DNA of 64,000 nt from Rhodospirillales bacterium (GTDB lineage Bacteria > Pseudomonadota > Alphaproteobacteria > Reyranellales > Reyranellaceae), in the NCBI GenBank assembly GCA_947469635.1, contig CANIRG010000001.1, positions 2,824 to 66,823 on the forward strand, given 5' to 3'. Below the pieces are notes generated by a model. It ran no database searches. It worked only from the letters and a program-made list of their open reading frames with translations, and was not told where the DNA came from. Every line of letters starts with the position of its first letter. Within the stretch, counting starts at the first letter, position 1. Below, piece by piece: positions 1 to 64,000 of the stretch. Position numbers and translations under genes: made by a program.

Positions 1-502
1 GCGCGCCGATGGCGGTGCGGAACTCGGCCACCACATCGACGCCGGTAAGGCGGTTGTCGACGAACAGCACGCCGAAGTCGCTGTCGCCGGAGCGCATCGC
101 CTCGGCGATCTCGCTGGGGTGGATGGTGAGCACCCTGAAGTTGACGCGCGGATGGCGAGCGGCCATCTCTGCCACGACCTCGGGCAGGAAGCGGGCGAGC
201 ATCGATTCGAGCGAGACGATGCGCACCGTGCCGCTGACCGCGCCGCCCAGGCTCGCGATCTCCGCCCGCGCGCGCTGGAACTCGATCTGGGTCTCGCGGA
301 CATGGCGCAGCAGCAATTCGCCCGCCGCCGTCGGCCGCACACCGGCCCGGCCACGCTCGAACAGCGGCACGCCGATCTCGTCCTCCAGGCGCAGGATCTG
401 CCGGTTGACCGCCGAGGAGGCCACCGACAGTGACGCCGCCGCCTTGCGGATCGAGCCCTGGCGGGCGACATGGTCGAAATAGCGTAGAACCGCGGCATGC
501 AT
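1..502 (-). CDS. LysR-family transcriptional regulator (C-terminus runs off the window edge)
   Basis: Not in the ORF track. Manual reverse translation from ATG at 502 gives MHAAVLRYFDHVARQGSIRKAAASLSVASSAVNRQILRLEDEIGVPLFERGRAGVRPTAAGELLLRHVRET, a classic LysR winged-HTH. Divergent from the operon starting at 618. Confidence 0.93.
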   Translation of the reverse strand, partial: MHAAVLRYFDHVARQGSIRKAAASLSVASSAVNRQILRLEDEIGVPLFERGRAGVRPTAAGELLLRHVRETQIEFQRARAEIASLGGAVSGTVRIVSLESMLARFLPEVVAEMAARHPRVNFRVLTIHPSEIAEAMRSGDSDFGVLFVDNRLTGVDVVAEFRTAIGA

Positions 503-526
503 GGCAGGTGCCCTTCGGAGGGGTGC

Positions 527-539
527 TGCCGAAACGGCA
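527..539. promoter_or_regulatory. Putative LysR recognition site (T-N11-A dyad TGCCG-AAA-CGGCA)
   Basis: Perfect inverted repeat fitting T-N11-A, about 25 bp upstream of the LysR start, in the divergent intergenic region. Confidence 0.6.
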
Positions 540-617
540 TCGTCCCGCGCGCAAGAATGTTCTTTTCTAGAGCACCCGCCGTCAATAGCGTTTGTCATCC
601 GAACAGGGGGAATTGCC

Positions 618-1655
618 ATGGGTCAGCCGAAGTCATCCCGCGTGAGCCGCCGCACGCTCCTCCAGGGAAGCGCCGCCACCGCTGCCGCTGCCGCGTCTCT
701 CCTGCCGGCGGGCGGCTTCGCCCAGGCCAAGGTCCAGACGGTCAATCTCCAGCTCGGCTGGCTCGCCAGCAACAACCAGATCGGCGAGGTCGCCGCCAAG
801 CATCTCGGCTACTACGAGGAGGAGAAGCTCAACGTCGTCATCCAGCCGGGCGGGCCCAGCATCGACGGCGTCGCCATCGTGGCTTCAGGCCGGCACGAGA
901 TCGGCCAGGTCTCGTCGAGCCCGTCGCTGATGCTGGCGGCCTCGCAGAAGCTGCCGGTGAAGTGCTTTGCCACCGCCCTGCAGCAGCATCCCTATGCCTA
1001 CTTCTCCCTGCCCAAGAAGCCGGTACGCTCGCCCAAGGATCTCGTCGGCAAGAAGGTGGGGGTCCAGGCGACCGCCAAGATCCTGCTGTCGGCCCTGCTC
1101 AAGAAGCACGGCATCGAGGAGAAGGACGTCGATATCGTGATCATCGGCTCGGAGATGACGCCGATCCTGACTGGGCAGACCGACGTGGTGAGCGGCTGGG
1201 TCACCAACACGACGACTCTGAAGCCGCTCGGCCCCGAGCGCATCGACCTGCGCCTCTGGGATGCCGGCGTGCAGCTCTATGCGCTGCCGATGTACGCCAC
1301 GAAGGACACGATCGAGAAGAAGCCGGAGATGCTGGCCGGCTTCCTGCGGGCGACCGCGCGCGGCTGGGAGTACGCCTACAAGAACCCCGAGAAGGCGGCG
1401 GATTTCCTGCTCAAGGAATATCCCAACTTCAAGCGCGACGACGAGCTCGAGGCGATCAAGGCGATCATGGTCTTCGCCTTCAACGCCAACACCAAGGCCA
1501 ACGGCTGGGGCGCCTTCGACACGGCGGTGTGGCAGGAGCAGATCGCGCTCTACGACGGGCTGAAGCAGTTCACCGCCGGCGCGCCCAAGCTCGAGGATGT
1601 GATCACCACCTCGATCCTCGACGCGACCAAGGCCGTTCGCCCCAAGGTCGGCTGA
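618..1655 (+). CDS. ABC transporter substrate-binding protein, NMT1/THI5 (SsuA/TauA-like) family, Tat signal
   Basis: Start moved to ATG 618 (RBS-like CAGGGGG). SRRTLL twin-arginine leader; LQLGWL..., GYYEEEKLNVVIQPGGP, SPKDLVGKKVG motifs. Confidence 0.88.
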   Translation: MGQPKSSRVSRRTLLQGSAATAAAAASLLPAGGFAQAKVQTVNLQLGWLASNNQIGEVAAKHLGYYEEEKLNVVIQPGGPSIDGVAIVASGRHEIGQVSSSPSLMLAASQKLPVKCFATALQQHPYAYFSLPKKPVRSPKDLVGKKVGVQATAKILLSALLKKHGIEEKDVDIVIIGSEMTPILTGQTDVVSGWVTNTTTLKPLGPERIDLRLWDAGVQLYALPMYATKDTIEKKPEMLAGFLRATARGWEYAYKNPEKAADFLLKEYPNFKRDDELEAIKAIMVFAFNANTKANGWGAFDTAVWQEQIALYDGLKQFTAGAPKLEDVITTSILDATKAVRPKVG

Positions 1656-1657
1656 GC

Positions 1658-2464
1658 ATGGCCGTCGCGCTCGCCAAACCAGAGCCGTCCTTCGCCGCCG
1701 TGGGCGGGGCGGTGGTCTGCGAGCGTGTCACCGTGCGCTTCACCACCGAGCGCGGGACGGTGACGGCGCTGCAGGACATCGACCTGTCGATCCCCACCGG
1801 CAGCTTCCTCACGCTGCTGGGGCCGTCGGGCTGCGGGAAGTCGACGCTGCTGCGCGTCATGGCCGACCTGATCGAGCCGTCGAGCGGACGTGTCACCGTG
1901 CTGGGCGATGCGCCCACGGTGGCGCGGCGGCGTCGCGAGATCGGTTTCGTCTTCCAGGATGCGGCGCTCCTGCCGTGGCGGACGGCGATGGAGAACGTGA
2001 CGCTGCCGCTCGAGGTCGGCGGCGGCAAGGCGCTGCCCGGCGCTCGCTCACCGCACGAGCTGCTGAAGCTGGTCGGGCTCTCCGGCTGGGAGGAGGCCTA
2101 TCCGCACGAGCTGTCCGGCGGCATGCGCCAGCGCGTCGCCATCGCCCGCGCCCTGGTTTCGGGGCCGCGGCTCCTGCTGATGGACGAGCCCTTCGGGGCG
2201 CTCGACGAGATCACGCGCGACCGCTTGAACGAGGAGCTGCTGGAGGTCTGGCGCTCCACCGGCACCACCGTCGTCTTCGTCACCCATTCGATCTACGAGG
2301 CGGCCTTCCTCGGCGAGAAGGTGCTGTTGCTGGCGGCACGCCCCGGCCGGGTGCGCGAGCTCGTGCCGATCACGCTGCCCACGCCCCGGCGCCTGGCGAT
2401 GCGCGAGACGCCGGAGTTCGTGGCGCTGGCCGGCCATCTGCGCCGCGTGCTGGAGACCTGCTGA
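1658..2464 (+). CDS. ABC transporter ATP-binding protein (NitT/TauT type)
   Basis: Walker [10 protein letters not shown], signature LSGGMRQR, Walker B LLLMDEPFGALD. True start MAVALAK at 1658. Confidence 0.93.
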   Translation: MAVALAKPEPSFAAVGGAVVCERVTVRFTTERGTVTALQDIDLSIPTGSFLTLLGPSGCGKSTLLRVMADLIEPSSGRVTVLGDAPTVARRRREIGFVFQDAALLPWRTAMENVTLPLEVGGGKALPGARSPHELLKLVGLSGWEEAYPHELSGGMRQRVAIARALVSGPRLLLMDEPFGALDEITRDRLNEELLEVWRSTGTTVVFVTHSIYEAAFLGEKVLLLAARPGRVRELVPITLPTPRRLAMRETPEFVALAGHLRRVLETC

Positions 2465-3315
2465 TGGCCAATACGACGCTTTCTCCCATGGCGATGGGCG
2501 GCGGCGCCTTCGTCGACGATGCCGAGGCCCAGGCGCGATTCGCGGCGCGGCAACGCTATCTTGCTCGCCGCCGCCGCATCCTGCCGGTCGTCGCCGTGCT
2601 CGGCCTGCTTCTGATCTGGTGGCAATCGGTCGAGATCTTCGACATCAAGCCGTTCATCGCCCCCTCGCCGGTCGCGGTGGCGCAGGTGCTCTACGAGCGC
2701 TTCGGAATGCTGATGACCAACCTGCTGCCGACCGCCATCGAGGCGGTCTGCGGCTTTGCCCTGGGCAATATCGCCGCCATCACGCTGGCCACCGCCTTCG
2801 TCTACAGCAAGACCACCGAGGAGGCCTTCTTCCCCATCGCCGTGATGGTCAACACCATCCCGGTCGTCGCCAAGGCGCCGATCCTGGTGCTGCTGCTGGG
2901 CAACGGCATGGAACCCAAGATCGCCATCGCCGCGCTCATCTGCTTCTTCCCAACGCTGGTGAACATGACGCGCGGCCTGCGCGACGTGCGAACCGAGCAG
3001 CTCGAATTGATGCGCATCCTGTCGGCCACGCCGCGCGAGGTCTTCTTCAAGCTGCGCGTGCGCAACGCAATGCCGTACCTGTTCTCGGCGCTCAAGATCG
3101 CGGCCTCGACGGCGGTGATCGGCGCCATCGTCGGCGAATGGATCGGCTCGACCAAGGGCATCGGCGCGCTGATCATCCATGCCACGCACAATTTCGACTC
3201 GCCGCTGCTCTACGCCACCATCGTCGTCGGCTCGACTTTCTCCGCGCTGTTCTTCGGTGTGATCTCGTTCGCCGAGCGGCGCGTGCTGCGCTGGAACGTC
3301 GGCCAGAATTCCTGA
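2464..3315 (+). CDS. ABC transporter permease (NitT/TauT type)
   Basis: Hydrophobic TM segments, APSP motif, GAIVGEW. ATG overlaps the upstream stop (TGATG). Confidence 0.9.
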   Translation: MANTTLSPMAMGGGAFVDDAEAQARFAARQRYLARRRRILPVVAVLGLLLIWWQSVEIFDIKPFIAPSPVAVAQVLYERFGMLMTNLLPTAIEAVCGFALGNIAAITLATAFVYSKTTEEAFFPIAVMVNTIPVVAKAPILVLLLGNGMEPKIAIAALICFFPTLVNMTRGLRDVRTEQLELMRILSATPREVFFKLRVRNAMPYLFSALKIAASTAVIGAIVGEWIGSTKGIGALIIHATHNFDSPLLYATIVVGSTFSALFFGVISFAERRVLRWNVGQNS

Positions 3316-3326
3316 GGAGGCATCCC

Positions 3327-4682
3327 ATGTCCGCTACGCCCCAGTATATCGCCGAGCCCGGCGGCCAGGTGCCGGTCGCGGCCGTGTCCGACCTGGTCGT
3401 GGTCGGCGGCGGACCTGCGGGGATCGCGGCGGCGGTTGCGGCTGCACGCAACGGCCTCTCCGTCACCCTGCTCGAACGCTATCCCTACCTCGGCGGCCTG
3501 GCGTCGGGCGGTATGGTCCTGGTGCTCGACGACATGTGCAACGGCGAGGAGATCGCCGTGCGCGGCCTCTGCGCCGACCTGATCGAGCGTATGGAGCGGA
3601 TGGGGCTGGCGGTGACGCCACCCGAATCAGATCGTCGCTCCGATCCGGCGATGTGGCGCAAGTGGTCGCGCTGGGGCGTCTTCGACTTCACCTCGCATCA
3701 GAAGCCGCAGCCGATCGTCTATGCCGCGGCCTTTGATCCAGACGGCTTCAAGCGTGCCTCCAACGACATGGTCGCCGAAGCCAAGATCAATCTGCGTCTT
3801 CATAGCTGGTTCAGCCGCGCGATCGTCGAGGACGGCGCGATCAAGGGCGTGATTTGCGAGAGCAAGGAGGGCCGCCAGGCGATCCTCGGCAAGATCGTGG
3901 TCGATGCCACGGGCGACCTCGACGTCGCTGCTTCCGCCGGCGCGCCCTTCATCGAGGGCGCCTATATCGTCACCACCGTGTTCCGCCTGGGCGACGTCGA
4001 TATCGCCGAGGCCGAGCGCTTCGAGTACGAGGAGCCGGAGGCCTTCAAGGCGATCGACCGCGAGGCCAAGCGCGCCATCGGCGGGTCGTGGGACAAATGG
4101 TGGCTGAAGACGCCGCTGCCCGGCGTGGTGTGGTGCAACTGCCCGCACATGGCCAACTACGACGGACTCAAGGTCGACGACCTCACGCGCGCCGACTTCG
4201 AGGGCCGGAAGCGGATCGCGGCCCTGGTCGGCCATCTCCGCGCCAAGATGCCGGGCTTCCGCGACTGCTTCGTGGTCGACGTGGCGCCGCAACTCGGCAT
4301 CCGCCAGACGCGCCTGCTGGAAGGCCTCTACGTCGTGACCAAGGAGGACGTGGCCGAGCGCCGGCACTTCGCCGATTCAGTCGCGCGTGGCCGCGACTAC
4401 TACACGCCCTATCGCTCCCTGCTGCCGCGTGACGTGCAGGGGCTGATCGTGGCCGGCCGGCACTATTCGGCGACGTCGTCGGCGCAGCGCATGTCGCGCG
4501 AGATCCCGCCGTGCATGGCGATGGGCGAGGCGGCCGGCGTCGCGGCGGCGCTGGCGCTCGAATCGGGCGTCGGTCTCGACCGGATCGATGTCGGCGCCTT
4601 GCAGATGCGCCTGCGCGCGCAGGGTGCCGATCCCGGTGATGTCCCGGCCGGCAATGCCACCGTGTTGAAAGCTGCCGAATGA
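3327..4682 (+). CDS. FAD-dependent oxidoreductase (FAD_oxidored family)
   Basis: Rossmann motif DLVVVGGGPAGIAAAVAAARNG, DATGDLD, GIRQTR, PYRSLLP..GLIVAGR..S, CMAMGEAAG. RBS GAGGAGG upstream of ATG 3327. Confidence 0.88.
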   Translation: MSATPQYIAEPGGQVPVAAVSDLVVVGGGPAGIAAAVAAARNGLSVTLLERYPYLGGLASGGMVLVLDDMCNGEEIAVRGLCADLIERMERMGLAVTPPESDRRSDPAMWRKWSRWGVFDFTSHQKPQPIVYAAAFDPDGFKRASNDMVAEAKINLRLHSWFSRAIVEDGAIKGVICESKEGRQAILGKIVVDATGDLDVAASAGAPFIEGAYIVTTVFRLGDVDIAEAERFEYEEPEAFKAIDREAKRAIGGSWDKWWLKTPLPGVVWCNCPHMANYDGLKVDDLTRADFEGRKRIAALVGHLRAKMPGFRDCFVVDVAPQLGIRQTRLLEGLYVVTKEDVAERRHFADSVARGRDYYTPYRSLLPRDVQGLIVAGRHYSATSSAQRMSREIPPCMAMGEAAGVAAALALESGVGLDRIDVGALQMRLRAQGADPGDVPAGNATVLKAAE

Positions 4683-5863
4683 GCACGTCCAGTGATGCAG
4701 CCCAGCCCCTGTCGGGCGTGCGGGTGCTCGACTTCACCCAGGTCATGATGGGCCCGTGCGCCACACAGATGCTGGCGGACTATGGCGCCGACGTGATCAA
4801 GATCGAGCGTCCCGGCGCCGGCGACCTGTCGCGCACCGCGCTGGCCGACGATCCCGACGGGCTGAACAATCCGGTGTTCCGCAGCCTCAACCGCAACAAG
4901 CGCTCGATCGCGCTCGATTTGCGTGGCGAGGCCGGCAAGGCAGTCGTCTACGACATGGTGAAGACCGCTGATGTCGTCGTGAACAACTTCCGCGCCGGCG
5001 TCATGGATCGCATGGGCTTCGGCTACGAAGCGCTGCGCAAGATCAACCCGCGCATCATCTGCGCCTTCGGCTCGGGCTTCGGCCAGAAGGGGCCGTTCTC
5101 GCACAAGGGCGGCCAGGATATCCTGGCCCAGGCCACCAGCGGCGTGATGGCACGCAAGCCCGACAAGCACCTCCCGACCACGCTCTATTCGACGGCGCTG
5201 GCCGATTATTCCGCCGGCATGCACATGGTGCAGGGCATCCTGCTCGCCCTGATGCAGCGCGAGAAGACGGGTGTCGGCCAGTCGGTCTCGGTGTCGCTCT
5301 ACGATTCGATGCTGGCGATGCAGATGCAGGAAGCCTCGATGTGGCTGGCGCGCCAGCGCGAGCTCAACTGGGGATCGTTCCCGCTGACCGGCGTGTTCGA
5401 CACGACCGACGGCGCGCTGGTGATCGTCGGCGCCTTCAAGGCCAATCCGCTGCAGGATATCTGCCGCGCGCTCAGCCTGCCCGACCTGTCGGCCGATCCC
5501 GACTTCGCGAGCTTTGCCAGGCAGGTCGAGAACAAGGTCGAGCTGCACAGGCTCTTCCGCAGCAGGATCTCGACCAACACCACCGAATTCTGGCTGGGCA
5601 AGCTCGAGGAGCAGGACCTGCTCTGCGCGCCGGTGCAGACGCTGGGCGAGGCGTTGGCCTCCGAGCAGACGGCGGCCAACGAGATGGTGATATCGCTCGA
5701 CGCGATGAGGCTGGTCGCGTCGCCCATCACCATGGAGCCGTCCGCCTTCAAGCTGCGCCATGCGCCGCCGACGCTGGGTGAGCATGCAACGGAGATCCTG
5801 GGCGAGCTGGGCTACGGGCCGGACCGGATTGGCGAGCTGCGCACCGCCAAGGTGTTCTCATGA
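4679..5863 (+). CDS. Family III CoA-transferase (CaiB/BaiF)
   Basis: PLSGVRVLDFTQVMMGP, GADVIKIERPGAGD, NRNKRSIALDL, DVVVNNFR, catalytic ALADY, PPTLGEH. Confidence 0.93.
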   Translation: MSTSSDAAQPLSGVRVLDFTQVMMGPCATQMLADYGADVIKIERPGAGDLSRTALADDPDGLNNPVFRSLNRNKRSIALDLRGEAGKAVVYDMVKTADVVVNNFRAGVMDRMGFGYEALRKINPRIICAFGSGFGQKGPFSHKGGQDILAQATSGVMARKPDKHLPTTLYSTALADYSAGMHMVQGILLALMQREKTGVGQSVSVSLYDSMLAMQMQEASMWLARQRELNWGSFPLTGVFDTTDGALVIVGAFKANPLQDICRALSLPDLSADPDFASFARQVENKVELHRLFRSRISTNTTEFWLGKLEEQDLLCAPVQTLGEALASEQTAANEMVISLDAMRLVASPITMEPSAFKLRHAPPTLGEHATEILGELGYGPDRIGELRTAKVFS

Positions 5864-6623
5864 CCATCCGCTTCGCCGTCGCCGACCACGTCGCGCGGGT
5901 GACGATCGACCGGCCCGACCGTATGAACGCCATCGACGAGGCGTCGGAGGCGGAGCTGATCCGCATCTGGGGCGCCATTGAGAAGGACGATTCGGTGCGC
6001 TGCGTCGTTGTCACGGGAGCAGGCGAGCGTGCCTTCTGCACCGGCGCCGACATGAAGCAGAGCGGCAACAAGACCGGGCTCGAGTATTGGGCGGCGACGC
6101 GGCCCGGCGGCTTCGGCGGCCTGTCGTTGCGCGACACGCTCGACGTGCCGGTGATCGCCCGCGTGAACGGCCACGCGCTGGGCGGCGGCATGGAGATGGT
6201 GCTGGGCTGCGACATCGTCGTGGCGGCCGACAACGCCAGCTTCGGCTGTCCCGAGCCGCGCGTCGGACGGCTGGCGCTGGAGGGCGGCATCGCCCAGCTG
6301 CCGCGCCGCATCCCGCATGTCTGGGCGATGGGCATGCTGCTGACGGGGCGGCGGAGGCCTTGCGCTTCGGCCTGGTGAACGAGGTCGTGCCGCAGGCCGG
6401 CCTCGACGAGGCGGTCGACAAATGGGTGAGCGACATCCTCGCCTGTGCGCCGCTCTCGGTGAAAGCGGTGAAGCAGATGGTACGTCGTGGCGCGCAGCTC
6501 TCGCCGCAGGAGGCGCAGATGCTGCGCGTGCCGGCACTGATCGCTGCGCTCAATTCCACCGACCAGGACGAGGGCGTGCAGGCCTTCGTCGAGAAGCGCG
6601 CGCCGGTCTGGCAGGGAAGATGA
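5860..6623 (+). pseudogene. Enoyl-CoA hydratase/isomerase (crotonase), frameshifted near 6347-6354
   Basis: The N-terminal frame (5860) has IDRPDRMNAID, AFCTGADM, GGGMEMVLGCD, FGCPEPRVG ... GMLLTGRR. The C-terminal half [15 protein letters not shown]...[17 protein letters not shown] continues in another frame to 6623. Confidence 0.85.
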
Positions 6624-6946
6624 CCTACGTCGTCACCTCGACCTGCATCGATGTGAAGGACGGGATCTGCCAGAAGGTCTGCCCGGTGGAGTGCATCTAC
6701 GAGGGCGGGCGGATGATGTACATCCAGCCCGACGAATGCATCAATTGCGGCATCTGCGTCTCGGTCTGCCCGGTGCAGGCGATCTTCGAGGATGAGGATG
6801 TGCCGGCCGCTGAGCAGCCCTTCATCGCAGCCAATGTGGCGTTCTTCGGCAAGGACGTGACCGGCTGGGGCGCGCCGGGCGGCGCCGATCGCAACCACGT
6901 GAGCCCGCTCGATGTGCCGATCGTGCGCGACTGGCGCTCCGTGTAG
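6620..6946 (+). CDS. Dicluster (7Fe-type) ferredoxin
   Basis: [29 protein letters not shown]...[22 protein letters not shown]: one canonical CxxCxxCxxxCP motif plus an N-terminal 3Fe-4S-type Cys pattern. ATG overlaps the crotonase stop. Confidence 0.92.
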
Positions 6947-6966
6947 AGGCCGCGCAGACTGCGAGG

Positions 6967-8157
6967 GTGCGCCTCGCTCTTTTCATCCTGCTCGCGATCG
7001 TCGGTGCGTCTTCATCCGTCTCGGCACAGACGGCGTCCCTGGCCTGCAACCAGAAGCCCGGCGGCCGCGCCTATTGGGCCGAATACGCCTACTGCGACCT
7101 CCCGGTGAACGGTCCGGCGCGGGCTCAGGGTCTCGTCCTCTGGAGTCATGGCGTCTACGGCGACCGCGACCAGTACAACGCGCCGCTGCCGCCCATCGTG
7201 CGGGCGATGGCGGTGCGCGGCTGGGACGTCGTGCGGATCAACCGCAACAATCTCCATGAACGCGGCTGGTCGACCTCCGGTCCACGGCATCGCGACGATG
7301 CGCTCGAGCGCGTCAAGGCGGCGAAGGCGCAGGGCTATCGGCACGTCATCCTCGCCGGCCAGTCCTATGGCGCGGCGATCTCGCTCGAGGCCAACGCGCG
7401 CTCCTCGGCCATCGACGGGGTGCTTGCCCTGGCACCGACCCACGGCAGCGACGCGGGCCAAGCCGAGGGCAGGGAGATCTATCGCAACCTCGAGCGCTAT
7501 CTGCTGGAGGCTGTGTCGGCACAGAAGGGCGGACGCGTCGTCGTGCTCGTTCCACCTTCCGACCTGAACCAGCCTGGCCGGACGGTAGCGGCGGGAGGCA
7601 GGCTCAAGGCGTCTCTGGCAGCGACCGGTCGCCCCTATGTCGCGTTCGACGAAACGCTGCCAATCCGCGGTCATCTCGCCGGCTACGCCAGCCAGTTCGC
7701 GGCCTGGTTCGGCGATTGCGTCATCGGCTTCCTCGATCCGGCCCAGCCGGTCGTCGCTGGCGAGACGGTGTGTCGAGCCCCCAGCCCGCTGCCGCGCTTC
7801 CTCTTGCCTGCCGACCTCCAGCGCCCGACGCCCGGGACCGACGGGTCGGCGAGCTGGCTCGGCGCCTGGGAAGGGACGATCACGCAGCATCGGGCCGAGC
7901 TGCTGGTCGTCGTCGAGGCATCAACGACGGAGGCGGCGACGGTCGTCTATGCGACGGGCGCCGGGCCGAAGCAGGATCTCGACATGGGCTATAGCCGCTA
8001 CACCAATGCACGTCTCGTGAACCGAAGCCTTGTCATCGATCTCGGTCGAGGGAGCAGGTTCGTCATGACCCTGTCGGCCGATGGGCGCAGCGCTGCCTAT
8101 CAATACTCGGGCGCCGGCAGCGAGACGATGACCGGCACGCTCCTGCGCGCACGATAG
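6967..8157 (+). CDS. Secreted alpha/beta-hydrolase-fold protein with extra C-terminal domain
   Basis: GTG start, Sec-type signal peptide, VLWSHG oxyanion motif, nucleophile elbow GQSYG, candidate catalytic His in IRGHLAG. Confidence 0.7.
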   Translation: MRLALFILLAIVGASSSVSAQTASLACNQKPGGRAYWAEYAYCDLPVNGPARAQGLVLWSHGVYGDRDQYNAPLPPIVRAMAVRGWDVVRINRNNLHERGWSTSGPRHRDDALERVKAAKAQGYRHVILAGQSYGAAISLEANARSSAIDGVLALAPTHGSDAGQAEGREIYRNLERYLLEAVSAQKGGRVVVLVPPSDLNQPGRTVAAGGRLKASLAATGRPYVAFDETLPIRGHLAGYASQFAAWFGDCVIGFLDPAQPVVAGETVCRAPSPLPRFLLPADLQRPTPGTDGSASWLGAWEGTITQHRAELLVVVEASTTEAATVVYATGAGPKQDLDMGYSRYTNARLVNRSLVIDLGRGSRFVMTLSADGRSAAYQYSGAGSETMTGTLLRAR

Positions 8158-8271
8158 TCGAGACGAATGATTTCGTCCGTCGGCTCAACTCGCGCTTAAC
8201 GCCAGCGAGCGGGTGCTCTAGTCTCCGCTCCAACGCGGCAAGCCGCGACAAGAAAATCTCAGAGGAAACAC

Positions 8272-9648
8272 ATGACCCGCGATTCGATCCCGAGGCCGAT
8301 TTCTCGCCGCCGCGCGCTGCAGGGCGCCGCTGCCACTACTGCAGCATGGGTCGGCGGCCTCGCCGCGCCGATGCTCAACACCGTCACCGCCTATTCGCAG
8401 AGCGGCGCCTTCAACTGGCAGCGCTTCAAGGGCCAGACGGTCGAAGTGCTCATGGAGACCGGCCCGCGCGCCGATCTCATGAAGAAATACCAGAAGGAAT
8501 TTCTCGACCAGACCGGCATCAAGCTCGGTATCGAGGTCATTCCCGAGCAGCAGGCGCGCCAGAAAGTGGCGATCGAGCTGAACTCCGGCAAACCCAGCTT
8601 CGACGTCTTCAACTTCGCCTTCCACGTTCAGAAGCGCCAGTTCGAGAAGGCTGGGTGGCTGCAGGACCTTTCGCCCTGGCTCAAGGACTCGCAGATGATG
8701 CCGGCCGAGTACGAGCTGGGTGACGTGTCGAAGATGGGCATGGGCTTCGCCACCACGTCGGACGGCCAGATCAACGCGCTGCCGATCCTCTGCGACTACT
8801 TCATGGTCTATTACAACAAGGAGCTGTTCGCCAAGAAGGGCGTGGCCTTCCCCAAGACCATGGACGAGATGATGGCGGCGGCCGCCAAGCTGCACGATCC
8901 GGCCAACGGCATCGCGGGCTTCGTCGGCCGTGGCGTGCGTAACGCCAACGTCGTGCTGTGGACGCAGCTGCTCTCCGGCTGGGGCCAGGAAACCATCTCC
9001 AGGACCAAGCCGCTGACGTTGCTCACTGACACGCCCGACGCCATCGCCGCGGCCGAGTACTACAAGAAGATGTTGGCCTCCTATGGCCCCCAGGGCGTCA
9101 CCGGCTTCAACTGGAACGAGGCGCAGGGCCTGTTCATGCAGGGCAAGGCCGCGATGTGGGTCGACGCCACCGGTTTCGCCGCCCCGGTCGAGGACAAGAC
9201 CAAGAGCCGCGTCGTCGGCAAGGTCGGCTACGGCCTGCCGCCGTCGGGCCCCAAGGGCCATGGCTCGGTCACCTTCGGCACCGGCATGGCCGTTCCCAAG
9301 GCGGCCGCCCACAAGGAAGCGGGCTACTTCACGATGCTGTGGATGACGGGCCGCGCCATGGCCGGCCGCATGATGCAGGTCGGCGGCGGCATCCCGTTCC
9401 GCACCGCGCCGCTCAAGGATCCGGCGATCCTGTCGACCCTGACCGTTCCCAAGGAATGGGCGGACTGCGCCGCCGGCTGCGCGCCGCTCAGCATGTCGGG
9501 CCTGCCGGTGATCGTGCCGGTGACCGAATTCCGCGACGTCATCGGCACCGCGCTCACCAATCTGCTAGGCGGTGCGGATGCCGCGACCGAGATGAAGCGC
9601 GCCACGGCCGAGTTCAAGCCGGTCCTCGACAAGAGCGAGGCGGCCTAG
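8272..9648 (+). CDS. Carbohydrate ABC transporter substrate-binding protein (CUT1), Tat signal
   Basis: SRRRAL leader, YYNKELFAKKGV.PKT.DEM, FMQGKAAMW. RBS AGAGGA. Confidence 0.9.
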   Translation: MTRDSIPRPISRRRALQGAAATTAAWVGGLAAPMLNTVTAYSQSGAFNWQRFKGQTVEVLMETGPRADLMKKYQKEFLDQTGIKLGIEVIPEQQARQKVAIELNSGKPSFDVFNFAFHVQKRQFEKAGWLQDLSPWLKDSQMMPAEYELGDVSKMGMGFATTSDGQINALPILCDYFMVYYNKELFAKKGVAFPKTMDEMMAAAAKLHDPANGIAGFVGRGVRNANVVLWTQLLSGWGQETISRTKPLTLLTDTPDAIAAAEYYKKMLASYGPQGVTGFNWNEAQGLFMQGKAAMWVDATGFAAPVEDKTKSRVVGKVGYGLPPSGPKGHGSVTFGTGMAVPKAAAHKEAGYFTMLWMTGRAMAGRMMQVGGGIPFRTAPLKDPAILSTLTVPKEWADCAAGCAPLSMSGLPVIVPVTEFRDVIGTALTNLLGGADAATEMKRATAEFKPVLDKSEAA

Positions 9649-9682
9649 CAGCGCAAGCACACGGACGGAACGGGCGTAGCGT

Positions 9683-10591
9683 ATGGCGGGCGCGGATGTA
9701 GCGATTGCAGCAGGGACGCGGGCGGCGGGAGAACGCCGTCTGCGTCCCTACCTTCTTTTCATCTGGCCGGCGCTGATCGTGAGCTCGGCGGTGATCGTCT
9801 TCCCGTGGATCTTCACCATCTGGATGAGCCTTCACGACTGGCACATCGGCAGCAAGCAGACCTTCGTCGGGCTCGACAACTACATCGCGCTGGCCACCAA
9901 CCGGCGGTTCCTCGAGTCGATCGGCCACACGATCTATTTCACCATCCTGGCCGTCGTCCTGCCGATGGTGCTGGGGACGGTGTCGGCGCTGGTGTTCCAC
10001 AAGAAGTTCCGCGGCCGCGGCTTCTTCCGCACCATCTTCATCATGCCGATGATGGCCACGCCCGTGGCGGTGTCGCTGATCTGGACGATGATGTTCCATC
10101 CCCAGCTCGGCGTGCTGAACTACCTGCTGAGCACCGTCGGCCTGCCGCCCTCGGAATGGGTCTATTCGCCGAACACGGTGATCCCCAGCCTGATCCTGGT
10201 CGAGATCTGGCTGTGGACGCCGTTCGTCATGATCATCGTGCTGGGCGGCCTCGCCTCTCTGCCGACCGAGCCCTATGAGGCGGCCCTTATCGACGGTGCC
10301 AGCCAGTGGCAGATGTTCTGGAACATCACCTATCCCCTGGTCCTGCCGTTCCTCGTCGTCGCGCTGATCATGCGCACCATCGACGCGCTCAAGGTGTTCG
10401 AGACCATATGGGCGATCTGCAACGGCGGGCCGGGGACCTCGTCGGAGGTGCTGAACGTCTATCTCTATGCCCAGGCCTTCGCCTACAACCAGGTCGGCAC
10501 CGCGTCGGCCGTCGTCGTGGTGTTCTTCGCCATCATCGTGGCGCTGTCGCTGATCCTGCTGTGGGCGCGCCAGAAGGCGAAATGGGCATGA
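9683..10591 (+). CDS. Carbohydrate ABC transporter permease
   Basis: FVGLDNY, EAALIDGA (EAA loop), GGPG motif, multiple TM segments. Confidence 0.92.
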   Translation: MAGADVAIAAGTRAAGERRLRPYLLFIWPALIVSSAVIVFPWIFTIWMSLHDWHIGSKQTFVGLDNYIALATNRRFLESIGHTIYFTILAVVLPMVLGTVSALVFHKKFRGRGFFRTIFIMPMMATPVAVSLIWTMMFHPQLGVLNYLLSTVGLPPSEWVYSPNTVIPSLILVEIWLWTPFVMIIVLGGLASLPTEPYEAALIDGASQWQMFWNITYPLVLPFLVVALIMRTIDALKVFETIWAICNGGPGTSSEVLNVYLYAQAFAYNQVGTASAVVVVFFAIIVALSLILLWARQKAKWA

Positions 10592-11424
10592 ACCTCCGCA
10601 CCAAGCGCAAGATACGCCGCCTCGTCGACAAGGTGGCGCTCGCCCTGTCGGTTGCCGTGCTGCTGGCGCCGTGCCTGTTCGTCTTCTTCTGGATGGTCTC
10701 GCTGTCGGTGAAATACGACATCGACAACACCGCCTGGCCGCCGGTCTTCTGGCCCGAGCAGGTGACCTTCGACAATTTCGCCAAGGTCTTCGACGAAAGC
10801 CCGATGCTCCTCTACTTCTGGAACTCGGTGCAGGTGACGGGCTCGGCCACGCTGGTGGCGCTGCTGCTCGGCGTGCCGGCGGCCTACGGCATCGCCAAGG
10901 CGCGCGCGCACAAGATGGCGGCCGTCCTGCTGCTCAGCCGCATGACGCCGGGCCTCTCCTACCTGATCCCGCTCTTCACCCTGTTCCAGGTGCTGGGCCT
11001 GATCGGCACGGTATGGCCGATCGCGCTCACCCACATGGTGATCACGCTGCCCATCGTGGTCTGGATCATGATCGGCTTCTTCGAGACCCAGCCGCACGAG
11101 CTCGAGGAGGCCGCCCGCATCGACGGCGCCACCCTGTGGCAGGCCTTCCGCTACGTCGCCCTGCCGCTCAGCCGGCCCGGCATCGTGGTCGGCGCGATCC
11201 TGGCCTTCATCTCGTCGTGGAACAATTTCATCTTCGGCGCGGTCTTCGCCGGACGCACCACCCGCACCATGCCGGTTGCGGTCTACAACATGCTGACCTT
11301 CGAGAGCTTCGCCTGGGGGCCGCTGGCGGCCGCCGCGATCGTGGTCATGCTGCCGGTGATCCTGCTCACCATCGTCATCCAGCGCGAGATCGTGCAGGGC
11401 CTCTCGGCGGGCGGCGTCAAGTAG
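10588..11424 (+). CDS. Carbohydrate ABC transporter permease
   Basis: EEAARIDGA EAA loop, WNNFIFG, QREIVQGLSAGGVK end. ATG 10588 overlaps the upstream stop. Confidence 0.92.
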   Translation: MNLRTKRKIRRLVDKVALALSVAVLLAPCLFVFFWMVSLSVKYDIDNTAWPPVFWPEQVTFDNFAKVFDESPMLLYFWNSVQVTGSATLVALLLGVPAAYGIAKARAHKMAAVLLLSRMTPGLSYLIPLFTLFQVLGLIGTVWPIALTHMVITLPIVVWIMIGFFETQPHELEEAARIDGATLWQAFRYVALPLSRPGIVVGAILAFISSWNNFIFGAVFAGRTTRTMPVAVYNMLTFESFAWGPLAAAAIVVMLPVILLTIVIQREIVQGLSAGGVK

Positions 11425-11433
11425 GGCGATTCG

Positions 11434-11476
11434 TCCGCGCCGGCCGCTTGCTGTAGAAGGGGCAAGCGCGCGCGGA
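11434..11476. terminator. GC-rich stem-loop after the sugar ABC operon (possible terminator or mRNA stabiliser)
   Basis: TCCGCGC..CGCTTGC pairs with GCAAGCG..GCGCGGA. No U-tract, so function is uncertain. Confidence 0.3.
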
Positions 11477-11501
11477 GCAACCTCGGCGTTGCTTGCGCGT
11501 T

Positions 11502-14500
11502 ATGCCGGAAAGGCCGAAATCATTGAAATCGTTCGTGCAGCGCGTCCTCGGGCGCGCGCGACCTGCTGCCGTTGGAAATGAGGAAGAGCCGATCCGCAGC
11601 GAGCTGTTCAGCGTCGAACGGCTGGAGCAGCACGCGGAAAGCCTGGCCGCCAACCAGCCGGTGCATACGACGAGGACATCCGGCAAGCCGCTCGTTGCCC
11701 GCCTGCGCGACAACGAACGCGTTTTGCTCGACGCCTATGGCAGCATCGCCAAGGCTGCCGGTGAAGGCCGCCCGATAACGCCCGCCGCGGAATGGCTGCT
11801 CGACAACTATCATCTGGTCGAGGAGCAGGTCCGCGAGGTCCGCACCGATCTGCCGCCGGGCTATTATCGCCAATTGCCCAAGATGAGCGGCGGGCCGCTC
11901 GCGGGATATCCGCGGGTGTTTGGCCTGGCGTGGGCCTACGTCGCCCACACCGACAGCCGCTTCGATCCGGAAACGCTCCAGCGCTTCGTGCGGGCCTACC
12001 AGAACGTGCAGCCGCTCAGCATCGGCGAGCTGTGGGCCGTGGCGATCTCGCTGCGCATCGTCCTGGTGGAGAACCTTCGACGGTCGGCCAAGCGCATCAT
12101 CAGCCGGCGATCGGCGCGCCAGGAAGCCGACAGCGTCGCCGACAGGCTGCTGGGTGTGAACGATCTCGCGGCGGACCCGACGGCGCTGGCGCCCTACGAG
12201 CAGGCGCCGCTGTCCGAAGGCTTCATCGTGCAGCTCGTCCAGCGCCTCAGGGACCAGGATCCCGCGGTGACGCCGGCCGTGGGCTGGCTCGAGGAGCGGC
12301 TGGCCCGGCAGGGAACCAATGCCGACGAGCTCGTGCGTGAGGAGCACCAGCTCCTGGGTGCGACGAACGTCACGGTGCGCAACATCATCACCAGCATGCG
12401 CCTGATCTCCGACGTCGATTGGACGAAGTTCTTCGAGTCGGTGAGCCCGGTCGACGACATGCTGCGTGCGGCGAGTCCCTTCGCCGACATGGATTTCGCG
12501 ACCCGCAACCTCTACCGCACCGCCATCGAGCAGATCGCGCGCGGCACCGACCTTGCCGAGCTGGAGGTCGTGGCGCGTGCGTTGGCGGCCGCAGCATCGA
12601 TGCCCGACGCGGTGGACGGCGACCAGAGGCACCGCGACCCCGGCTATCACCTGATCGGCGGCGGCCGTCGCGCCTTCGAGCAGTCGGTCGGCTTTCGGGC
12701 CTCGGGCCTCGGCTTCCGCCGCCGCTTCGCGCGGATCGGGATCGCCGGCTATGTGAGCTTTGTGGCGATGGTCGCCAGTGTCGTGCTGTTCCTGCCCGTC
12801 CTGATCCTGGCGAAGATGGGCGTGGGCGGCTGGTCGCTTGCTGCGGTAACTGCCGCCGGCCTGCTGCCGGCCATCGATGCGGCGCTGATGCTGGTAAATC
12901 GTGGCATCACCGGCAGCTTTGGTGCGACGTTGCTGCCGAGCCTGGCGTTGCGCGACGGCGTGCCGCCATCCTTGCGCACGATGGTCGCGATCCCGACCCT
13001 GCTGACCAGCCGCAGTGGCATCGACGAACAGGTCGAGCGGCTGGAAGTCCATTTCCTCTCCAACCCCGTCGGCGCGATCCATTTCGCGCTGTTGTCGGAT
13101 TGGACGGATGCGCGGACTGAATCCACGGCCGAGGATGAAGGGCTGCTGGCTGTCGCAACCGACGGCATCGCCCGCCTCAACGCCCGTTACCCCGGCGCGG
13201 CCGGCGTCGATCGGTTCTTCCTGCTTCATCGGCGGCGCGGCTGGAACGAGGCGCAGGGAAGGTGGATCGGCTGGGAACGCAAGCGCGGCAAGCTGCATGA
13301 GCTGAACCGCCTGCTGCGCGGCTCGACCGAGACGACATTTCTCGAAGCAGCGGGGCGTTCGCTGCCGAGCGATGTCCGCTACGTCGTCACGCTCGATTCG
13401 GACACGCGCTTGCCGCGGGACGCCATCCAGCGGCTCGTGGGCAAGATGGCGCATCCTCTCAACCGGCCACGTCTCGATCTGGCGGAAGGTCGCGTCGTCG
13501 AGGGCTACGGCGTGCTGCAGCCGCGCGTCACGCCCTCCTTGCCTGTCGGAGCGGAGGGCTCGCGCTTCCAGCGCGTCTTCTCCAGCCACAGCGGCATCGA
13601 TCCCTACGCGTCGGCTGTCTCCGACGTCTATCAGGACCTGTTCGGTGAGGGCTCCTACTCCGGCAAGGGCATTTACGACATCGATGCCTTCGAGACGGCG
13701 CTCCATGGGCGTGTGCCCGACAGCACCATGCTGAGCCACGATCTCTTCGAGGGCGTGTTCGCCCGCTCGGGCCTGGTGTCCGACATCGAGGTCGTCGAGG
13801 AGTTTCCCGCGCGCTACGACGTGGCCGCGGCGCGCCAGCATCGTTGGGCGCGCGGCGACTGGCAGCTTCTGCCCTGGATGCTTGGCTTGGTGAAGGGCAC
13901 GGGACGGCACAAGCGCGCGGGTTTCGTGCCGGCGATCGGCTTCTGGAAGATGTTCGACAATCTCCGCCGCTCGCTGTCGCCGGCGGCGGCGATCGTGGCC
14001 CTGCTGGCGGGCTGGACATTGCCATTGCCCGCAGCGCTTCTCTGGACCGGCTTCGTCCTGCTGGTTATCGCGTTGCCCACGATGCTGCCGGTCGCGGCGG
14101 CCGTCCTGCCGCGACATGCCGGCGTGACGGCGCGCAGCCATCTCGGGGCGCTGGGCACGGACATGGTGTCCGCTCTTTCGCAGACGGCGCTTCTCGTCGC
14201 CTTCCTCGCCCATCATGCCTGGCTGATGACGGACGCCATCGCCCGTACGCTGTTCCGGCTGGTCAGCCAGCGTCGGCTGCTCGAATGGATCACCGCGGCC
14301 CAGACCAAGCATCGCAAGCGCACCGGCTGGATCGGTCTCTACGGCCAGATGGCGGGAAGCGTCGTCATCGCCGCGCTGGCGGCACTCTTCGTATGGCGTG
14401 CTGGTTTTGCGGCGATGCCGGTCGCTGCCCCATTCATCGTCGCCTGGCTGGTCGCGCCGGCGATCGCGCGCTGGGTGAGCGAGCCGTCTACGGATGCCGG

Positions 14501-17500
14501 CAGCCTTGCGGTCACAGCCGCGGACGCATCTGCGTTGCGCCTCATCGCGCGGCGGACGTGGCGCTTCTTCGAAACCTTCGTCACCGACGCGGACCACATG
14601 CTGCCGCCGGACAATTTCCAGGAGACTCCCAAGCCCGTCCTCGCCCATCGCACCTCGCCGACCAACCTCGGCCTGCTGCTCCTGTCCACGGTCGCCGCAC
14701 GAGATTTCGGCTGGATCGGCATGGGGGAGACCGTCGAACGTCTCCAGGCGACACTGGCGGCGATGGAACGCCTCAGGCGTTTCCGTGGGCACTTCTTCAA
14801 TTGGTACGATACGTCCGACCTCCGGCCGCTCGAGCCGATCTACATCTCCTCCGTCGACAGCGGCAATCTCGCCGGCCATCTGATCGCACTGGCCAATGCC
14901 TGCTCTGCATGGCGGGGCACGCTTACTGATGCAGCCGGCATCGCCTCCCGCCTCGCGTCGGGGATCGCCGATAGCCTGGCGCTCGCTCGCGAGGCGCTGC
15001 TCGCCTTGCCGGACGACAGACGCACGCACCTCGTTTCCTCCGCCGAGCTCGGCCGCGCCCTGGACGATCTGGCCGCAACTCCGCCGGGTCGGCCGGAAGC
15101 CCTTGCACAGCTGGCCGCGAGCGCCGTGGACCTTGCCCACACGCTTGCCAGCGAACGGGGCGATGCCGCCAGCGTCGACATGCTGTTCTGGGTCGAGGCC
15201 GTCCACCGCTGTGTCGAGAGCCACCGTCGCGACATCGCCCAGACGGAGGCGTCGATCGCCGCGCTGGAACGCCGGCTGCAGGCGATCGAGACGACATCGC
15301 GCAGCATGGCGAATGCGATGGAGTTCGATTTCCTTCTCGATGACGATCGTCGGCTCCTGTCGATCGGCTATCTCGTCGCGGAGGATCGCGCCGATCCTTA
15401 TTGCTACGATCTGCTGGCCTCGGAAGCCCGGCTCGCGAGCTTCGTGGCTATCGCCAAGGGCGACGTTCCGGCACGGCACTGGTTCCGCCTGGGGCGCGGC
15501 GTGACTCCGGTACGCCATGGGGCGGCGTTGGTGTCTTGGTCGGGCTCGATGTTCGAGTATCTGATGCCGTCCCTCGTGATGCGCGCGCCGTTCGGCAGCC
15601 TGATCGAGAAGACCAACGAGCTGATCGTGCGGCGCCAGATCGACTATGCGAAGGGCCTTGGCCTGCCGTGGGGGATTTCGGAGTCGGCCTTCAACGCCCG
15701 CGACAAGGAGCTCACCTACCAATACTCGAATTTCGGCGTGCCGGGCCTGGGCTTCAAGCGCGGCCTGGGCGAGAACGCCGTCATCGCGCCCTATGCGACG
15801 GCGCTCGCCGCCATGGTCGACCCCGCTGCGGCCATCGCCAATTTCGATGCGTTGGCCAAGATCGGCGGGCGTGGCCGTTACGGCTTCTACGAGGCGATCG
15901 ACTTCACGCCGGTACGACTGCCGGACGGGCAGTCGAGGGCGGTCGTGCATGCCTTCATGGCCCACCATCAGGGGATGTCGGTGGTGGCCATCGCCAATGC
16001 ACTGCTCGACGGCATCATGCGCAAGCGTTTCCACGCCGAGCCGATGGTGCAGGCGACCGAGCTGTTGCTGCAGGAACGGACGCCGCGCGATGTCGCCGTG
16101 GCCCGTCCGCGGGCGGCGGAGATTGGTGCAGGCGTCCCGGCCGACGATCTGGAACCCGCCGTCGTCCGCCGCCTGCGCAACCCCAATGCCGCGAGCCCTT
16201 CGGTCCATCTCCTGTCCAACGGCCGCTATTCGGTGATGCTGACCGCCGCCGGGTCGGGCTACAGCCGTTGGGGCGACCGCGCGGTCACGCGCTGGCACGA
16301 GGACACGACGCGCGACGATTGGGGCAGCTACGTCTTCCTGCGCGACGTCGAGAGCCGTGAGGTCTGGTCGGCGTCCTGGCAGCCGTGCATCGCGCGACCC
16401 GACAGCTACGATGTCATGTTCGCCGAGGATCGCGCGGAGTTCGTGCGGCGCGACGGCAGCCTTACCACCACGCTCGACGTCGTGGTGTCGCCGGAAGACG
16501 ATGCCGAGGTCCGACGCGTGTCGATCATCAATACGGGAGCGCAGGCACGCGACATCGAGCTCACCTCCTATGCCGAGATGGTTCTGGCGCTGCCGGCCGC
16601 CGATGCCGCGCACCAGGCCTTCTCCAAGCTCTTCGTCCAGACCGAGTACCTGCCGGCGGAGGGAGCCATCCTGGCGACGCGCCGCCGCCGCGGCGCCGAC
16701 GAGCCGGAAATCTGGGCCGCCCACCTTGCGGTCGTGGAAGGCGAGATGATCGGCGAGATCGAGGTGGAAACCGATCGCGCCCGCTTCCTGGGTCGAGGCA
16801 ACGACATCGGAAATGCCGTCGCGGTGTGCGACGGCCGGCGCCTGTCCAACACCGTGGGAGCCGTTCTCGATCCGGTCTTCGCGCTGCGCCGACGCTTGCG
16901 GATTCCCGCGGGGGGCACCGCTCGGATCGCTTTCTGGACCTTGGTCGCGTCTTCGCGCCAGGCGATCCTCGACGCCATCGACAGGCATCAGGATACCAAT
17001 GCCTTCGAGCGGGCAACCACGCTCGCCTGGACGCAGGCGCAGGTGCAGCTGCGCCATCTCGACGTCACTCCGGCGCAGGCGAGCCTCTATCAGCGGCTGG
17101 CGGGACATGTGCTCTATGCCAATCCGGCGCTGCGCTCTTCGTCCGACGCCATCCGGCGCGGCATGGCGCCGGCACCGGCGCTCTGGGCGCAGAGCATCTC
17201 CGGCGACGTACCCATCGTGCTGGTGCGGGTCGATGAGCTGGAGGATTCGGGCGTCGTTCGCGAGGCCCTGCGCGCCCACGAATATTGGCGGTTGAAGGGC
17301 CTGGCCGTAGACCTCGTCATCCTGAATGAGCGCGGCGCCTCCTACGTGCAGGACCTGCAGGTCGCGCTCGAGACGCTGATCCGCACCGGCAGCTCGCGGA
17401 CGGCCTTCGGTGCCGAAAGCGGTCCTGGCGGCATCTTCGTCCTGCGCACCGACCTGATCCCCGCCGAAACCCGCGCCCTGTTGCTGGCGCGGGCGCGAAT

Positions 17501-20099
17501 CGTGCTGCTGGCTCGGCGCGGCAGCCTGGCGGATCAGCTCGACAGGCTGAAGACAGCGCGGGGCGTGCCGCCGCCGCTGCAGCGCAAGTCCGTGACCGAC
17601 GCCGCGTCCATGGGCGATCGGCCGGCGGTCGCAGCACTTGCCGCCCTGCAATTCTTCAACGGGCTCGGAGGCTTCTCGCCCGACGGCCGGGAGTATGTGA
17701 CCGTTCTCGGGCCCGGCCAGTCGACGCCGGCGCCGTGGATCAATGTCGTCTCCAATCCGTCGTTCGGCTTTCAGGTCGCCGTCGAAGGGGGTGGCTACAC
17801 CTGGTCGCAGAACAGCCGCGACAACCAGCTGACGCCCTGGTCGAACGATCCGGTCGGCGATCGCCCGGGCGAGGTCCTCTATGTGCGGGACCTCGAGACC
17901 GGTGATCTGTGGACGCCGACGGCGCTGCCAATTCGTCAGGAGCAGGCGCGATATATCGTGCGTCATGGTCGCGGCTACAGCCGCTTCGATGTCGTGGCCA
18001 ACGGCATCTCGCTCGAGCTGCTGCAATATGTGCCGCTGGCCGACCCGATCAAGATCTCGCGCCTGACACTGCGCAATATCTCCGGCCGTCCGCGCCGGCT
18101 ATCGGTCACGGCCTATGTCGAATGGGTGCTCGGCCTGTCGCGCGGCGTCGCTGCGTCGACGATCGTCACCGACCGCGATGCTGCGACCGGCGCGATCCTG
18201 GCGCGCAATCCGTGGAACATCCATCACGGGTCGCGCGTGGCCTTCGCCGATCTTGCCGGACGTCAGACCGGCTGGACGGGCGATCGTGGCGAATTCATCG
18301 GTCGCAACGGCACCACCGGCAATCCCGCCGCCCTGAGCGGCGAGATTCCGCTGTCGCAACGGGTCGGCGCCGGCCTCGATCCCTGCGCCGTGTTGCAGAC
18401 GGCGATCAATCTCGATTCGGGTGGCCTGACAGAGGTCGTCTTCTTCCTGGGCCAGGCCGGCGACGAAGCCGAGGCGCGAGCATTGATCGAACGCTATCGC
18501 GCCGCCGATCTCGGCGCGGTTCGTCGTGAGGTTGTTTCCTTCTGGGACGAGACGCTCGGCACCGTGCAGGCGAGGACGCCCGACCGTGCCATGGATATCC
18601 TTCTCAACGGCTGGCTGCTCTACCAGACGCTGGCCTGCCGCTACTGGGCACGCTCGGCCTTCTACCAGGCAAGCGGCGCCTACGGCTTCCGCGACCAGCT
18701 CCAGGATGTCATGTCGCTCGCCGTCACCAGGCCCGAGACGGCCCGCGAGCACATCCTGCGGGCGGCAGCCCGGCAATTCGTCGAAGGCGACACGCAGCAT
18801 TGGTGGTTCCCGCCCGCCGGCCAGGGCGTGCGCACGCGCATCTCCGACGACCGCGCCTGGCTCGCCACGGCCACGGCGCACTACATCGAAACTGTCGGCG
18901 GCGCGGCGATCCTGGACGAGCGCGTGCCGTTCCTCGACGGTCCGGCCCTTCGTTCCGGCGAGCACGATCTCTATTTCCAACCCAATGCGTCCGATGAAAC
19001 GGCGTCGCTCTACGAACATTGCGCGCGTGGCCTCGATCTCGGCCTGGCCACGGGTGTCCATGGGCTGCCGCTGATGGGCACCGGCGACTGGAACGACGGC
19101 ATGAACCGGGTCGGCGAAGGCGGGCGTGGCGAGAGCGTCTGGCTGGGCTGGTTCCTGCACGCGGCCCTCACCGCGTTCATTCCCATCGCCGAGGCGCGCG
19201 ACGATACCGTGCGGGTGGGGGCGTGGACGGCGCATGCCGCGGCACTGAGCACGGCGCTCGACCGCGACGGCTGGGATGGCGAATGGTATCGCCGCGGCTA
19301 TTACGACGACGGCACGCCTTTGGGCTCCGCCACGAGCGAGGAATGCCGGATCGATTCCATCGCGCAGTCCTGGGCAGCGATCTCGGGGGCTGGAGATCCG
19401 GCGCGCGCGACGCAGGCGATGGCGGCCGTCGACCGCCAGCTCGTTCGTCGCGGCGATCGGCTGGCGCCGCTGTTCACGCCGCCGTTCGACAAGACGGCGC
19501 TCGACCCCGGCTACATCAAGGGCTATCCGCCCGGCATCCGCGAGAATGGCGGCCAGTACACCCATGCCGCCGCCTGGTCGATCATGGGTTTTGCGGCTCT
19601 TGGCCAAGGCGACAAGGCAGGCGAGCTGTTCGGGCTGGTGAATCCGATCAACCACACCGCAACGCGCGCCGGGGTGCTGCGCTACAAGGTCGAGCCCTAT
19701 GTCGTGGCGGCCGATGTCTATTCGGTGGCGCCGCACGTCGGGCGCGGCGGATGGACCTGGTATTCGGGATCCGCCGGCTGGCTTTACCGTGCGGGGGTGG
19801 AGTCCATTCTGGGCCTGCGCCTCAGGGGCGGGTCACTGTCGATCGATCCATGCATCCCGGCCGCCTGGCCGGGATATGAGATGACACTGCGCTATCGTGG
19901 TGCCGTCTACGAGATCGCGGTCCGCAATCCGGGTGGTGTCAGCCGTGGTGTGGTCGGTATCGAGGTCGATGGCGAGCCGCTGCCGGTGTTCGGGGGCAGG
20001 GCGCTCATCCGGCTGCGCGAGGATCGTGGCACTCACACGATCCTCGTGACATTGGGCCTCGTAACGCTGGGAGTCATTTTGCCGGGGGCAGAGTCGTGA
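11502..20099 (+). CDS. ndvB: Cyclic beta-1,2-glucan synthase (NdvB/ChvB/Cgs): GT84 glycosyltransferase, central cyclising/glucoamylase-like domain, C-terminal GH94 phosphorylase
   Basis: About 2865 aa. EWLLDNY, GWERKRGKL, TLDSDT, LSHDLFEG, RQHRWARGDWQ; TM cluster; LPPDNFQE, HRTSPTN, WSGSMFEYLMP; FYQASGAYGFRDQLQD, GTGDWNDGMNRVG, ENGGQYTH, GWTWYSGSAGW. First ATG at 11502. Confidence 0.95.
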   Translation: MPERPKSLKSFVQRVLGRARPAAVGNEEEPIRSELFSVERLEQHAESLAANQPVHTTRTSGKPLVARLRDNERVLLDAYGSIAKAAGEGRPITPAAEWLLDNYHLVEEQVREVRTDLPPGYYRQLPKMSGGPLAGYPRVFGLAWAYVAHTDSRFDPETLQRFVRAYQNVQPLSIGELWAVAISLRIVLVENLRRSAKRIISRRSARQEADSVADRLLGVNDLAADPTALAPYEQAPLSEGFIVQLVQRLRDQDPAVTPAVGWLEERLARQGTNADELVREEHQLLGATNVTVRNIITSMRLISDVDWTKFFESVSPVDDMLRAASPFADMDFATRNLYRTAIEQIARGTDLAELEVVARALAAAASMPDAVDGDQRHRDPGYHLIGGGRRAFEQSVGFRASGLGFRRRFARIGIAGYVSFVAMVASVVLFLPVLILAKMGVGGWSLAAVTAAGLLPAIDAALMLVNRGITGSFGATLLPSLALRDGVPPSLRTMVAIPTLLTSRSGIDEQVERLEVHFLSNPVGAIHFALLSDWTDARTESTAEDEGLLAVATDGIARLNARYPGAAGVDRFFLLHRRRGWNEAQGRWIGWERKRGKLHELNRLLRGSTETTFLEAAGRSLPSDVRYVVTLDSDTRLPRDAIQRLVGKMAHPLNRPRLDLAEGRVVEGYGVLQPRVTPSLPVGAEGSRFQRVFSSHSGIDPYASAVSDVYQDLFGEGSYSGKGIYDIDAFETALHGRVPDSTMLSHDLFEGVFARSGLVSDIEVVEEFPARYDVAAARQHRWARGDWQLLPWMLGLVKGTGRHKRAGFVPAIGFWKMFDNLRRSLSPAAAIVALLAGWTLPLPAALLWTGFVLLVIALPTMLPVAAAVLPRHAGVTARSHLGALGTDMVSALSQTALLVAFLAHHAWLMTDAIARTLFRLVSQRRLLEWITAAQTKHRKRTGWIGLYGQMAGSVVIAALAALFVWRAGFAAMPVAAPFIVAWLVAPAIARWVSEPSTDAGSLAVTAADASALRLIARRTWRFFETFVTDADHMLPPDNFQETPKPVLAHRTSPTNLGLLLLSTVAARDFGWIGMGETVERLQATLAAMERLRRFRGHFFNWYDTSDLRPLEPIYISSVDSGNLAGHLIALANACSAWRGTLTDAAGIASRLASGIADSLALAREALLALPDDRRTHLVSSAELGRALDDLAATPPGRPEALAQLAASAVDLAHTLASERGDAASVDMLFWVEAVHRCVESHRRDIAQTEASIAALERRLQAIETTSRSMANAMEFDFLLDDDRRLLSIGYLVAEDRADPYCYDLLASEARLASFVAIAKGDVPARHWFRLGRGVTPVRHGAALVSWSGSMFEYLMPSLVMRAPFGSLIEKTNELIVRRQIDYAKGLGLPWGISESAFNARDKELTYQYSNFGVPGLGFKRGLGENAVIAPYATALAAMVDPAAAIANFDALAKIGGRGRYGFYEAIDFTPVRLPDGQSRAVVHAFMAHHQGMSVVAIANALLDGIMRKRFHAEPMVQATELLLQERTPRDVAVARPRAAEIGAGVPADDLEPAVVRRLRNPNAASPSVHLLSNGRYSVMLTAAGSGYSRWGDRAVTRWHEDTTRDDWGSYVFLRDVESREVWSASWQPCIARPDSYDVMFAEDRAEFVRRDGSLTTTLDVVVSPEDDAEVRRVSIINTGAQARDIELTSYAEMVLALPAADAAHQAFSKLFVQTEYLPAEGAILATRRRRGADEPEIWAAHLAVVEGEMIGEIEVETDRARFLGRGNDIGNAVAVCDGRRLSNTVGAVLDPVFALRRRLRIPAGGTARIAFWTLVASSRQAILDAIDRHQDTNAFERATTLAWTQAQVQLRHLDVTPAQASLYQRLAGHVLYANPALRSSSDAIRRGMAPAPALWAQSISGDVPIVLVRVDELEDSGVVREALRAHEYWRLKGLAVDLVILNERGASYVQDLQVALETLIRTGSSRTAFGAESGPGGIFVLRTDLIPAETRALLLARARIVLLARRGSLADQLDRLKTARGVPPPLQRKSVTDAASMGDRPAVAALAALQFFNGLGGFSPDGREYVTVLGPGQSTPAPWINVVSNPSFGFQVAVEGGGYTWSQNSRDNQLTPWSNDPVGDRPGEVLYVRDLETGDLWTPTALPIRQEQARYIVRHGRGYSRFDVVANGISLELLQYVPLADPIKISRLTLRNISGRPRRLSVTAYVEWVLGLSRGVAASTIVTDRDAATGAILARNPWNIHHGSRVAFADLAGRQTGWTGDRGEFIGRNGTTGNPAALSGEIPLSQRVGAGLDPCAVLQTAINLDSGGLTEVVFFLGQAGDEAEARALIERYRAADLGAVRREVVSFWDETLGTVQARTPDRAMDILLNGWLLYQTLACRYWARSAFYQASGAYGFRDQLQDVMSLAVTRPETAREHILRAAARQFVEGDTQHWWFPPAGQGVRTRISDDRAWLATATAHYIETVGGAAILDERVPFLDGPALRSGEHDLYFQPNASDETASLYEHCARGLDLGLATGVHGLPLMGTGDWNDGMNRVGEGGRGESVWLGWFLHAALTAFIPIAEARDDTVRVGAWTAHAAALSTALDRDGWDGEWYRRGYYDDGTPLGSATSEECRIDSIAQSWAAISGAGDPARATQAMAAVDRQLVRRGDRLAPLFTPPFDKTALDPGYIKGYPPGIRENGGQYTHAAAWSIMGFAALGQGDKAGELFGLVNPINHTATRAGVLRYKVEPYVVAADVYSVAPHVGRGGWTWYSGSAGWLYRAGVESILGLRLRGGSLSIDPCIPAAWPGYEMTLRYRGAVYEIAVRNPGGVSRGVVGIEVDGEPLPVFGGRALIRLREDRGTHTILVTLGLVTLGVILPGAES

Positions 20100-20177
20100 G
20101 ATTCTGAGACTCACGCTTAAAACCCTTATGCCATCGGCATCGAAGGCGTCTCACGCCCGTTGAGACTCGTGAGACTC
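20071..20177. repeat. Cluster of short TGAGAC(TC)/GTCTCACG repeats containing six GANTC sites
   Basis: GAGTC 20071, GAGTC 20091, GATTC 20100, GACTC 20108, GACTC 20164, GACTC 20173. TGAGACTC occurs three times and GTCTCACG once in inverted orientation, around an AT-rich core TTAAAACCCTTATG. Confidence 0.7.
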
Positions 20178-20185
20178 CCGGCCTG

Positions 20186-20326
20186 CTACTTCCGCTTGGC
20201 GGCAGCGACGCTCTTGCCCGGATTGGTGTGGGCCGCCGCGAAGGGCGAGGCCGAGACGGCGGCCTTCTTCTTGTCCTGCTTGGGCTTCTTGGCTTCGCGG
20301 TTACCGCGTTGTTGCTTCTGGGCCAT
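20186..20326 (-). CDS. Small basic hypothetical protein (46 aa)
   Basis: Manual translation MAQKQQRGNREAKKPKQDKKKAAVSASPFAAAHTNPGKSVAAAKRK*. Strong RBS AAAGGA just upstream, GC3-rich codons. Shorter than any ORF in the supplied track. Confidence 0.75.
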   Translation of the reverse strand: MAQKQQRGNREAKKPKQDKKKAAVSASPFAAAHTNPGKSVAAAKRK

Positions 20327-20418
20327 GGATTCCTTTCGGCCGGGCGTGCCGGCACGCGGGACATCCGCGATGCGACAAGACTAGTCGCTTTTCGGTGTCG
20401 TGTCCGATTTGCCTTGCA

Positions 20419-20901
20419 TCAGGGCGACGTCGTGGTGACGGCGCTCGGCGCGCGCTCGAAGGGTTGATCGCTCTCCAGGTACGACGCCACGAAGAACCAG
20501 CCGATGGCGACCACGCCGCAGATCACCCAGATCGCCGGCCCCGCCTTCACCTTGGGGATGCCGGTGCCGGCTTCCTGCCGGGAGGCCGTGTTGCGAACCG
20601 TCGAGATGAAGGGGATGCCGCGCCGCGGCAGGCTGTCGATCAGGCGGACGGCGATGTCGCGTACATCGGCAGCCTTCCAGTTCCCCAAGGGAAGCAAGGC
20701 GATCGACGCGGCCAGCGCCTGGGTCGCCGCCTCCTTGGGCAAGTCCGCCAGTCGTGCCGCCTCTCCCCACGGATCGAAGCCGAGCCGCGCCAAAGCCGAC
20801 AGGACGGTGATATCGACGCCCGCCCCGTCCTCGCCCACGGAGGCGAAGAGGAAGGGATTGAATTCGGAGTGACCGTAGGACAATTGCGAAGTGGACGTCA
20901 T
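20419..20901 (-). CDS. Hypothetical protein with C-terminal transmembrane helix
   Basis: MTSTSQLSYGHSEFNPFLFASVGED..ITVLSALARLGFDPWGEAARLADLP...AIWVICGVVAIGWFFVA. ATG overlaps the upstream gene's stop. Confidence 0.72.
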   Translation of the reverse strand: MTSTSQLSYGHSEFNPFLFASVGEDGAGVDITVLSALARLGFDPWGEAARLADLPKEAATQALAASIALLPLGNWKAADVRDIAVRLIDSLPRRGIPFISTVRNTASRQEAGTGIPKVKAGPAIWVICGVVAIGWFFVASYLESDQPFERAPSAVTTTSP

Positions 20902-21185
20902 TTCTGTCTCCGATGCGGGCTCGACGGATCGATGCGATCCGCCTCGAGCGCCGCGGTGAGCTCCGCCGGATCGACGGGAACGACCTCGGCGGCATGGCCC
21001 GGCGTCGAGAGGGCGGGAAGGTGGAGCATGGTGGCGGTGCGCCGGAACGCGACGAAGGAGAGGCCTGGCACTTCCTCCTCGTCGGTCTCGAGCCTGTAGA
21101 CTCCGGCGGGCTGCGGCCGATCCAGCCCGGTCAACGTGAACGGTCGGGTGAAGGTGACGGTCGTCTCGGTGGTCCGGGCCGCCAT
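20898..21185 (-). CDS. Hypothetical protein (about 95 aa, predicted beta-rich)
   Basis: MAARTTETTVTFTRPFTLTGLDRPQPAGVYRLETDEEEVPGLSFVAFRRTATMLHLP... Natural amino acid composition; translationally coupled to the downstream gene. Confidence 0.75.
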   Translation of the reverse strand: MAARTTETTVTFTRPFTLTGLDRPQPAGVYRLETDEEEVPGLSFVAFRRTATMLHLPALSTPGHAAEVVPVDPAELTAALEADRIDPSSPHRRQK

Positions 21186-21275
21186 GATCCGCGTCACTTT
21201 CTGCGGATGCTGGTCGGAGCCGCACCTTCCGACATGGGGCCTCGACGCCGGAATGTTAGAGGCGAGGCGGAAGTA

Positions 21276-22580
21276 TTATCGCTTCCGCCCCACGACGCAG
21301 TGCATGGGATGGGCCATGAAGAGGAGGCCTTGTTCTTCCCCTGCATCGCGCGCGACCCGCCACAGCGTCGTTTCTTCCGGCGTCAGCTGCGACAGGAGAT
21401 GGTCCTCGCGATAGCGCCAGATCGGCCCATCAGGCCTGTCGAGCGTCACGAGGGACGGGAAGCAGGTGAGGTCCGTGAGGCCCGCCGCCCGGGCCCGACG
21501 ATAGAGGCTCGCATCGGCGACGCCCTTCACACCGACGGACTGCGGCGGCACGACCATCTTGGACCGGATCGCGTCGGGCGCGGCGACGTTCCACCATTGT
21601 GGCAGGTCGAGCGAGCGCACGATGACGCCCACCCGGCCGCCGGGCCTCGCCACCCGCACCATCTCGGCCAGAGCCCGGTCGGCATCGCACTCCTCCAAAA
21701 CCGTCACCGAGAAGACGCAGTCGAAGGAGGCGTCGGCGAAGGGCAGCGTTTCGGCGTTGCCGGGCGTGAAACGAATGAGCCCGAGCCCCTCCGCCTGCGC
21801 GAGCAACTCGGCCTCGCGCAGCAGGAACATGTTCGTGTCGATCGCCGTGATCGCATTGGCGAGCCCGAGCCGCCGAGCAAGTAGGCGGTCGAGCGAGCCG
21901 GCGCCGCAACCGACGTCGAGGATCGCTTCGCCCGGCACCGGCACCATCAGGTCGATCAGTGTTCGGAACATCGCCTGGTACGTGGGCGCCCGCGCGCGAT
22001 CCTCCAGCACCGCGACGCCGCCGAGAAATTTCCCGCCCAAGGTGACGACGGTGAATTCCTGCGCGAGCCTCGGGATCGCGGGCGCCCACTGCGAGGGCGC
22101 GAGGAAGAAGGGCAGCAGCACCAGCGCTGGCCCCGAGCCCTCGATGCGATACGAGATGCCGGCATGGGTGCCTTCACGCGAGGCGCTCGTGGGCGGGGTT
22201 GCCGTCAGCGTGCCGAGAAAGCCGGTCATCTCGCCGGCGATGTCGTCGGTCCGGTCCGCCACCACGTCAGCCCAACCAGGGGCGTCGTAGTCGGCCAGGA
22301 CGATTCGTTTGGCCTCGGGCAGCCGCTCCTTGGCATGGGCGGTCGCGTCGGCGGTCAGGCCGCGTTCGCCGCAGATCATCAGCAGCCGATCGCCCACCGC
22401 GCCGAAAGGCGCCGGATCGAGGCGGTTGGGCACGCACAGCACCACACCGGCGAGCCGCGAGGGCGACCCCGCCGCGAGGCCCGCGATGTCGGCCGGCATC
22501 TGCGTGGCGACGTGGGCCACATCGATGCCGAGATGGTCCCAGAGCTGGAGCAGCCGCTCCGTGGGCGATGGTTCCGACAT
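21276..22580 (-). CDS. Class I SAM-dependent methyltransferase fused to a degenerate alpha/beta-hydrolase-like region
   Basis: C-terminal ILDVGCGAG, GNAETLPFADASFDCV, EMVRVARPGG. The N-terminal half has hydrolase-like segments without catalytic residues. Start MSEPSP at 22580. Confidence 0.82.
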   Translation of the reverse strand: MSEPSPTERLLQLWDHLGIDVAHVATQMPADIAGLAAGSPSRLAGVVLCVPNRLDPAPFGAVGDRLLMICGERGLTADATAHAKERLPEAKRIVLADYDAPGWADVVADRTDDIAGEMTGFLGTLTATPPTSASREGTHAGISYRIEGSGPALVLLPFFLAPSQWAPAIPRLAQEFTVVTLGGKFLGGVAVLEDRARAPTYQAMFRTLIDLMVPVPGEAILDVGCGAGSLDRLLARRLGLANAITAIDTNMFLLREAELLAQAEGLGLIRFTPGNAETLPFADASFDCVFSVTVLEECDADRALAEMVRVARPGGRVGVIVRSLDLPQWWNVAAPDAIRSKMVVPPQSVGVKGVADASLYRRARAAGLTDLTCFPSLVTLDRPDGPIWRYREDHLLSQLTPEETTLWRVARDAGEEQGLLFMAHPMHCVVGRKR

Positions 22581-22582
22581 GC

Positions 22583-22909
22583 CTAAGGGTGAGGACCCCA
22601 GGGCGCGGCGTTGAGGAGCTTCACCTCTTGAGTCATGACCAGCGGCCGGAACTTCGCGGCAAAACCCTCGGTAAAGTCGGTGTTGGCGAACACCGCGGCC
22701 CAATGCGCGCGCCGGCTGGCATCGTCCTCGAACTTCCAGAGATGGACGAGCTGGTTGATCGTGCCGGTGTCGCCCTGGAAGTAGCCGATGAGATGCTTGT
22801 CGTGGCCGCCCTTCTGCAGGGCCGGAAAGCCGAACTGCTGGTAGAGCTTGACGGCTTCGGCCATCTTGCCGACGTAGAGCGTGTAGGTTCTGAGCTCGTA
22901 GAGCGCCAT
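22583..22909 (-). CDS. NIPSNAP family protein
   Basis: MALYELRTYTLYVGKM...LIGYFQGDTGTINQLVHLWKFEDDASRRAHW...QEVKLL. RBS AAGGAGG. Confidence 0.88.
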   Translation of the reverse strand: MALYELRTYTLYVGKMAEAVKLYQQFGFPALQKGGHDKHLIGYFQGDTGTINQLVHLWKFEDDASRRAHWAAVFANTDFTEGFAAKFRPLVMTQEVKLLNAAPWGPHP

Positions 22910-22929
22910 CGCGACATCCTCCTTGTTGG

Positions 22930-23952
22930 TCAGGTCCAGGTCAGCTTGATCGTACGGCGCTCGGCGAGCGCACGCTCGATCTCCAGGCAGATCTTCAGGC
23001 TCGGCAACGCATCGCGGGCCGAGACGAGCGGGGTGCGCTGCGGCACGTCCGCGACCAGGCGGCGGAGCTGCTCCTCGAGCTCGAACACCTCGCCGGACTT
23101 CTCGATGGCGATGATCTCGGCGTCGGCCGTGGCGCCGCGCTGCAGCTTGAGCTCGAAGTCCGGCGTCTCGGTGCGGTCCATCGCTCCGGCCCACCAGGTG
23201 CGCAGCGCGCCGTCGTCGCCGGTCATCTCCAGAACGAGAGAATGCTCGAAGCCGCCGACGCATTGGGAGAAGACGGCATAGGCGCCATCGGCGAAGCGCA
23301 GCGTGCAGGTGAAGGCGTCGTACATGCCGCTGCCCAGCGGCGACGGCACGCCATCGGCCGACAGCTCCACAGGCAGGCCGCGCTCGCGGAAATACCAAAG
23401 CAACAAGTCGATGTAGTGGATCGGCTCCTCGAGGATCCACGAGCCGACACGATCGCTTGTGCGCCGCCAGTTGCCGGAGCCGGGCCGGAAGGGACGCCGG
23501 AACAGCGTGAGGTTGGCGTAGCGCACGCGGCCGATGGCCCCTTCGGCGATCAGCTCGCGGACGTGTCCCCACTGCTTGGAGACATGCAGCTCGAGGTCGA
23601 CACCGAGATAGGCGCTCGAGCGCTCGACGGCGGCAACGACGCGCTCGGCATCAGCCATCGTTGTCGCCATCGGCTTTTCCAGCAATACATGCTTGCCGGC
23701 GTCGAGCGCCGCCACCGCCATCCCGGCGTGCAGATGGTTGGGCACGACGATATCGACGAGATCGACCGCGGGATCGCGCAGCAGCGCGTCGAGGCTGCGA
23801 TGGATCGTGACGCCGGGGAGATCCGCCGCCGCAGCGCGGGCCGATTCATCGCTGCTGCACATGACGGCCGTGAGCACTAGCTCGGGGAGGCGCGCGATGG
23901 CGCCGGCGTGCATGCGGCCCCAGGCGCCGTATCCGACCAGACCGATGCGCAT
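22930..23952 (-). CDS. Gfo/Idh/MocA family NAD(P)-dependent oxidoreductase
   Basis: [35 protein letters not shown]. Confidence 0.92.
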
Positions 23953-24054
23953 CGTCTCCCCACCTTCAACCCGGTAGCGCGAGTATGGAGCAATTGCCCC
24001 GCTGCTCGCCAGCTTTCGATCCCGGTGCTACGGTTTGACGGAGAGGGGGACGCC

Positions 24055-25041
<987 letters not shown>

Positions 25042-25078
25042 AGCCAGGGACGTGAATCGCTACGAACGGAGGACGAGC

Positions 25079-26329
25079 ATGCAACGCAGACAGCTTCTCA
25101 AGTCGACCGCGGCGTTTTCGGCGGCCGCAACCCTATCGGCGCCGGCTCTCGCGCAAGCCCCGCGCAAGATCTCCTTCCTGACCTGGAACCTCGTGCATCT
25201 CGAATCGCACATCAAAGGCTGGATCCAGGGATTCACCTCGGCGCGTCCCGGCGTCGAGGTGGAATGGATCGACAAGAAGGGGCCGGAGCTGCCGGTCTAT
25301 TATCAGACGCAGCTCGTGGCCGGCACGCCGCCCGACGTCATCGACATCCAGGGCGCGCTCGGGCTCGAATATGCCGCGCAAGGTGCGCTGGTCGATCTCA
25401 CCCCACTCTTCGCCGCCGAGGCCGCGGTCAAGGGGCGCTACGACCAGGACTATCTCTCGAACTGGGTGTTCGAGGGCAAGAACTACATGGTGCCCTATTA
25501 CGTCTCAAAGACGCTGCTGTTCTGGAACAAGACGCGCTTCAAGGAGGTAGGCCTCGACAAGCCGCCGACGAGCTTCGACGAGATCATGGCTGCCGCCGAC
25601 AAGATCAAGGGCGGCGAGAAGACCGGTTTGTTGACGCTGAACTTCGACTGGCTCTATTGGCCGCTGATGATGACCAACGGTGTCGACCTCCTCTCGAAGG
25701 ACCTGAAGACCGCGACCTTCAAGACGGCGAAGGCGGAGGAGGTGCTGACCAGGCTGGCGGCGGCGACGAAGAGCGGCGCGATTAACTCCATCTCCTGGAA
25801 CGGCCGCTGGGTCGAGCCGAACGAGGCCTTTGCAACGGGCAACGTCGGAATGCTGCAGGCCCATGCGCCGGCCTTCTTCTGGATCAAGGGCAAGGGGCCG
25901 TGGATCAACGGCGAGACGCTTGGCGCGGCACAGATGCCGGGCGATTGGGCGACGCCCAACTCGCACGGCCTCGGCATCTCGAAGGGCAGCAAGAACCCCG
26001 ATCTCGCCTGGGAATTCGTGAAGTACCTCACCGACAACGACGTCGCGACCAAGTTGGCCCGTACCGCGAGCGTGCTCACCGGCAACAAGGCGGTGGACCA
26101 GGCGACGCTGGCGCTGTTCCAGAAGGACGATCCGCTCGCTTACCAGGTGCTGAAGACGCAGGTCGAGCACACCGACAAGATGTGCGGCAACTGGCGGCTG
26201 GGCAACGACAGCCGTGTGAAGGACGCCTTCTGGCCGGAATTCCAGAGCGCCATGCTGGGCCGCAAGGACGCCAAGACGGCGCTGGCCGACGCCGAACGCC
26301 GCGTCGTACGCGAGCTGAAGCGGGCCTGA
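25079..26329 (+). CDS. Carbohydrate ABC transporter substrate-binding protein, Tat signal
   Basis: MQRRQLLKS leader, AGTPPDV, LFWNKTRFKEVGLDKPPTSFDE. RBS GGAGGA. Confidence 0.9.
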   Translation: MQRRQLLKSTAAFSAAATLSAPALAQAPRKISFLTWNLVHLESHIKGWIQGFTSARPGVEVEWIDKKGPELPVYYQTQLVAGTPPDVIDIQGALGLEYAAQGALVDLTPLFAAEAAVKGRYDQDYLSNWVFEGKNYMVPYYVSKTLLFWNKTRFKEVGLDKPPTSFDEIMAAADKIKGGEKTGLLTLNFDWLYWPLMMTNGVDLLSKDLKTATFKTAKAEEVLTRLAAATKSGAINSISWNGRWVEPNEAFATGNVGMLQAHAPAFFWIKGKGPWINGETLGAAQMPGDWATPNSHGLGISKGSKNPDLAWEFVKYLTDNDVATKLARTASVLTGNKAVDQATLALFQKDDPLAYQVLKTQVEHTDKMCGNWRLGNDSRVKDAFWPEFQSAMLGRKDAKTALADAERRVVRELKRA

Positions 26330-26338
26330 TCCGGCATC

Positions 26339-27256
26339 ATGGCGCGCGCGTCCGGCAGCACCTGGTTCCATCGCAAGCAGACCCGCGAGCTCGCGCTCGT
26401 GGGCTGTTTCCTGCTGCCGGCGCTCACGATCTTCTTCCTCTACCGCATCCTGCCGCTCGGCTGGAATGTCTGGCTCTCGTTCAATTCCTGGTCGCCGCTC
26501 AAGGGCGCGAAGTGGGTCGGGATCGACAATTACCAGGAGATGCTGTTCGACGACGACGTCTTCTGGGACGCCTTCGCCAATACGCTGATCTTCATCGGCT
26601 GCTCGCCGATCGCCATCGCGCTGGCCTTCGCCATCGCGCTGCTGGTCAACAGCGACCTCAAGGGCGCCGCCGTCTATCGCACCATCGTCTTCCTGTCCTA
26701 TCCCTTGATGACGGTGGCCGTGGGCATCATCTGGCGCTGGCTCTACGACGAGCGCGGCGGTTTCATCAATTACGTGCTGCGCTCCAGCGGCATCGTCGAC
26801 CAGCCGGTCAAGTTCCTGCAGAGCTTCGACTGGGCCCTGGCCTGCGTGATCGCCGCCGAGTTCTGGCAGGTGCTGGGCTTCTACATGATCATCCTGCTGA
26901 CGGGACTGCAGAGCATCCCGCAGCATCTCTACGAGGCTGCCCGCGTCGACGGCGTGCCACCCTATGCGCGCCTGCTGCGGATCACGCTGCCGCTGCTGCG
27001 GCCCTCGATCTTCCTCTGCATCGTCGTCGGCATCCTGAACTCCTTCACCAGCTTCGACCTGGTCTATGTCATGACCAACGGTGGGCCAGGCCACGCCACG
27101 GAGCTGCTGATCACCTACATCTACAAGGCGGGGTTCGGTCAGACGCGCTTCGACTATGCCGCGGCACTCACCATCGTTCAGTTCTTCCTGCTGGTCGTGC
27201 TGACCGTGATCGCCAACAAGCTGTCCGGCGGCAACGCCGGCAGCCTTGAGCGTTAG
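26339..27256 (+). CDS. Carbohydrate ABC transporter permease
   Basis: WVGIDNY, LYEAARVDG, MTNGGPG. Confidence 0.92.
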   Translation: MARASGSTWFHRKQTRELALVGCFLLPALTIFFLYRILPLGWNVWLSFNSWSPLKGAKWVGIDNYQEMLFDDDVFWDAFANTLIFIGCSPIAIALAFAIALLVNSDLKGAAVYRTIVFLSYPLMTVAVGIIWRWLYDERGGFINYVLRSSGIVDQPVKFLQSFDWALACVIAAEFWQVLGFYMIILLTGLQSIPQHLYEAARVDGVPPYARLLRITLPLLRPSIFLCIVVGILNSFTSFDLVYVMTNGGPGHATELLITYIYKAGFGQTRFDYAAALTIVQFFLLVVLTVIANKLSGGNAGSLER

Positions 27257-27259
27257 GCG

Positions 27260-28072
27260 ATGCGCCGCGCCCCGTCGTGGCCGCGCCATGCGATCATGAT
27301 CGCCGTCTCGGTGCTGATGCTGATCCCGTTCTACTGGGTGCTGAAGACGTCGCTTACCGGCGAGAACATCTACGCCTACCCGCCGCGCATCGTCCCCGTC
27401 GACCCGCATCTCTACAATTACGTCGACGTCTGGTACCTGATCCCCTTCCCGCGCTACCTGCTGAACAGCCTGATCGTCACCGCGATGGCGATCTGCGGCA
27501 ACCTGCTGTTCAATACGGCGGCCGGCTATGCCCTGACCAAGCAGTTCCCCGGCCGACGCTGGATCGTCCTTCTCCTGCTGTCATGCATGCTGATCCCGTT
27601 CCAGGCGACGATCATCCCGGCCTATCTGATCACCGCGCAGCTGGGCGTGCTCAACACCCATCTCGGGATCGCGCTGCCGCTGCTGTCGACGATCATCTGC
27701 ATCTTCATCTTCAAGGCGAGCTTCGAGTCGGTGCCGCGATCGCTGATCGACGCGGCGCGCGTCGATGGGCTGGGCGAATGGCGGATCGTGGTGCGCATCC
27801 TGCTGCCGCTGTCGAAGTCGGCGGTGGCCACCAACGTCATCCTCACCTTCATCTGGTCGTGGAACGCCTTCATGTGGCCCCTGATCGTGACCCGATCGCC
27901 GGAGATGCAGACCCTGCCGCTCGGGCTGGCACGCTTCCTCTCGGTGCTCGAGGACACGACCGGCGCGCTTTATGCCTTCGTCGTGCTGGTGCTGGTGCCC
28001 GGCCTCGCCATCTTCCTGATGGCGCAGAAGGAGTTCATCCGCGGCCTCACCTCGGGAGCGACCAAAGGATGA
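27260..28072 (+). CDS. Carbohydrate ABC transporter permease
   Basis: LIDAARVDG, WNAFMWPL, QKEFIRGLTSGATKG. Confidence 0.92.
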   Translation: MRRAPSWPRHAIMIAVSVLMLIPFYWVLKTSLTGENIYAYPPRIVPVDPHLYNYVDVWYLIPFPRYLLNSLIVTAMAICGNLLFNTAAGYALTKQFPGRRWIVLLLLSCMLIPFQATIIPAYLITAQLGVLNTHLGIALPLLSTIICIFIFKASFESVPRSLIDAARVDGLGEWRIVVRILLPLSKSAVATNVILTFIWSWNAFMWPLIVTRSPEMQTLPLGLARFLSVLEDTTGALYAFVVLVLVPGLAIFLMAQKEFIRGLTSGATKG

Positions 28073-28449
28073 GCCGCTGGCGCTTCCTCGGCCATCGCTT
28101 CGTCGCCGTGCCTTTGGCGCTCGTGATCCTGATCGGCGGCTGGAACATCTACATCGCCTTCAACGACGATGGGCGGATCCGGGGCGAGGTCCGCGACGGC
28201 ACGGGCGCGCCGGTGCCGGGCGCCACGGTGATCTTCTTCGAGCGCAACTTCATCAACTACCAGGAGATGAAGCGCACCGTGACCGACGCGAGCGGCGCCT
28301 ATCGCTTCGACGGCATGCAGGTCCATGTCGGCCAGCTCGAGGCGCGCACCGCGGACGGCCGCCTGTCGGCGCGCCGCCAGCTCAGGCTCTGGTTCCGCGC
28401 CCAGAACGTCGAGATGGCGCCGCTGGTGCTCGAGGCGCCGCGCGGCTGA
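28069..28449 (+). CDS. Membrane-anchored protein with carboxypeptidase-regulatory-like (prealbumin-fold) domain
   Basis: N-terminal TM helix, then IRGEVRDGTGAPVPGATV...TVTDASGAYRF. ATG overlaps the permease stop. Confidence 0.78.
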   Translation: MSRWRFLGHRFVAVPLALVILIGGWNIYIAFNDDGRIRGEVRDGTGAPVPGATVIFFERNFINYQEMKRTVTDASGAYRFDGMQVHVGQLEARTADGRLSARRQLRLWFRAQNVEMAPLVLEAPRG

Positions 28450-28457
28450 CGACGCGT

Positions 28458-29411
28458 TCAGATCTTTTCAATCACGGCGACCCTGAACCGGCGCATTTCG
28501 GCGATCACAGCGGCGCCGTCGGGGCGACCGAAGTCGATGTCGATCGCGGTGACGCCGATGTCGCGCAAGGCACGCAGGTCGGCGATGAGGTCGGCCTCGC
28601 TGCCGGAGAACAGCCGTCGTTCGCCGTCCGAGGCGAGCGGTGGCACGGCGGCGCCGTAGCGCTTCACGCGATAGGCGACGCCGACGGAGGCGGGATCGCG
28701 TCCCGCGTCGGCCGTGGCCTTGCGCAGGCGTGCGATGCCGGTCTTCAAGCGGGGCAACGTGTCGAGCAGATGCTTGTTGTTGCTACCGATCGGATACCAG
28801 CAATTGCCGACCCGCGCGGTGCGCCGCAATGCAGCCGGACCCTCGCCGCCGACCCAGATCGGCGGGTGCGGACGCTGGATGGGCTTGGGCTCGAGCACGA
28901 TGCCGTCGAAATTGGTGTATCGGCCGGTGAAGCGTGGGGAGCGCTCGGTCCAGAGCACGCGGCAGGCATCGATATACTCGTCGGTCACGGCGCCACGCTC
29001 GGCGAAGGGCGTCGTGACGACGGCATCGAATTCGGTCTTCAGCCAGCCGGCACCGATGCCCACGACCAGCCGTCCGCCCGACAGGACGTCGAGGGTGGCC
29101 AGCATCTTGGCCGTGAGTACGGCCGGGCGATGCGGCACCACCAGCACGGCGGCGACCAAGCGGATGCGTGAGGTCTTGGCCGCGACATAGGCCATGCCGA
29201 TCAGCTGCTCGTGCCGTTCGGTCGGCGCGTCCTCGTAGAACTCGCCGCTCTCGGAATAGGGATAGCCTGGCACCTTGGTGTCGGGCAGCACGACGTGATC
29301 GGTCATGGTGAGGTAGTCGAAACCCATCGCCTCGCCTTGCGTGGCGATCTCGGTCATGACGCCGACAGCCGAGAGCGGGCCGGAGTTCGGCAGGTTGAAG
29401 CCGATCTGCAC
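28458..29411 (-). CDS. Luciferase-like monooxygenase (LLM) family oxidoreductase, subgroup often annotated F420-dependent
   Basis: GTG start VQIGFNLP. GFDYLTMTDHVVLP, AKMLATLDVLSGGRLVVGIGAGW..EF, PKPIQRPHPPIWVGG. Confidence 0.87.
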   Translation of the reverse strand: MQIGFNLPNSGPLSAVGVMTEIATQGEAMGFDYLTMTDHVVLPDTKVPGYPYSESGEFYEDAPTERHEQLIGMAYVAAKTSRIRLVAAVLVVPHRPAVLTAKMLATLDVLSGGRLVVGIGAGWLKTEFDAVVTTPFAERGAVTDEYIDACRVLWTERSPRFTGRYTNFDGIVLEPKPIQRPHPPIWVGGEGPAALRRTARVGNCWYPIGSNNKHLLDTLPRLKTGIARLRKATADAGRDPASVGVAYRVKRYGAAVPPLASDGERRLFSGSEADLIADLRALRDIGVTAIDIDFGRPDGAAVIAEMRRFRVAVIEKI

Positions 29412-29413
29412 GG

Positions 29414-29764
29414 TCACACCACCTTGCGCACGATATGACGCCGGTTCGAGGTGTAGGGGCGGACCTCGCTCGGCCAGCGGCCCTTTTCCGCCGCCTCGGC
29501 CCACTCCTTGCTTAGCAGCACGTCGGGACTGTCGATCTCGTAGATCGCCACATAGGTGGGCTCGCTGCCGCCATCGAGCAGCTTGCGCTCGCCGGCGAGG
29601 ACGAAGGTGGCAGGCTCGGTTTTCATGCGGGTGACGGACTTGACGCCCGGTACCTTCAGCAGCAGGGGCACATGCTCGGTGTCGTAGACCTCGTTGAACA
29701 AGGCCTCCTTCTCCTTCGTCACGTCCATGCTGACGATGAACAGGTATTTTGTGCCGATCGGCAT
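29414..29764 (-). CDS. EthD/DUF4286-like dimeric alpha-beta barrel protein
   Basis: [22 protein letters not shown]...[16 protein letters not shown]. Confidence 0.72.
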
Positions 29765-29841
29765 GCCTCGTCCCCCTCCGGTTCGTTATTCTCGCTTATA
29801 GCCCGATTCGTCGAAATTCGGACAGGAACAAGGGGTGGCCC

Positions 29842-32607
29842 ATGGACCAGCTGAACGATTCGGAAACATCCGACAAGGACGCCCCTCTCCGCTACGACAT
29901 CAGGCTGCTGGGGCGTATCCTGGGTGACACGGTGCGGGCCCAGGAGGGGGAGCCGGTGTTCGATCTGGTCGAACGCATCCGGCGCACGGGCGTGCTGTTC
30001 CATCGCGATGCCGACGAAACTGCCCGGCAAGAGCTGCAGGCGCTCATGAGCGGCCTGCCGACGGACCAGGCCAACCGCATCATCCGGGCCTTCGGCTATT
30101 TCTCGCATCTCGCAAACATCGCCGAGGACCAACACCACATTCGCCGCACCCGGGCGCATGCCATGGCAAACGACGCGCCGCGCCAGGGCACGATGGCTTA
30201 TGCGCTGGGCCGCGCCCGCAGCGCAGGGATCACGCGCGAGCAACTTCAGGCTTTTCTTGGCCGTGCTCTCTGCGCCCCGGTCCTCACGGCCCACCCCACC
30301 GAGATCCGCCGCAAGAGCTCCATCGATCGCGAGATGGAGATCGCCCGGCTGCTCGACCAGCGCGACCGTATCGAGTTCACACCCGAGGAACTGGCGGCCA
30401 ACCGCAGGGCGCTGCGCCGCGCCGTCCTGATCCTCTGGCAGACCAGCATCCTGCGCGACTCTCGGCTGCGGGTGATCGATGAAGTGGCCAACGGCCTGTC
30501 CTATTACGACCATACCTTTCTGCGCGCGTTGCCGACCTTCTATGCCGATCTCGAGGACCGGCTCGGCGCCACCGAGCCTTCCTGGCAGGATCTCAAGGTG
30601 CCCTCGTTCCTGCGCATGGGGAGCTGGATCGGCGGCGACCGCGACGGCAATCCCTATGTCACCGCCGACGTGTCGCAACAGGCGCTCAGCATGCAGAGCA
30701 AGCGGGCGATGCGCTTCTATCTCGACGAGCTGCATCTGCTGGGCGGCGAGCTGTCGCTCGACGGCCGCATCGTGCGCATCTCCGAATCCCTGCGCGCCCT
30801 GGCCGAGCGCTCCTCCGATCGCGCGCCGGAGCGCCAGGACGAGCCGTACCGGCGGGCGATCGTCGGTATCTATGCCCGGCTTGCCGCCACCGCCTGGTCG
30901 CTCGACCGGCTGGAAGCGCCGCATCCGGTGGAGCCAGCGCCTGTCTATGAGACTGCGGGAGAGCTGAAGGCCGATCTTGACGCGGTCTACGCGTCGCTGG
31001 CGGAGAACGGGTCGCTGGCCTTGGCGCGCGGGCGGCTACGGTCGTTGCGGCGGGCCGTCGATGTCTTCGGCTTCCATCTCGCCTCGCTCGACCTGCGGCA
31101 GAACTCGGACATCCATGCCCGTGTCATGGCCGAGCTTGTCGCGGCGGCCGGTGTGAACGCAGACTATGGAGTGCTCGACGAGCCCGCGCGCGTGGCGTTG
31201 CTGACGGCCGAGCTCGACAACATGCGGCCGCTGGCGTCGCCGCATCTCACCTACGGCGAGGAGACGGCGGGCGAGCTTGGCATGCTGCACGTCGCGGCCG
31301 ATGCGCATCGCCGCTATGGGCGCGCTGCCATGCCGAATTACGTGATCTCCAAGGCCGACAGCGTCTCCGACATCCTCGAAGTGGCGGTGCTGCTGAAGGA
31401 GGTCGGCCTGCTGCGCCCGCGCGAGGGCCAGTTGCACATCGACATCGTGCCGCTGTTCGAGACCATCGGCGATCTGCAGAGCTGCGGCCGCATCATGGAT
31501 GAGCTGCTCGGCATGCCCGCCTATCGCCGGCTGCTGGCCTCGCGCGGCGGCACCCAGGAGGTGATGCTGGGTTATTCCGACAGCAACAAGGACGGCGGCT
31601 ATCTCACCTCGACCTGGGAACTCTACAAGGCTGAGCTGACGCTGATCGAGACCTTCCGCCGCCACAAGGTCGGGCTGCGCCTGTTCCATGGCCGTGGCGG
31701 CTCGGTGGGGCGTGGCGGTGGCCCAAGCTACGAGGCGATCCTGGCGCAGCCGCCGGGCGCCGTGCAGGGCGAGATCCGCATCACCGAGCAGGGCGAGGTG
31801 ATCGCCGGCAAATACTCCAACGCCGAGGTCGGCCGGCGCAATCTCGAGACGCTGGCCGCGGCCACGCTGGAAGCGACGTTGCTGGAGGGCGACCGGCCGC
31901 CGCCGCGTGCCGACTATCTCGCCATCATGGAGGAGCTGTCGGCGCATGCCTTCCGTGCCTATCGCAACCTCGTCTACGAGACCGAGGGCTTCGATCTCTA
32001 TTTCCGCGAGTCGACGGTGCTGGAGGAGATCGCGACCCTCAATATCGGCAGTCGTCCGGCGTCGCGCGGGGCCAAGCGGCGCATCGAAGATCTGCGCGCC
32101 ATTCCGTGGGTTTTCAGTTGGGCGCAATGCCGCCTGATGCTGCCTGGCTGGTACGGGTTCGGTGCCGCGATCAAGGCCTGGGTCGAGGCGCAATCCGGCG
32201 ATGGAATGGCGACGTTGCAGGCGATGCACGACGACTGGCCGTTCTTCCGCACCGTGCTGTCGAACATGGACATGGTGCTGTCCAAGAGCGACATTGCCAT
32301 CGCCTCGCGCTATGCCGAGCTGGTGGCTGACGAGAAGCTACGCGAATCGATCTTCGGCCGTCTCAAGCAGGAGTGGCAGGCATCGATCGATGCCGTTTGC
32401 GCGGTCACGCGGCAGGGGACGCTGCTCGAAAGCAATCCGCTGCTGGCGCGCTCGATCCGCAACCGCTTTCCCTACATCGACCCCCTCAACCACGTTCAGA
32501 TCGAGCTGCTCAAGCGCCACCGCGCCGGCGACACCGATCCCGGCGTCGTGCAAGGCATCCATCTCAGCATCAACGGCATCGCGGCCGGCTTGCGCAACAG
32601 CGGCTGA
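29842..32607 (+). CDS. ppc: Phosphoenolpyruvate carboxylase
   Basis: [68 protein letters not shown]-terminus. Confidence 0.97.
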
Positions 32608-32608
32608 C

Positions 32609-33940
32609 CTACGAGGCCAGGAACGGGTCCGTGGGAGGGGCGAGGCCCATGTTGTCGCGCAGCGTCGGCCCCAGATACTCGGGCGGGCGCAGGCCGCGGC
32701 GGCGCAGCTCCGGCACGACCAGCTCGACGAAGTCCCGCAGGCTGCGCGGTTGGACCGGCATCGAGAGCATGAAGCCGTCGCAGGCCTTGCTCGCGTACCA
32801 GTCCTCCATCATGTCGGCGACCTGGACCGGGTCGCCCTTCACCGTGTTGCCGCCCATCGACGGCAGCACACGCTCGTAGGTGCGTCGCACGCTGAGGCCT
32901 TCGCGGGTCGCCATGTCGAGGACGGAGCGGCCGATGGCGGTGCCGCCCACGCTTTCTCCCGGACTCTGCGGCATCGGCCCTTCGAGGTCCGCGCCCGTCA
33001 CGTCGAAGCCCACGAGCTTCGACAGATAGTTGACCGCGAGGGTGGGTGAGATAAGCCGCTGCAGCTCCCCAAACAGCGCATCCGCCTCGGCCTCGGTGCG
33101 ACCCACGAAGACGCTGAGCGCCGGCAGGATCTTCAGCGCCGCCGGCGGGCGTCCGTATTTCGGCATCCGCCCCTTGATGTCGGCATATTCGGCCTGAGCT
33201 TGCGCCTTGCTGCTGGCGGTGCCGAACAGGCCTTCGCCGCCATAGGCCGCCAGCTCCTTGCCGGCCTCCGACTGGCCCGCCATGAACACCACCGGCTGAC
33301 CCTGCGGCGTACGCGCCACGTTGAGTGGACCCTTGACCGAGAAATGCGTGCCGCGATGGTCGATCGTGCGCACGCGCGACGGATCGAGATAGCGGCCGGT
33401 CGACTTGTCCTGCAGGAACGCATCCGTCGCCCAGGAATCCCAGAGTGCTCGCACGACGTCGAGGCTTTCCTGAGCGCGCTCGTAGCGGTCGACGCGGCCC
33501 ATATGCTCGTCGCGGCCGAAGTTCTTCGAGTCCTCGACATATTGCGTGGTGACCAGGTTCCAGCCCGCACGGCCGGCGCTGAGATGATCGAGCGAAGCGA
33601 ACTTGCGCGCGATCGAGAACGGCTCCTCGTAGGTGGTGGTCGTGGTCGCCACCAGGCCGATGTTCTTGGTGTGCTGGGCGACAGCCGCGAACAGCGTCAC
33701 CGGCTCGAACACCGCCGGCCGGTCGGACGGGCTGTTGGCGGCGAAGAGCTCGGGTCTGTCCATCTGGCGCACGCCGTTGCCGTCGGCCAGGAACATCATG
33801 TCGATGCCGCCGCGCTCGGCGATCTGCGCCATCTCGATCATGCATTGCAGCTGCATTGTCGTCGTCGGAAAGGAGTCGCGATGGCGCCAGCCGCCGAGAT
33901 GGCCTCCCAGTGCGCCGCCGGTGAAGCCCAGGACCATCAT
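32609..33940 (-). CDS. NtaA/DmoA/SnaA family FMN-dependent monooxygenase
   Basis: GGWRH, AERGGIDMMFLADG, ATTTTTYEEPF..ARKFASLDHLSAGRAGWNLVT, GPLNVARTPQGQP, VPELRRRG. Confidence 0.92.
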   Translation of the reverse strand: MMVLGFTGGALGGHLGGWRHRDSFPTTTMQLQCMIEMAQIAERGGIDMMFLADGNGVRQMDRPELFAANSPSDRPAVFEPVTLFAAVAQHTKNIGLVATTTTTYEEPFSIARKFASLDHLSAGRAGWNLVTTQYVEDSKNFGRDEHMGRVDRYERAQESLDVVRALWDSWATDAFLQDKSTGRYLDPSRVRTIDHRGTHFSVKGPLNVARTPQGQPVVFMAGQSEAGKELAAYGGEGLFGTASSKAQAQAEYADIKGRMPKYGRPPAALKILPALSVFVGRTEAEADALFGELQRLISPTLAVNYLSKLVGFDVTGADLEGPMPQSPGESVGGTAIGRSVLDMATREGLSVRRTYERVLPSMGGNTVKGDPVQVADMMEDWYASKACDGFMLSMPVQPRSLRDFVELVVPELRRRGLRPPEYLGPTLRDNMGLAPPTDPFLAS

Positions 33941-35292
33941 GCCGCGCCGCGCTCCGCCGCCGATGCCTGCCAGCGGCTGGGGGCGTCGGGCAGGCCGAGA
34001 TGGCCGCGCAATGTGGTGGCCTCGTACTCCTTGCGGAAGATGCCGCGACGCTGCAGCTCGGGCACGACCAGGTCGACGAAGTCGGCGAGGCCGCGCGGCT
34101 GGACGGGCGCCATGATGGTGAAACCGTCGCCGGCCTTGCTGCGCCACCAATCCTCCATCTCGTCGGCGACCTGCGTCGGGCTGCCCTTGAAGACGGGGCC
34201 GCCCAGCGCGGGCAGCGTGCGTTGGTAGGTCTCGCGGATCGTGAGGCTGTCGCGTTTCGCCATGTCGATAATGTAGCGGCGCAGGCTCGATCCGCCCAGC
34301 GTCTCGGGCGCCATCTCGGCCGGCAGCGGACCGTCGAGCGGCATTCCTTCGAGATCGTGGACCAGCATCTTGGAGAGATAATGCACACCCAATGCCGGCG
34401 AGATCAGCGATTGCAGCTCAAGGTACAGCTCCTCGGCCTCGGCGGCGCTGCGGCCGACGAAGACGCTGACGCCGGGCAGGATCTTCAGCGTGTCCAGCGC
34501 CCGGCCGTAGCGCGCCATGCGGCCCTTGATGTCGGCATAGGCGTCGATGCAGTCCTGCTTGGTGGTGCCGGCGCCGAACAGCGCATCGGCGTAGCGGGCC
34601 GCCAGCTCCATCCCGGGCGCCGACTGGCCGGCCATGAACACGACCGGCCGGCCCTGCGGCGTGCGCGATATGTTGAGCGGTCCTTTCACGGTGAAGTGTG
34701 TGCCCTTGTGGTCGATGGGCCGCACGCGCGCCGGGTCGAGATACTGGCCGGTCGCCTTGTCCTGCGGAAAGGCATCATGGGCCCAGCTGTCCCAGAGGGC
34801 GGCCACGACCTCGTAGAATTCCTGGGCCCGAGCGTAGCGGTCCTCGCGGCCCATATGCTCGCTGCGGCCGAAGTTCAGCGCATCGCCGGCATTGGAGGCG
34901 GTGACCAGGTTCCAGCCGGCGCGGCCCTTGCTGATGTGATCCATCGAGGAGAAGCGACGGGCAACCATCCAGGGCTCGTCATACGTGCTGGTCGCGGTCG
35001 CCACCACGCCGATGCGCTTGGCGACCATGGAAACGGCCGAGAGCAGGGTCGTCGGCTCGAAGAAGGAGGGCCGCGCCGAGGGATGGTTGGCAGCGAACAA
35101 TGCGGGCCGGTCCATGTCGCGCACGCCGTTGCCGTCGGCCAGGAACACCGCGTCGAGCTTCCCGCGCTCGGCGATTTGCGTCATCTCGATGAAGGCCTCG
35201 AGATTCATCACCGGCTTGTCGAAGGCGTCCCGGTGGCGCCAGCCGCCGAGATGGCCGCCGACGAGGTTGGGGATGCAGGCGAGGTTCATCAT
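33937..35292 (-). CDS. NtaA/DmoA/SnaA family FMN-dependent monooxygenase (tandem paralog)
   Basis: GGHLGGWRH, AERGKLDAVFLADG, ARRFSSMDHISKGRAGWNLVT, VPELQRRGIFRKEYEATTLRGHLGL. Confidence 0.92.
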   Translation of the reverse strand: MMNLACIPNLVGGHLGGWRHRDAFDKPVMNLEAFIEMTQIAERGKLDAVFLADGNGVRDMDRPALFAANHPSARPSFFEPTTLLSAVSMVAKRIGVVATATSTYDEPWMVARRFSSMDHISKGRAGWNLVTASNAGDALNFGRSEHMGREDRYARAQEFYEVVAALWDSWAHDAFPQDKATGQYLDPARVRPIDHKGTHFTVKGPLNISRTPQGRPVVFMAGQSAPGMELAARYADALFGAGTTKQDCIDAYADIKGRMARYGRALDTLKILPGVSVFVGRSAAEAEELYLELQSLISPALGVHYLSKMLVHDLEGMPLDGPLPAEMAPETLGGSSLRRYIIDMAKRDSLTIRETYQRTLPALGGPVFKGSPTQVADEMEDWWRSKAGDGFTIMAPVQPRGLADFVDLVVPELQRRGIFRKEYEATTLRGHLGLPDAPSRWQASAAERGAA

Positions 35293-37322
35293 GGCGTCGG
35301 CTCCTCGGACAGGGCCTGCTGGCCGAGCCAGTGCGGCATGGCCGCCAGCTCCAGCAGGGGGATGTGGCACAGGATGGTGTGGCCGGGTCCGGCCTGTTGC
35401 AGGGGCGGCGTGACGCTGTCGCAAATCTGGCCGACGCGGCGGGAACAGCGCGCGGCGAACTTGCATCCGCCCGTGACGGGCTTTGCGGCGGTCGTGGATT
35501 GCGCAGGTGACGGGCGGCGACCCTTGCCGATCAGCGGCACCGACGACAGCAGCAGCTCGGTGTAGGGGTGATAGGGCGGGTGCAGCACGTCCTCGACCGG
35601 GCCCTCCTCGACAATGGTGCCGTGATACATCACGGCCACGCGGTCGGCGATGTGGGCGATGACTCCGATATCGTGACTGATGAACAGGTAGGCGACGCCC
35701 AGCTCGTCGCGCAGGTCGCGCAGCAGATTCAGGATTGCCGCCTGCACCGAGACATCGAGCGCGGAGACGGCCTCGTCGCAGACCAGGAACTCAGGGCGCG
35801 AGGCGAGCGCACGGGCGATCCCGACACGCTGCTTCTCGCCCCCCGAAAGCTGATGCGGATAGCGGCTGGCGTAATGGCGCGGCAGGCGGACCAGGTCGAG
35901 CAGGCGGTCGATCTCCGCCGCCACTGCCGCCGTACCATGCGCCATGGCGAACCACTGGACCGCGCGCTGGAGGATGACGCTCACCGTCTGGCGCGGATTG
36001 AGCGAGGTGTCCGGGTTCTGGAACACCACCTGGGCGCGGCGGCGGAAATCCCTGTCCGCCTGTGCCTCGACGACACCGCCGCCGAAGCGCAGCGTTCCGG
36101 TACGCGCGGGCAGCAGCCGCAGCAGCAGCCGGCCTAGGGTGGACTTGCCGCAGCCCGATTCGCCCACCAGCCCGACGACCTCGCCGGTGCGGATGCTGAG
36201 CGACACGCGGTCCACCGCGAGCACGCCGCCGGCCTTGCCGAGCAGGCGGGCGAGCCAGCCGCCCGAGTCGAAACGAGCGCTCATCGTCTCGGCTTCGAGC
36301 AACGGCAGCGCTGTGCGCTTTGTCGAGACTGTCGCGGTCGGCGCTGCCTCTATGGGCCAGGACAGATCAGCCACCTCCTCGACGCGATGGCAGCTCACCG
36401 TGTGGTCCGCGCCGTGCGACGTTTGTGGCTGCTCGCAGCCCTCTGCCGCGAAGGCGCAGCGCGGACGGAAATTGCAGCCCGGATCGAGCGTGTGAAGATC
36501 AGGCAGGCCGCCGGGAATGGGGGCGAGGCGGCCGGCATGGGGGCGATCCGGGCGCGGAAGCGCCGCCAGCAGGCCCTTGGTGTAGGGATGGCGGGGATGG
36601 TGCAGGACGGCCGACGTCGTTCCCGACTCGGCCAGACGTCCGGCGTAGAGCACCGACACCGAATCGCAGAGACGGTCGACGATCCCCAGATTGTGGCTCA
36701 CCAGCAGCATCGCGAGGTTGCGCCGTTTTCTCAGCTCATCGAGCAGCGAGAGGATCTGTGCCTCGATCGTGACGTCGAGCGCGGTGGTGGGCTCGTCGAG
36801 CAGCAGCAGGTCGGGCTCGCTCGCCAGTGCCGTGGCGATGCCCACGCGTTGCTTCATGCCGCCGGAAAGCTGGTGCGGATAGCTGTGCATCACCTCGGCC
36901 GGGCGCGGGATGCCCATCTCGTCCAGCAGCTCGGTGCCGCGCGTCCAGGCGGCGCGACGCTCGGTGTGGAGATGCGTCCGCATCGGCTCGATCACCTGGG
37001 TGCCGATGGTGAGCGCGGGATTGAGCGACGCGGCGGCGTCCTGGAACACCACGCCGACGCGGCGGCCGCGTATCGATGCGGCATTGTGTAGGAGGTCGTG
37101 GCCGTCGAAGTCGAGACGCTGCGCATCGACCCGTGCCGATGGTCCCAGCAGGCCCAGCAGAGCCAGAACGACGGTCGACTTGCCGGAGCCCGATTCGCCC
37201 ACCAGCCCGAGCACGCCGCCGGGCGGGATGGAGAGCGACACGCCGTCGAGCGCCTTCAGCCAACCGGCACGCGTTGCATAAGCAACCGATAGGCCTTCGA
37301 CGTGCAGCGCGGCGTCAACCAT
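35289..37322 (-). CDS. Dipeptide/oligopeptide-type ABC ATP-binding protein, fused double ATPase (DppD+DppF)
   Basis: Two Walker A motifs (GESGSGKST, GESGCGKST), two LSGG signatures, two HPYT...GC.F..RC C-terminal extensions. Confidence 0.92.
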   Translation of the reverse strand: MVDAALHVEGLSVAYATRAGWLKALDGVSLSIPPGGVLGLVGESGSGKSTVVLALLGLLGPSARVDAQRLDFDGHDLLHNAASIRGRRVGVVFQDAAASLNPALTIGTQVIEPMRTHLHTERRAAWTRGTELLDEMGIPRPAEVMHSYPHQLSGGMKQRVGIATALASEPDLLLLDEPTTALDVTIEAQILSLLDELRKRRNLAMLLVSHNLGIVDRLCDSVSVLYAGRLAESGTTSAVLHHPRHPYTKGLLAALPRPDRPHAGRLAPIPGGLPDLHTLDPGCNFRPRCAFAAEGCEQPQTSHGADHTVSCHRVEEVADLSWPIEAAPTATVSTKRTALPLLEAETMSARFDSGGWLARLLGKAGGVLAVDRVSLSIRTGEVVGLVGESGCGKSTLGRLLLRLLPARTGTLRFGGGVVEAQADRDFRRRAQVVFQNPDTSLNPRQTVSVILQRAVQWFAMAHGTAAVAAEIDRLLDLVRLPRHYASRYPHQLSGGEKQRVGIARALASRPEFLVCDEAVSALDVSVQAAILNLLRDLRDELGVAYLFISHDIGVIAHIADRVAVMYHGTIVEEGPVEDVLHPPYHPYTELLLSSVPLIGKGRRPSPAQSTTAAKPVTGGCKFAARCSRRVGQICDSVTPPLQQAGPGHTILCHIPLLELAAMPHWLGQQALSEEPTP

Positions 37323-38160
37323 GCGCGCGGCCGCGCAGCTGCGGGTCGAGCTTCTCACGCAGGCCTTCGCCCACGAGATTGACCGACACCAGAAGTACAC
37401 AGAGGCAGAGGCCAGGAGCCAGGCAGACCCAAGGCGCCTGGGTGAGGAAGTCGCGGCCTTCGGCGATCATCAGGCCCCATTCGCTGGCGGGTGGCTGCGG
37501 GCCGAGACCGAGGAACGACAGGGCGGAGCCCAGCAGGATGGCGAAAGTCACGCGCAGGCCGCACTCGACGATGATGGGCGGCCAGGCATTGGGCAGGATC
37601 TCGTGCCACAGGATGGGGATGGCCCCCTCGCCACGCGCGCGGGCGGCCTGCACGAAGTCTTCTTCGAGCAAGCCCAGCGCCACGGCGCGCGTGAGACGGA
37701 CCAGGATCGGGATATAGACCAGGCCGACGGCGGCAATGGTCTTGCCGAGGCCGGGCGGCGTCACGGCCAATACCAGAAGGCCGAGCAGCACGGGCGGCAG
37801 GGCGATCAGCAGATCGACGGCGCGCATGATCACCTCCTGCACGATGCCGCGGTGAAAGGCCGCGATCAGGCCGAGCGGCACGCCGACGAAGAGGCTGATC
37901 AGCATGGCACCGAAGCCCGTGGCGAGCGAGAGATGGCCGCCGGCCAGGACGCGGGACAGCACGTCGCGGCCGAACTCGTCGGTGCCGAAGGGATGGAGCA
38001 GGCTCGGCGGCTGCAGGCGGACGCGCACGGAAAAGGCCGTGGGATCGTAGGGCGTCACGAAGATGCCGACGAGCGTTGCGGCGACGATCACCGCCAGTAG
38101 GGTGCCGCCCAGCGCGAGAGGGGACGGAACGCGCAGCCTTGGCATCGCCAGCACGCTCAT
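37315..38160 (-). CDS. Dipeptide-type ABC permease (DppC-like)
   Basis: HPFGTDEFGRDVLSR, FVQAARARG, SFLGLGPQPP..EWG. Confidence 0.92.
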   Translation of the reverse strand: MSVLAMPRLRVPSPLALGGTLLAVIVAATLVGIFVTPYDPTAFSVRVRLQPPSLLHPFGTDEFGRDVLSRVLAGGHLSLATGFGAMLISLFVGVPLGLIAAFHRGIVQEVIMRAVDLLIALPPVLLGLLVLAVTPPGLGKTIAAVGLVYIPILVRLTRAVALGLLEEDFVQAARARGEGAIPILWHEILPNAWPPIIVECGLRVTFAILLGSALSFLGLGPQPPASEWGLMIAEGRDFLTQAPWVCLAPGLCLCVLLVSVNLVGEGLREKLDPQLRGRAHG

Positions 38161-39119
38161 GCCGTTGCCCCGGCTACGCGGATGCGAGGGTTCAGCATCG
38201 CATAGAGAAGCTCGGCGATGAGGTTGGCCACTGCATAGACGGCCGTCACCACCATCATGCCGACCTGCAGCAACGGCAGGTCGTGACGCTCGATGGCGAA
38301 GACCAGCAGGCGGCCGAGGCCGGGATAGGCGAACACCGTCTCGACCACGACGATGCCGCCGATCAGCAAGCCGGCGTCGATGGCGAGCACCGTGATCGCC
38401 GGCAGGAGGGCGTTCGGCAGGGCGTGGCGCCACAGCACCCGCCCCTCCGGCAGGCCGCGGGCACGAGCAGCCAGCACGTAGCGGCTATCGAGCACCTCGA
38501 GCATCGACGAACGCGTGAGGCGCGAGACGTGGGCCACCAGGCCAAACGACAAGACCATCACCGGCAGGACGAGATGCGCGGCCCAGGAGGCGACGCCGCT
38601 CGACATCGGTGCATAGCCGGTCGCCGGCAGAAGATTCATCCAGGAGGCGAAGAACAGAACGGCGAGAATCGCCCAGAAGAATTCGGGTACGGCGATCAGG
38701 ACGAACTGTGCCAGGGTCAGCACCTTGTCGGAGGTGCGGCCGTGGTGCGTGGCGGCATAGAGGCCGAGCGCAATGCCGCCCGCCGCGATCAGGGCGAAGG
38801 AAAAGCCCGCGAGCAGCGCCGAGCGGCCGAGCGCTTCGGCGATCAATGGCGCGGCGGGCCGCGACATCACCAGCGACATGCCGAAGTCGCCCTGAAGCAT
38901 GGCGCTGAGCCAGCGCCAATATTGCACCGGCAGCGGATCGTTGAGGCCGAGTTTGGCTTCGAGCGTTGCGATGGCCGCGGGCGAGGCGAACTCGCCCAGG
39001 ATCGCGTAGGCGACATTGCCCGGCAGGATATGGACGATGCCGAAGATCAGCACCGACATGCCGAGCAGAACGCCGAGCAGGCCCGCGATCCGTTTCAGCA
39101 GGAACGCGGCCATGTGCAT
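38157..39119 (-). CDS. Dipeptide-type ABC permease (DppB-like)
   Basis: LGLNDPLPVQY, GDFGMS, YVLAARARGL, ETVFAYPGLG. Confidence 0.92.
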   Translation of the reverse strand: MHMAAFLLKRIAGLLGVLLGMSVLIFGIVHILPGNVAYAILGEFASPAAIATLEAKLGLNDPLPVQYWRWLSAMLQGDFGMSLVMSRPAAPLIAEALGRSALLAGFSFALIAAGGIALGLYAATHHGRTSDKVLTLAQFVLIAVPEFFWAILAVLFFASWMNLLPATGYAPMSSGVASWAAHLVLPVMVLSFGLVAHVSRLTRSSMLEVLDSRYVLAARARGLPEGRVLWRHALPNALLPAITVLAIDAGLLIGGIVVVETVFAYPGLGRLLVFAIERHDLPLLQVGMMVVTAVYAVANLIAELLYAMLNPRIRVAGATA

Positions 39120-39121
39120 GG

Positions 39122-40627
39122 TCAGCTCATCGTCGCGGTGCGCAGGTCGAACCAGCGCATCGGATGGGTCTTCACGCCGGCGATCGACTTGCGATAGGCG
39201 CAGGCGTAGTTGACGGTATAGGCGAAGAACGATGCCGGGTTGGCGGTAAGCGCCGCCTGGAAGTCGATGTAGTTCTTCTTCTGCACGACTGGATCGCCGC
39301 TCAGGCGCGCGGCATCGAGCGCGCGGTCGACGGCTTCGTCGCTATAGTGCCACAGCCGGTCGTTCCAGCTGCCCTTGCTGCGCAGGAAGGGAAACAGGCT
39401 GGTGTCGATCGTGGGGCGGGAGAAGAAGCCGTCGATGTAGAGCGGCGCCTTGCCCGAGACTTCTGCCGCGAACGAGGAGAAGGGCACGCGTTGGACCTGC
39501 AGGTCGAACCCGCCGGCCTTGGCGAGCTGCTGCAGCGTGACGCCCAGGCGCTCGCGCACGGGACGTCCCACCGGCACCACGATCGCCACCTTGACGCCGT
39601 TCGGAAAGCCCGCCTCGGCCAGCAGCTTCTTTGCCGCCGCCGGATTGGCCTTGGGCACGACGAGGTCCTTGGCGAAGAAGGGGTGGCTGGGTGGGATCGG
39701 GCTGATCGTGTCGACGCCCTGGCCGAACAGGGTGAGCTCGACCACGTCCTTCTTGTCGACGGCGAGGTGGAAGGCCTGGCGCACGCGCTTGTCGTTGAAC
39801 GGCGGGATGGTGTTGTTCATGATCGCGCCGTCCCACGAGGCCGTCGGCACGCTGTCGACGCGGAGGTCGGCGCGGGCCGAGAGCGGCTTCACCTGCTCCA
39901 GCGGCAGGTCCCACACGACGTCGATGTCGCCTGCCTGCAGGGCCGCGATCTTGACGCTCATCTCGGGAATGATGCGCAGCTCGACGCCATCGAGCTTGGG
40001 CGCGCCCGGCTCGAAATAGTCGGGGTTGCGCGCCAGCACCAGCCGGTCGCCGGCCGTGTAGCTCACGACCTTGAAGGGGCCAGTGCCGATCGGCTTGGTC
40101 GCCATCTGGCCTGCGGCGCCACGCGGCGTGATCTTGACCTGACGGTCGGTGAGGATGTCGGCGAAGCCGCCGTAGGGAATGCTGAGCTTGAAGACCACGG
40201 TGCCGGCGTCGGGCGCGGTCACGCTCTCGACCATGTCGTACTGGCTGCGTGACGGCGCGGAGTTTGCGGGATCGAGCAGGCGGCGGAAGAAGGCCACGAC
40301 ATCGTCGGCCACCATCTCCTGACCGTCGTGGAACTTCACGCCGCGGCGCAGCTTGAAGGTCCATTCCTTGATGTCGCTGCTGTAGGTCCAGCTCTCGGCG
40401 AGGTCGGGCTGAACGACGAGATCTTCGCTCATCCGCGTGAGGCCGTTGAAGGCGAGGTTGGTGTAGATGTACTCGTCGCCGATCGTCACCAGCATCGGGT
40501 CGAGCGTGTTCAGCGACGAGCCGATGCCGATGCGCAGCACGTTGCCGGCGGCGTGGGCGGGGCCGATGGCGGCGGTTGTCGTGGCGGCGAGGGAGGTGCC
40601 GATCAGCGTTCTGCGGGAAATTGTCAT
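39122..40627 (-). CDS. Family 5 (DppA-like) ABC substrate-binding protein, Tat signal
   Basis: SRRTLI leader, PDLAESW, FKLRRGVKFHDG, PIGTGPF, PFNDKRVRQA. Confidence 0.92.
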   Translation of the reverse strand: MTISRRTLIGTSLAATTTAAIGPAHAAGNVLRIGIGSSLNTLDPMLVTIGDEYIYTNLAFNGLTRMSEDLVVQPDLAESWTYSSDIKEWTFKLRRGVKFHDGQEMVADDVVAFFRRLLDPANSAPSRSQYDMVESVTAPDAGTVVFKLSIPYGGFADILTDRQVKITPRGAAGQMATKPIGTGPFKVVSYTAGDRLVLARNPDYFEPGAPKLDGVELRIIPEMSVKIAALQAGDIDVVWDLPLEQVKPLSARADLRVDSVPTASWDGAIMNNTIPPFNDKRVRQAFHLAVDKKDVVELTLFGQGVDTISPIPPSHPFFAKDLVVPKANPAAAKKLLAEAGFPNGVKVAIVVPVGRPVRERLGVTLQQLAKAGGFDLQVQRVPFSSFAAEVSGKAPLYIDGFFSRPTIDTSLFPFLRSKGSWNDRLWHYSDEAVDRALDAARLSGDPVVQKKNYIDFQAALTANPASFFAYTVNYACAYRKSIAGVKTHPMRWFDLRTATMS

Positions 40628-40646
40628 GGCGTGCCTCTAATTTGTC

Positions 40647-41957
40647 TCAGCCGGGATTGGCCAGATTCTCGCGCAAGGTGCGGCCGGCATATTCGCGGCG
40701 CAGCAGGCCGCGGCGCTGCAGCTCCGGCGTCACCAAGCGGCCGAATTCCTCGTAGGTCAGCGGAAACACGGTCGGCGGCAGGACAAAGCCGTCGCAGGCG
40801 CCGTTGATGAACCAGTCCTCCATCACGTCGGCAATCATCGACGGCGTGCCAGCCAACAGGCCGCGCGGCTTGCGAACGGCCTGCGCGAAGGAGATCCCTT
40901 GGGCCTTGGCGACCTGGCTCATGCGGTCGCGTGAGCCTGCGATGCCCTGGTTGCCGGCGGCGACCTCGGCTTCCTCCGCCGTTTCGATCCGGCTCAGGTC
41001 GACTCCGAGAAGGGTCGATGAGGACGCGAGCACCAGCTCGGGGTCGATCAGGCTGTCGAGGAACTCGGCCTTCTCGCGGGCGATCGATTCGGTCTCGCCG
41101 ATGACGACGGAGAGTGTCGGCATGACCGCGCAGTCCGTCGGATCGCGGCCGATGGCGCGCAGCCTGGCGTGCATGTCGGCGCGGAAGGCGATGCCGTCGG
41201 CCTTGGTGGCCGGGGTGCAGAAGATCATGTCGGCCCAGCGCGCCGCGCACTCGCGCCCGCGTGGCGAGGAGCCCGCCTGCAGGATCAGCGGCCTTCCCTG
41301 CGGGCTGCGCGGGATCGACATGGGGCCACGGGTTCGGACATAGGGGCCGACATGGTTGGCGTAGCGGATCTTGCTCGCATCGACGAACACGCCGCTCTCG
41401 CGGTCCATCACCATCGCGTCGGCGTCCCAGCAGTCCCACAGCGCGTAGCAGGCCTCCAGCACGTCGTCGGCGCGGGCGTAGCGGTCTTCCTTCGGCGGCA
41501 CGCCGTCCATGCCGCAGTTGCGCGCCTCGTAGTCCGTGGAGGAGGTGACGACGTTCCAGGCGGCGCGGCCACGGCTCAGCAGGTCGAGCGAACCCAGGCC
41601 GCGGGCGATTTGATAGGGTTGGTTGAAGGTCGTCGAGATGGTGTTGCCGAGGCCGAGATGCTTCGTCACGCGTGCCATCAGCGGCAGCACCATCATCGGG
41701 TCGATCAGGCTGGTCTGGCCGCCGCGTCCGATATAGTCGGCGAAGCTGTTCTTGTAGAGGTCGGGCAGGCCGAGCCCGTCGGCGAAGAAGCAGGCGTCGA
41801 AGCGCGCGTTCTCCAGCATGCGCGCCACATGCTCATAGCGTTCGCCATCCCAGATGTCGTCCAGCGTCGAGGCCGGATGACGCCAGGCGCTGGCGTAGCT
41901 CGCGGTGGGGCCCGTTTTGAGGTAGGCCGCCAGATGCATCTTGCGCGTCACGGACAT
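40647..41957 (-). CDS. NtaA/DmoA/SnaA family FMN-dependent monooxygenase (third copy)
   Basis: SAWRHP, LENARFDACFFADG, LDLLSRGRAAWNVVT, PRSPQGRPLILQAGSS, PELQRRGLLRREY. Confidence 0.92.
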   Translation of the reverse strand: MSVTRKMHLAAYLKTGPTASYASAWRHPASTLDDIWDGERYEHVARMLENARFDACFFADGLGLPDLYKNSFADYIGRGGQTSLIDPMMVLPLMARVTKHLGLGNTISTTFNQPYQIARGLGSLDLLSRGRAAWNVVTSSTDYEARNCGMDGVPPKEDRYARADDVLEACYALWDCWDADAMVMDRESGVFVDASKIRYANHVGPYVRTRGPMSIPRSPQGRPLILQAGSSPRGRECAARWADMIFCTPATKADGIAFRADMHARLRAIGRDPTDCAVMPTLSVVIGETESIAREKAEFLDSLIDPELVLASSSTLLGVDLSRIETAEEAEVAAGNQGIAGSRDRMSQVAKAQGISFAQAVRKPRGLLAGTPSMIADVMEDWFINGACDGFVLPPTVFPLTYEEFGRLVTPELQRRGLLRREYAGRTLRENLANPG

Positions 41958-41969
41958 GGGACCTCTGGC

Positions 41970-41985
41970 AGCAAAATTCGTGCCC
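41970..41985 (-). promoter_or_regulatory. Possible sigma54 (-24/-12) promoter for the monooxygenase/Dpp operon
   Basis: Minus strand reads GGGCACGAATTTTGCT (GG-N10-GC). It lies very close to the 41957 ATG, so the assignment is tentative. Confidence 0.4.
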
Positions 41986-42054
41986 GCACCGCGATGGCTG
42001 TGCCCCTTCTCATAATGGGATAGAGAACAGGCTGGTTCGACCGTTCGGTGCAGG

Positions 42055-43260
42055 ATGCAGTGTGATCGTATATGGCGGCGCGCACGCTTGGCCACCTTGG
42101 CCTCGGGGATGCCGGGTCTGGGGATCGTCGAAAATGGGCTGATCGCGGCCTGCGACGGCAGGATCGTCTATGCCGGATCGGAGGCCGACGCGTCGGCGCT
42201 CGATGCGCCCGACGTGATCGATTGCGCCGGCCGCTGGATCACACCGGGACTGGTGGATTGCCACACCCACATCGTCCATGGCGGCGACCGGGCTCACGAA
42301 TTCGAGCTGCGCCTCGCGGGCGCCACCTACGAGGAGCTGGCGCGAGCCGGCGGCGGGATCGTCTCGACCACGCGGGCCACGCGGGCTGCGACCGAGGACG
42401 GGCTGGTGGCATCGGCCCTGCCGCGCGTCGATGCGCTGATGGCGGAGGGCGTGACGACCATGGAGGTGAAGTCGGGCTACGGGCTCGATCGCGATGCCGA
42501 GATGAAGTCGCTGCGCGCCGCTCGCCGTCTGGGCGAGGTCCGGCCGCTGTCGATCGTCACGAGTTTCTTGGGAGCGCATGCGATGCCGCCGGAAGCGGCC
42601 GGCGACAAGGATGCCTATATCACCAAGGTCTGCGACGAGATGCTGCCCGCCGTCGCCACGGCCGGTTTGGCCGATGCCGTCGATGCCTTCTGCGACAATA
42701 TTGGTTTCACGCCGGAGCAGGTGACGCGCGTCTTCGAGGCGGCCAAGGCCCTTGGTCTGCGGGTCAAGCTCCATGCCGAGCAGCTCTCCAACCAGCATGG
42801 CGCCGCGCTGGCGGCACGTTATGGCGCCCTCTCGGCCGATCATCTGGAGCATATCGACGAAGAGGGCGCGATGGCCCTTGCGCGGGCCGGCACGGTGGCG
42901 GTGCTGCTGCCAGGCGCCTTCTATTTCGTTCGTGAGACCCAAAAGCCGCCCGTCGACCTGCTGCGCCGGCACGGCGTGCATATCGCCATCGCATCGGACA
43001 GCAACCCCGGCTCCTGCCCGCTGACCTCGCTGCTGATGACGATGAACATGGCGGCCACTCTGTTCCGCCTCACCGTCGACGAATGCCTGATCGGCGTCAC
43101 CCGCGAGGCGGCGCGGGCGCTCGGGCGGCTCGACGATGTCGGCACGCTCGAAACGGGCAAATCCTGCGACCTCGCGATCTGGGACATCGAACGGCCCGCC
43201 GAGCTCGTCTATCGCATGGGCTTCAATCCGATCCATGCGCGGGTCTGGAGAGGAAAATGA
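42055..43260 (+). CDS. hutI: Imidazolonepropionase
   Basis: [39 protein letters not shown]. Confidence 0.96.
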
Positions 43261-44786
43261 CCACGATCCTGCTGCGGCCCGGTGAGGTGCCGCTTGCGCA
43301 ATGGCGCGAGATCTATCGCGGTGCGTCGGCCGTGCTCGATCCCGTGAGCTACGAGGTGATCGGGGCATCGGCCAGGGCGGTGTCGGCCATCCTGGCGCGC
43401 GGCGAGCCGGTCTATGGCATCAACACCGGCTTCGGGAAGCTCGCCAGCGTGCGCATCGAGGCGGCCGATCTCGAAAAGCTGCAGAGGAACATCGTGCTAT
43501 CGCACGCCGCCGGTGTCGGTCGGCCGATGCCGATCGCGGTCGCGCGGCTGATGATCGCGCTCAAGCTCGGCAGCCTGGCGCAGGGCGCGTCGGGCGTGCA
43601 GGCCGCGACCGTGAAGCTGCTCGAAGCACTGCTCACCAAGGGCCTGACGCCGGTGATCCCCTGCCAGGGCTCGGTCGGCGCGTCGGGCGACCTCGCGCCG
43701 CTGGCGCATATGGCAGCGGCGATGATCGGCGTCGGCGAGTTCTTCGTGGGCGATCAGCGCGTGCCGGCGACACAGGCCCTCGCCGAAGCGGGCCTCGCGC
43801 CTCTGGTGCTGGGCGCCAAGGAAGGCCTGGCGCTGCTCAATGGCACGCAATTCTCCACCGCCTATGCGCTCGCCGGCCTGTTCGAGACGGAGAATCTCTT
43901 CGGTGCCGCCTTGGTCACGGGCGCGCTGTCGACCGACGCGGCGCGGGGCTCCGATGCGCCCTTCGATCCCCGCATCCATCGCCTGCGACGCCATAAAGGA
44001 CAGATCGAATCGGCCGACGCGTTGCGCGCCCTGATGGCGGGCTCGGCGATCCGCGCCTCGCACCTCGTGGGCGACGAGAGGGTGCAGGATCCCTACTGCC
44101 TGCGCTGCCAGCCACAGGTCATGGGCGCGGCCCTCGACATACTGCGCCAGGCAGCGACGACACTGGCGACCGAGGCCAATGGCGTCACCGACAATCCGCT
44201 GATCTTCCCCGAGAGCAACGAAGCCCTGTCCGGCGGCAACTTCCACGCGGAGCCGGTGGCTTTCGCCGCCGACATCATCGCGCTCGCGATCTGCGAGATC
44301 GGCTCGCTGGCCGAGCGTCGCATCGCCATGCTCGTCGATCCCGCGCTGTCGGGCCTGCCGGCCTTCCTGACGCCCAAGCCCGGCCTCAACTCGGGCTTCA
44401 TGATCCCGCAGGTCACGGCCGCGGCGCTGACCTCGGAGAACAAGCAGCGTGCCTATCCCGCCAGCGTCGATTCGATCCCGACCTCGGCCAACCAGGAAGA
44501 CCATGTCTCGATGGCGGCCCACGGCGCGCGGCGGCTGCTGGAGATGGCCGAGAATGCCTGTGGCATCGTCGGCATCGAGCTGCTGGCGGCGGCCCAGGGC
44601 TGCGACTTCCACCGGCCGCTCGCCTCCAGCACGCCGCTGGAGGCGGTACGCACGCTGGTACGCCGCGAGGTGCCGCATCTCGACGACGATCGCCATTTCC
44701 ACCCGGACATGGCGAAGGCCATCGCCCTGGTGACAAGCGGTGCGGTCGTCGATGCCGTCGGCCGCGATGCCTTGCCCACGATCTGA
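43257..44786 (+). CDS. hutH: Histidine ammonia-lyase
   Basis: [12 protein letters not shown]-forming [45 protein letters not shown]. Confidence 0.97.
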
Positions 44787-44801
44787 TCGGAGACTGCCGT
44801 C

Positions 44802-46463
<1,662 letters not shown>

Positions 46464-46487
46464 CGAGGGATCTCTACTCTTGCGGCT

Positions 46488-47270
46488 CTAATGATCCGCC
46501 GCGATCGCCTCGACGCGGATCTCTTCGGTGAGGCGGGCCTTGAGCGCCATGAACTCGGGTGAGGTCTTGATCGTGTAGTGGCGGGGGTGGGGGAAGTCGG
46601 AGGCCACCTCGGCCTTGATGCGGCCGGGCCGGGCGCTGAACACCACCACGCGGTTGGCCATGAAGATCGCCTCGTCGATGTCGTGGGTGACGAACAGCAC
46701 CGTCTTGCGCGCCCGCTCCCAGATGCCGAGCAGCAGCTCCTGCATCAGCACGCGCGTCTGGTTGTCGAGCGCGCCGAAGGGCTCGTCGAGCAGCAGGATC
46801 TTGGGATCGTTGGCGAGCGCGCGGGCGATGGCCACGCGCTGCTGCATGCCGCCGGAGAGCTGCTTGGGGAAATGATCCTCGAAGCCGCGCAGGCCCACCT
46901 GGGCGATGAAGCGCTCGCTGATCTCGCGCTGCTCGGCCAGCGGCAGGCCCTTTTCGCGCAGGCCGAAGCAGATGTTCTGGCGGACGTTCAGCCAGGGAAA
47001 CAGCGTGTAGCTCTGGAACACCACGCCGCGGTCGGCGGCCGGTCCCCTCACCGCCGCGCCGTCCAGCAGGATGTCACCCGTCGTCGGCGTTTCGAGGCCG
47101 GCAACGAGGCGCAGCAGGGTGGACTTGCCGCAGCCCGAGGGGCCGAGGACGGTGATGAAGTCGTTGTCCGCGACGTCGAGGCTGATGGGCTGCAGCGCCT
47201 GCGTCGGGGCGGCGCCACGGCGCACGCCGGGAAAGGTCTTGCCGATGCTTCGGATCTCGAGCCGGCTCAC
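46488..47270 (-). CDS. ABC transporter ATP-binding protein (NitT/TauT type)
   Basis: GTG start. [28 protein letters not shown]. Confidence 0.92.
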   Translation of the reverse strand: MSRLEIRSIGKTFPGVRRGAAPTQALQPISLDVADNDFITVLGPSGCGKSTLLRLVAGLETPTTGDILLDGAAVRGPAADRGVVFQSYTLFPWLNVRQNICFGLREKGLPLAEQREISERFIAQVGLRGFEDHFPKQLSGGMQQRVAIARALANDPKILLLDEPFGALDNQTRVLMQELLLGIWERARKTVLFVTHDIDEAIFMANRVVVFSARPGRIKAEVASDFPHPRHYTIKTSPEFMALKARLTEEIRVEAIAADH

Positions 47271-48043
47271 CGCATGAAACTCCAGGCGAAAAGCCGCTGG
47301 TTGACCCATTTGAACGACAGGTCGGAGAGCAGCCCGACCAGCCCGATCACCACGATGCCGGCGATGATGTGGTCGGTTGCCATCAGCGCCTGGCTGTCGG
47401 TGATCATGTGGCCGATGCCCGAGGAAGCGCCGATCAGCTCGGCGACGATGATGTAGGTCCAGCCCAGCCCCAGCACCTGGCGCAGCGCCTCGGCGATCTC
47501 GGGCGCGGCGCCGGGCAGCAGCACGCGGCGGATGACGCCGATGTCCTTGCAGCCGAGCGTGTAGGCGGCCTCCACCAGGTCGCGGCGCGTGGCGGCCACG
47601 ATCATGGTGATCATGAGCGTGAGCTGGAAGAAGCAGCCGATGAAGATGACGGTGAGCTTCTGCGCCTCGCCGATGCCGACCCACAGGATCAGCAATGGGA
47701 TGAAGGCCGAGGCCGGCAGGTAGCGTGCGAAGGACACGAAAGGCTCGAAGAAGGCCTCGATCGGCTTGTAGGCGCCCATGGCGATGCCCAGCGGCACCGC
47801 GATCACCGCCGCCATCAGGAAGCCGCCGACCACGCGCCAGACCGTCATGCCGACATCGAAAGCGAACTTCTGCGCGGCGAACAGATCCCAGCCCGACAGC
47901 AGGGTCTGCAGTGGCGTCGCCAGGAAGTGCTTGGGCACGAAGCCGCCCCAGGTCAGGACACCCCACAGCGCGACGAAGCCGACGAAGAACGCCACGCCCA
48001 GCAGGATCCGGCTTTCGCGCGTCACGGGGACGAGCAGCTTCAT
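47267..48043 (-). CDS. ABC transporter permease (NitT/TauT type)
   Basis: RYLPASAFIPL, LVEAAYTLG, IVAELIGA. Confidence 0.92.
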   Translation of the reverse strand: MKLLVPVTRESRILLGVAFFVGFVALWGVLTWGGFVPKHFLATPLQTLLSGWDLFAAQKFAFDVGMTVWRVVGGFLMAAVIAVPLGIAMGAYKPIEAFFEPFVSFARYLPASAFIPLLILWVGIGEAQKLTVIFIGCFFQLTLMITMIVAATRRDLVEAAYTLGCKDIGVIRRVLLPGAAPEIAEALRQVLGLGWTYIIVAELIGASSGIGHMITDSQALMATDHIIAGIVVIGLVGLLSDLSFKWVNQRLFAWSFMR

Positions 48044-48080
48044 GCCGGCCTGCCGGGCGTGGACTTCCTGGTCGTCAACG

Positions 48081-49043
48081 TCAGTTCAGGAACGTCGTGT
48101 CGAACAGCGAATCCATGTTGGCTGGCGCCGTCTTGATGACGCCGATTTCCAGCAGCAGCTCGGCGGCTTCCTTGTTGAAGGCCTGGATCTCGCCATTGAA
48201 GAACTTCTTGTTGGCCTCGCGGTCGGCCCACTTGATCTTGGACTGCGACTTCTCGAACTGCTCGGCCGTCTGCTTGACGTCGGCGCCCATGATGGTGAAT
48301 GCCTTCTGCTTATCCTTGGCGATCAGGTCGATCGCCTGGAAGTAGCTGTCGGCCAGCGCCTTGGCGGCCTTTGGGTTCTCCTTGATGAACTTCGGCGTGC
48401 AGCCGAAGGTGTCGAACACCATCGGATACTGGAGCGAATCGGCGATCAGCTTGCCCGACTCGGGCTTGTCCCGGACGAGGCTGAGATAGGGCTCGTAGGT
48501 GACGGCGGCGTCGAGATCGGAGGTTCCGGCGACGAAGGCGGTCGCCGCGGCGGCCGGCTCGAGCGTCACGAGCTTCACATCCTTCAGCGACAGGCCGTTC
48601 TTCTTCAGGATCCAGGCCAGCGTGAAGTGCGGGTTGGTGCCGGGCGCCGAGGCGGCGACGGTCTTGCCCTTGAGGTCCGTGACCTTGTTGATGGCCGGGC
48701 GGGCGACGATACCGTCGGAGCCCATGCCCTGGTCCATCTTGAAGAGCTGCGTCGTGGGGATGCCGTTGGTGTTCCAGACGATCCAGGTCTCCACGGTCGT
48801 GGCGGCGCACTGGATGTCGCCGGAGGCGATGGCGAGGTGGCGGTCCTTCTGGGGAATCTTCCTGATCGTGACGTCGAGGCCGTTGGCCTTGTAGATGCCG
48901 GCCTCCTTGGCCAGGGTCAGAGGCGCGAAGCCGGTCCAGCCGGAAATGCCGATGCCGACCTTCGTCTCTTGCGCCGAGGCATTGCCCTCGAAGGCGCCGG
49001 CCAGGGCGAGAGCGCCGAGGACGGTCTTGATGGATGAGGACAT
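48081..49043 (-). CDS. ABC transporter substrate-binding protein (NitT/TauT/SsuA-like)
   Basis: Sec signal, SGWTGFAPL, DLKGKTVA, AAVTYEPYL. Confidence 0.9.
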   Translation of the reverse strand: MSSSIKTVLGALALAGAFEGNASAQETKVGIGISGWTGFAPLTLAKEAGIYKANGLDVTIRKIPQKDRHLAIASGDIQCAATTVETWIVWNTNGIPTTQLFKMDQGMGSDGIVARPAINKVTDLKGKTVAASAPGTNPHFTLAWILKKNGLSLKDVKLVTLEPAAAATAFVAGTSDLDAAVTYEPYLSLVRDKPESGKLIADSLQYPMVFDTFGCTPKFIKENPKAAKALADSYFQAIDLIAKDKQKAFTIMGADVKQTAEQFEKSQSKIKWADREANKKFFNGEIQAFNKEAAELLLEIGVIKTAPANMDSLFDTTFLN

Positions 49044-49054
49044 CTAAATCTCCG

Positions 49055-49867
49055 TTAGCTTGCTGCGGGGTAGACGACGGGAAAGATCGGCGCGTCGAAC
49101 GGGTCGCCGTCGGCGAGGGTGAGTTCGGGAAGCGGTGGCGAGGTCCTGCCGGCGCGCTTGGCATAGACGGCGTCGTCGCCCACCCAGCGGGCGGAGAAGA
49201 CGCGGCGGGGGCGTGTCGACTTGTTGGCGGGCGCCCCGTGGACAGTGCGGAAGCTGAAGGCGATGGCGTCGCCCGGCTGCATGTCCCAGCCGGCAATGTC
49301 GAGACTGTCCTTCATCGCCTCGATGTCGGGCATCGGCTCGAAGTCGTCCTTCTCGTAGAGCCGGGTGCCGTCGAAGCGCATCGGCCGAAAACCCTTGCCC
49401 CAGAGATGCGAGCCGCTGATGCACTCCATCACGATGTCGCGCGGCACCGGATCGAGCGGGATCCAGAAGCTCACGCTCTGCTGGCCCTCGACGCAGTAAT
49501 AGGGCTGGTCCTGGTGCCACGGCGTGACGGTGCTGCTGCCGGGTTGCTTCACCAGCACGTGGTCGTGGAAGAAGCGCGCCGTCCTCGACCGCATCAGCCG
49601 CGCGGCGATCTCGCCGGCGTTGGATTCCAGAACGAACGACCGGAACTGCGGGATACGCTGCCAGTTGCACAGGTCCTGGAAAAAAGGTGCCGAGCCATCC
49701 GCCGGCCGCACTGTGCGTTCGAGCGGGCTGGGATCGGCCATCAAGGCGTCGATGCCGGCACGCAGGGTTTCGATCCAGGGGCTGAAGACCTGTCGCAGAA
49801 CGACGACCCCATCCCTTTGATAGGACGCCGTCGTGTCGCCCAGTGCCTGGTCCACGTTTCCGCTCAT
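49055..49867 (-). CDS. Fe(II)/2-oxoglutarate dioxygenase, PhyH (phytanoyl-CoA dioxygenase) family
   Basis: TPWHQD (HxD), WIPLD, GSHLW, PGDAIAF...TVHGA..N...RR. RBS AGGAGA. Confidence 0.9.
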   Translation of the reverse strand: MSGNVDQALGDTTASYQRDGVVVLRQVFSPWIETLRAGIDALMADPSPLERTVRPADGSAPFFQDLCNWQRIPQFRSFVLESNAGEIAARLMRSRTARFFHDHVLVKQPGSSTVTPWHQDQPYYCVEGQQSVSFWIPLDPVPRDIVMECISGSHLWGKGFRPMRFDGTRLYEKDDFEPMPDIEAMKDSLDIAGWDMQPGDAIAFSFRTVHGAPANKSTRPRRVFSARWVGDDAVYAKRAGRTSPPLPELTLADGDPFDAPIFPVVYPAAS

Positions 49868-49890
49868 GCCTCTCCTATACAGCACAAGTC

Positions 49891-49906
49891 AGCAGGAACT
49901 GTGCCA
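49891..49906 (-). promoter_or_regulatory. Putative sigma54 promoter for the PhyH-ABC operon
   Basis: Minus strand TGGCACAGTTCCTGCT matches TGGCAC-N5-TTGC(A/T) with one mismatch, suitably placed upstream of the RBS and ATG 49867. Confidence 0.65.
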
Positions 49907-49916
49907 GCGAATTGGA

Positions 49917-51497
49917 CTACGCCCGGCCATAGCCGCCGCCGCCCGAAGTCTCCATGACGACACGGTCACCCACGGCGAGCGCCAAGTTCTCCTTGCCCGA
50001 GAGCTCGCGGCTGCCGCCGGCGGCGCGGTGGAGGGTGACGCGGAAGGGCTTGCCGTCGGCGCCGCCCTGCATGCCGTAGGGCGGCACGACACGGCGCTCG
50101 AACATGGTGGTGAGCGACAGGCCTTCGCCCAGGACCGTGTAGGCACGCACCATGCCTTCGCCGCCTTTATGCTGCCCGGCACCACCTGAGCCGGTGCGCA
50201 GCCGCTGCTCGTCGACCCGGATCATATATTCGGCCTCGACGATCTCGGCCGGCGTGTTCATGGTGTTGGTGAGATGGACGCGGACCACGGGCGTGCCGTC
50301 GCGATCGATGCGCGCGCCTTCGCCGCCGCCATGGGTTTCGTAGAAGGTGCCCGTGGCGCCGTCGCGTCGCTTGCCGCCGAAGATCAGCAGCCCCGCCGTC
50401 GTCGATCCGCCGGCCGTCAGCCGCTCCGGCACGGCCTTCTCGAAGGCCTTCATGATGGCGTCGACGGCGCGCTGCGAGGTCTCGTGGTTGCCGCCGACCA
50501 CCGGCTTGTCGATGCCGGGTTCGAGGATCGAGCCCGGACGGGTGCGGATCTCGAGCGTGCGGTAGCAGCCGCCGTTGGGCTGGATCTCCGGCCCGGCCAC
50601 CGCCTTGATGGCGTAGTAGACCGCGGCCATCGCGACGAACGGCGTGGTGTTGAGCGGACCGGCCACGGCATCGTCGGTGGCGCTGAAGTCGAAGCTCGCA
50701 TGGTCGCCCACGATTTCTATCCTCACGCGGATGGCGGCGGGCTGTCCGCCCGGACCGTCATCGTCGAGGAAATCCTCGCCCTCGTAGATGCCGTCGGGCA
50801 GGCCGGCGATGGCCTCGCGCATCTGCGCCTCGGAGAGATCGTCCAGCCGGTCGAGCGCGGCGCGGATGGTGGCCGCCCCATGCTCCTCGCACAGCCGCAC
50901 CAGCCGCGCTTCGGCGGCCCGCGTCGAGGCCATCTGGGCCATCAGGTCGCCTTCGCGCTCGGCGGGCCCGCGGATGTTGGCGAGCAGGAAGTCGCGCTTC
51001 TCCTCGTCGATGCCATCCGACGTGAACAGGCGCAGGGGCGGGATGCGCACGCCCTCCTGCCAGGTCTCGGTTGCTGCCGCGAAATAGCTGCCGGCCCAGG
51101 CCCCGCCGATATCGCCCCAATGAGCGAGGCTCACGGCAAAGGCAAAGAGCTGGCCTTCGAGAAAGATCGGCCGGATCGCCTTCACGTCGGGGAGATGGTT
51201 GCCACCGACCTCGGGCAGGTTGAGGAACCACACGTCGCCCGGCCGCAGCCGTTCGGCCGGCACGCGTTCGAGGAATTTCTTCACCGTGAAGCTCATCACG
51301 CCGAGATGGATCGGGATGTCGCGACCCTGCGCGATCAGGTCGCCCTTGTGGTCGGTGATGGCGGACGAGAGATCGCCCGCCTCGCGCAGCAGCGGCGAGC
51401 GGGCGGAGCGCATGACGACGAAGGACATCTCCTCGGCGGCGGCCGTCAGCGCGTGGCGGATGACCTCGACGGTGAAGGGATCGACCGAGTTTCTCAT
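49917..51497 (-). CDS. Hydantoinase B / 5-oxoprolinase beta-type subunit (copy 1)
   Basis: SARSPLLREAGDLSS, IPIHLG, GGNHLPD, AHWGDIGG, QEGVRIPP, NTPAEIVE, GSGGAGQHKGG, SGGGGYG. Confidence 0.92.
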   Translation of the reverse strand: MRNSVDPFTVEVIRHALTAAAEEMSFVVMRSARSPLLREAGDLSSAITDHKGDLIAQGRDIPIHLGVMSFTVKKFLERVPAERLRPGDVWFLNLPEVGGNHLPDVKAIRPIFLEGQLFAFAVSLAHWGDIGGAWAGSYFAAATETWQEGVRIPPLRLFTSDGIDEEKRDFLLANIRGPAEREGDLMAQMASTRAAEARLVRLCEEHGAATIRAALDRLDDLSEAQMREAIAGLPDGIYEGEDFLDDDGPGGQPAAIRVRIEIVGDHASFDFSATDDAVAGPLNTTPFVAMAAVYYAIKAVAGPEIQPNGGCYRTLEIRTRPGSILEPGIDKPVVGGNHETSQRAVDAIMKAFEKAVPERLTAGGSTTAGLLIFGGKRRDGATGTFYETHGGGEGARIDRDGTPVVRVHLTNTMNTPAEIVEAEYMIRVDEQRLRTGSGGAGQHKGGEGMVRAYTVLGEGLSLTTMFERRVVPPYGMQGGADGKPFRVTLHRAAGGSRELSGKENLALAVGDRVVMETSGGGGYGRA

Positions 51498-53515
51498 GTC
51501 GCGCTCTCCTTGATCCAGAGATGACCCATCGCATCGGCGCTGGCCGTGTAGCCGGGCGGGACGATGACCGTGGCCCACGCATCCTCGATCACCGCCGGGC
51601 CGGCGATGCGCACAGCTGCCGGAAGGCGGTCGCGGTCGTAGCGCGGCGTCTGATGGGGGGCCGAGGGCTCGAACCAGCAAGGGCTGACGCTCATGGGCTC
51701 CGGCTGGCCGCGCTGCTCGACGAGAGGTCCGAACTTCGTATGGCGAGGAACGAGCGCCCGCATGCGGAGGCTTTGCATCTCCCAATGCTCGTCCGTTGCG
51801 TAGCCGTAGATCGTACGATGGCGTTCGCGAAAATCGTGACCGAGCTTCTGCAGGTCGAGCCGCTCGGCAAAGGGCACCTCGACGGCGTAGCTCTGGCCGA
51901 CGTAGCGAACCAGGGCCGTGCGCTCGACGGCGATCTCCTTTGCGCTGTGCCCCTGGCGGTGCAGCGGCTCCATGAGGGTCGCCAGCATGCCGTCGTGGAG
52001 GGCCCCGAAGCGTGTGGGATCCCACGTGGTGCTGAGCAGCCGCACCGCCTGCTGCTGGGTGTAGCTCATGTCGGCCACGATGCAGCCCAGCGCCGAGAAG
52101 CCAGAAGAGAAGCGCGGCACGACGATCTCGGCGATGCCGAACTCGCGCGCGAGCCTTGCGGCGTGCATGGGGCCCGCGCCGCCAAAGGCCAGCAGCGTGC
52201 ATTGCCGTCCGTCGACGCCACGCTCGACAGTGACGCGCGCCAGCGCCCGCACCATCGTGGCGTTGGCCACGCGCTGCACGCCCAGCGACAGCGCGACGAC
52301 GCTGATACCGAGACGTTGGGCAAGCGGCGCGAGCGCGGCCTCTGCTGCCGCGACATCGAGGGTGATGGCGCCGCCCAGGCGTCGCGCGGGATCGAGATAG
52401 CCCAGGACGGCGTTGGCGTCGGTGACGGTGGGGCGCGTGCCGCCGCGGCCGTAGGCTGCGGGACCGGGCTCGGCGCCGGCACTCTCGGGGCCGATCGACA
52501 GGCCGCCGGTGCCTATCATCACCAGCGAGCCGCCGCCGGCGCCGATCGATTCGACGGCGACCATGGGCTGGCGCACGGGCCGGCCCGCGAGCTTGGAATC
52601 GGTAGAGATTTCGGCAGCACCATTGGCGATCAGGCAGACATCCGTCGTCGTGCCGCCCATGTCGAAGCTCAGCACCTTTTCGAGCCCGAGCGACGCCGCG
52701 ACATAGGCGGCAGCCGATACGCCGGCCGCGGGGCCGGAGAGGGCCATGGAGAGCGGGCGCCGGGCGGCCGCTTCCGGCGAGGCCATGCCGCCCGCCGAAT
52801 GCATCACATGCAGGCGCGCGCCTTTGACCTCACGCTGCAGGCGATCGAGATAGCGGGCAGCGATCGGCATGACCGAAGCGTTGAGCACGGTCGTAGCGGT
52901 GCGCTCGAACTCGCGGGTCTCGGGATTGACCTCGTGCGACAGAGAGACGAAGGGCACGGCCGCCGCCAGCGCCGTCCCGACGGCGCGCTCGTGCGCGGGA
53001 TTGGCGTAGGAATGCAGCAGCGACACCGCGACGCTTTCGACGCCGGCCGCCTTCACCTGGCGCACGGCTTCGGCGATGGCGGCTGCATCGGGCACGAGCA
53101 CCGCCTTGCCGGTATGGGCGACACGCTCGGCCAATCCAACTCGCCGCTCCGTCGGCACCTGTGCCGCGCGGCGGGGCGGCAGGTCGAGGCGGTAGAGATG
53201 CTGGCGGCCGGCGCGGCCGATATCGAGCACATCCTCGAAGCCGCGCGTCGCGACCAGCACCACCGGCTCGACGCGATCCTCGACGATGGCGTTGGTGACC
53301 AGCGTCGTGCCGTGCACGAGGTCGGCCACGTCCTCGGCCAACAGGTCAGCGGCGGCGAGGGCTGCCTTGATGCTGGCGACGGGATCGTTGCGCTGCGTCG
53401 GCACCTTGATCGAGCGGACTTCGCCGGTGGACGGCAGCAGCGCCACCAGGTCGGTGAAGGTGCCGCCGATATCGATGCCGACCTGCCAGCCGGTCTTCGG
53501 CACTCCATCGGCCAT
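51494..53515 (-). CDS. Hydantoinase A / 5-oxoprolinase ATP-binding subunit (copy 1)
   Basis: GIDIGGTFTD, HGTT..TNA, EFERTATT, SGPAAG, DMGGTTTD, IGAGGGS, PTVTDAN, FGGAGPMHA. Confidence 0.93.
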   Translation of the reverse strand: MADGVPKTGWQVGIDIGGTFTDLVALLPSTGEVRSIKVPTQRNDPVASIKAALAAADLLAEDVADLVHGTTLVTNAIVEDRVEPVVLVATRGFEDVLDIGRAGRQHLYRLDLPPRRAAQVPTERRVGLAERVAHTGKAVLVPDAAAIAEAVRQVKAAGVESVAVSLLHSYANPAHERAVGTALAAAVPFVSLSHEVNPETREFERTATTVLNASVMPIAARYLDRLQREVKGARLHVMHSAGGMASPEAAARRPLSMALSGPAAGVSAAAYVAASLGLEKVLSFDMGGTTTDVCLIANGAAEISTDSKLAGRPVRQPMVAVESIGAGGGSLVMIGTGGLSIGPESAGAEPGPAAYGRGGTRPTVTDANAVLGYLDPARRLGGAITLDVAAAEAALAPLAQRLGISVVALSLGVQRVANATMVRALARVTVERGVDGRQCTLLAFGGAGPMHAARLAREFGIAEIVVPRFSSGFSALGCIVADMSYTQQQAVRLLSTTWDPTRFGALHDGMLATLMEPLHRQGHSAKEIAVERTALVRYVGQSYAVEVPFAERLDLQKLGHDFRERHRTIYGYATDEHWEMQSLRMRALVPRHTKFGPLVEQRGQPEPMSVSPCWFEPSAPHQTPRYDRDRLPAAVRIAGPAVIEDAWATVIVPPGYTASADAMGHLWIKESAT

Positions 53516-53520
53516 GATCG

Positions 53521-54220
<700 letters not shown>

Positions 54221-54240
<20 letters not shown>

Positions 54241-54991
54241 GACCCAGATAGGCTTCCAGCACCTTGGGGTCGGCGCGGACCTCGGCTGGGGTGCCTTCGG
54301 CGATCTTCTCGCCGAAGCTGATGACGGCGATGCGATCGGCGACGCGCATCACGAGACCCATATTGTGCTCGACGAGGACCAGTGTGAGGCCCTGCGTGCG
54401 CAGCTCCTCGAGGATGCCGCGCAGCCGGTCGACCTCGCTGGAGTTGAGGCCGGCCGCCGGCTCGTCGAGCAGCAGCAGCTTGGGCTTGGACACCAGCGCG
54501 CGAGCGATCTCGACCATGCGCTGGCGGCCGTAGGCGAGGGAGCCGACCAGCCGATCGGCATCCTCGGTGAGGCCGAGCGTCGCCAGCAGCGTGCTGGCGC
54601 GCTCACGGATCTCGCCCATGCGGCGCTGGGCGGTGCCGCCCACGATCGCCGACCAGACCGACTGGGGCAGGAGATGATGGGCGCCCACCAGCACGTTCTC
54701 CATCACCGTGAGGCGCTGGAACAACCGTCCATTCTGGAAGGTGCGGACCATGCCGGCCGAGGCGACGAGGTGGGCGGCGGCATCGGTGATGTCGCGATCC
54801 TCGAACCGCACCTTGCCGCCGGAGCTGCGCAGGATGCCGGTCAGCACGTTGATCAGCGTCGTCTTGCCGGCGCCGTTGGGACCGATCACCGAGTAGATCA
54901 GGCCGGCGGGAATGGCGAGCGACACCGCCTGCACCGCCTGCACGCCGCCGAAATTCTTCGACAGGCCGTCGATAGCGAGGATGGTGGTCAT
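54221..54991 (-). CDS. Branched-chain amino acid-type ABC ATP-binding protein (LivG-like)
   Basis: GPNGAGKTT, RTFQN, LLLDEPAAGLN, VEHNM, EAYLG. Confidence 0.93.
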
Positions 54992-55947
54992 CGGCCGACC
55001 ATCCCGAGGCGGCGTGCGACGATGCCTGTGAGGCTGATCAGCCCCTTGGGCAGGAAGATCAGGATCAGCAGCATCAGCCCGCCGAAGACGATGAGGTAGG
55101 CGGTGCCGAGATCGCGCATCAGCTCGGGCATGAAGGTGACGATGACGGCGCCGGCGATGGCGCCCAGGATCGAGCCTTCACCGCCGATGATCAGCATGGC
55201 GAGATAGATGACGGAGTGGCCCAGCGCGAAGTCGTCGGGTGCCACGAAGTTGGTCATGTGCGCGAACAGCGCGCCCGCGAGGCCGGCATAGAGGGCGGAG
55301 AGGGCAAATGCCTGGACCTTGATGCGCGTCACGCCCACCGACGCTGCACCGGTCGCGATCTCGTCGTCGCGGACGGCGATCATGGCGAGGCCGATGTGCG
55401 AGGTGCGGATGCGCCAGGCGCACCAGGTGGCGACGGCGAGAGCCACCCACAGCACGTAGTAGTAACGGTGGTCGGTGGCGAGCGGCCAGCCGGGGAGCGC
55501 CAGCGGCGGGATGCCGGAGATGCCGTCGGTGCCGCCCATCACCGATTTCCAGTTGGTGGCGACGATGACGAAGGAGACGTTGAAGCCCAGTGTCGCCAGC
55601 GCGAGGTAATGGCCCTTGAGCCGCAGCATCGGCAGGCCGATGACGACCGCTATGACGCAGGCGCCGACCGCGCCGGCCGGGATGGAAAGCCACGGCGAGA
55701 GGCCGAGTGTCGTCGACAGGATCGCCGTGACATAGGCGCCGCAGCCGACGAAGCCCGCCTGGGCGAGCGTGATCAGCCCGGCATAGCCGAAGGCGAAGTT
55801 GAGGCCGATCACGGCGATGGCCGAGATCAGCGCCAGGTTGAGGATGCGGATGCCGTAGCCGCTGATGAAGGCGGGCAGCACCAGCGCCGCCACGAAAACC
55901 GCGATGGCGGCGAGCAGGCGGCGATCCATCGTGCGCAGGGCCGTCAT
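54988..55947 (-). CDS. Branched-chain amino acid-type ABC permease (LivM-like)
   Basis: GYAGLITLAQ, LRLKGHYLALATLGF, AVRDDEIA, PKGL. Confidence 0.92.
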   Translation of the reverse strand: MTALRTMDRRLLAAIAVFVAALVLPAFISGYGIRILNLALISAIAVIGLNFAFGYAGLITLAQAGFVGCGAYVTAILSTTLGLSPWLSIPAGAVGACVIAVVIGLPMLRLKGHYLALATLGFNVSFVIVATNWKSVMGGTDGISGIPPLALPGWPLATDHRYYYVLWVALAVATWCAWRIRTSHIGLAMIAVRDDEIATGAASVGVTRIKVQAFALSALYAGLAGALFAHMTNFVAPDDFALGHSVIYLAMLIIGGEGSILGAIAGAVIVTFMPELMRDLGTAYLIVFGGLMLLILIFLPKGLISLTGIVARRLGMVGR

Positions 55948-56822
55948 GCGCGCTCCCCGATACGTTCGCCGAAGATGCCTTGCGGGCGAACCAGCAGGAA
56001 CAGGATCATGACGAGAAAGACGAGGCCGTCCTTGTAGGCCGACGAGATGTAGGCGGCGCCCAGCATCTCGGCGAGGCCGACCAGGATGCCGCCGACGATG
56101 GCGCCGGGCACGCTGGAGAAGCCGCCGATGATGATGGCGGCGAAAGCCTTGAGCGCGATCGGGTCGCCCATGTTGACGTCGGCGAACCACATCGGGCCCA
56201 CGAGGATGCCAGCCGCGCCGGTGAGGAGGCCCGCGATCACCCAGGTCAGCACGAACATGCGATCGACGCCGATGCCCATCAGCCGCGCGGCGTCGCGATC
56301 CTGCGCCACCGCCCGCATGCGGGCGCCGATGGCGGTGCGATAGATGAAGAGATAGAGGAGGCCAATCAGCAGGAAGGCGATGGCGATCACGAACAGCGCG
56401 TGCGCCGAGATGGCCGCGCCGAACACGTCGACCACCTGCCGGCCAAACGGCGAGCGCGGCCGGAAAGGCACCGAGCCCCAGGTCATGAGGGCGGAGTTCT
56501 GGATCACGATGCCGATCATCACCGTGCCGATGATGACGGTGACGACGGGGCGATCCTGCAACGGGCGGAACACCACGCCGTAGAAGACGATGCCGAACAG
56601 CGCCATGGCGGCCAGCGCCAGCGCATAAGCCGGCCCCAGCGGCAGCTCCATCTGGATGCCGGTGGTGACCGACAGGAAGCAGCCGATCGCCACCATCTGT
56701 CCGGTGGCGAAGTTCACCACGCCGGTCGCCTCGTTCACCATGATGAACGCAAGCCCGACCAGCGCATAGACCGAGCCGACGGCAAGGCCGCTCACGATGA
56801 GCTGGATGAATTGCTGCGACAA
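55944..56822 (-). CDS. Branched-chain amino acid-type ABC permease (LivH-like)
   Basis: TTG start. GSVYALVG, GVVNFA, MRAVAQDRDAARLMGI, KAFAAIIIGG, RPQGIFG. Confidence 0.92.
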   Translation of the reverse strand: MSQQFIQLIVSGLAVGSVYALVGLAFIMVNEATGVVNFATGQMVAIGCFLSVTTGIQMELPLGPAYALALAAMALFGIVFYGVVFRPLQDRPVVTVIIGTVMIGIVIQNSALMTWGSVPFRPRSPFGRQVVDVFGAAISAHALFVIAIAFLLIGLLYLFIYRTAIGARMRAVAQDRDAARLMGIGVDRMFVLTWVIAGLLTGAAGILVGPMWFADVNMGDPIALKAFAAIIIGGFSSVPGAIVGGILVGLAEMLGAAYISSAYKDGLVFLVMILFLLVRPQGIFGERIGERA

Positions 56823-56845
56823 ATTTCTAACCCGATCTTCGCTCA

Positions 56846-56871
56846 GGGCGCGCCATTCCAGTGGCGCGCCC
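56846..56871. other. Perfect 10-bp stem-loop between the binding-protein and permease genes (probable mRNA stabilising/attenuating hairpin)
   Basis: GGGCGCGCCA-TTCCAG-TGGCGCGCCC immediately downstream of the binding-protein stop codon. Confidence 0.55.
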
Positions 56872-56892
56872 CCAGCGATGACGTTTGTGGCA

Positions 56893-58053
56893 TCACGCCG
56901 TGATGGTGCGGATGAACACCGGATCGCGGGTGCCCGGCTTGATCGAGAACACGGCCAGGGAATGGACCATGTTGCCGAGCTCGTCGGTGGTGAAGATATT
57001 GGTGATGCCCTTGTAGTCCTTCACCGCCTTCAGCCCGTCGCGGACCTTGGCGCGGTCGGTGCCGACCTTGTCCATCACCTGCTTCATGATCCAGGCGCCA
57101 TCGTAATAGCAGGAGCCGAACGGATCGGGATCGACCTTGAAGCGGTCCTTGAAGCTCTTGATGTAGGCCGCGACATCGGGGCCGCGCTCGGGCGCCAGGT
57201 AGGCGTCCATCACGCCGTTGACCTTGGCGAGCTCGTCTGGCGCGATCAGGTTGCGCGCCGCCGGCACCATGACGCCGGAGGAGATGACCACCGGGATGTC
57301 GATGTTCATTTCCTTCAGCAGCTTCAGGACCAGCGCGCCGTCCTTGCCGTAGCTGATGCAGATCAGGCAGTCGGCGCCGGCACCCTTGAGCTTCTGCAGC
57401 TGCGCCGACATGTCGTTGTCGGTGAAGGCATAGGCCTCCATGCCGACGACCGCCGCGCCCGCCGCCTTCACCACCTTCTCGGCGGCGACGGCGCCCGGCT
57501 GGCCGAAGTCGTTCTGCACGTAGATGATGCCGATCTTCTTCTTGCCCAGGCCTTCGGTCGCATGCTTGGCGAGCGCCAGCGCCTGCAGCCCGTCGTGGGG
57601 GCGGATGCGGAACAGCCACGGGTTCTTCTTCACATGCATGGCGTCGCCGCCGCCGGCATACATGCCGGGGATCATCGCCTTGGTGACTTCCGGCTCGGTG
57701 GCGAGGTTCTGGGTCGTGTAGCTCGACAGGAAGACCAGCGGCGGGTTGATGTCGCGCACCACCTTGAGATAGGCGTTGACCGCGACGCTGTTGGAATCCT
57801 TCACGTCCTCGAAGACGATCTTGAGCTTCTTGCCGGCGACGCCGCCCTTGGCGTTGATCTCGTCCTGCGCCATCTGCAACGAGAAGTGATACTGCTGGCC
57901 CGAGACGTTGAAGGGGCCCGTGATGGGCACCATGGCGCCGACCGCCACCTCGCCCGACTGCGCGGAAAGACGTGGTGTGTAGATGGTGATGCCGGCGCCG
58001 GCCACCATGCCCGAGAGCGCCGTGCGGCGCGTGATCAGTTGTTTCTTGCCCAT
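56893..58053 (-). CDS. LivK/LivJ-type ABC substrate-binding protein, Tat signal
   Basis: TRRTAL leader, EINAKGGVAGKKL, WLFRIRPHD, QNDFG, YKGIT. Confidence 0.9.
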   Translation of the reverse strand: MGKKQLITRRTALSGMVAGAGITIYTPRLSAQSGEVAVGAMVPITGPFNVSGQQYHFSLQMAQDEINAKGGVAGKKLKIVFEDVKDSNSVAVNAYLKVVRDINPPLVFLSSYTTQNLATEPEVTKAMIPGMYAGGGDAMHVKKNPWLFRIRPHDGLQALALAKHATEGLGKKKIGIIYVQNDFGQPGAVAAEKVVKAAGAAVVGMEAYAFTDNDMSAQLQKLKGAGADCLICISYGKDGALVLKLLKEMNIDIPVVISSGVMVPAARNLIAPDELAKVNGVMDAYLAPERGPDVAAYIKSFKDRFKVDPDPFGSCYYDGAWIMKQVMDKVGTDRAKVRDGLKAVKDYKGITNIFTTDELGNMVHSLAVFSIKPGTRDPVFIRTITA

Positions 58054-58090
58054 GCCCCTAATCCCCCTTGGTCGATGAAATGTCTCTCGT

Positions 58091-59770
58091 TCAGTCCGCT
58101 GCCTCGGTCGACGGATACCAGCGCTCCGCCTCCTCGGCCGTGATGTAGCCGCGCTTGATGTCGAGCCGCACCCGCGCCGGATCGCGCTCGCTGGGTAGGC
58201 CATAGCCGCCACCGCCAGGCGTGCGGACCTGCACCCAGTCGCCGGGCTCGAGCTCGTAGCCTTCGCCCTTCGACAGATGCTCGGGCGTCGTCGTGACACC
58301 CTTCTGCTGCACGCGCAATTCGTTCACCGCCCCCGGCGCGCCGCCGATCAGGCCGGGCGGTCCGTCGCGCCCGTGATCCATGAGGAACGACGCCTTCGCG
58401 CTGCCGCGCAGCAGCCGCACCCGGTAGTTGACGCCGTACCCGCCGCGATGCCGGCCGGCGCCCGAGGAGCCCTCGCGCAGGGCATATTCCTCGAACAGCA
58501 GCGGATAGTGCTGCTCCAGGATCTCGACCGGCTGGGTCTTGGAGATGCCGACCGTCGAGCAGCCGTTGGTGAGGCCGTCGGTCTCCCACCAGCCGCCGTA
58601 GCCGCCGCCGGAGAAGAAATACATGATGTAGTTGCGATCCTCGCCGGGATCGTAGCCGCCCAGGGTGAAGTTGCCGCTGGTGCCGGCGGGCGAGGCGAAC
58701 ATGCGGTCGGGGATCGCCTGGCCCATGGCGCCGAACACCGCCTCCATGACCCGCTGCGCCACTTCCGAGGCACAGCCGGCCACGGGACGCGGATACTCCG
58801 CCACCAGGAAGGTGCCGGTGGGCTTGGCGATGTCGAGCGGCGCGAAGCAGCCCGAATTGATCGGCACGTCGGGGAAGATGTGCTTCATGGCGACATAGAC
58901 CGCCGACTGGGTCGAGGCCCACACGCCGTTCAGCGGCCCCTTGCAGGGCGGGCTGGAGCGCGAGAAGTCGAAATGCACCTCCGAGCCGCGCACCGTGAGA
59001 TCGAGGGCGATCTCCAACGGCACGTCGACGATGCCGTCGCTGTCGATGAAGCTCGAGAAGCTGTAGGTGCCGTCGGGCACGCCCTCGATATAGGCGCGCA
59101 TCTGCTGCTCGGAGCGCGCCTTCAGCTCGGCGATGGCCTGCTCCACCACATCGGCGCCGTAGCGGTCGAGCAGGGCGGTCAGCCGCCGCTCGCCCACAGT
59201 CAGCGCGCCGACCTGGGCCTTGATGTCGCCGATGCGCTCTTCGGGCACGCGGATGTTGCTCAGCACGAAGTCGACGATGTCGGTGCAGAGCTCGCCCCGG
59301 CGGTAGAGCTTCACGGGCGGGATGCGCAGGCCTTCCTGCTGGATCTCGGTTGCCTTGGTGGCGAAGCCGCCCGGCACCATGCCGCCGGTGTCGGGCCAGT
59401 GGCCGGTGTTGGACAGGTAAGCCCAGAGCTTGTCCTTGTAATAGAACGGCTTCACCATCTTCACGTCCATGAGATGGGTGCCGCCGAGGTACGGATCGTT
59501 GATCAGGATGACGTCGCCCGGCTCGAGATCCTTGCGCCGCTCGATCACCGCCTGGGTGGTGAACTGCATGACGCCGACGAAGATCGGCAGGCCCATCTCG
59601 CCCTGGGCGATGACCTCGCCCGTCACCGGATGATAGATGCCGTTGGAGCGGTCGAAGGCCTCGGAGATGACCGGCGAGAAGGAGGTCTTCTCGTGCACGA
59701 GATCCATCTCGCTCGCGATCTGACGCAGGCCGTTCTGGATGACGGCGAGGGTGACAGGATTAAGCGCCAT
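58091..59770 (-). CDS. Hydantoinase B / 5-oxoprolinase beta-type subunit (copy 2)
   Basis: SFSPVISEAFD, NDPYLGGTHLMD, GHWPDTGG, QEGLRIPP, PVEILE, TPGGGGYG. Confidence 0.93.
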   Translation of the reverse strand: MALNPVTLAVIQNGLRQIASEMDLVHEKTSFSPVISEAFDRSNGIYHPVTGEVIAQGEMGLPIFVGVMQFTTQAVIERRKDLEPGDVILINDPYLGGTHLMDVKMVKPFYYKDKLWAYLSNTGHWPDTGGMVPGGFATKATEIQQEGLRIPPVKLYRRGELCTDIVDFVLSNIRVPEERIGDIKAQVGALTVGERRLTALLDRYGADVVEQAIAELKARSEQQMRAYIEGVPDGTYSFSSFIDSDGIVDVPLEIALDLTVRGSEVHFDFSRSSPPCKGPLNGVWASTQSAVYVAMKHIFPDVPINSGCFAPLDIAKPTGTFLVAEYPRPVAGCASEVAQRVMEAVFGAMGQAIPDRMFASPAGTSGNFTLGGYDPGEDRNYIMYFFSGGGYGGWWETDGLTNGCSTVGISKTQPVEILEQHYPLLFEEYALREGSSGAGRHRGGYGVNYRVRLLRGSAKASFLMDHGRDGPPGLIGGAPGAVNELRVQQKGVTTTPEHLSKGEGYELEPGDWVQVRTPGGGGYGLPSERDPARVRLDIKRGYITAEEAERWYPSTEAAD

Positions 59771-61817
59771 GGTTGCCTCCGACCGCGATCACGAGATTGC
59801 CCAGGGCATCGACGGTGGCCGTCGAGCCGGGATCGATCAGCACCGTGGTGTCGAGCTGGGTGACGATGGCCGGCCCCGGCACCGTGGCACCGACCGGCAG
59901 CGCCTCGCGCACGTAGAGCGACGTGTCGAGCCAGACGCCATCGAAATAGACCTTGCGGCTGCCTTTGCGCGCGGCCTCGAGGCTGCCGCCCGGCTCGGGC
60001 GCGAAGGCCGCGAGGTCGATGGCGGCGCGCTTGCCGATCACGGTCGTGCGCAGGTTGGACAGGATCGCCGTCATTTCCGTGAGCTCGATGTCGAAGCGCT
60101 CCTTGTAGCGGGCTTCGAGGCTCTTCAGCACCTTCGCGGCATCGAAGGCGCCTTCGACCGTGACGCGGATCACGTGGCTCTGGCCGCGATAGAGAAGGTC
60201 GGCCTCATGGATCGCGACGATGCCGTCGACCGGCACGTTCTCCTCGGCGATGAGCTTCTCGCCCTGGACGCGTTGCGCGGCGAAGGCCGCATCCATGGCG
60301 GCGGGATCGGCATCGAGCAGCGGCACGCCGATGGTGCGGACGAAGTCGTGGCGCAAATCGCCCAGGATGCAGCCCAGCGCCGAGGTGAGGCCGGGGAAGC
60401 GCGGCACCAGCACGGTCGGCATGCCGAGCTCGCGGGCCAGCGCCACGGCGTGCAGGGGACCCGCGCCGCCGAAGGGAAAGAGCGCGAAGTCGCGCGGATC
60501 GTAGCCCTTCTCGATCGAGACGAGCCGGATGGCGCTGGCGAGATGATTGCTGGCGACGGCCACGATGGCGGCCGCCGTCTCGATGGCATCGAGCCCGAGG
60601 GTCGCGCCGACCGCCTCGACCAGTCGCTGCTTCACCTGCTCGAGCGCGACGGCATTGTTGACGCCGGGCAAGGTGGCGAGATCGAGCCTGCCCAGCACCA
60701 GGTTGGCGTCGGTCACCGTGGGCTCCGTGCCGCCGCGGCCGTAGCAGATCGGTCCCGGCGTGGCGCCGGCACTCTGCGGCCCGACCTGCAGCAGGCCCGC
60801 CTTGGTGATGCGCGCGATCGAGCCGCCGCCGGCGCCGATCGTGTGGATGTCGATCATCGGGATGCGGATCGGCACGCCATAGGCGATGTCCTTCTCCGCC
60901 GAAAGCGCCGGCTCGCCGTTGCGGATCAGCGTCACGTCGAAGCTGGTGCCGCCCATGTCGCAGCCGATCAGGTTGAGATGGCCGGACTGCTTGCCGATAT
61001 GCCCCGCGGCAAGCGCGCCAGCCGCCGGTCCCGACATCACGGTCTGCACCGCATAATCCGACGCGATCGTGCCCGTCATCGTGCCGCCGTTGCCCTGCAT
61101 CACCAGCAGCTGGCTGCGGAAGCGGGCGAGCTTCAGCTCCTTCTCCAGCCGCCCGAGGTAGCGCGACATGATCGGCTGGATATAGCCGTTCAGCGCCGCC
61201 GTGCTGGTGCGTTCGAACTCGCGAACCTCGCGCAGGATGTCGGCGCCGACCGAAACGAAAGCCGTGGGCCAGATCTCCCGCGCGATCTCGCGGGCGGTCT
61301 GCTCGTGCGCGGGGTTGGCGTAGGAATGAATGAAGCTGATGACCAGCGCTTCGGCGCCGAGATCGAGAAGCCGGCGCATGGCCGCGCGCACCGCATCGGT
61401 GTCGAGCGGGATCACGACGTTGCCTTTGGCGTCGATGCGCTCCGGCACCTCGAGTCGCAGCTCGCGCGGGATGAGCGCCTCGAAGCTGCCGATCATGCCG
61501 TAGCCGAAGGGCCGCGTGCGGCGGCCGAGCTCCAGCACGTCGCGGAAGCCCGCGGTGGTGATCAGGCCGCAGCGTGCGCCCTTGCGCTCGAGGATGGCAT
61601 TGGTGCCGACCGTCGTGCCGTGCACCAGCGCCGACAGGTCTTCGACCGCGATGCCGCTGTCGCGCAATCCCGACAGCATGCCGCGCGACTGGTCGTCGGG
61701 AGTCGAGGGGACCTTGACGACGCGGAACCGGTGCGCGCCTTCGTCGACGAACAGCAGGTCGGTGAAGGTGCCGCCGACGTCGATGCCGGCCTGCCACTTG
61801 TTTGGCGAAGTATTCAT
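59760..61817 (-). CDS. Hydantoinase A / 5-oxoprolinase ATP-binding subunit (copy 2)
   Basis: GIDVGGTFTD, HGTTVGTNA, EFERTST, SGPAAG, DMGGTSFD, IGAGGGS, FGGAGPLHA. RBS AAAGGGAG. Confidence 0.93.
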   Translation of the reverse strand: MNTSPNKWQAGIDVGGTFTDLLFVDEGAHRFRVVKVPSTPDDQSRGMLSGLRDSGIAVEDLSALVHGTTVGTNAILERKGARCGLITTAGFRDVLELGRRTRPFGYGMIGSFEALIPRELRLEVPERIDAKGNVVIPLDTDAVRAAMRRLLDLGAEALVISFIHSYANPAHEQTAREIAREIWPTAFVSVGADILREVREFERTSTAALNGYIQPIMSRYLGRLEKELKLARFRSQLLVMQGNGGTMTGTIASDYAVQTVMSGPAAGALAAGHIGKQSGHLNLIGCDMGGTSFDVTLIRNGEPALSAEKDIAYGVPIRIPMIDIHTIGAGGGSIARITKAGLLQVGPQSAGATPGPICYGRGGTEPTVTDANLVLGRLDLATLPGVNNAVALEQVKQRLVEAVGATLGLDAIETAAAIVAVASNHLASAIRLVSIEKGYDPRDFALFPFGGAGPLHAVALARELGMPTVLVPRFPGLTSALGCILGDLRHDFVRTIGVPLLDADPAAMDAAFAAQRVQGEKLIAEENVPVDGIVAIHEADLLYRGQSHVIRVTVEGAFDAAKVLKSLEARYKERFDIELTEMTAILSNLRTTVIGKRAAIDLAAFAPEPGGSLEAARKGSRKVYFDGVWLDTSLYVREALPVGATVPGPAIVTQLDTTVLIDPGSTATVDALGNLVIAVGGNHGA

Positions 61818-61875
61818 CGGACTCCCTTTCGCCAAGCGATCAATTCACGCCAAGGGTCGCTGCACAAGGACTTAG

Positions 61876-61891
61876 TGCAATTGTAGTGCCA
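61876..61891 (-). promoter_or_regulatory. Sigma54 (-24/-12) promoter for the hydantoinase/Liv operon
   Basis: Minus strand TGGCACTACAATTGCA is an exact match to TGGCAC-N5-TTGCA, about 60 bp upstream of ATG 61817. Confidence 0.78.
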
Positions 61892-61913
61892 CCCTGCCGC
61901 CAAGGATCGCCAC

Positions 61914-61929
61914 TGGCCCGCCGCTTGCT
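61914..61929 (+). promoter_or_regulatory. Possible sigma54 promoter for the amidohydrolase gene
   Basis: TGGCCCGCCGCTTGCT (GG-N10-GC). The implied transcription start falls at about the ATG (61941), i.e. nearly leaderless. Confidence 0.42.
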
Positions 61930-61940
61930 TCCCTTGAGGA

Positions 61941-62999
61941 ATGGCCCTCCCGCTGATCGACGTCCACACCCACATGTACCTGCCACGCTACGTCGCACTG
62001 CTGCGCGAGCGCCAGCAGGTGCCGCGCATCGTCTCCCGCGCCAAAGGCGATCGGTTGATCATCCTGCCCGACGAAGAGGCGGATGGTTCGACCTCGGCCG
62101 GCCGGCCGATCGGCAGTGAGTTCTATGAGGTGAGCCGCAAGCTCGCCTTCATGGACCAGCATGGTATCGCCGTCTCGGTCGTGAGCTCGGCCAATCCCTG
62201 GATCGATTTCGTGGAGCCGGCCGAGGCGCCGGCACTTGCCGCCCAGCTCAACGAGGATCTCGAATCGATCTGCGCCGCGTCCAATGGTAGGCTCTATGGC
62301 TTCGGCGTGCTGGCGCTGCAGCGGCCCGAGACCTGTGCCGCCGAGCTGAAGCGCATCGCCGGCCTGCCGCATATGCGCGGCATCATCATCGGCTCGGCCG
62401 GACGCGGGCGCGGTCTCGACGATCCCGACTTCGAGCCGATCTGGAAGGCCGCCGCCGACCTCGATCTCTTCGTCTTCATCCATCCCCACTACGGCATCGG
62501 ACACAGCCTCTTCCCCGACACCGGCCATGCGCTGCTGCTGGCGCTGGGCTTCACCTTCGAGACCTCGATCGCGGTGTCGCTCCTCATCCTGCGCGGCGTG
62601 CTGGAACGCCATCCCGCGTTGAAGCTGCTGATCGCCCATGCCGGCGGCACGCTGCCCTATCTCGCCGGGCGCCTGGACTCCTGCGTGAAGAACGACATCT
62701 CCAAGGATTTCGGCCTGTCCAAGCCGCCCAGCCACTATCTGCACCAGTGCTGGTTCGACGCCATCGCCTATCACGCGCCGGCACTGGCGGCGCTCACTGC
62801 CTTCGCCGATCCGGCCAAGATCATGTTTGGCACCGACCATCCGTTCTTCCGTCCTCACGTGACAGACGACGTGCTCGACAAGACGACCTGGCCCTCGCCC
62901 GAGGAGAATCTTGCGGCGCTGTCGGCCATGAGCCCCGAGGTGCAGAAGGCGATCGCCTACGAGAACGGCCTGAAGGCCTTCGGCATCGCGCTGCCTTAG
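61941..62999 (+). CDS. Amidohydrolase_2 (ACMSD-like) decarboxylase, uracil-5-carboxylate (isoorotate) decarboxylase-like
   Basis: IDVHTHMY, AGRPI, SANPW.DF, FIHPHYG, LALGF.FET, AHAGGTLPYLAGRLDSC, MFGTDHPFF. Confidence 0.85.
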   Translation: MALPLIDVHTHMYLPRYVALLRERQQVPRIVSRAKGDRLIILPDEEADGSTSAGRPIGSEFYEVSRKLAFMDQHGIAVSVVSSANPWIDFVEPAEAPALAAQLNEDLESICAASNGRLYGFGVLALQRPETCAAELKRIAGLPHMRGIIIGSAGRGRGLDDPDFEPIWKAAADLDLFVFIHPHYGIGHSLFPDTGHALLLALGFTFETSIAVSLLILRGVLERHPALKLLIAHAGGTLPYLAGRLDSCVKNDISKDFGLSKPPSHYLHQCWFDAIAYHAPALAALTAFADPAKIMFGTDHPFFRPHVTDDVLDKTTWPSPEENLAALSAMSPEVQKAIAYENGLKAFGIALP

Positions 63000-63808
63000 C
63001 GGCTGTCGTAGATCCGGATGACGACCGCTTCGAGCGCGAGGAAGAAGGTGAACAGCACGATGCCGACGCCGCACAGCAGCAGGATGCTGGCGAGCAGCAA
63101 TGCGGTCTCGAAATTGTTGGCCGAGAACAGGATGATGTAGCCCAGCCCCACCTGGGCGGTGATGAACTCGCCCAGCACCACGCCGATCACCGCGAAGGTG
63201 ACGCCGATGCGCAGGCCGCTGAAGATATGCGGCAGGGCGAAGGGGAATTTTACGCGCAGGAACATCTGCGCGCGCGACATCATCAGGGAGCGGCAGAGCC
63301 GCTCGTAGTTGGGCGGTGCGGCCTGCAGGCCGGCGATGGTCGCCACCACGACGGGGAAGAAGGCGATGAAGACGGAGAAGATCACGTTGGCGGCAAAGCC
63401 GGTGCCGAACCACAGCAGGAAGACCGGCGCCAGCGCCACCTTGGGAATGAGCTGGAAGAAGACGATGGTGGGATAGACCGCCTGCATCAGCGTGCGCGAA
63501 TAGGAGACGGCGGCGCCGAGCGCGATGCCAAGAGCTGCGGCCAGCACAATGCCGGCAACGGCACCCCAGAAGGTGGGCTGCGCCTGGTCCAGCAGGATAC
63601 TCAGCGAGCGCATCAGCGTGTCGAACACCTTGCTCGGGGCGGGCAGGAGACGTGCGCTCACCAGCCCGTTGCGGCTGGCCAGCTCCCAGCCGCCGAACAG
63701 CAGCGTCGCCGCGGCCAGCGGTGGTGCGATCAGCCTTGCGCCGTCGCGACCAAGGCCGGCGAAATCCGGCCAGGTGAGGCGGCGCAGCGGCAGGCCGATG
63801 TCGGTCAT
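62996..63808 (-). CDS. ABC transporter permease (NitT/TauT type)
   Basis: LLPAPS, QLIPKVALAP, ALPHIFSGLR, VIGVVLGEF. Confidence 0.9.
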   Translation of the reverse strand: MTDIGLPLRRLTWPDFAGLGRDGARLIAPPLAAATLLFGGWELASRNGLVSARLLPAPSKVFDTLMRSLSILLDQAQPTFWGAVAGIVLAAALGIALGAAVSYSRTLMQAVYPTIVFFQLIPKVALAPVFLLWFGTGFAANVIFSVFIAFFPVVVATIAGLQAAPPNYERLCRSLMMSRAQMFLRVKFPFALPHIFSGLRIGVTFAVIGVVLGEFITAQVGLGYIILFSANNFETALLLASILLLCGVGIVLFTFFLALEAVVIRIYDSR

Positions 63809-64000
63809 TCGCCGTGCCAGCGCCGGACGGCGACTTCGCCCGCGTGGACCGCGCCGTAACAGGCGAGGCCGATGACGCAGAGCATCGTGATCGCGGCCAA
63901 TATGAGGTCGGTCTGCAGCAGGGCCGCGCTCTTCAGGATGAGGAAGCCCAGGCCTTCCGAGGAGGAGATGAATTCGGCCACGATGACGCCGATCACCGCC
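63805..64000 (-). CDS. ABC transporter permease (NitT/TauT type), only C-terminus in window
   Basis: AVIGVIVAEFISSSEGLGFLI... Stop overlaps the next permease start; the 5' part lies beyond the window. Confidence 0.82.
   Translation of the reverse strand, partial: AVIGVIVAEFISSSEGLGFLILKSAALLQTDLILAAITMLCVIGLACYGAVHAGEVAVRRWHGE

Follow-up and report, generated by a model that had tools for sequence, protein, structure and literature searches.

The locus analysed here raises the question whether a reaction described from fungi, the conversion of 5-carboxyuracil to uracil by isoorotate decarboxylase (IDCase), is also encoded in a bacterium and, if so, how the substrate would reach the enzyme. 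The gene lies in the window, i.e. the whole 64,000-nucleotide stretch of DNA that was analysed (Table 1). It begins with ATG, an in-frame TGA (61935-37) stands directly 5' of the reading frame, and the product matches Pfam Amidohydro_2 only, with no NCBIfam family matched. All motifs from which the sequence-only reading had proposed a bacterial IDCase were found in the translation. The host is Reyranella-like, with a genome that is 88% complete, and Reyranella proteins are the closest named relatives of the decarboxylase in the homolog listing. Sequencing runs containing the stretch are mostly from freshwater. GC content is flat across the window (64-70%) with no island signal, and no plasmid match at E 1e-50 was obtained among 72,556 records.

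Table 1. Coordinates and strands of the decarboxylase gene, its neighbours and the predicted promoters in the window.
Feature	Position	Strand	Evidence
IDCase-clade amidohydrolase_2 decarboxylase, 352 aa	61941..62999	+	PDB search, fold match, 11/11 named residues
Predicted sigma-54 (-24/-12) promoter, 12 nt before ATG	61914..61928	+	motif in 44/48 Reyranella loci
Predicted divergent sigma-54 promoter TGGCAC-N5-TTGC, for hydantoinase/ABC operon	61877..61891	-	consensus in available part of PMC8743547
Hydantoinase/oxoprolinase subunit A, divergent neighbour	59760..61835	-	
Hydantoinase/oxoprolinase subunit B	58091..59770	-	
ORF holding LIV-type ABC binding protein (true start probably internal); orthologue in 13 related loci	56893..58299	-	
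NitT/TauT-type ABC permease, last gene of convergent NMT1/THI5 importer operon; stop overlaps decarboxylase stop	62996..63808	-	
Second permease of importer, 3' end	63805..64000	-	

A phmmer search against the PDB placed five distinct IDCase sequences on top (E 6.4e-76 to 6.4e-72), above human ACMSD (2.4e-24), LigW (5.5e-23) and gamma-resorcylate decarboxylase (gamma-RSD, 3.9e-18). Superposed as a whole fold, the AlphaFold model of the decarboxylase (pLDDT 91.2) favours IDCase (TM up to 0.93, Z 47.5, rmsd 1.8 over 347 residues) over ACMSD (TM about 0.80, Z 36.5, rmsd 2.6 over 323 residues). ACMSD-like rows fall apart from the IDCase clade in a quick tree of 103 rows, as checked for L028, which is ACMSD-like, and a careful tree of 47 rows recovers one clade at 100/98 versus 13 more distant rows. 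In this clade the decarboxylase groups with fungal IDCase homologs and not with ACMSD, with annotated ascomycete homologs standing in for the assayed Cordyceps and Neurospora sequences. The proposal that the protein is an IDCase homolog rather than an ACMSD or LigW is thus borne out by E-values, fold scores and tree grouping, and the IDCase clade has in this product a true bacterial member. That it is instead a standard ACMSD, or decarboxylates aromatic acids in the manner of LigW/gamma-RSD, as the automatic JGI names imply and as the common fold and metal ligands would allow, is scarcely credible given that the E-values lie about 50 orders of magnitude and the Z scores 11 units apart, that the tree splits off the ACMSD-like rows, and that the positions of R68 and N98 are missing from LigW and gamma-RSD in the available part of PMC6305744. 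Many ACMSD-labelled database entries within the IDCase clade are probably misnamed.

With the fungal IDCases of Cordyceps militaris (4HK5/4LAM) and Metarhizium anisopliae (4HJW) the decarboxylase shares the Amidohydro_2 fold, about 40% identity, the clade and all 11 of the residues named for metal binding, catalysis and ring binding; identity to fungal relatives overall is only 38-44%. Unlike them, it resides in a bacterial host, without an adjacent or clear thymine 7-hydroxylase (T7H), has a genomic link to an NMT1/THI5 ABC importer as well as to predicted sigma-54 promoters, and contains a shorter insertion preceding the GRP motif. ACMSD (human, Pseudomonas fluorescens) belongs to the same superfamily and has the same metal-binding scaffold, but is only about 24% identical. 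LigW and gamma-RSD resemble IDCase in the ortho-hydroxy acid decarboxylation chemistry proposed for it, but take phenolic acids.

In fungal IDCase, following the available part of Sheng et al. 2018 (PMC6305744), Mn is present in the enzyme, the metal ligands are His12, His14, His195 and Asp323, the carboxylate is bound by His251 and Arg262, the ring is stacked by Phe222, Phe326 and Phe327, and ring hydrogen bonds are provided by Arg68 and Asn98, both absent from LigW and gamma-RSD. C5 is protonated by Asp323 prior to CO2 loss, and the inactivity on phenolic acids is credited by the authors to R68 and N98. Mapped by hand count along the phmmer alignment to 4LAK, these 11 residues are all identical in the decarboxylase, i.e. 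the metal ligands (IDCase/decarboxylase) H12/H9, H14/H11, H195/H181 and D323/D299, the carboxylate binders H251/H233 and R262/R244, and the ring readers R68/R55, N98/N85, F222/F204, F326/F302 and F327/F303. The Arg of GRP and the Asn of ANPW, previously suggested to be intact ring-binding residues, are hence R55 and N85 and match Arg68 and Asn98 by sequence alignment. Among 120 listed homologs, 116 of 280-520 aa were aligned and 110 had all 11 columns filled; all 11 residues are identical in 109 of these 110 close homologs, and R55 in every one. By analogy with the fungal enzyme (PMC6305744), O4 and the carboxylate would be bound by a divalent metal, Mn or Zn, coordinated by H9/H11/H181/D299, R55 and N85 would recognise the uracil ring at N1/O2 and N3-H/O2, and C5 would be protonated by D299 as CO2 departs. 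The likeliest reaction of the decarboxylase is 5-carboxyuracil to uracil, and we consider this enzyme activity, taken alone, likely.

The pairing of related genes with plausible partners is in agreement with this assignment. On L132, a eukaryote-like intron-bearing contig outside the trees, an IDCase-like gene stands head-to-head with a 2OG oxygenase whose best structural match is Neurospora T7H (E 3.7e-81; next match 2.7e-42) and which has 11/11 of the T7H residues, a set taken from the available part of PMC4787775. The intron-bearing IDCase-like gene and this T7H orthologue (L132:1722-3841) constitute the fungal pathway pair in an apparently non-fungal eukaryote. On the giant-virus contig L123/L169, a uracil phosphoribosyltransferase (UPRT) gene (NF001097, 159 bits; cut-off 114) lies 38 nt downstream of an IDCase-like gene, forming a viral uracil-salvage pair (L123/L169:7998-9694, IMG/VR giant-virus MAG contig, GC 22%). 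It is the only viral contig found to carry an IDCase-like gene, and Amoebophrya is the nearest tree neighbour of its protein (100/99). A substrate-making T7H and a product-using UPRT beside non-fungal-looking members support 5-carboxyuracil to uracil as the reaction of the clade. More distant homologs adjoin nitrilase, allantoinase-like, BMP-type ABC, OMP decarboxylase, uridine phosphorylase and DHPON-hydrolase-like genes.

The same chemistry could serve a near-isostere of 5-carboxyuracil (2,6-dihydroxynicotinate, 5-carboxycytosine or 2-thio-5-carboxyuracil) as the physiological substrate, which we judge quite unlikely. Fungal IDCase accepts 5-carboxycytosine and the 2-thio analogue (available part of PMC6305744), and 2,6-dihydroxynicotinate would retain the ortho-oxo acid, the ring NH and the distal carbonyl read by N85; pyridines did not turn up in a term search of the supplement to Sheng et al. 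2018. Downstream of the distant homologs L143 and L149 there is also a gene related to 2,6-dihydroxypseudooxynicotine hydrolase (E 7.8e-31 for L149), but this neighbour is confined to an outer grade, outside the clade of the decarboxylase, whereas T7H, UPRT and NMT1 proteins are among the neighbours in its clade and family, and the invariant R55 is the reader of ring N1.

The genomic surroundings bear on how 5-carboxyuracil would be supplied. The decarboxylase gene is divergent from a hydantoinase/LIV-type ABC operon and convergent with a NitT/TauT-type ABC operon, which continues past the window on contig C1 with an ATPase and an NMT1/THI5 binding protein, followed by a divergent FAD monooxygenase and a cupin. 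The monooxygenase, which we take to be HpyO-like, gave no useful match in NCBIfam or the PDB. Of 23 Reyranella loci whose downstream DNA spans 7.5 kb or more, 20 have the binding protein. Across 130 Reyranellaceae genomes both genes are found in 22, the decarboxylase alone in one (60% complete), the binding protein alone in four and neither in 103; the binding protein is thus present in 22/23 decarboxylase-positive genomes versus 26/130 overall, among kin that are not independent. In the more distant bacteria L108 and L113 (53-56% identity), the decarboxylase is the last gene of a same-strand NMT1 ABC operon, and in L107/L110 and L116 it is flanked by other transporter types. The best PDB match of the binding protein is a pyrimidine (FAMP) binding protein, at a weak E of 4.6e-8. 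Against import, the Reyranella importer is convergent with the decarboxylase and not co-transcribed. In three loci, a gene of the 8-oxoguanine-deaminase family is inserted next to the importer; the one in L095 scores above the cut-off.

The four importer-only genomes have an FAD monooxygenase alongside, variously with creatininase-like, cytosine-deaminase and Rieske genes. The importer there occurs without the decarboxylase, so its cargo need not be 5-carboxyuracil. Three of these loci, L160 (G519), L162 (G459) and L163 (G497), combine the FAD monooxygenase with creatininase-like genes, with paired Rieske genes at L160 and L162 and a cytosine-deaminase gene at L160; possibly they serve pterin or purine breakdown.

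Upstream regions of the decarboxylase gene have the motif TGGC-N7-TTGC in common, which fits the RpoN consensus in the available part of PMC8743547, where rutA is listed as an RpoN target. In 44 of 48 Reyranella loci it lies no more than 132 nt from the start, compared with an expectation of 0.005 per locus given its genome frequency (two of 50 loci were left out, their upstream DNA missing), and it is directly upstream in 0/13 non-Reyranella loci, several of which are operon-internal. Where the gene starts with ATG, the motif stands 11-13 nt from it in 13/14 loci, a spacing from which a leaderless mRNA is likely; for the decarboxylase of the window, transcription is predicted to begin at 61940-41. 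Among loci with other starts, the distance is 34-61 nt in 31/34, usually with a ribosome-binding-like sequence by eye. The motif also precedes the importer, the FAD monooxygenase and two of three rutA starts, one full rutA being without it, and rpoN is present in the genome. Overlapping back-to-back sigma-54 motifs are located between the importer and the FAD monooxygenase/Rieske gene (contig C1, window-equivalent 66465-66495), an arrangement conserved in most of 17 loci examined. No sigma-70 promoter or terminator was found in 61600-63200, and no NtrC box in 30 kb around the decarboxylase gene, so that nitrogen control is only inferred; sigma-54 also serves non-nitrogen pathways (available part of PMC8743547).

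We propose that the NMT1/THI5 ABC importer next to the gene likely takes up 5-carboxyuracil, that importer and decarboxylase are under predicted sigma-54 control, and that the decarboxylase would convert the imported base to uracil and CO2, after which uracil is likely salvaged by Upp or degraded for nitrogen by RutA; cargo and nitrogen-scavenging role are here read from context only. This pathway as a whole appears fairly probable. The genome encodes upp, the UPRT for uracil reuse, on contig C104, unlinked to the decarboxylase, as well as two full rutA and two dihydropyrimidinase genes, and no thymidine kinase was found in what is an 88%-complete assembly. The Rut operon of E. coli likewise has an RpoN-bound promoter (available part of PMC8743547); unlike there, the decarboxylase would be a step feeding in from an unlinked locus.

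The sequence-only reading proposed that the bacterium may recycle oxidised thymine or 5-methylcytosine bases. Such recycling inside the cell is not supported for either base, as no route to 5-carboxycytosine emerged and no T7H-like partner was found in the 88%-complete genome. Seven DIOX_N genes are present, one cut by a contig end; the six full-length 2OG oxygenases keep 7-8/11 of the T7H residues, so that none has the full set in this 88%-complete genome, where absence is not proven, and none adjoins the decarboxylase, the best being 37% identical to the L132 T7H. Import is therefore favoured over a fungal-type in-cell pathway. Alternatively, a non-T7H oxygenase (Rieske, FAD monooxygenase or 2OG) may oxidise imported thymine or 5-hydroxymethyluracil to 5-carboxyuracil within the cell, amounting to a bacterial thymine-to-uracil demethylation, a variant that comes near the sequence-only proposal. 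An FAD monooxygenase (14 loci) and/or a Rieske oxygenase (10 loci) indeed adjoins the importer operon, as does a DIOX_N 2OG oxygenase in three loci, but the locus-linked 2OG enzyme is far closer to other structures than to T7H (1.8e-67 versus 2e-35), and the neighbouring Rieske protein has no match in this genome at E 1e-25. A 2OG enzyme with 9/11 T7H residues occurs in ten Reyranellaceae genomes, five of which have the decarboxylase, compared to 23/130 overall; the other five, however, lack it. Rut acts on uracil or thymine and can thus attack thymine directly, and we regard in-cell oxidation as unlikely. The 9/11 enzymes (L171-L180), mostly encoded between hisA and hisF in Reyranella, are candidate bacterial thymine hydroxylases.

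The decarboxylase gene is rare and patchy, being present in 23 of 130 Reyranellaceae genomes, 0/400 other Alphaproteobacteria genomes sampled and 0/300 genomes sampled from the phylum, the latter sample overlapping that of the class. The family is nevertheless wider than fungi and this bacterium, including oomycete, alveolate, giant-virus and other bacterial members; named bacterial members are Reyranella, including Reyranella soli (L004), Rhodopila and Rhodospirillales MAGs, and named eukaryotic ones Phytophthora, Cunninghamella, Suillus, Neolecta, lichen fungi and Amoebophrya. The 100/98 clade comprises 13 alphaproteobacterial-type, 9 fungal or fungal-type, 10 protist-like or unassigned, 1 giant-virus and 1 other-bacterium rows, many grouped by neighbours, clustering or sequence features rather than named taxonomy. 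The 13 distant rows of the careful tree keep much of the motif, and L149 among them still matches IDCase best. Some MAG labels are likely wrong, as L001, L002 and L014-L016 are titled Rhizobium, Asaia and Enhydrobacter despite Reyranella-like sequence and synteny.

A tree constrained to place eukaryotes and the virus apart from prokaryotes was not rejected (p-AU 0.64, lnL 5.7 higher) and has Alphaproteobacteria as sister to eukaryotes (SH 96.5). Two quick trees had pointed to transfer from eukaryote to bacterium, a reading that was abandoned because the careful tree is indecisive and the split is allowed. The careful tree gives no resolved order within the clade and, with the eukaryote/virus split not rejected, is compatible with transfer between bacteria and eukaryotes in either direction. 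The protist-like homologs P0048, P0066, P0091, L120 and L122 have Arg/Ser/Ala-rich N-terminal extensions that by eye resemble mitochondrial presequences. From the constrained topology and these extensions stems an alphaproteobacterial-origin reading. In its full form, Reyranella and scattered Alphaproteobacteria would run an undescribed sigma-54-controlled import of oxidised thymine-type bases with 5-carboxyuracil decarboxylation for nitrogen and uracil, and their enzymes would also be what survives of the sister group to all eukaryotic IDCases, the 'fungal' enzyme coming from Alphaproteobacteria, possibly via the mitochondrion; this combination we hold to be doubtful.

A literature search, with most subscription journals outside its reach, found no paper on bacterial IDCase. 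A metagenome-derived bacterial isoorotate decarboxylase was reportedly described from Lithuania in 2018; if so, the activity in bacteria is already known. New here are the conserved sigma-54-type promoter motif, the co-occurrence with the NMT1/THI5 importer, and upp and rutA in the host. The findings probably widen the range of a reaction described from fungi to include bacteria, protists and a giant virus. They point to a candidate bacterial sink for oxidised thymine that can be tested, and they add naturally divergent IDCases to the material for the long-running search for 5-carboxycytosine decarboxylation.

Elsewhere in the window, two hydantoinase/oxoprolinase A+B pairs flank a LIV-type ABC transporter (49917-61835, minus strand), with a third pair outside it on contig C1, and a PhyH-family dioxygenase lies upstream of an SsuA-like binding protein and permease (47267-49885, minus strand).
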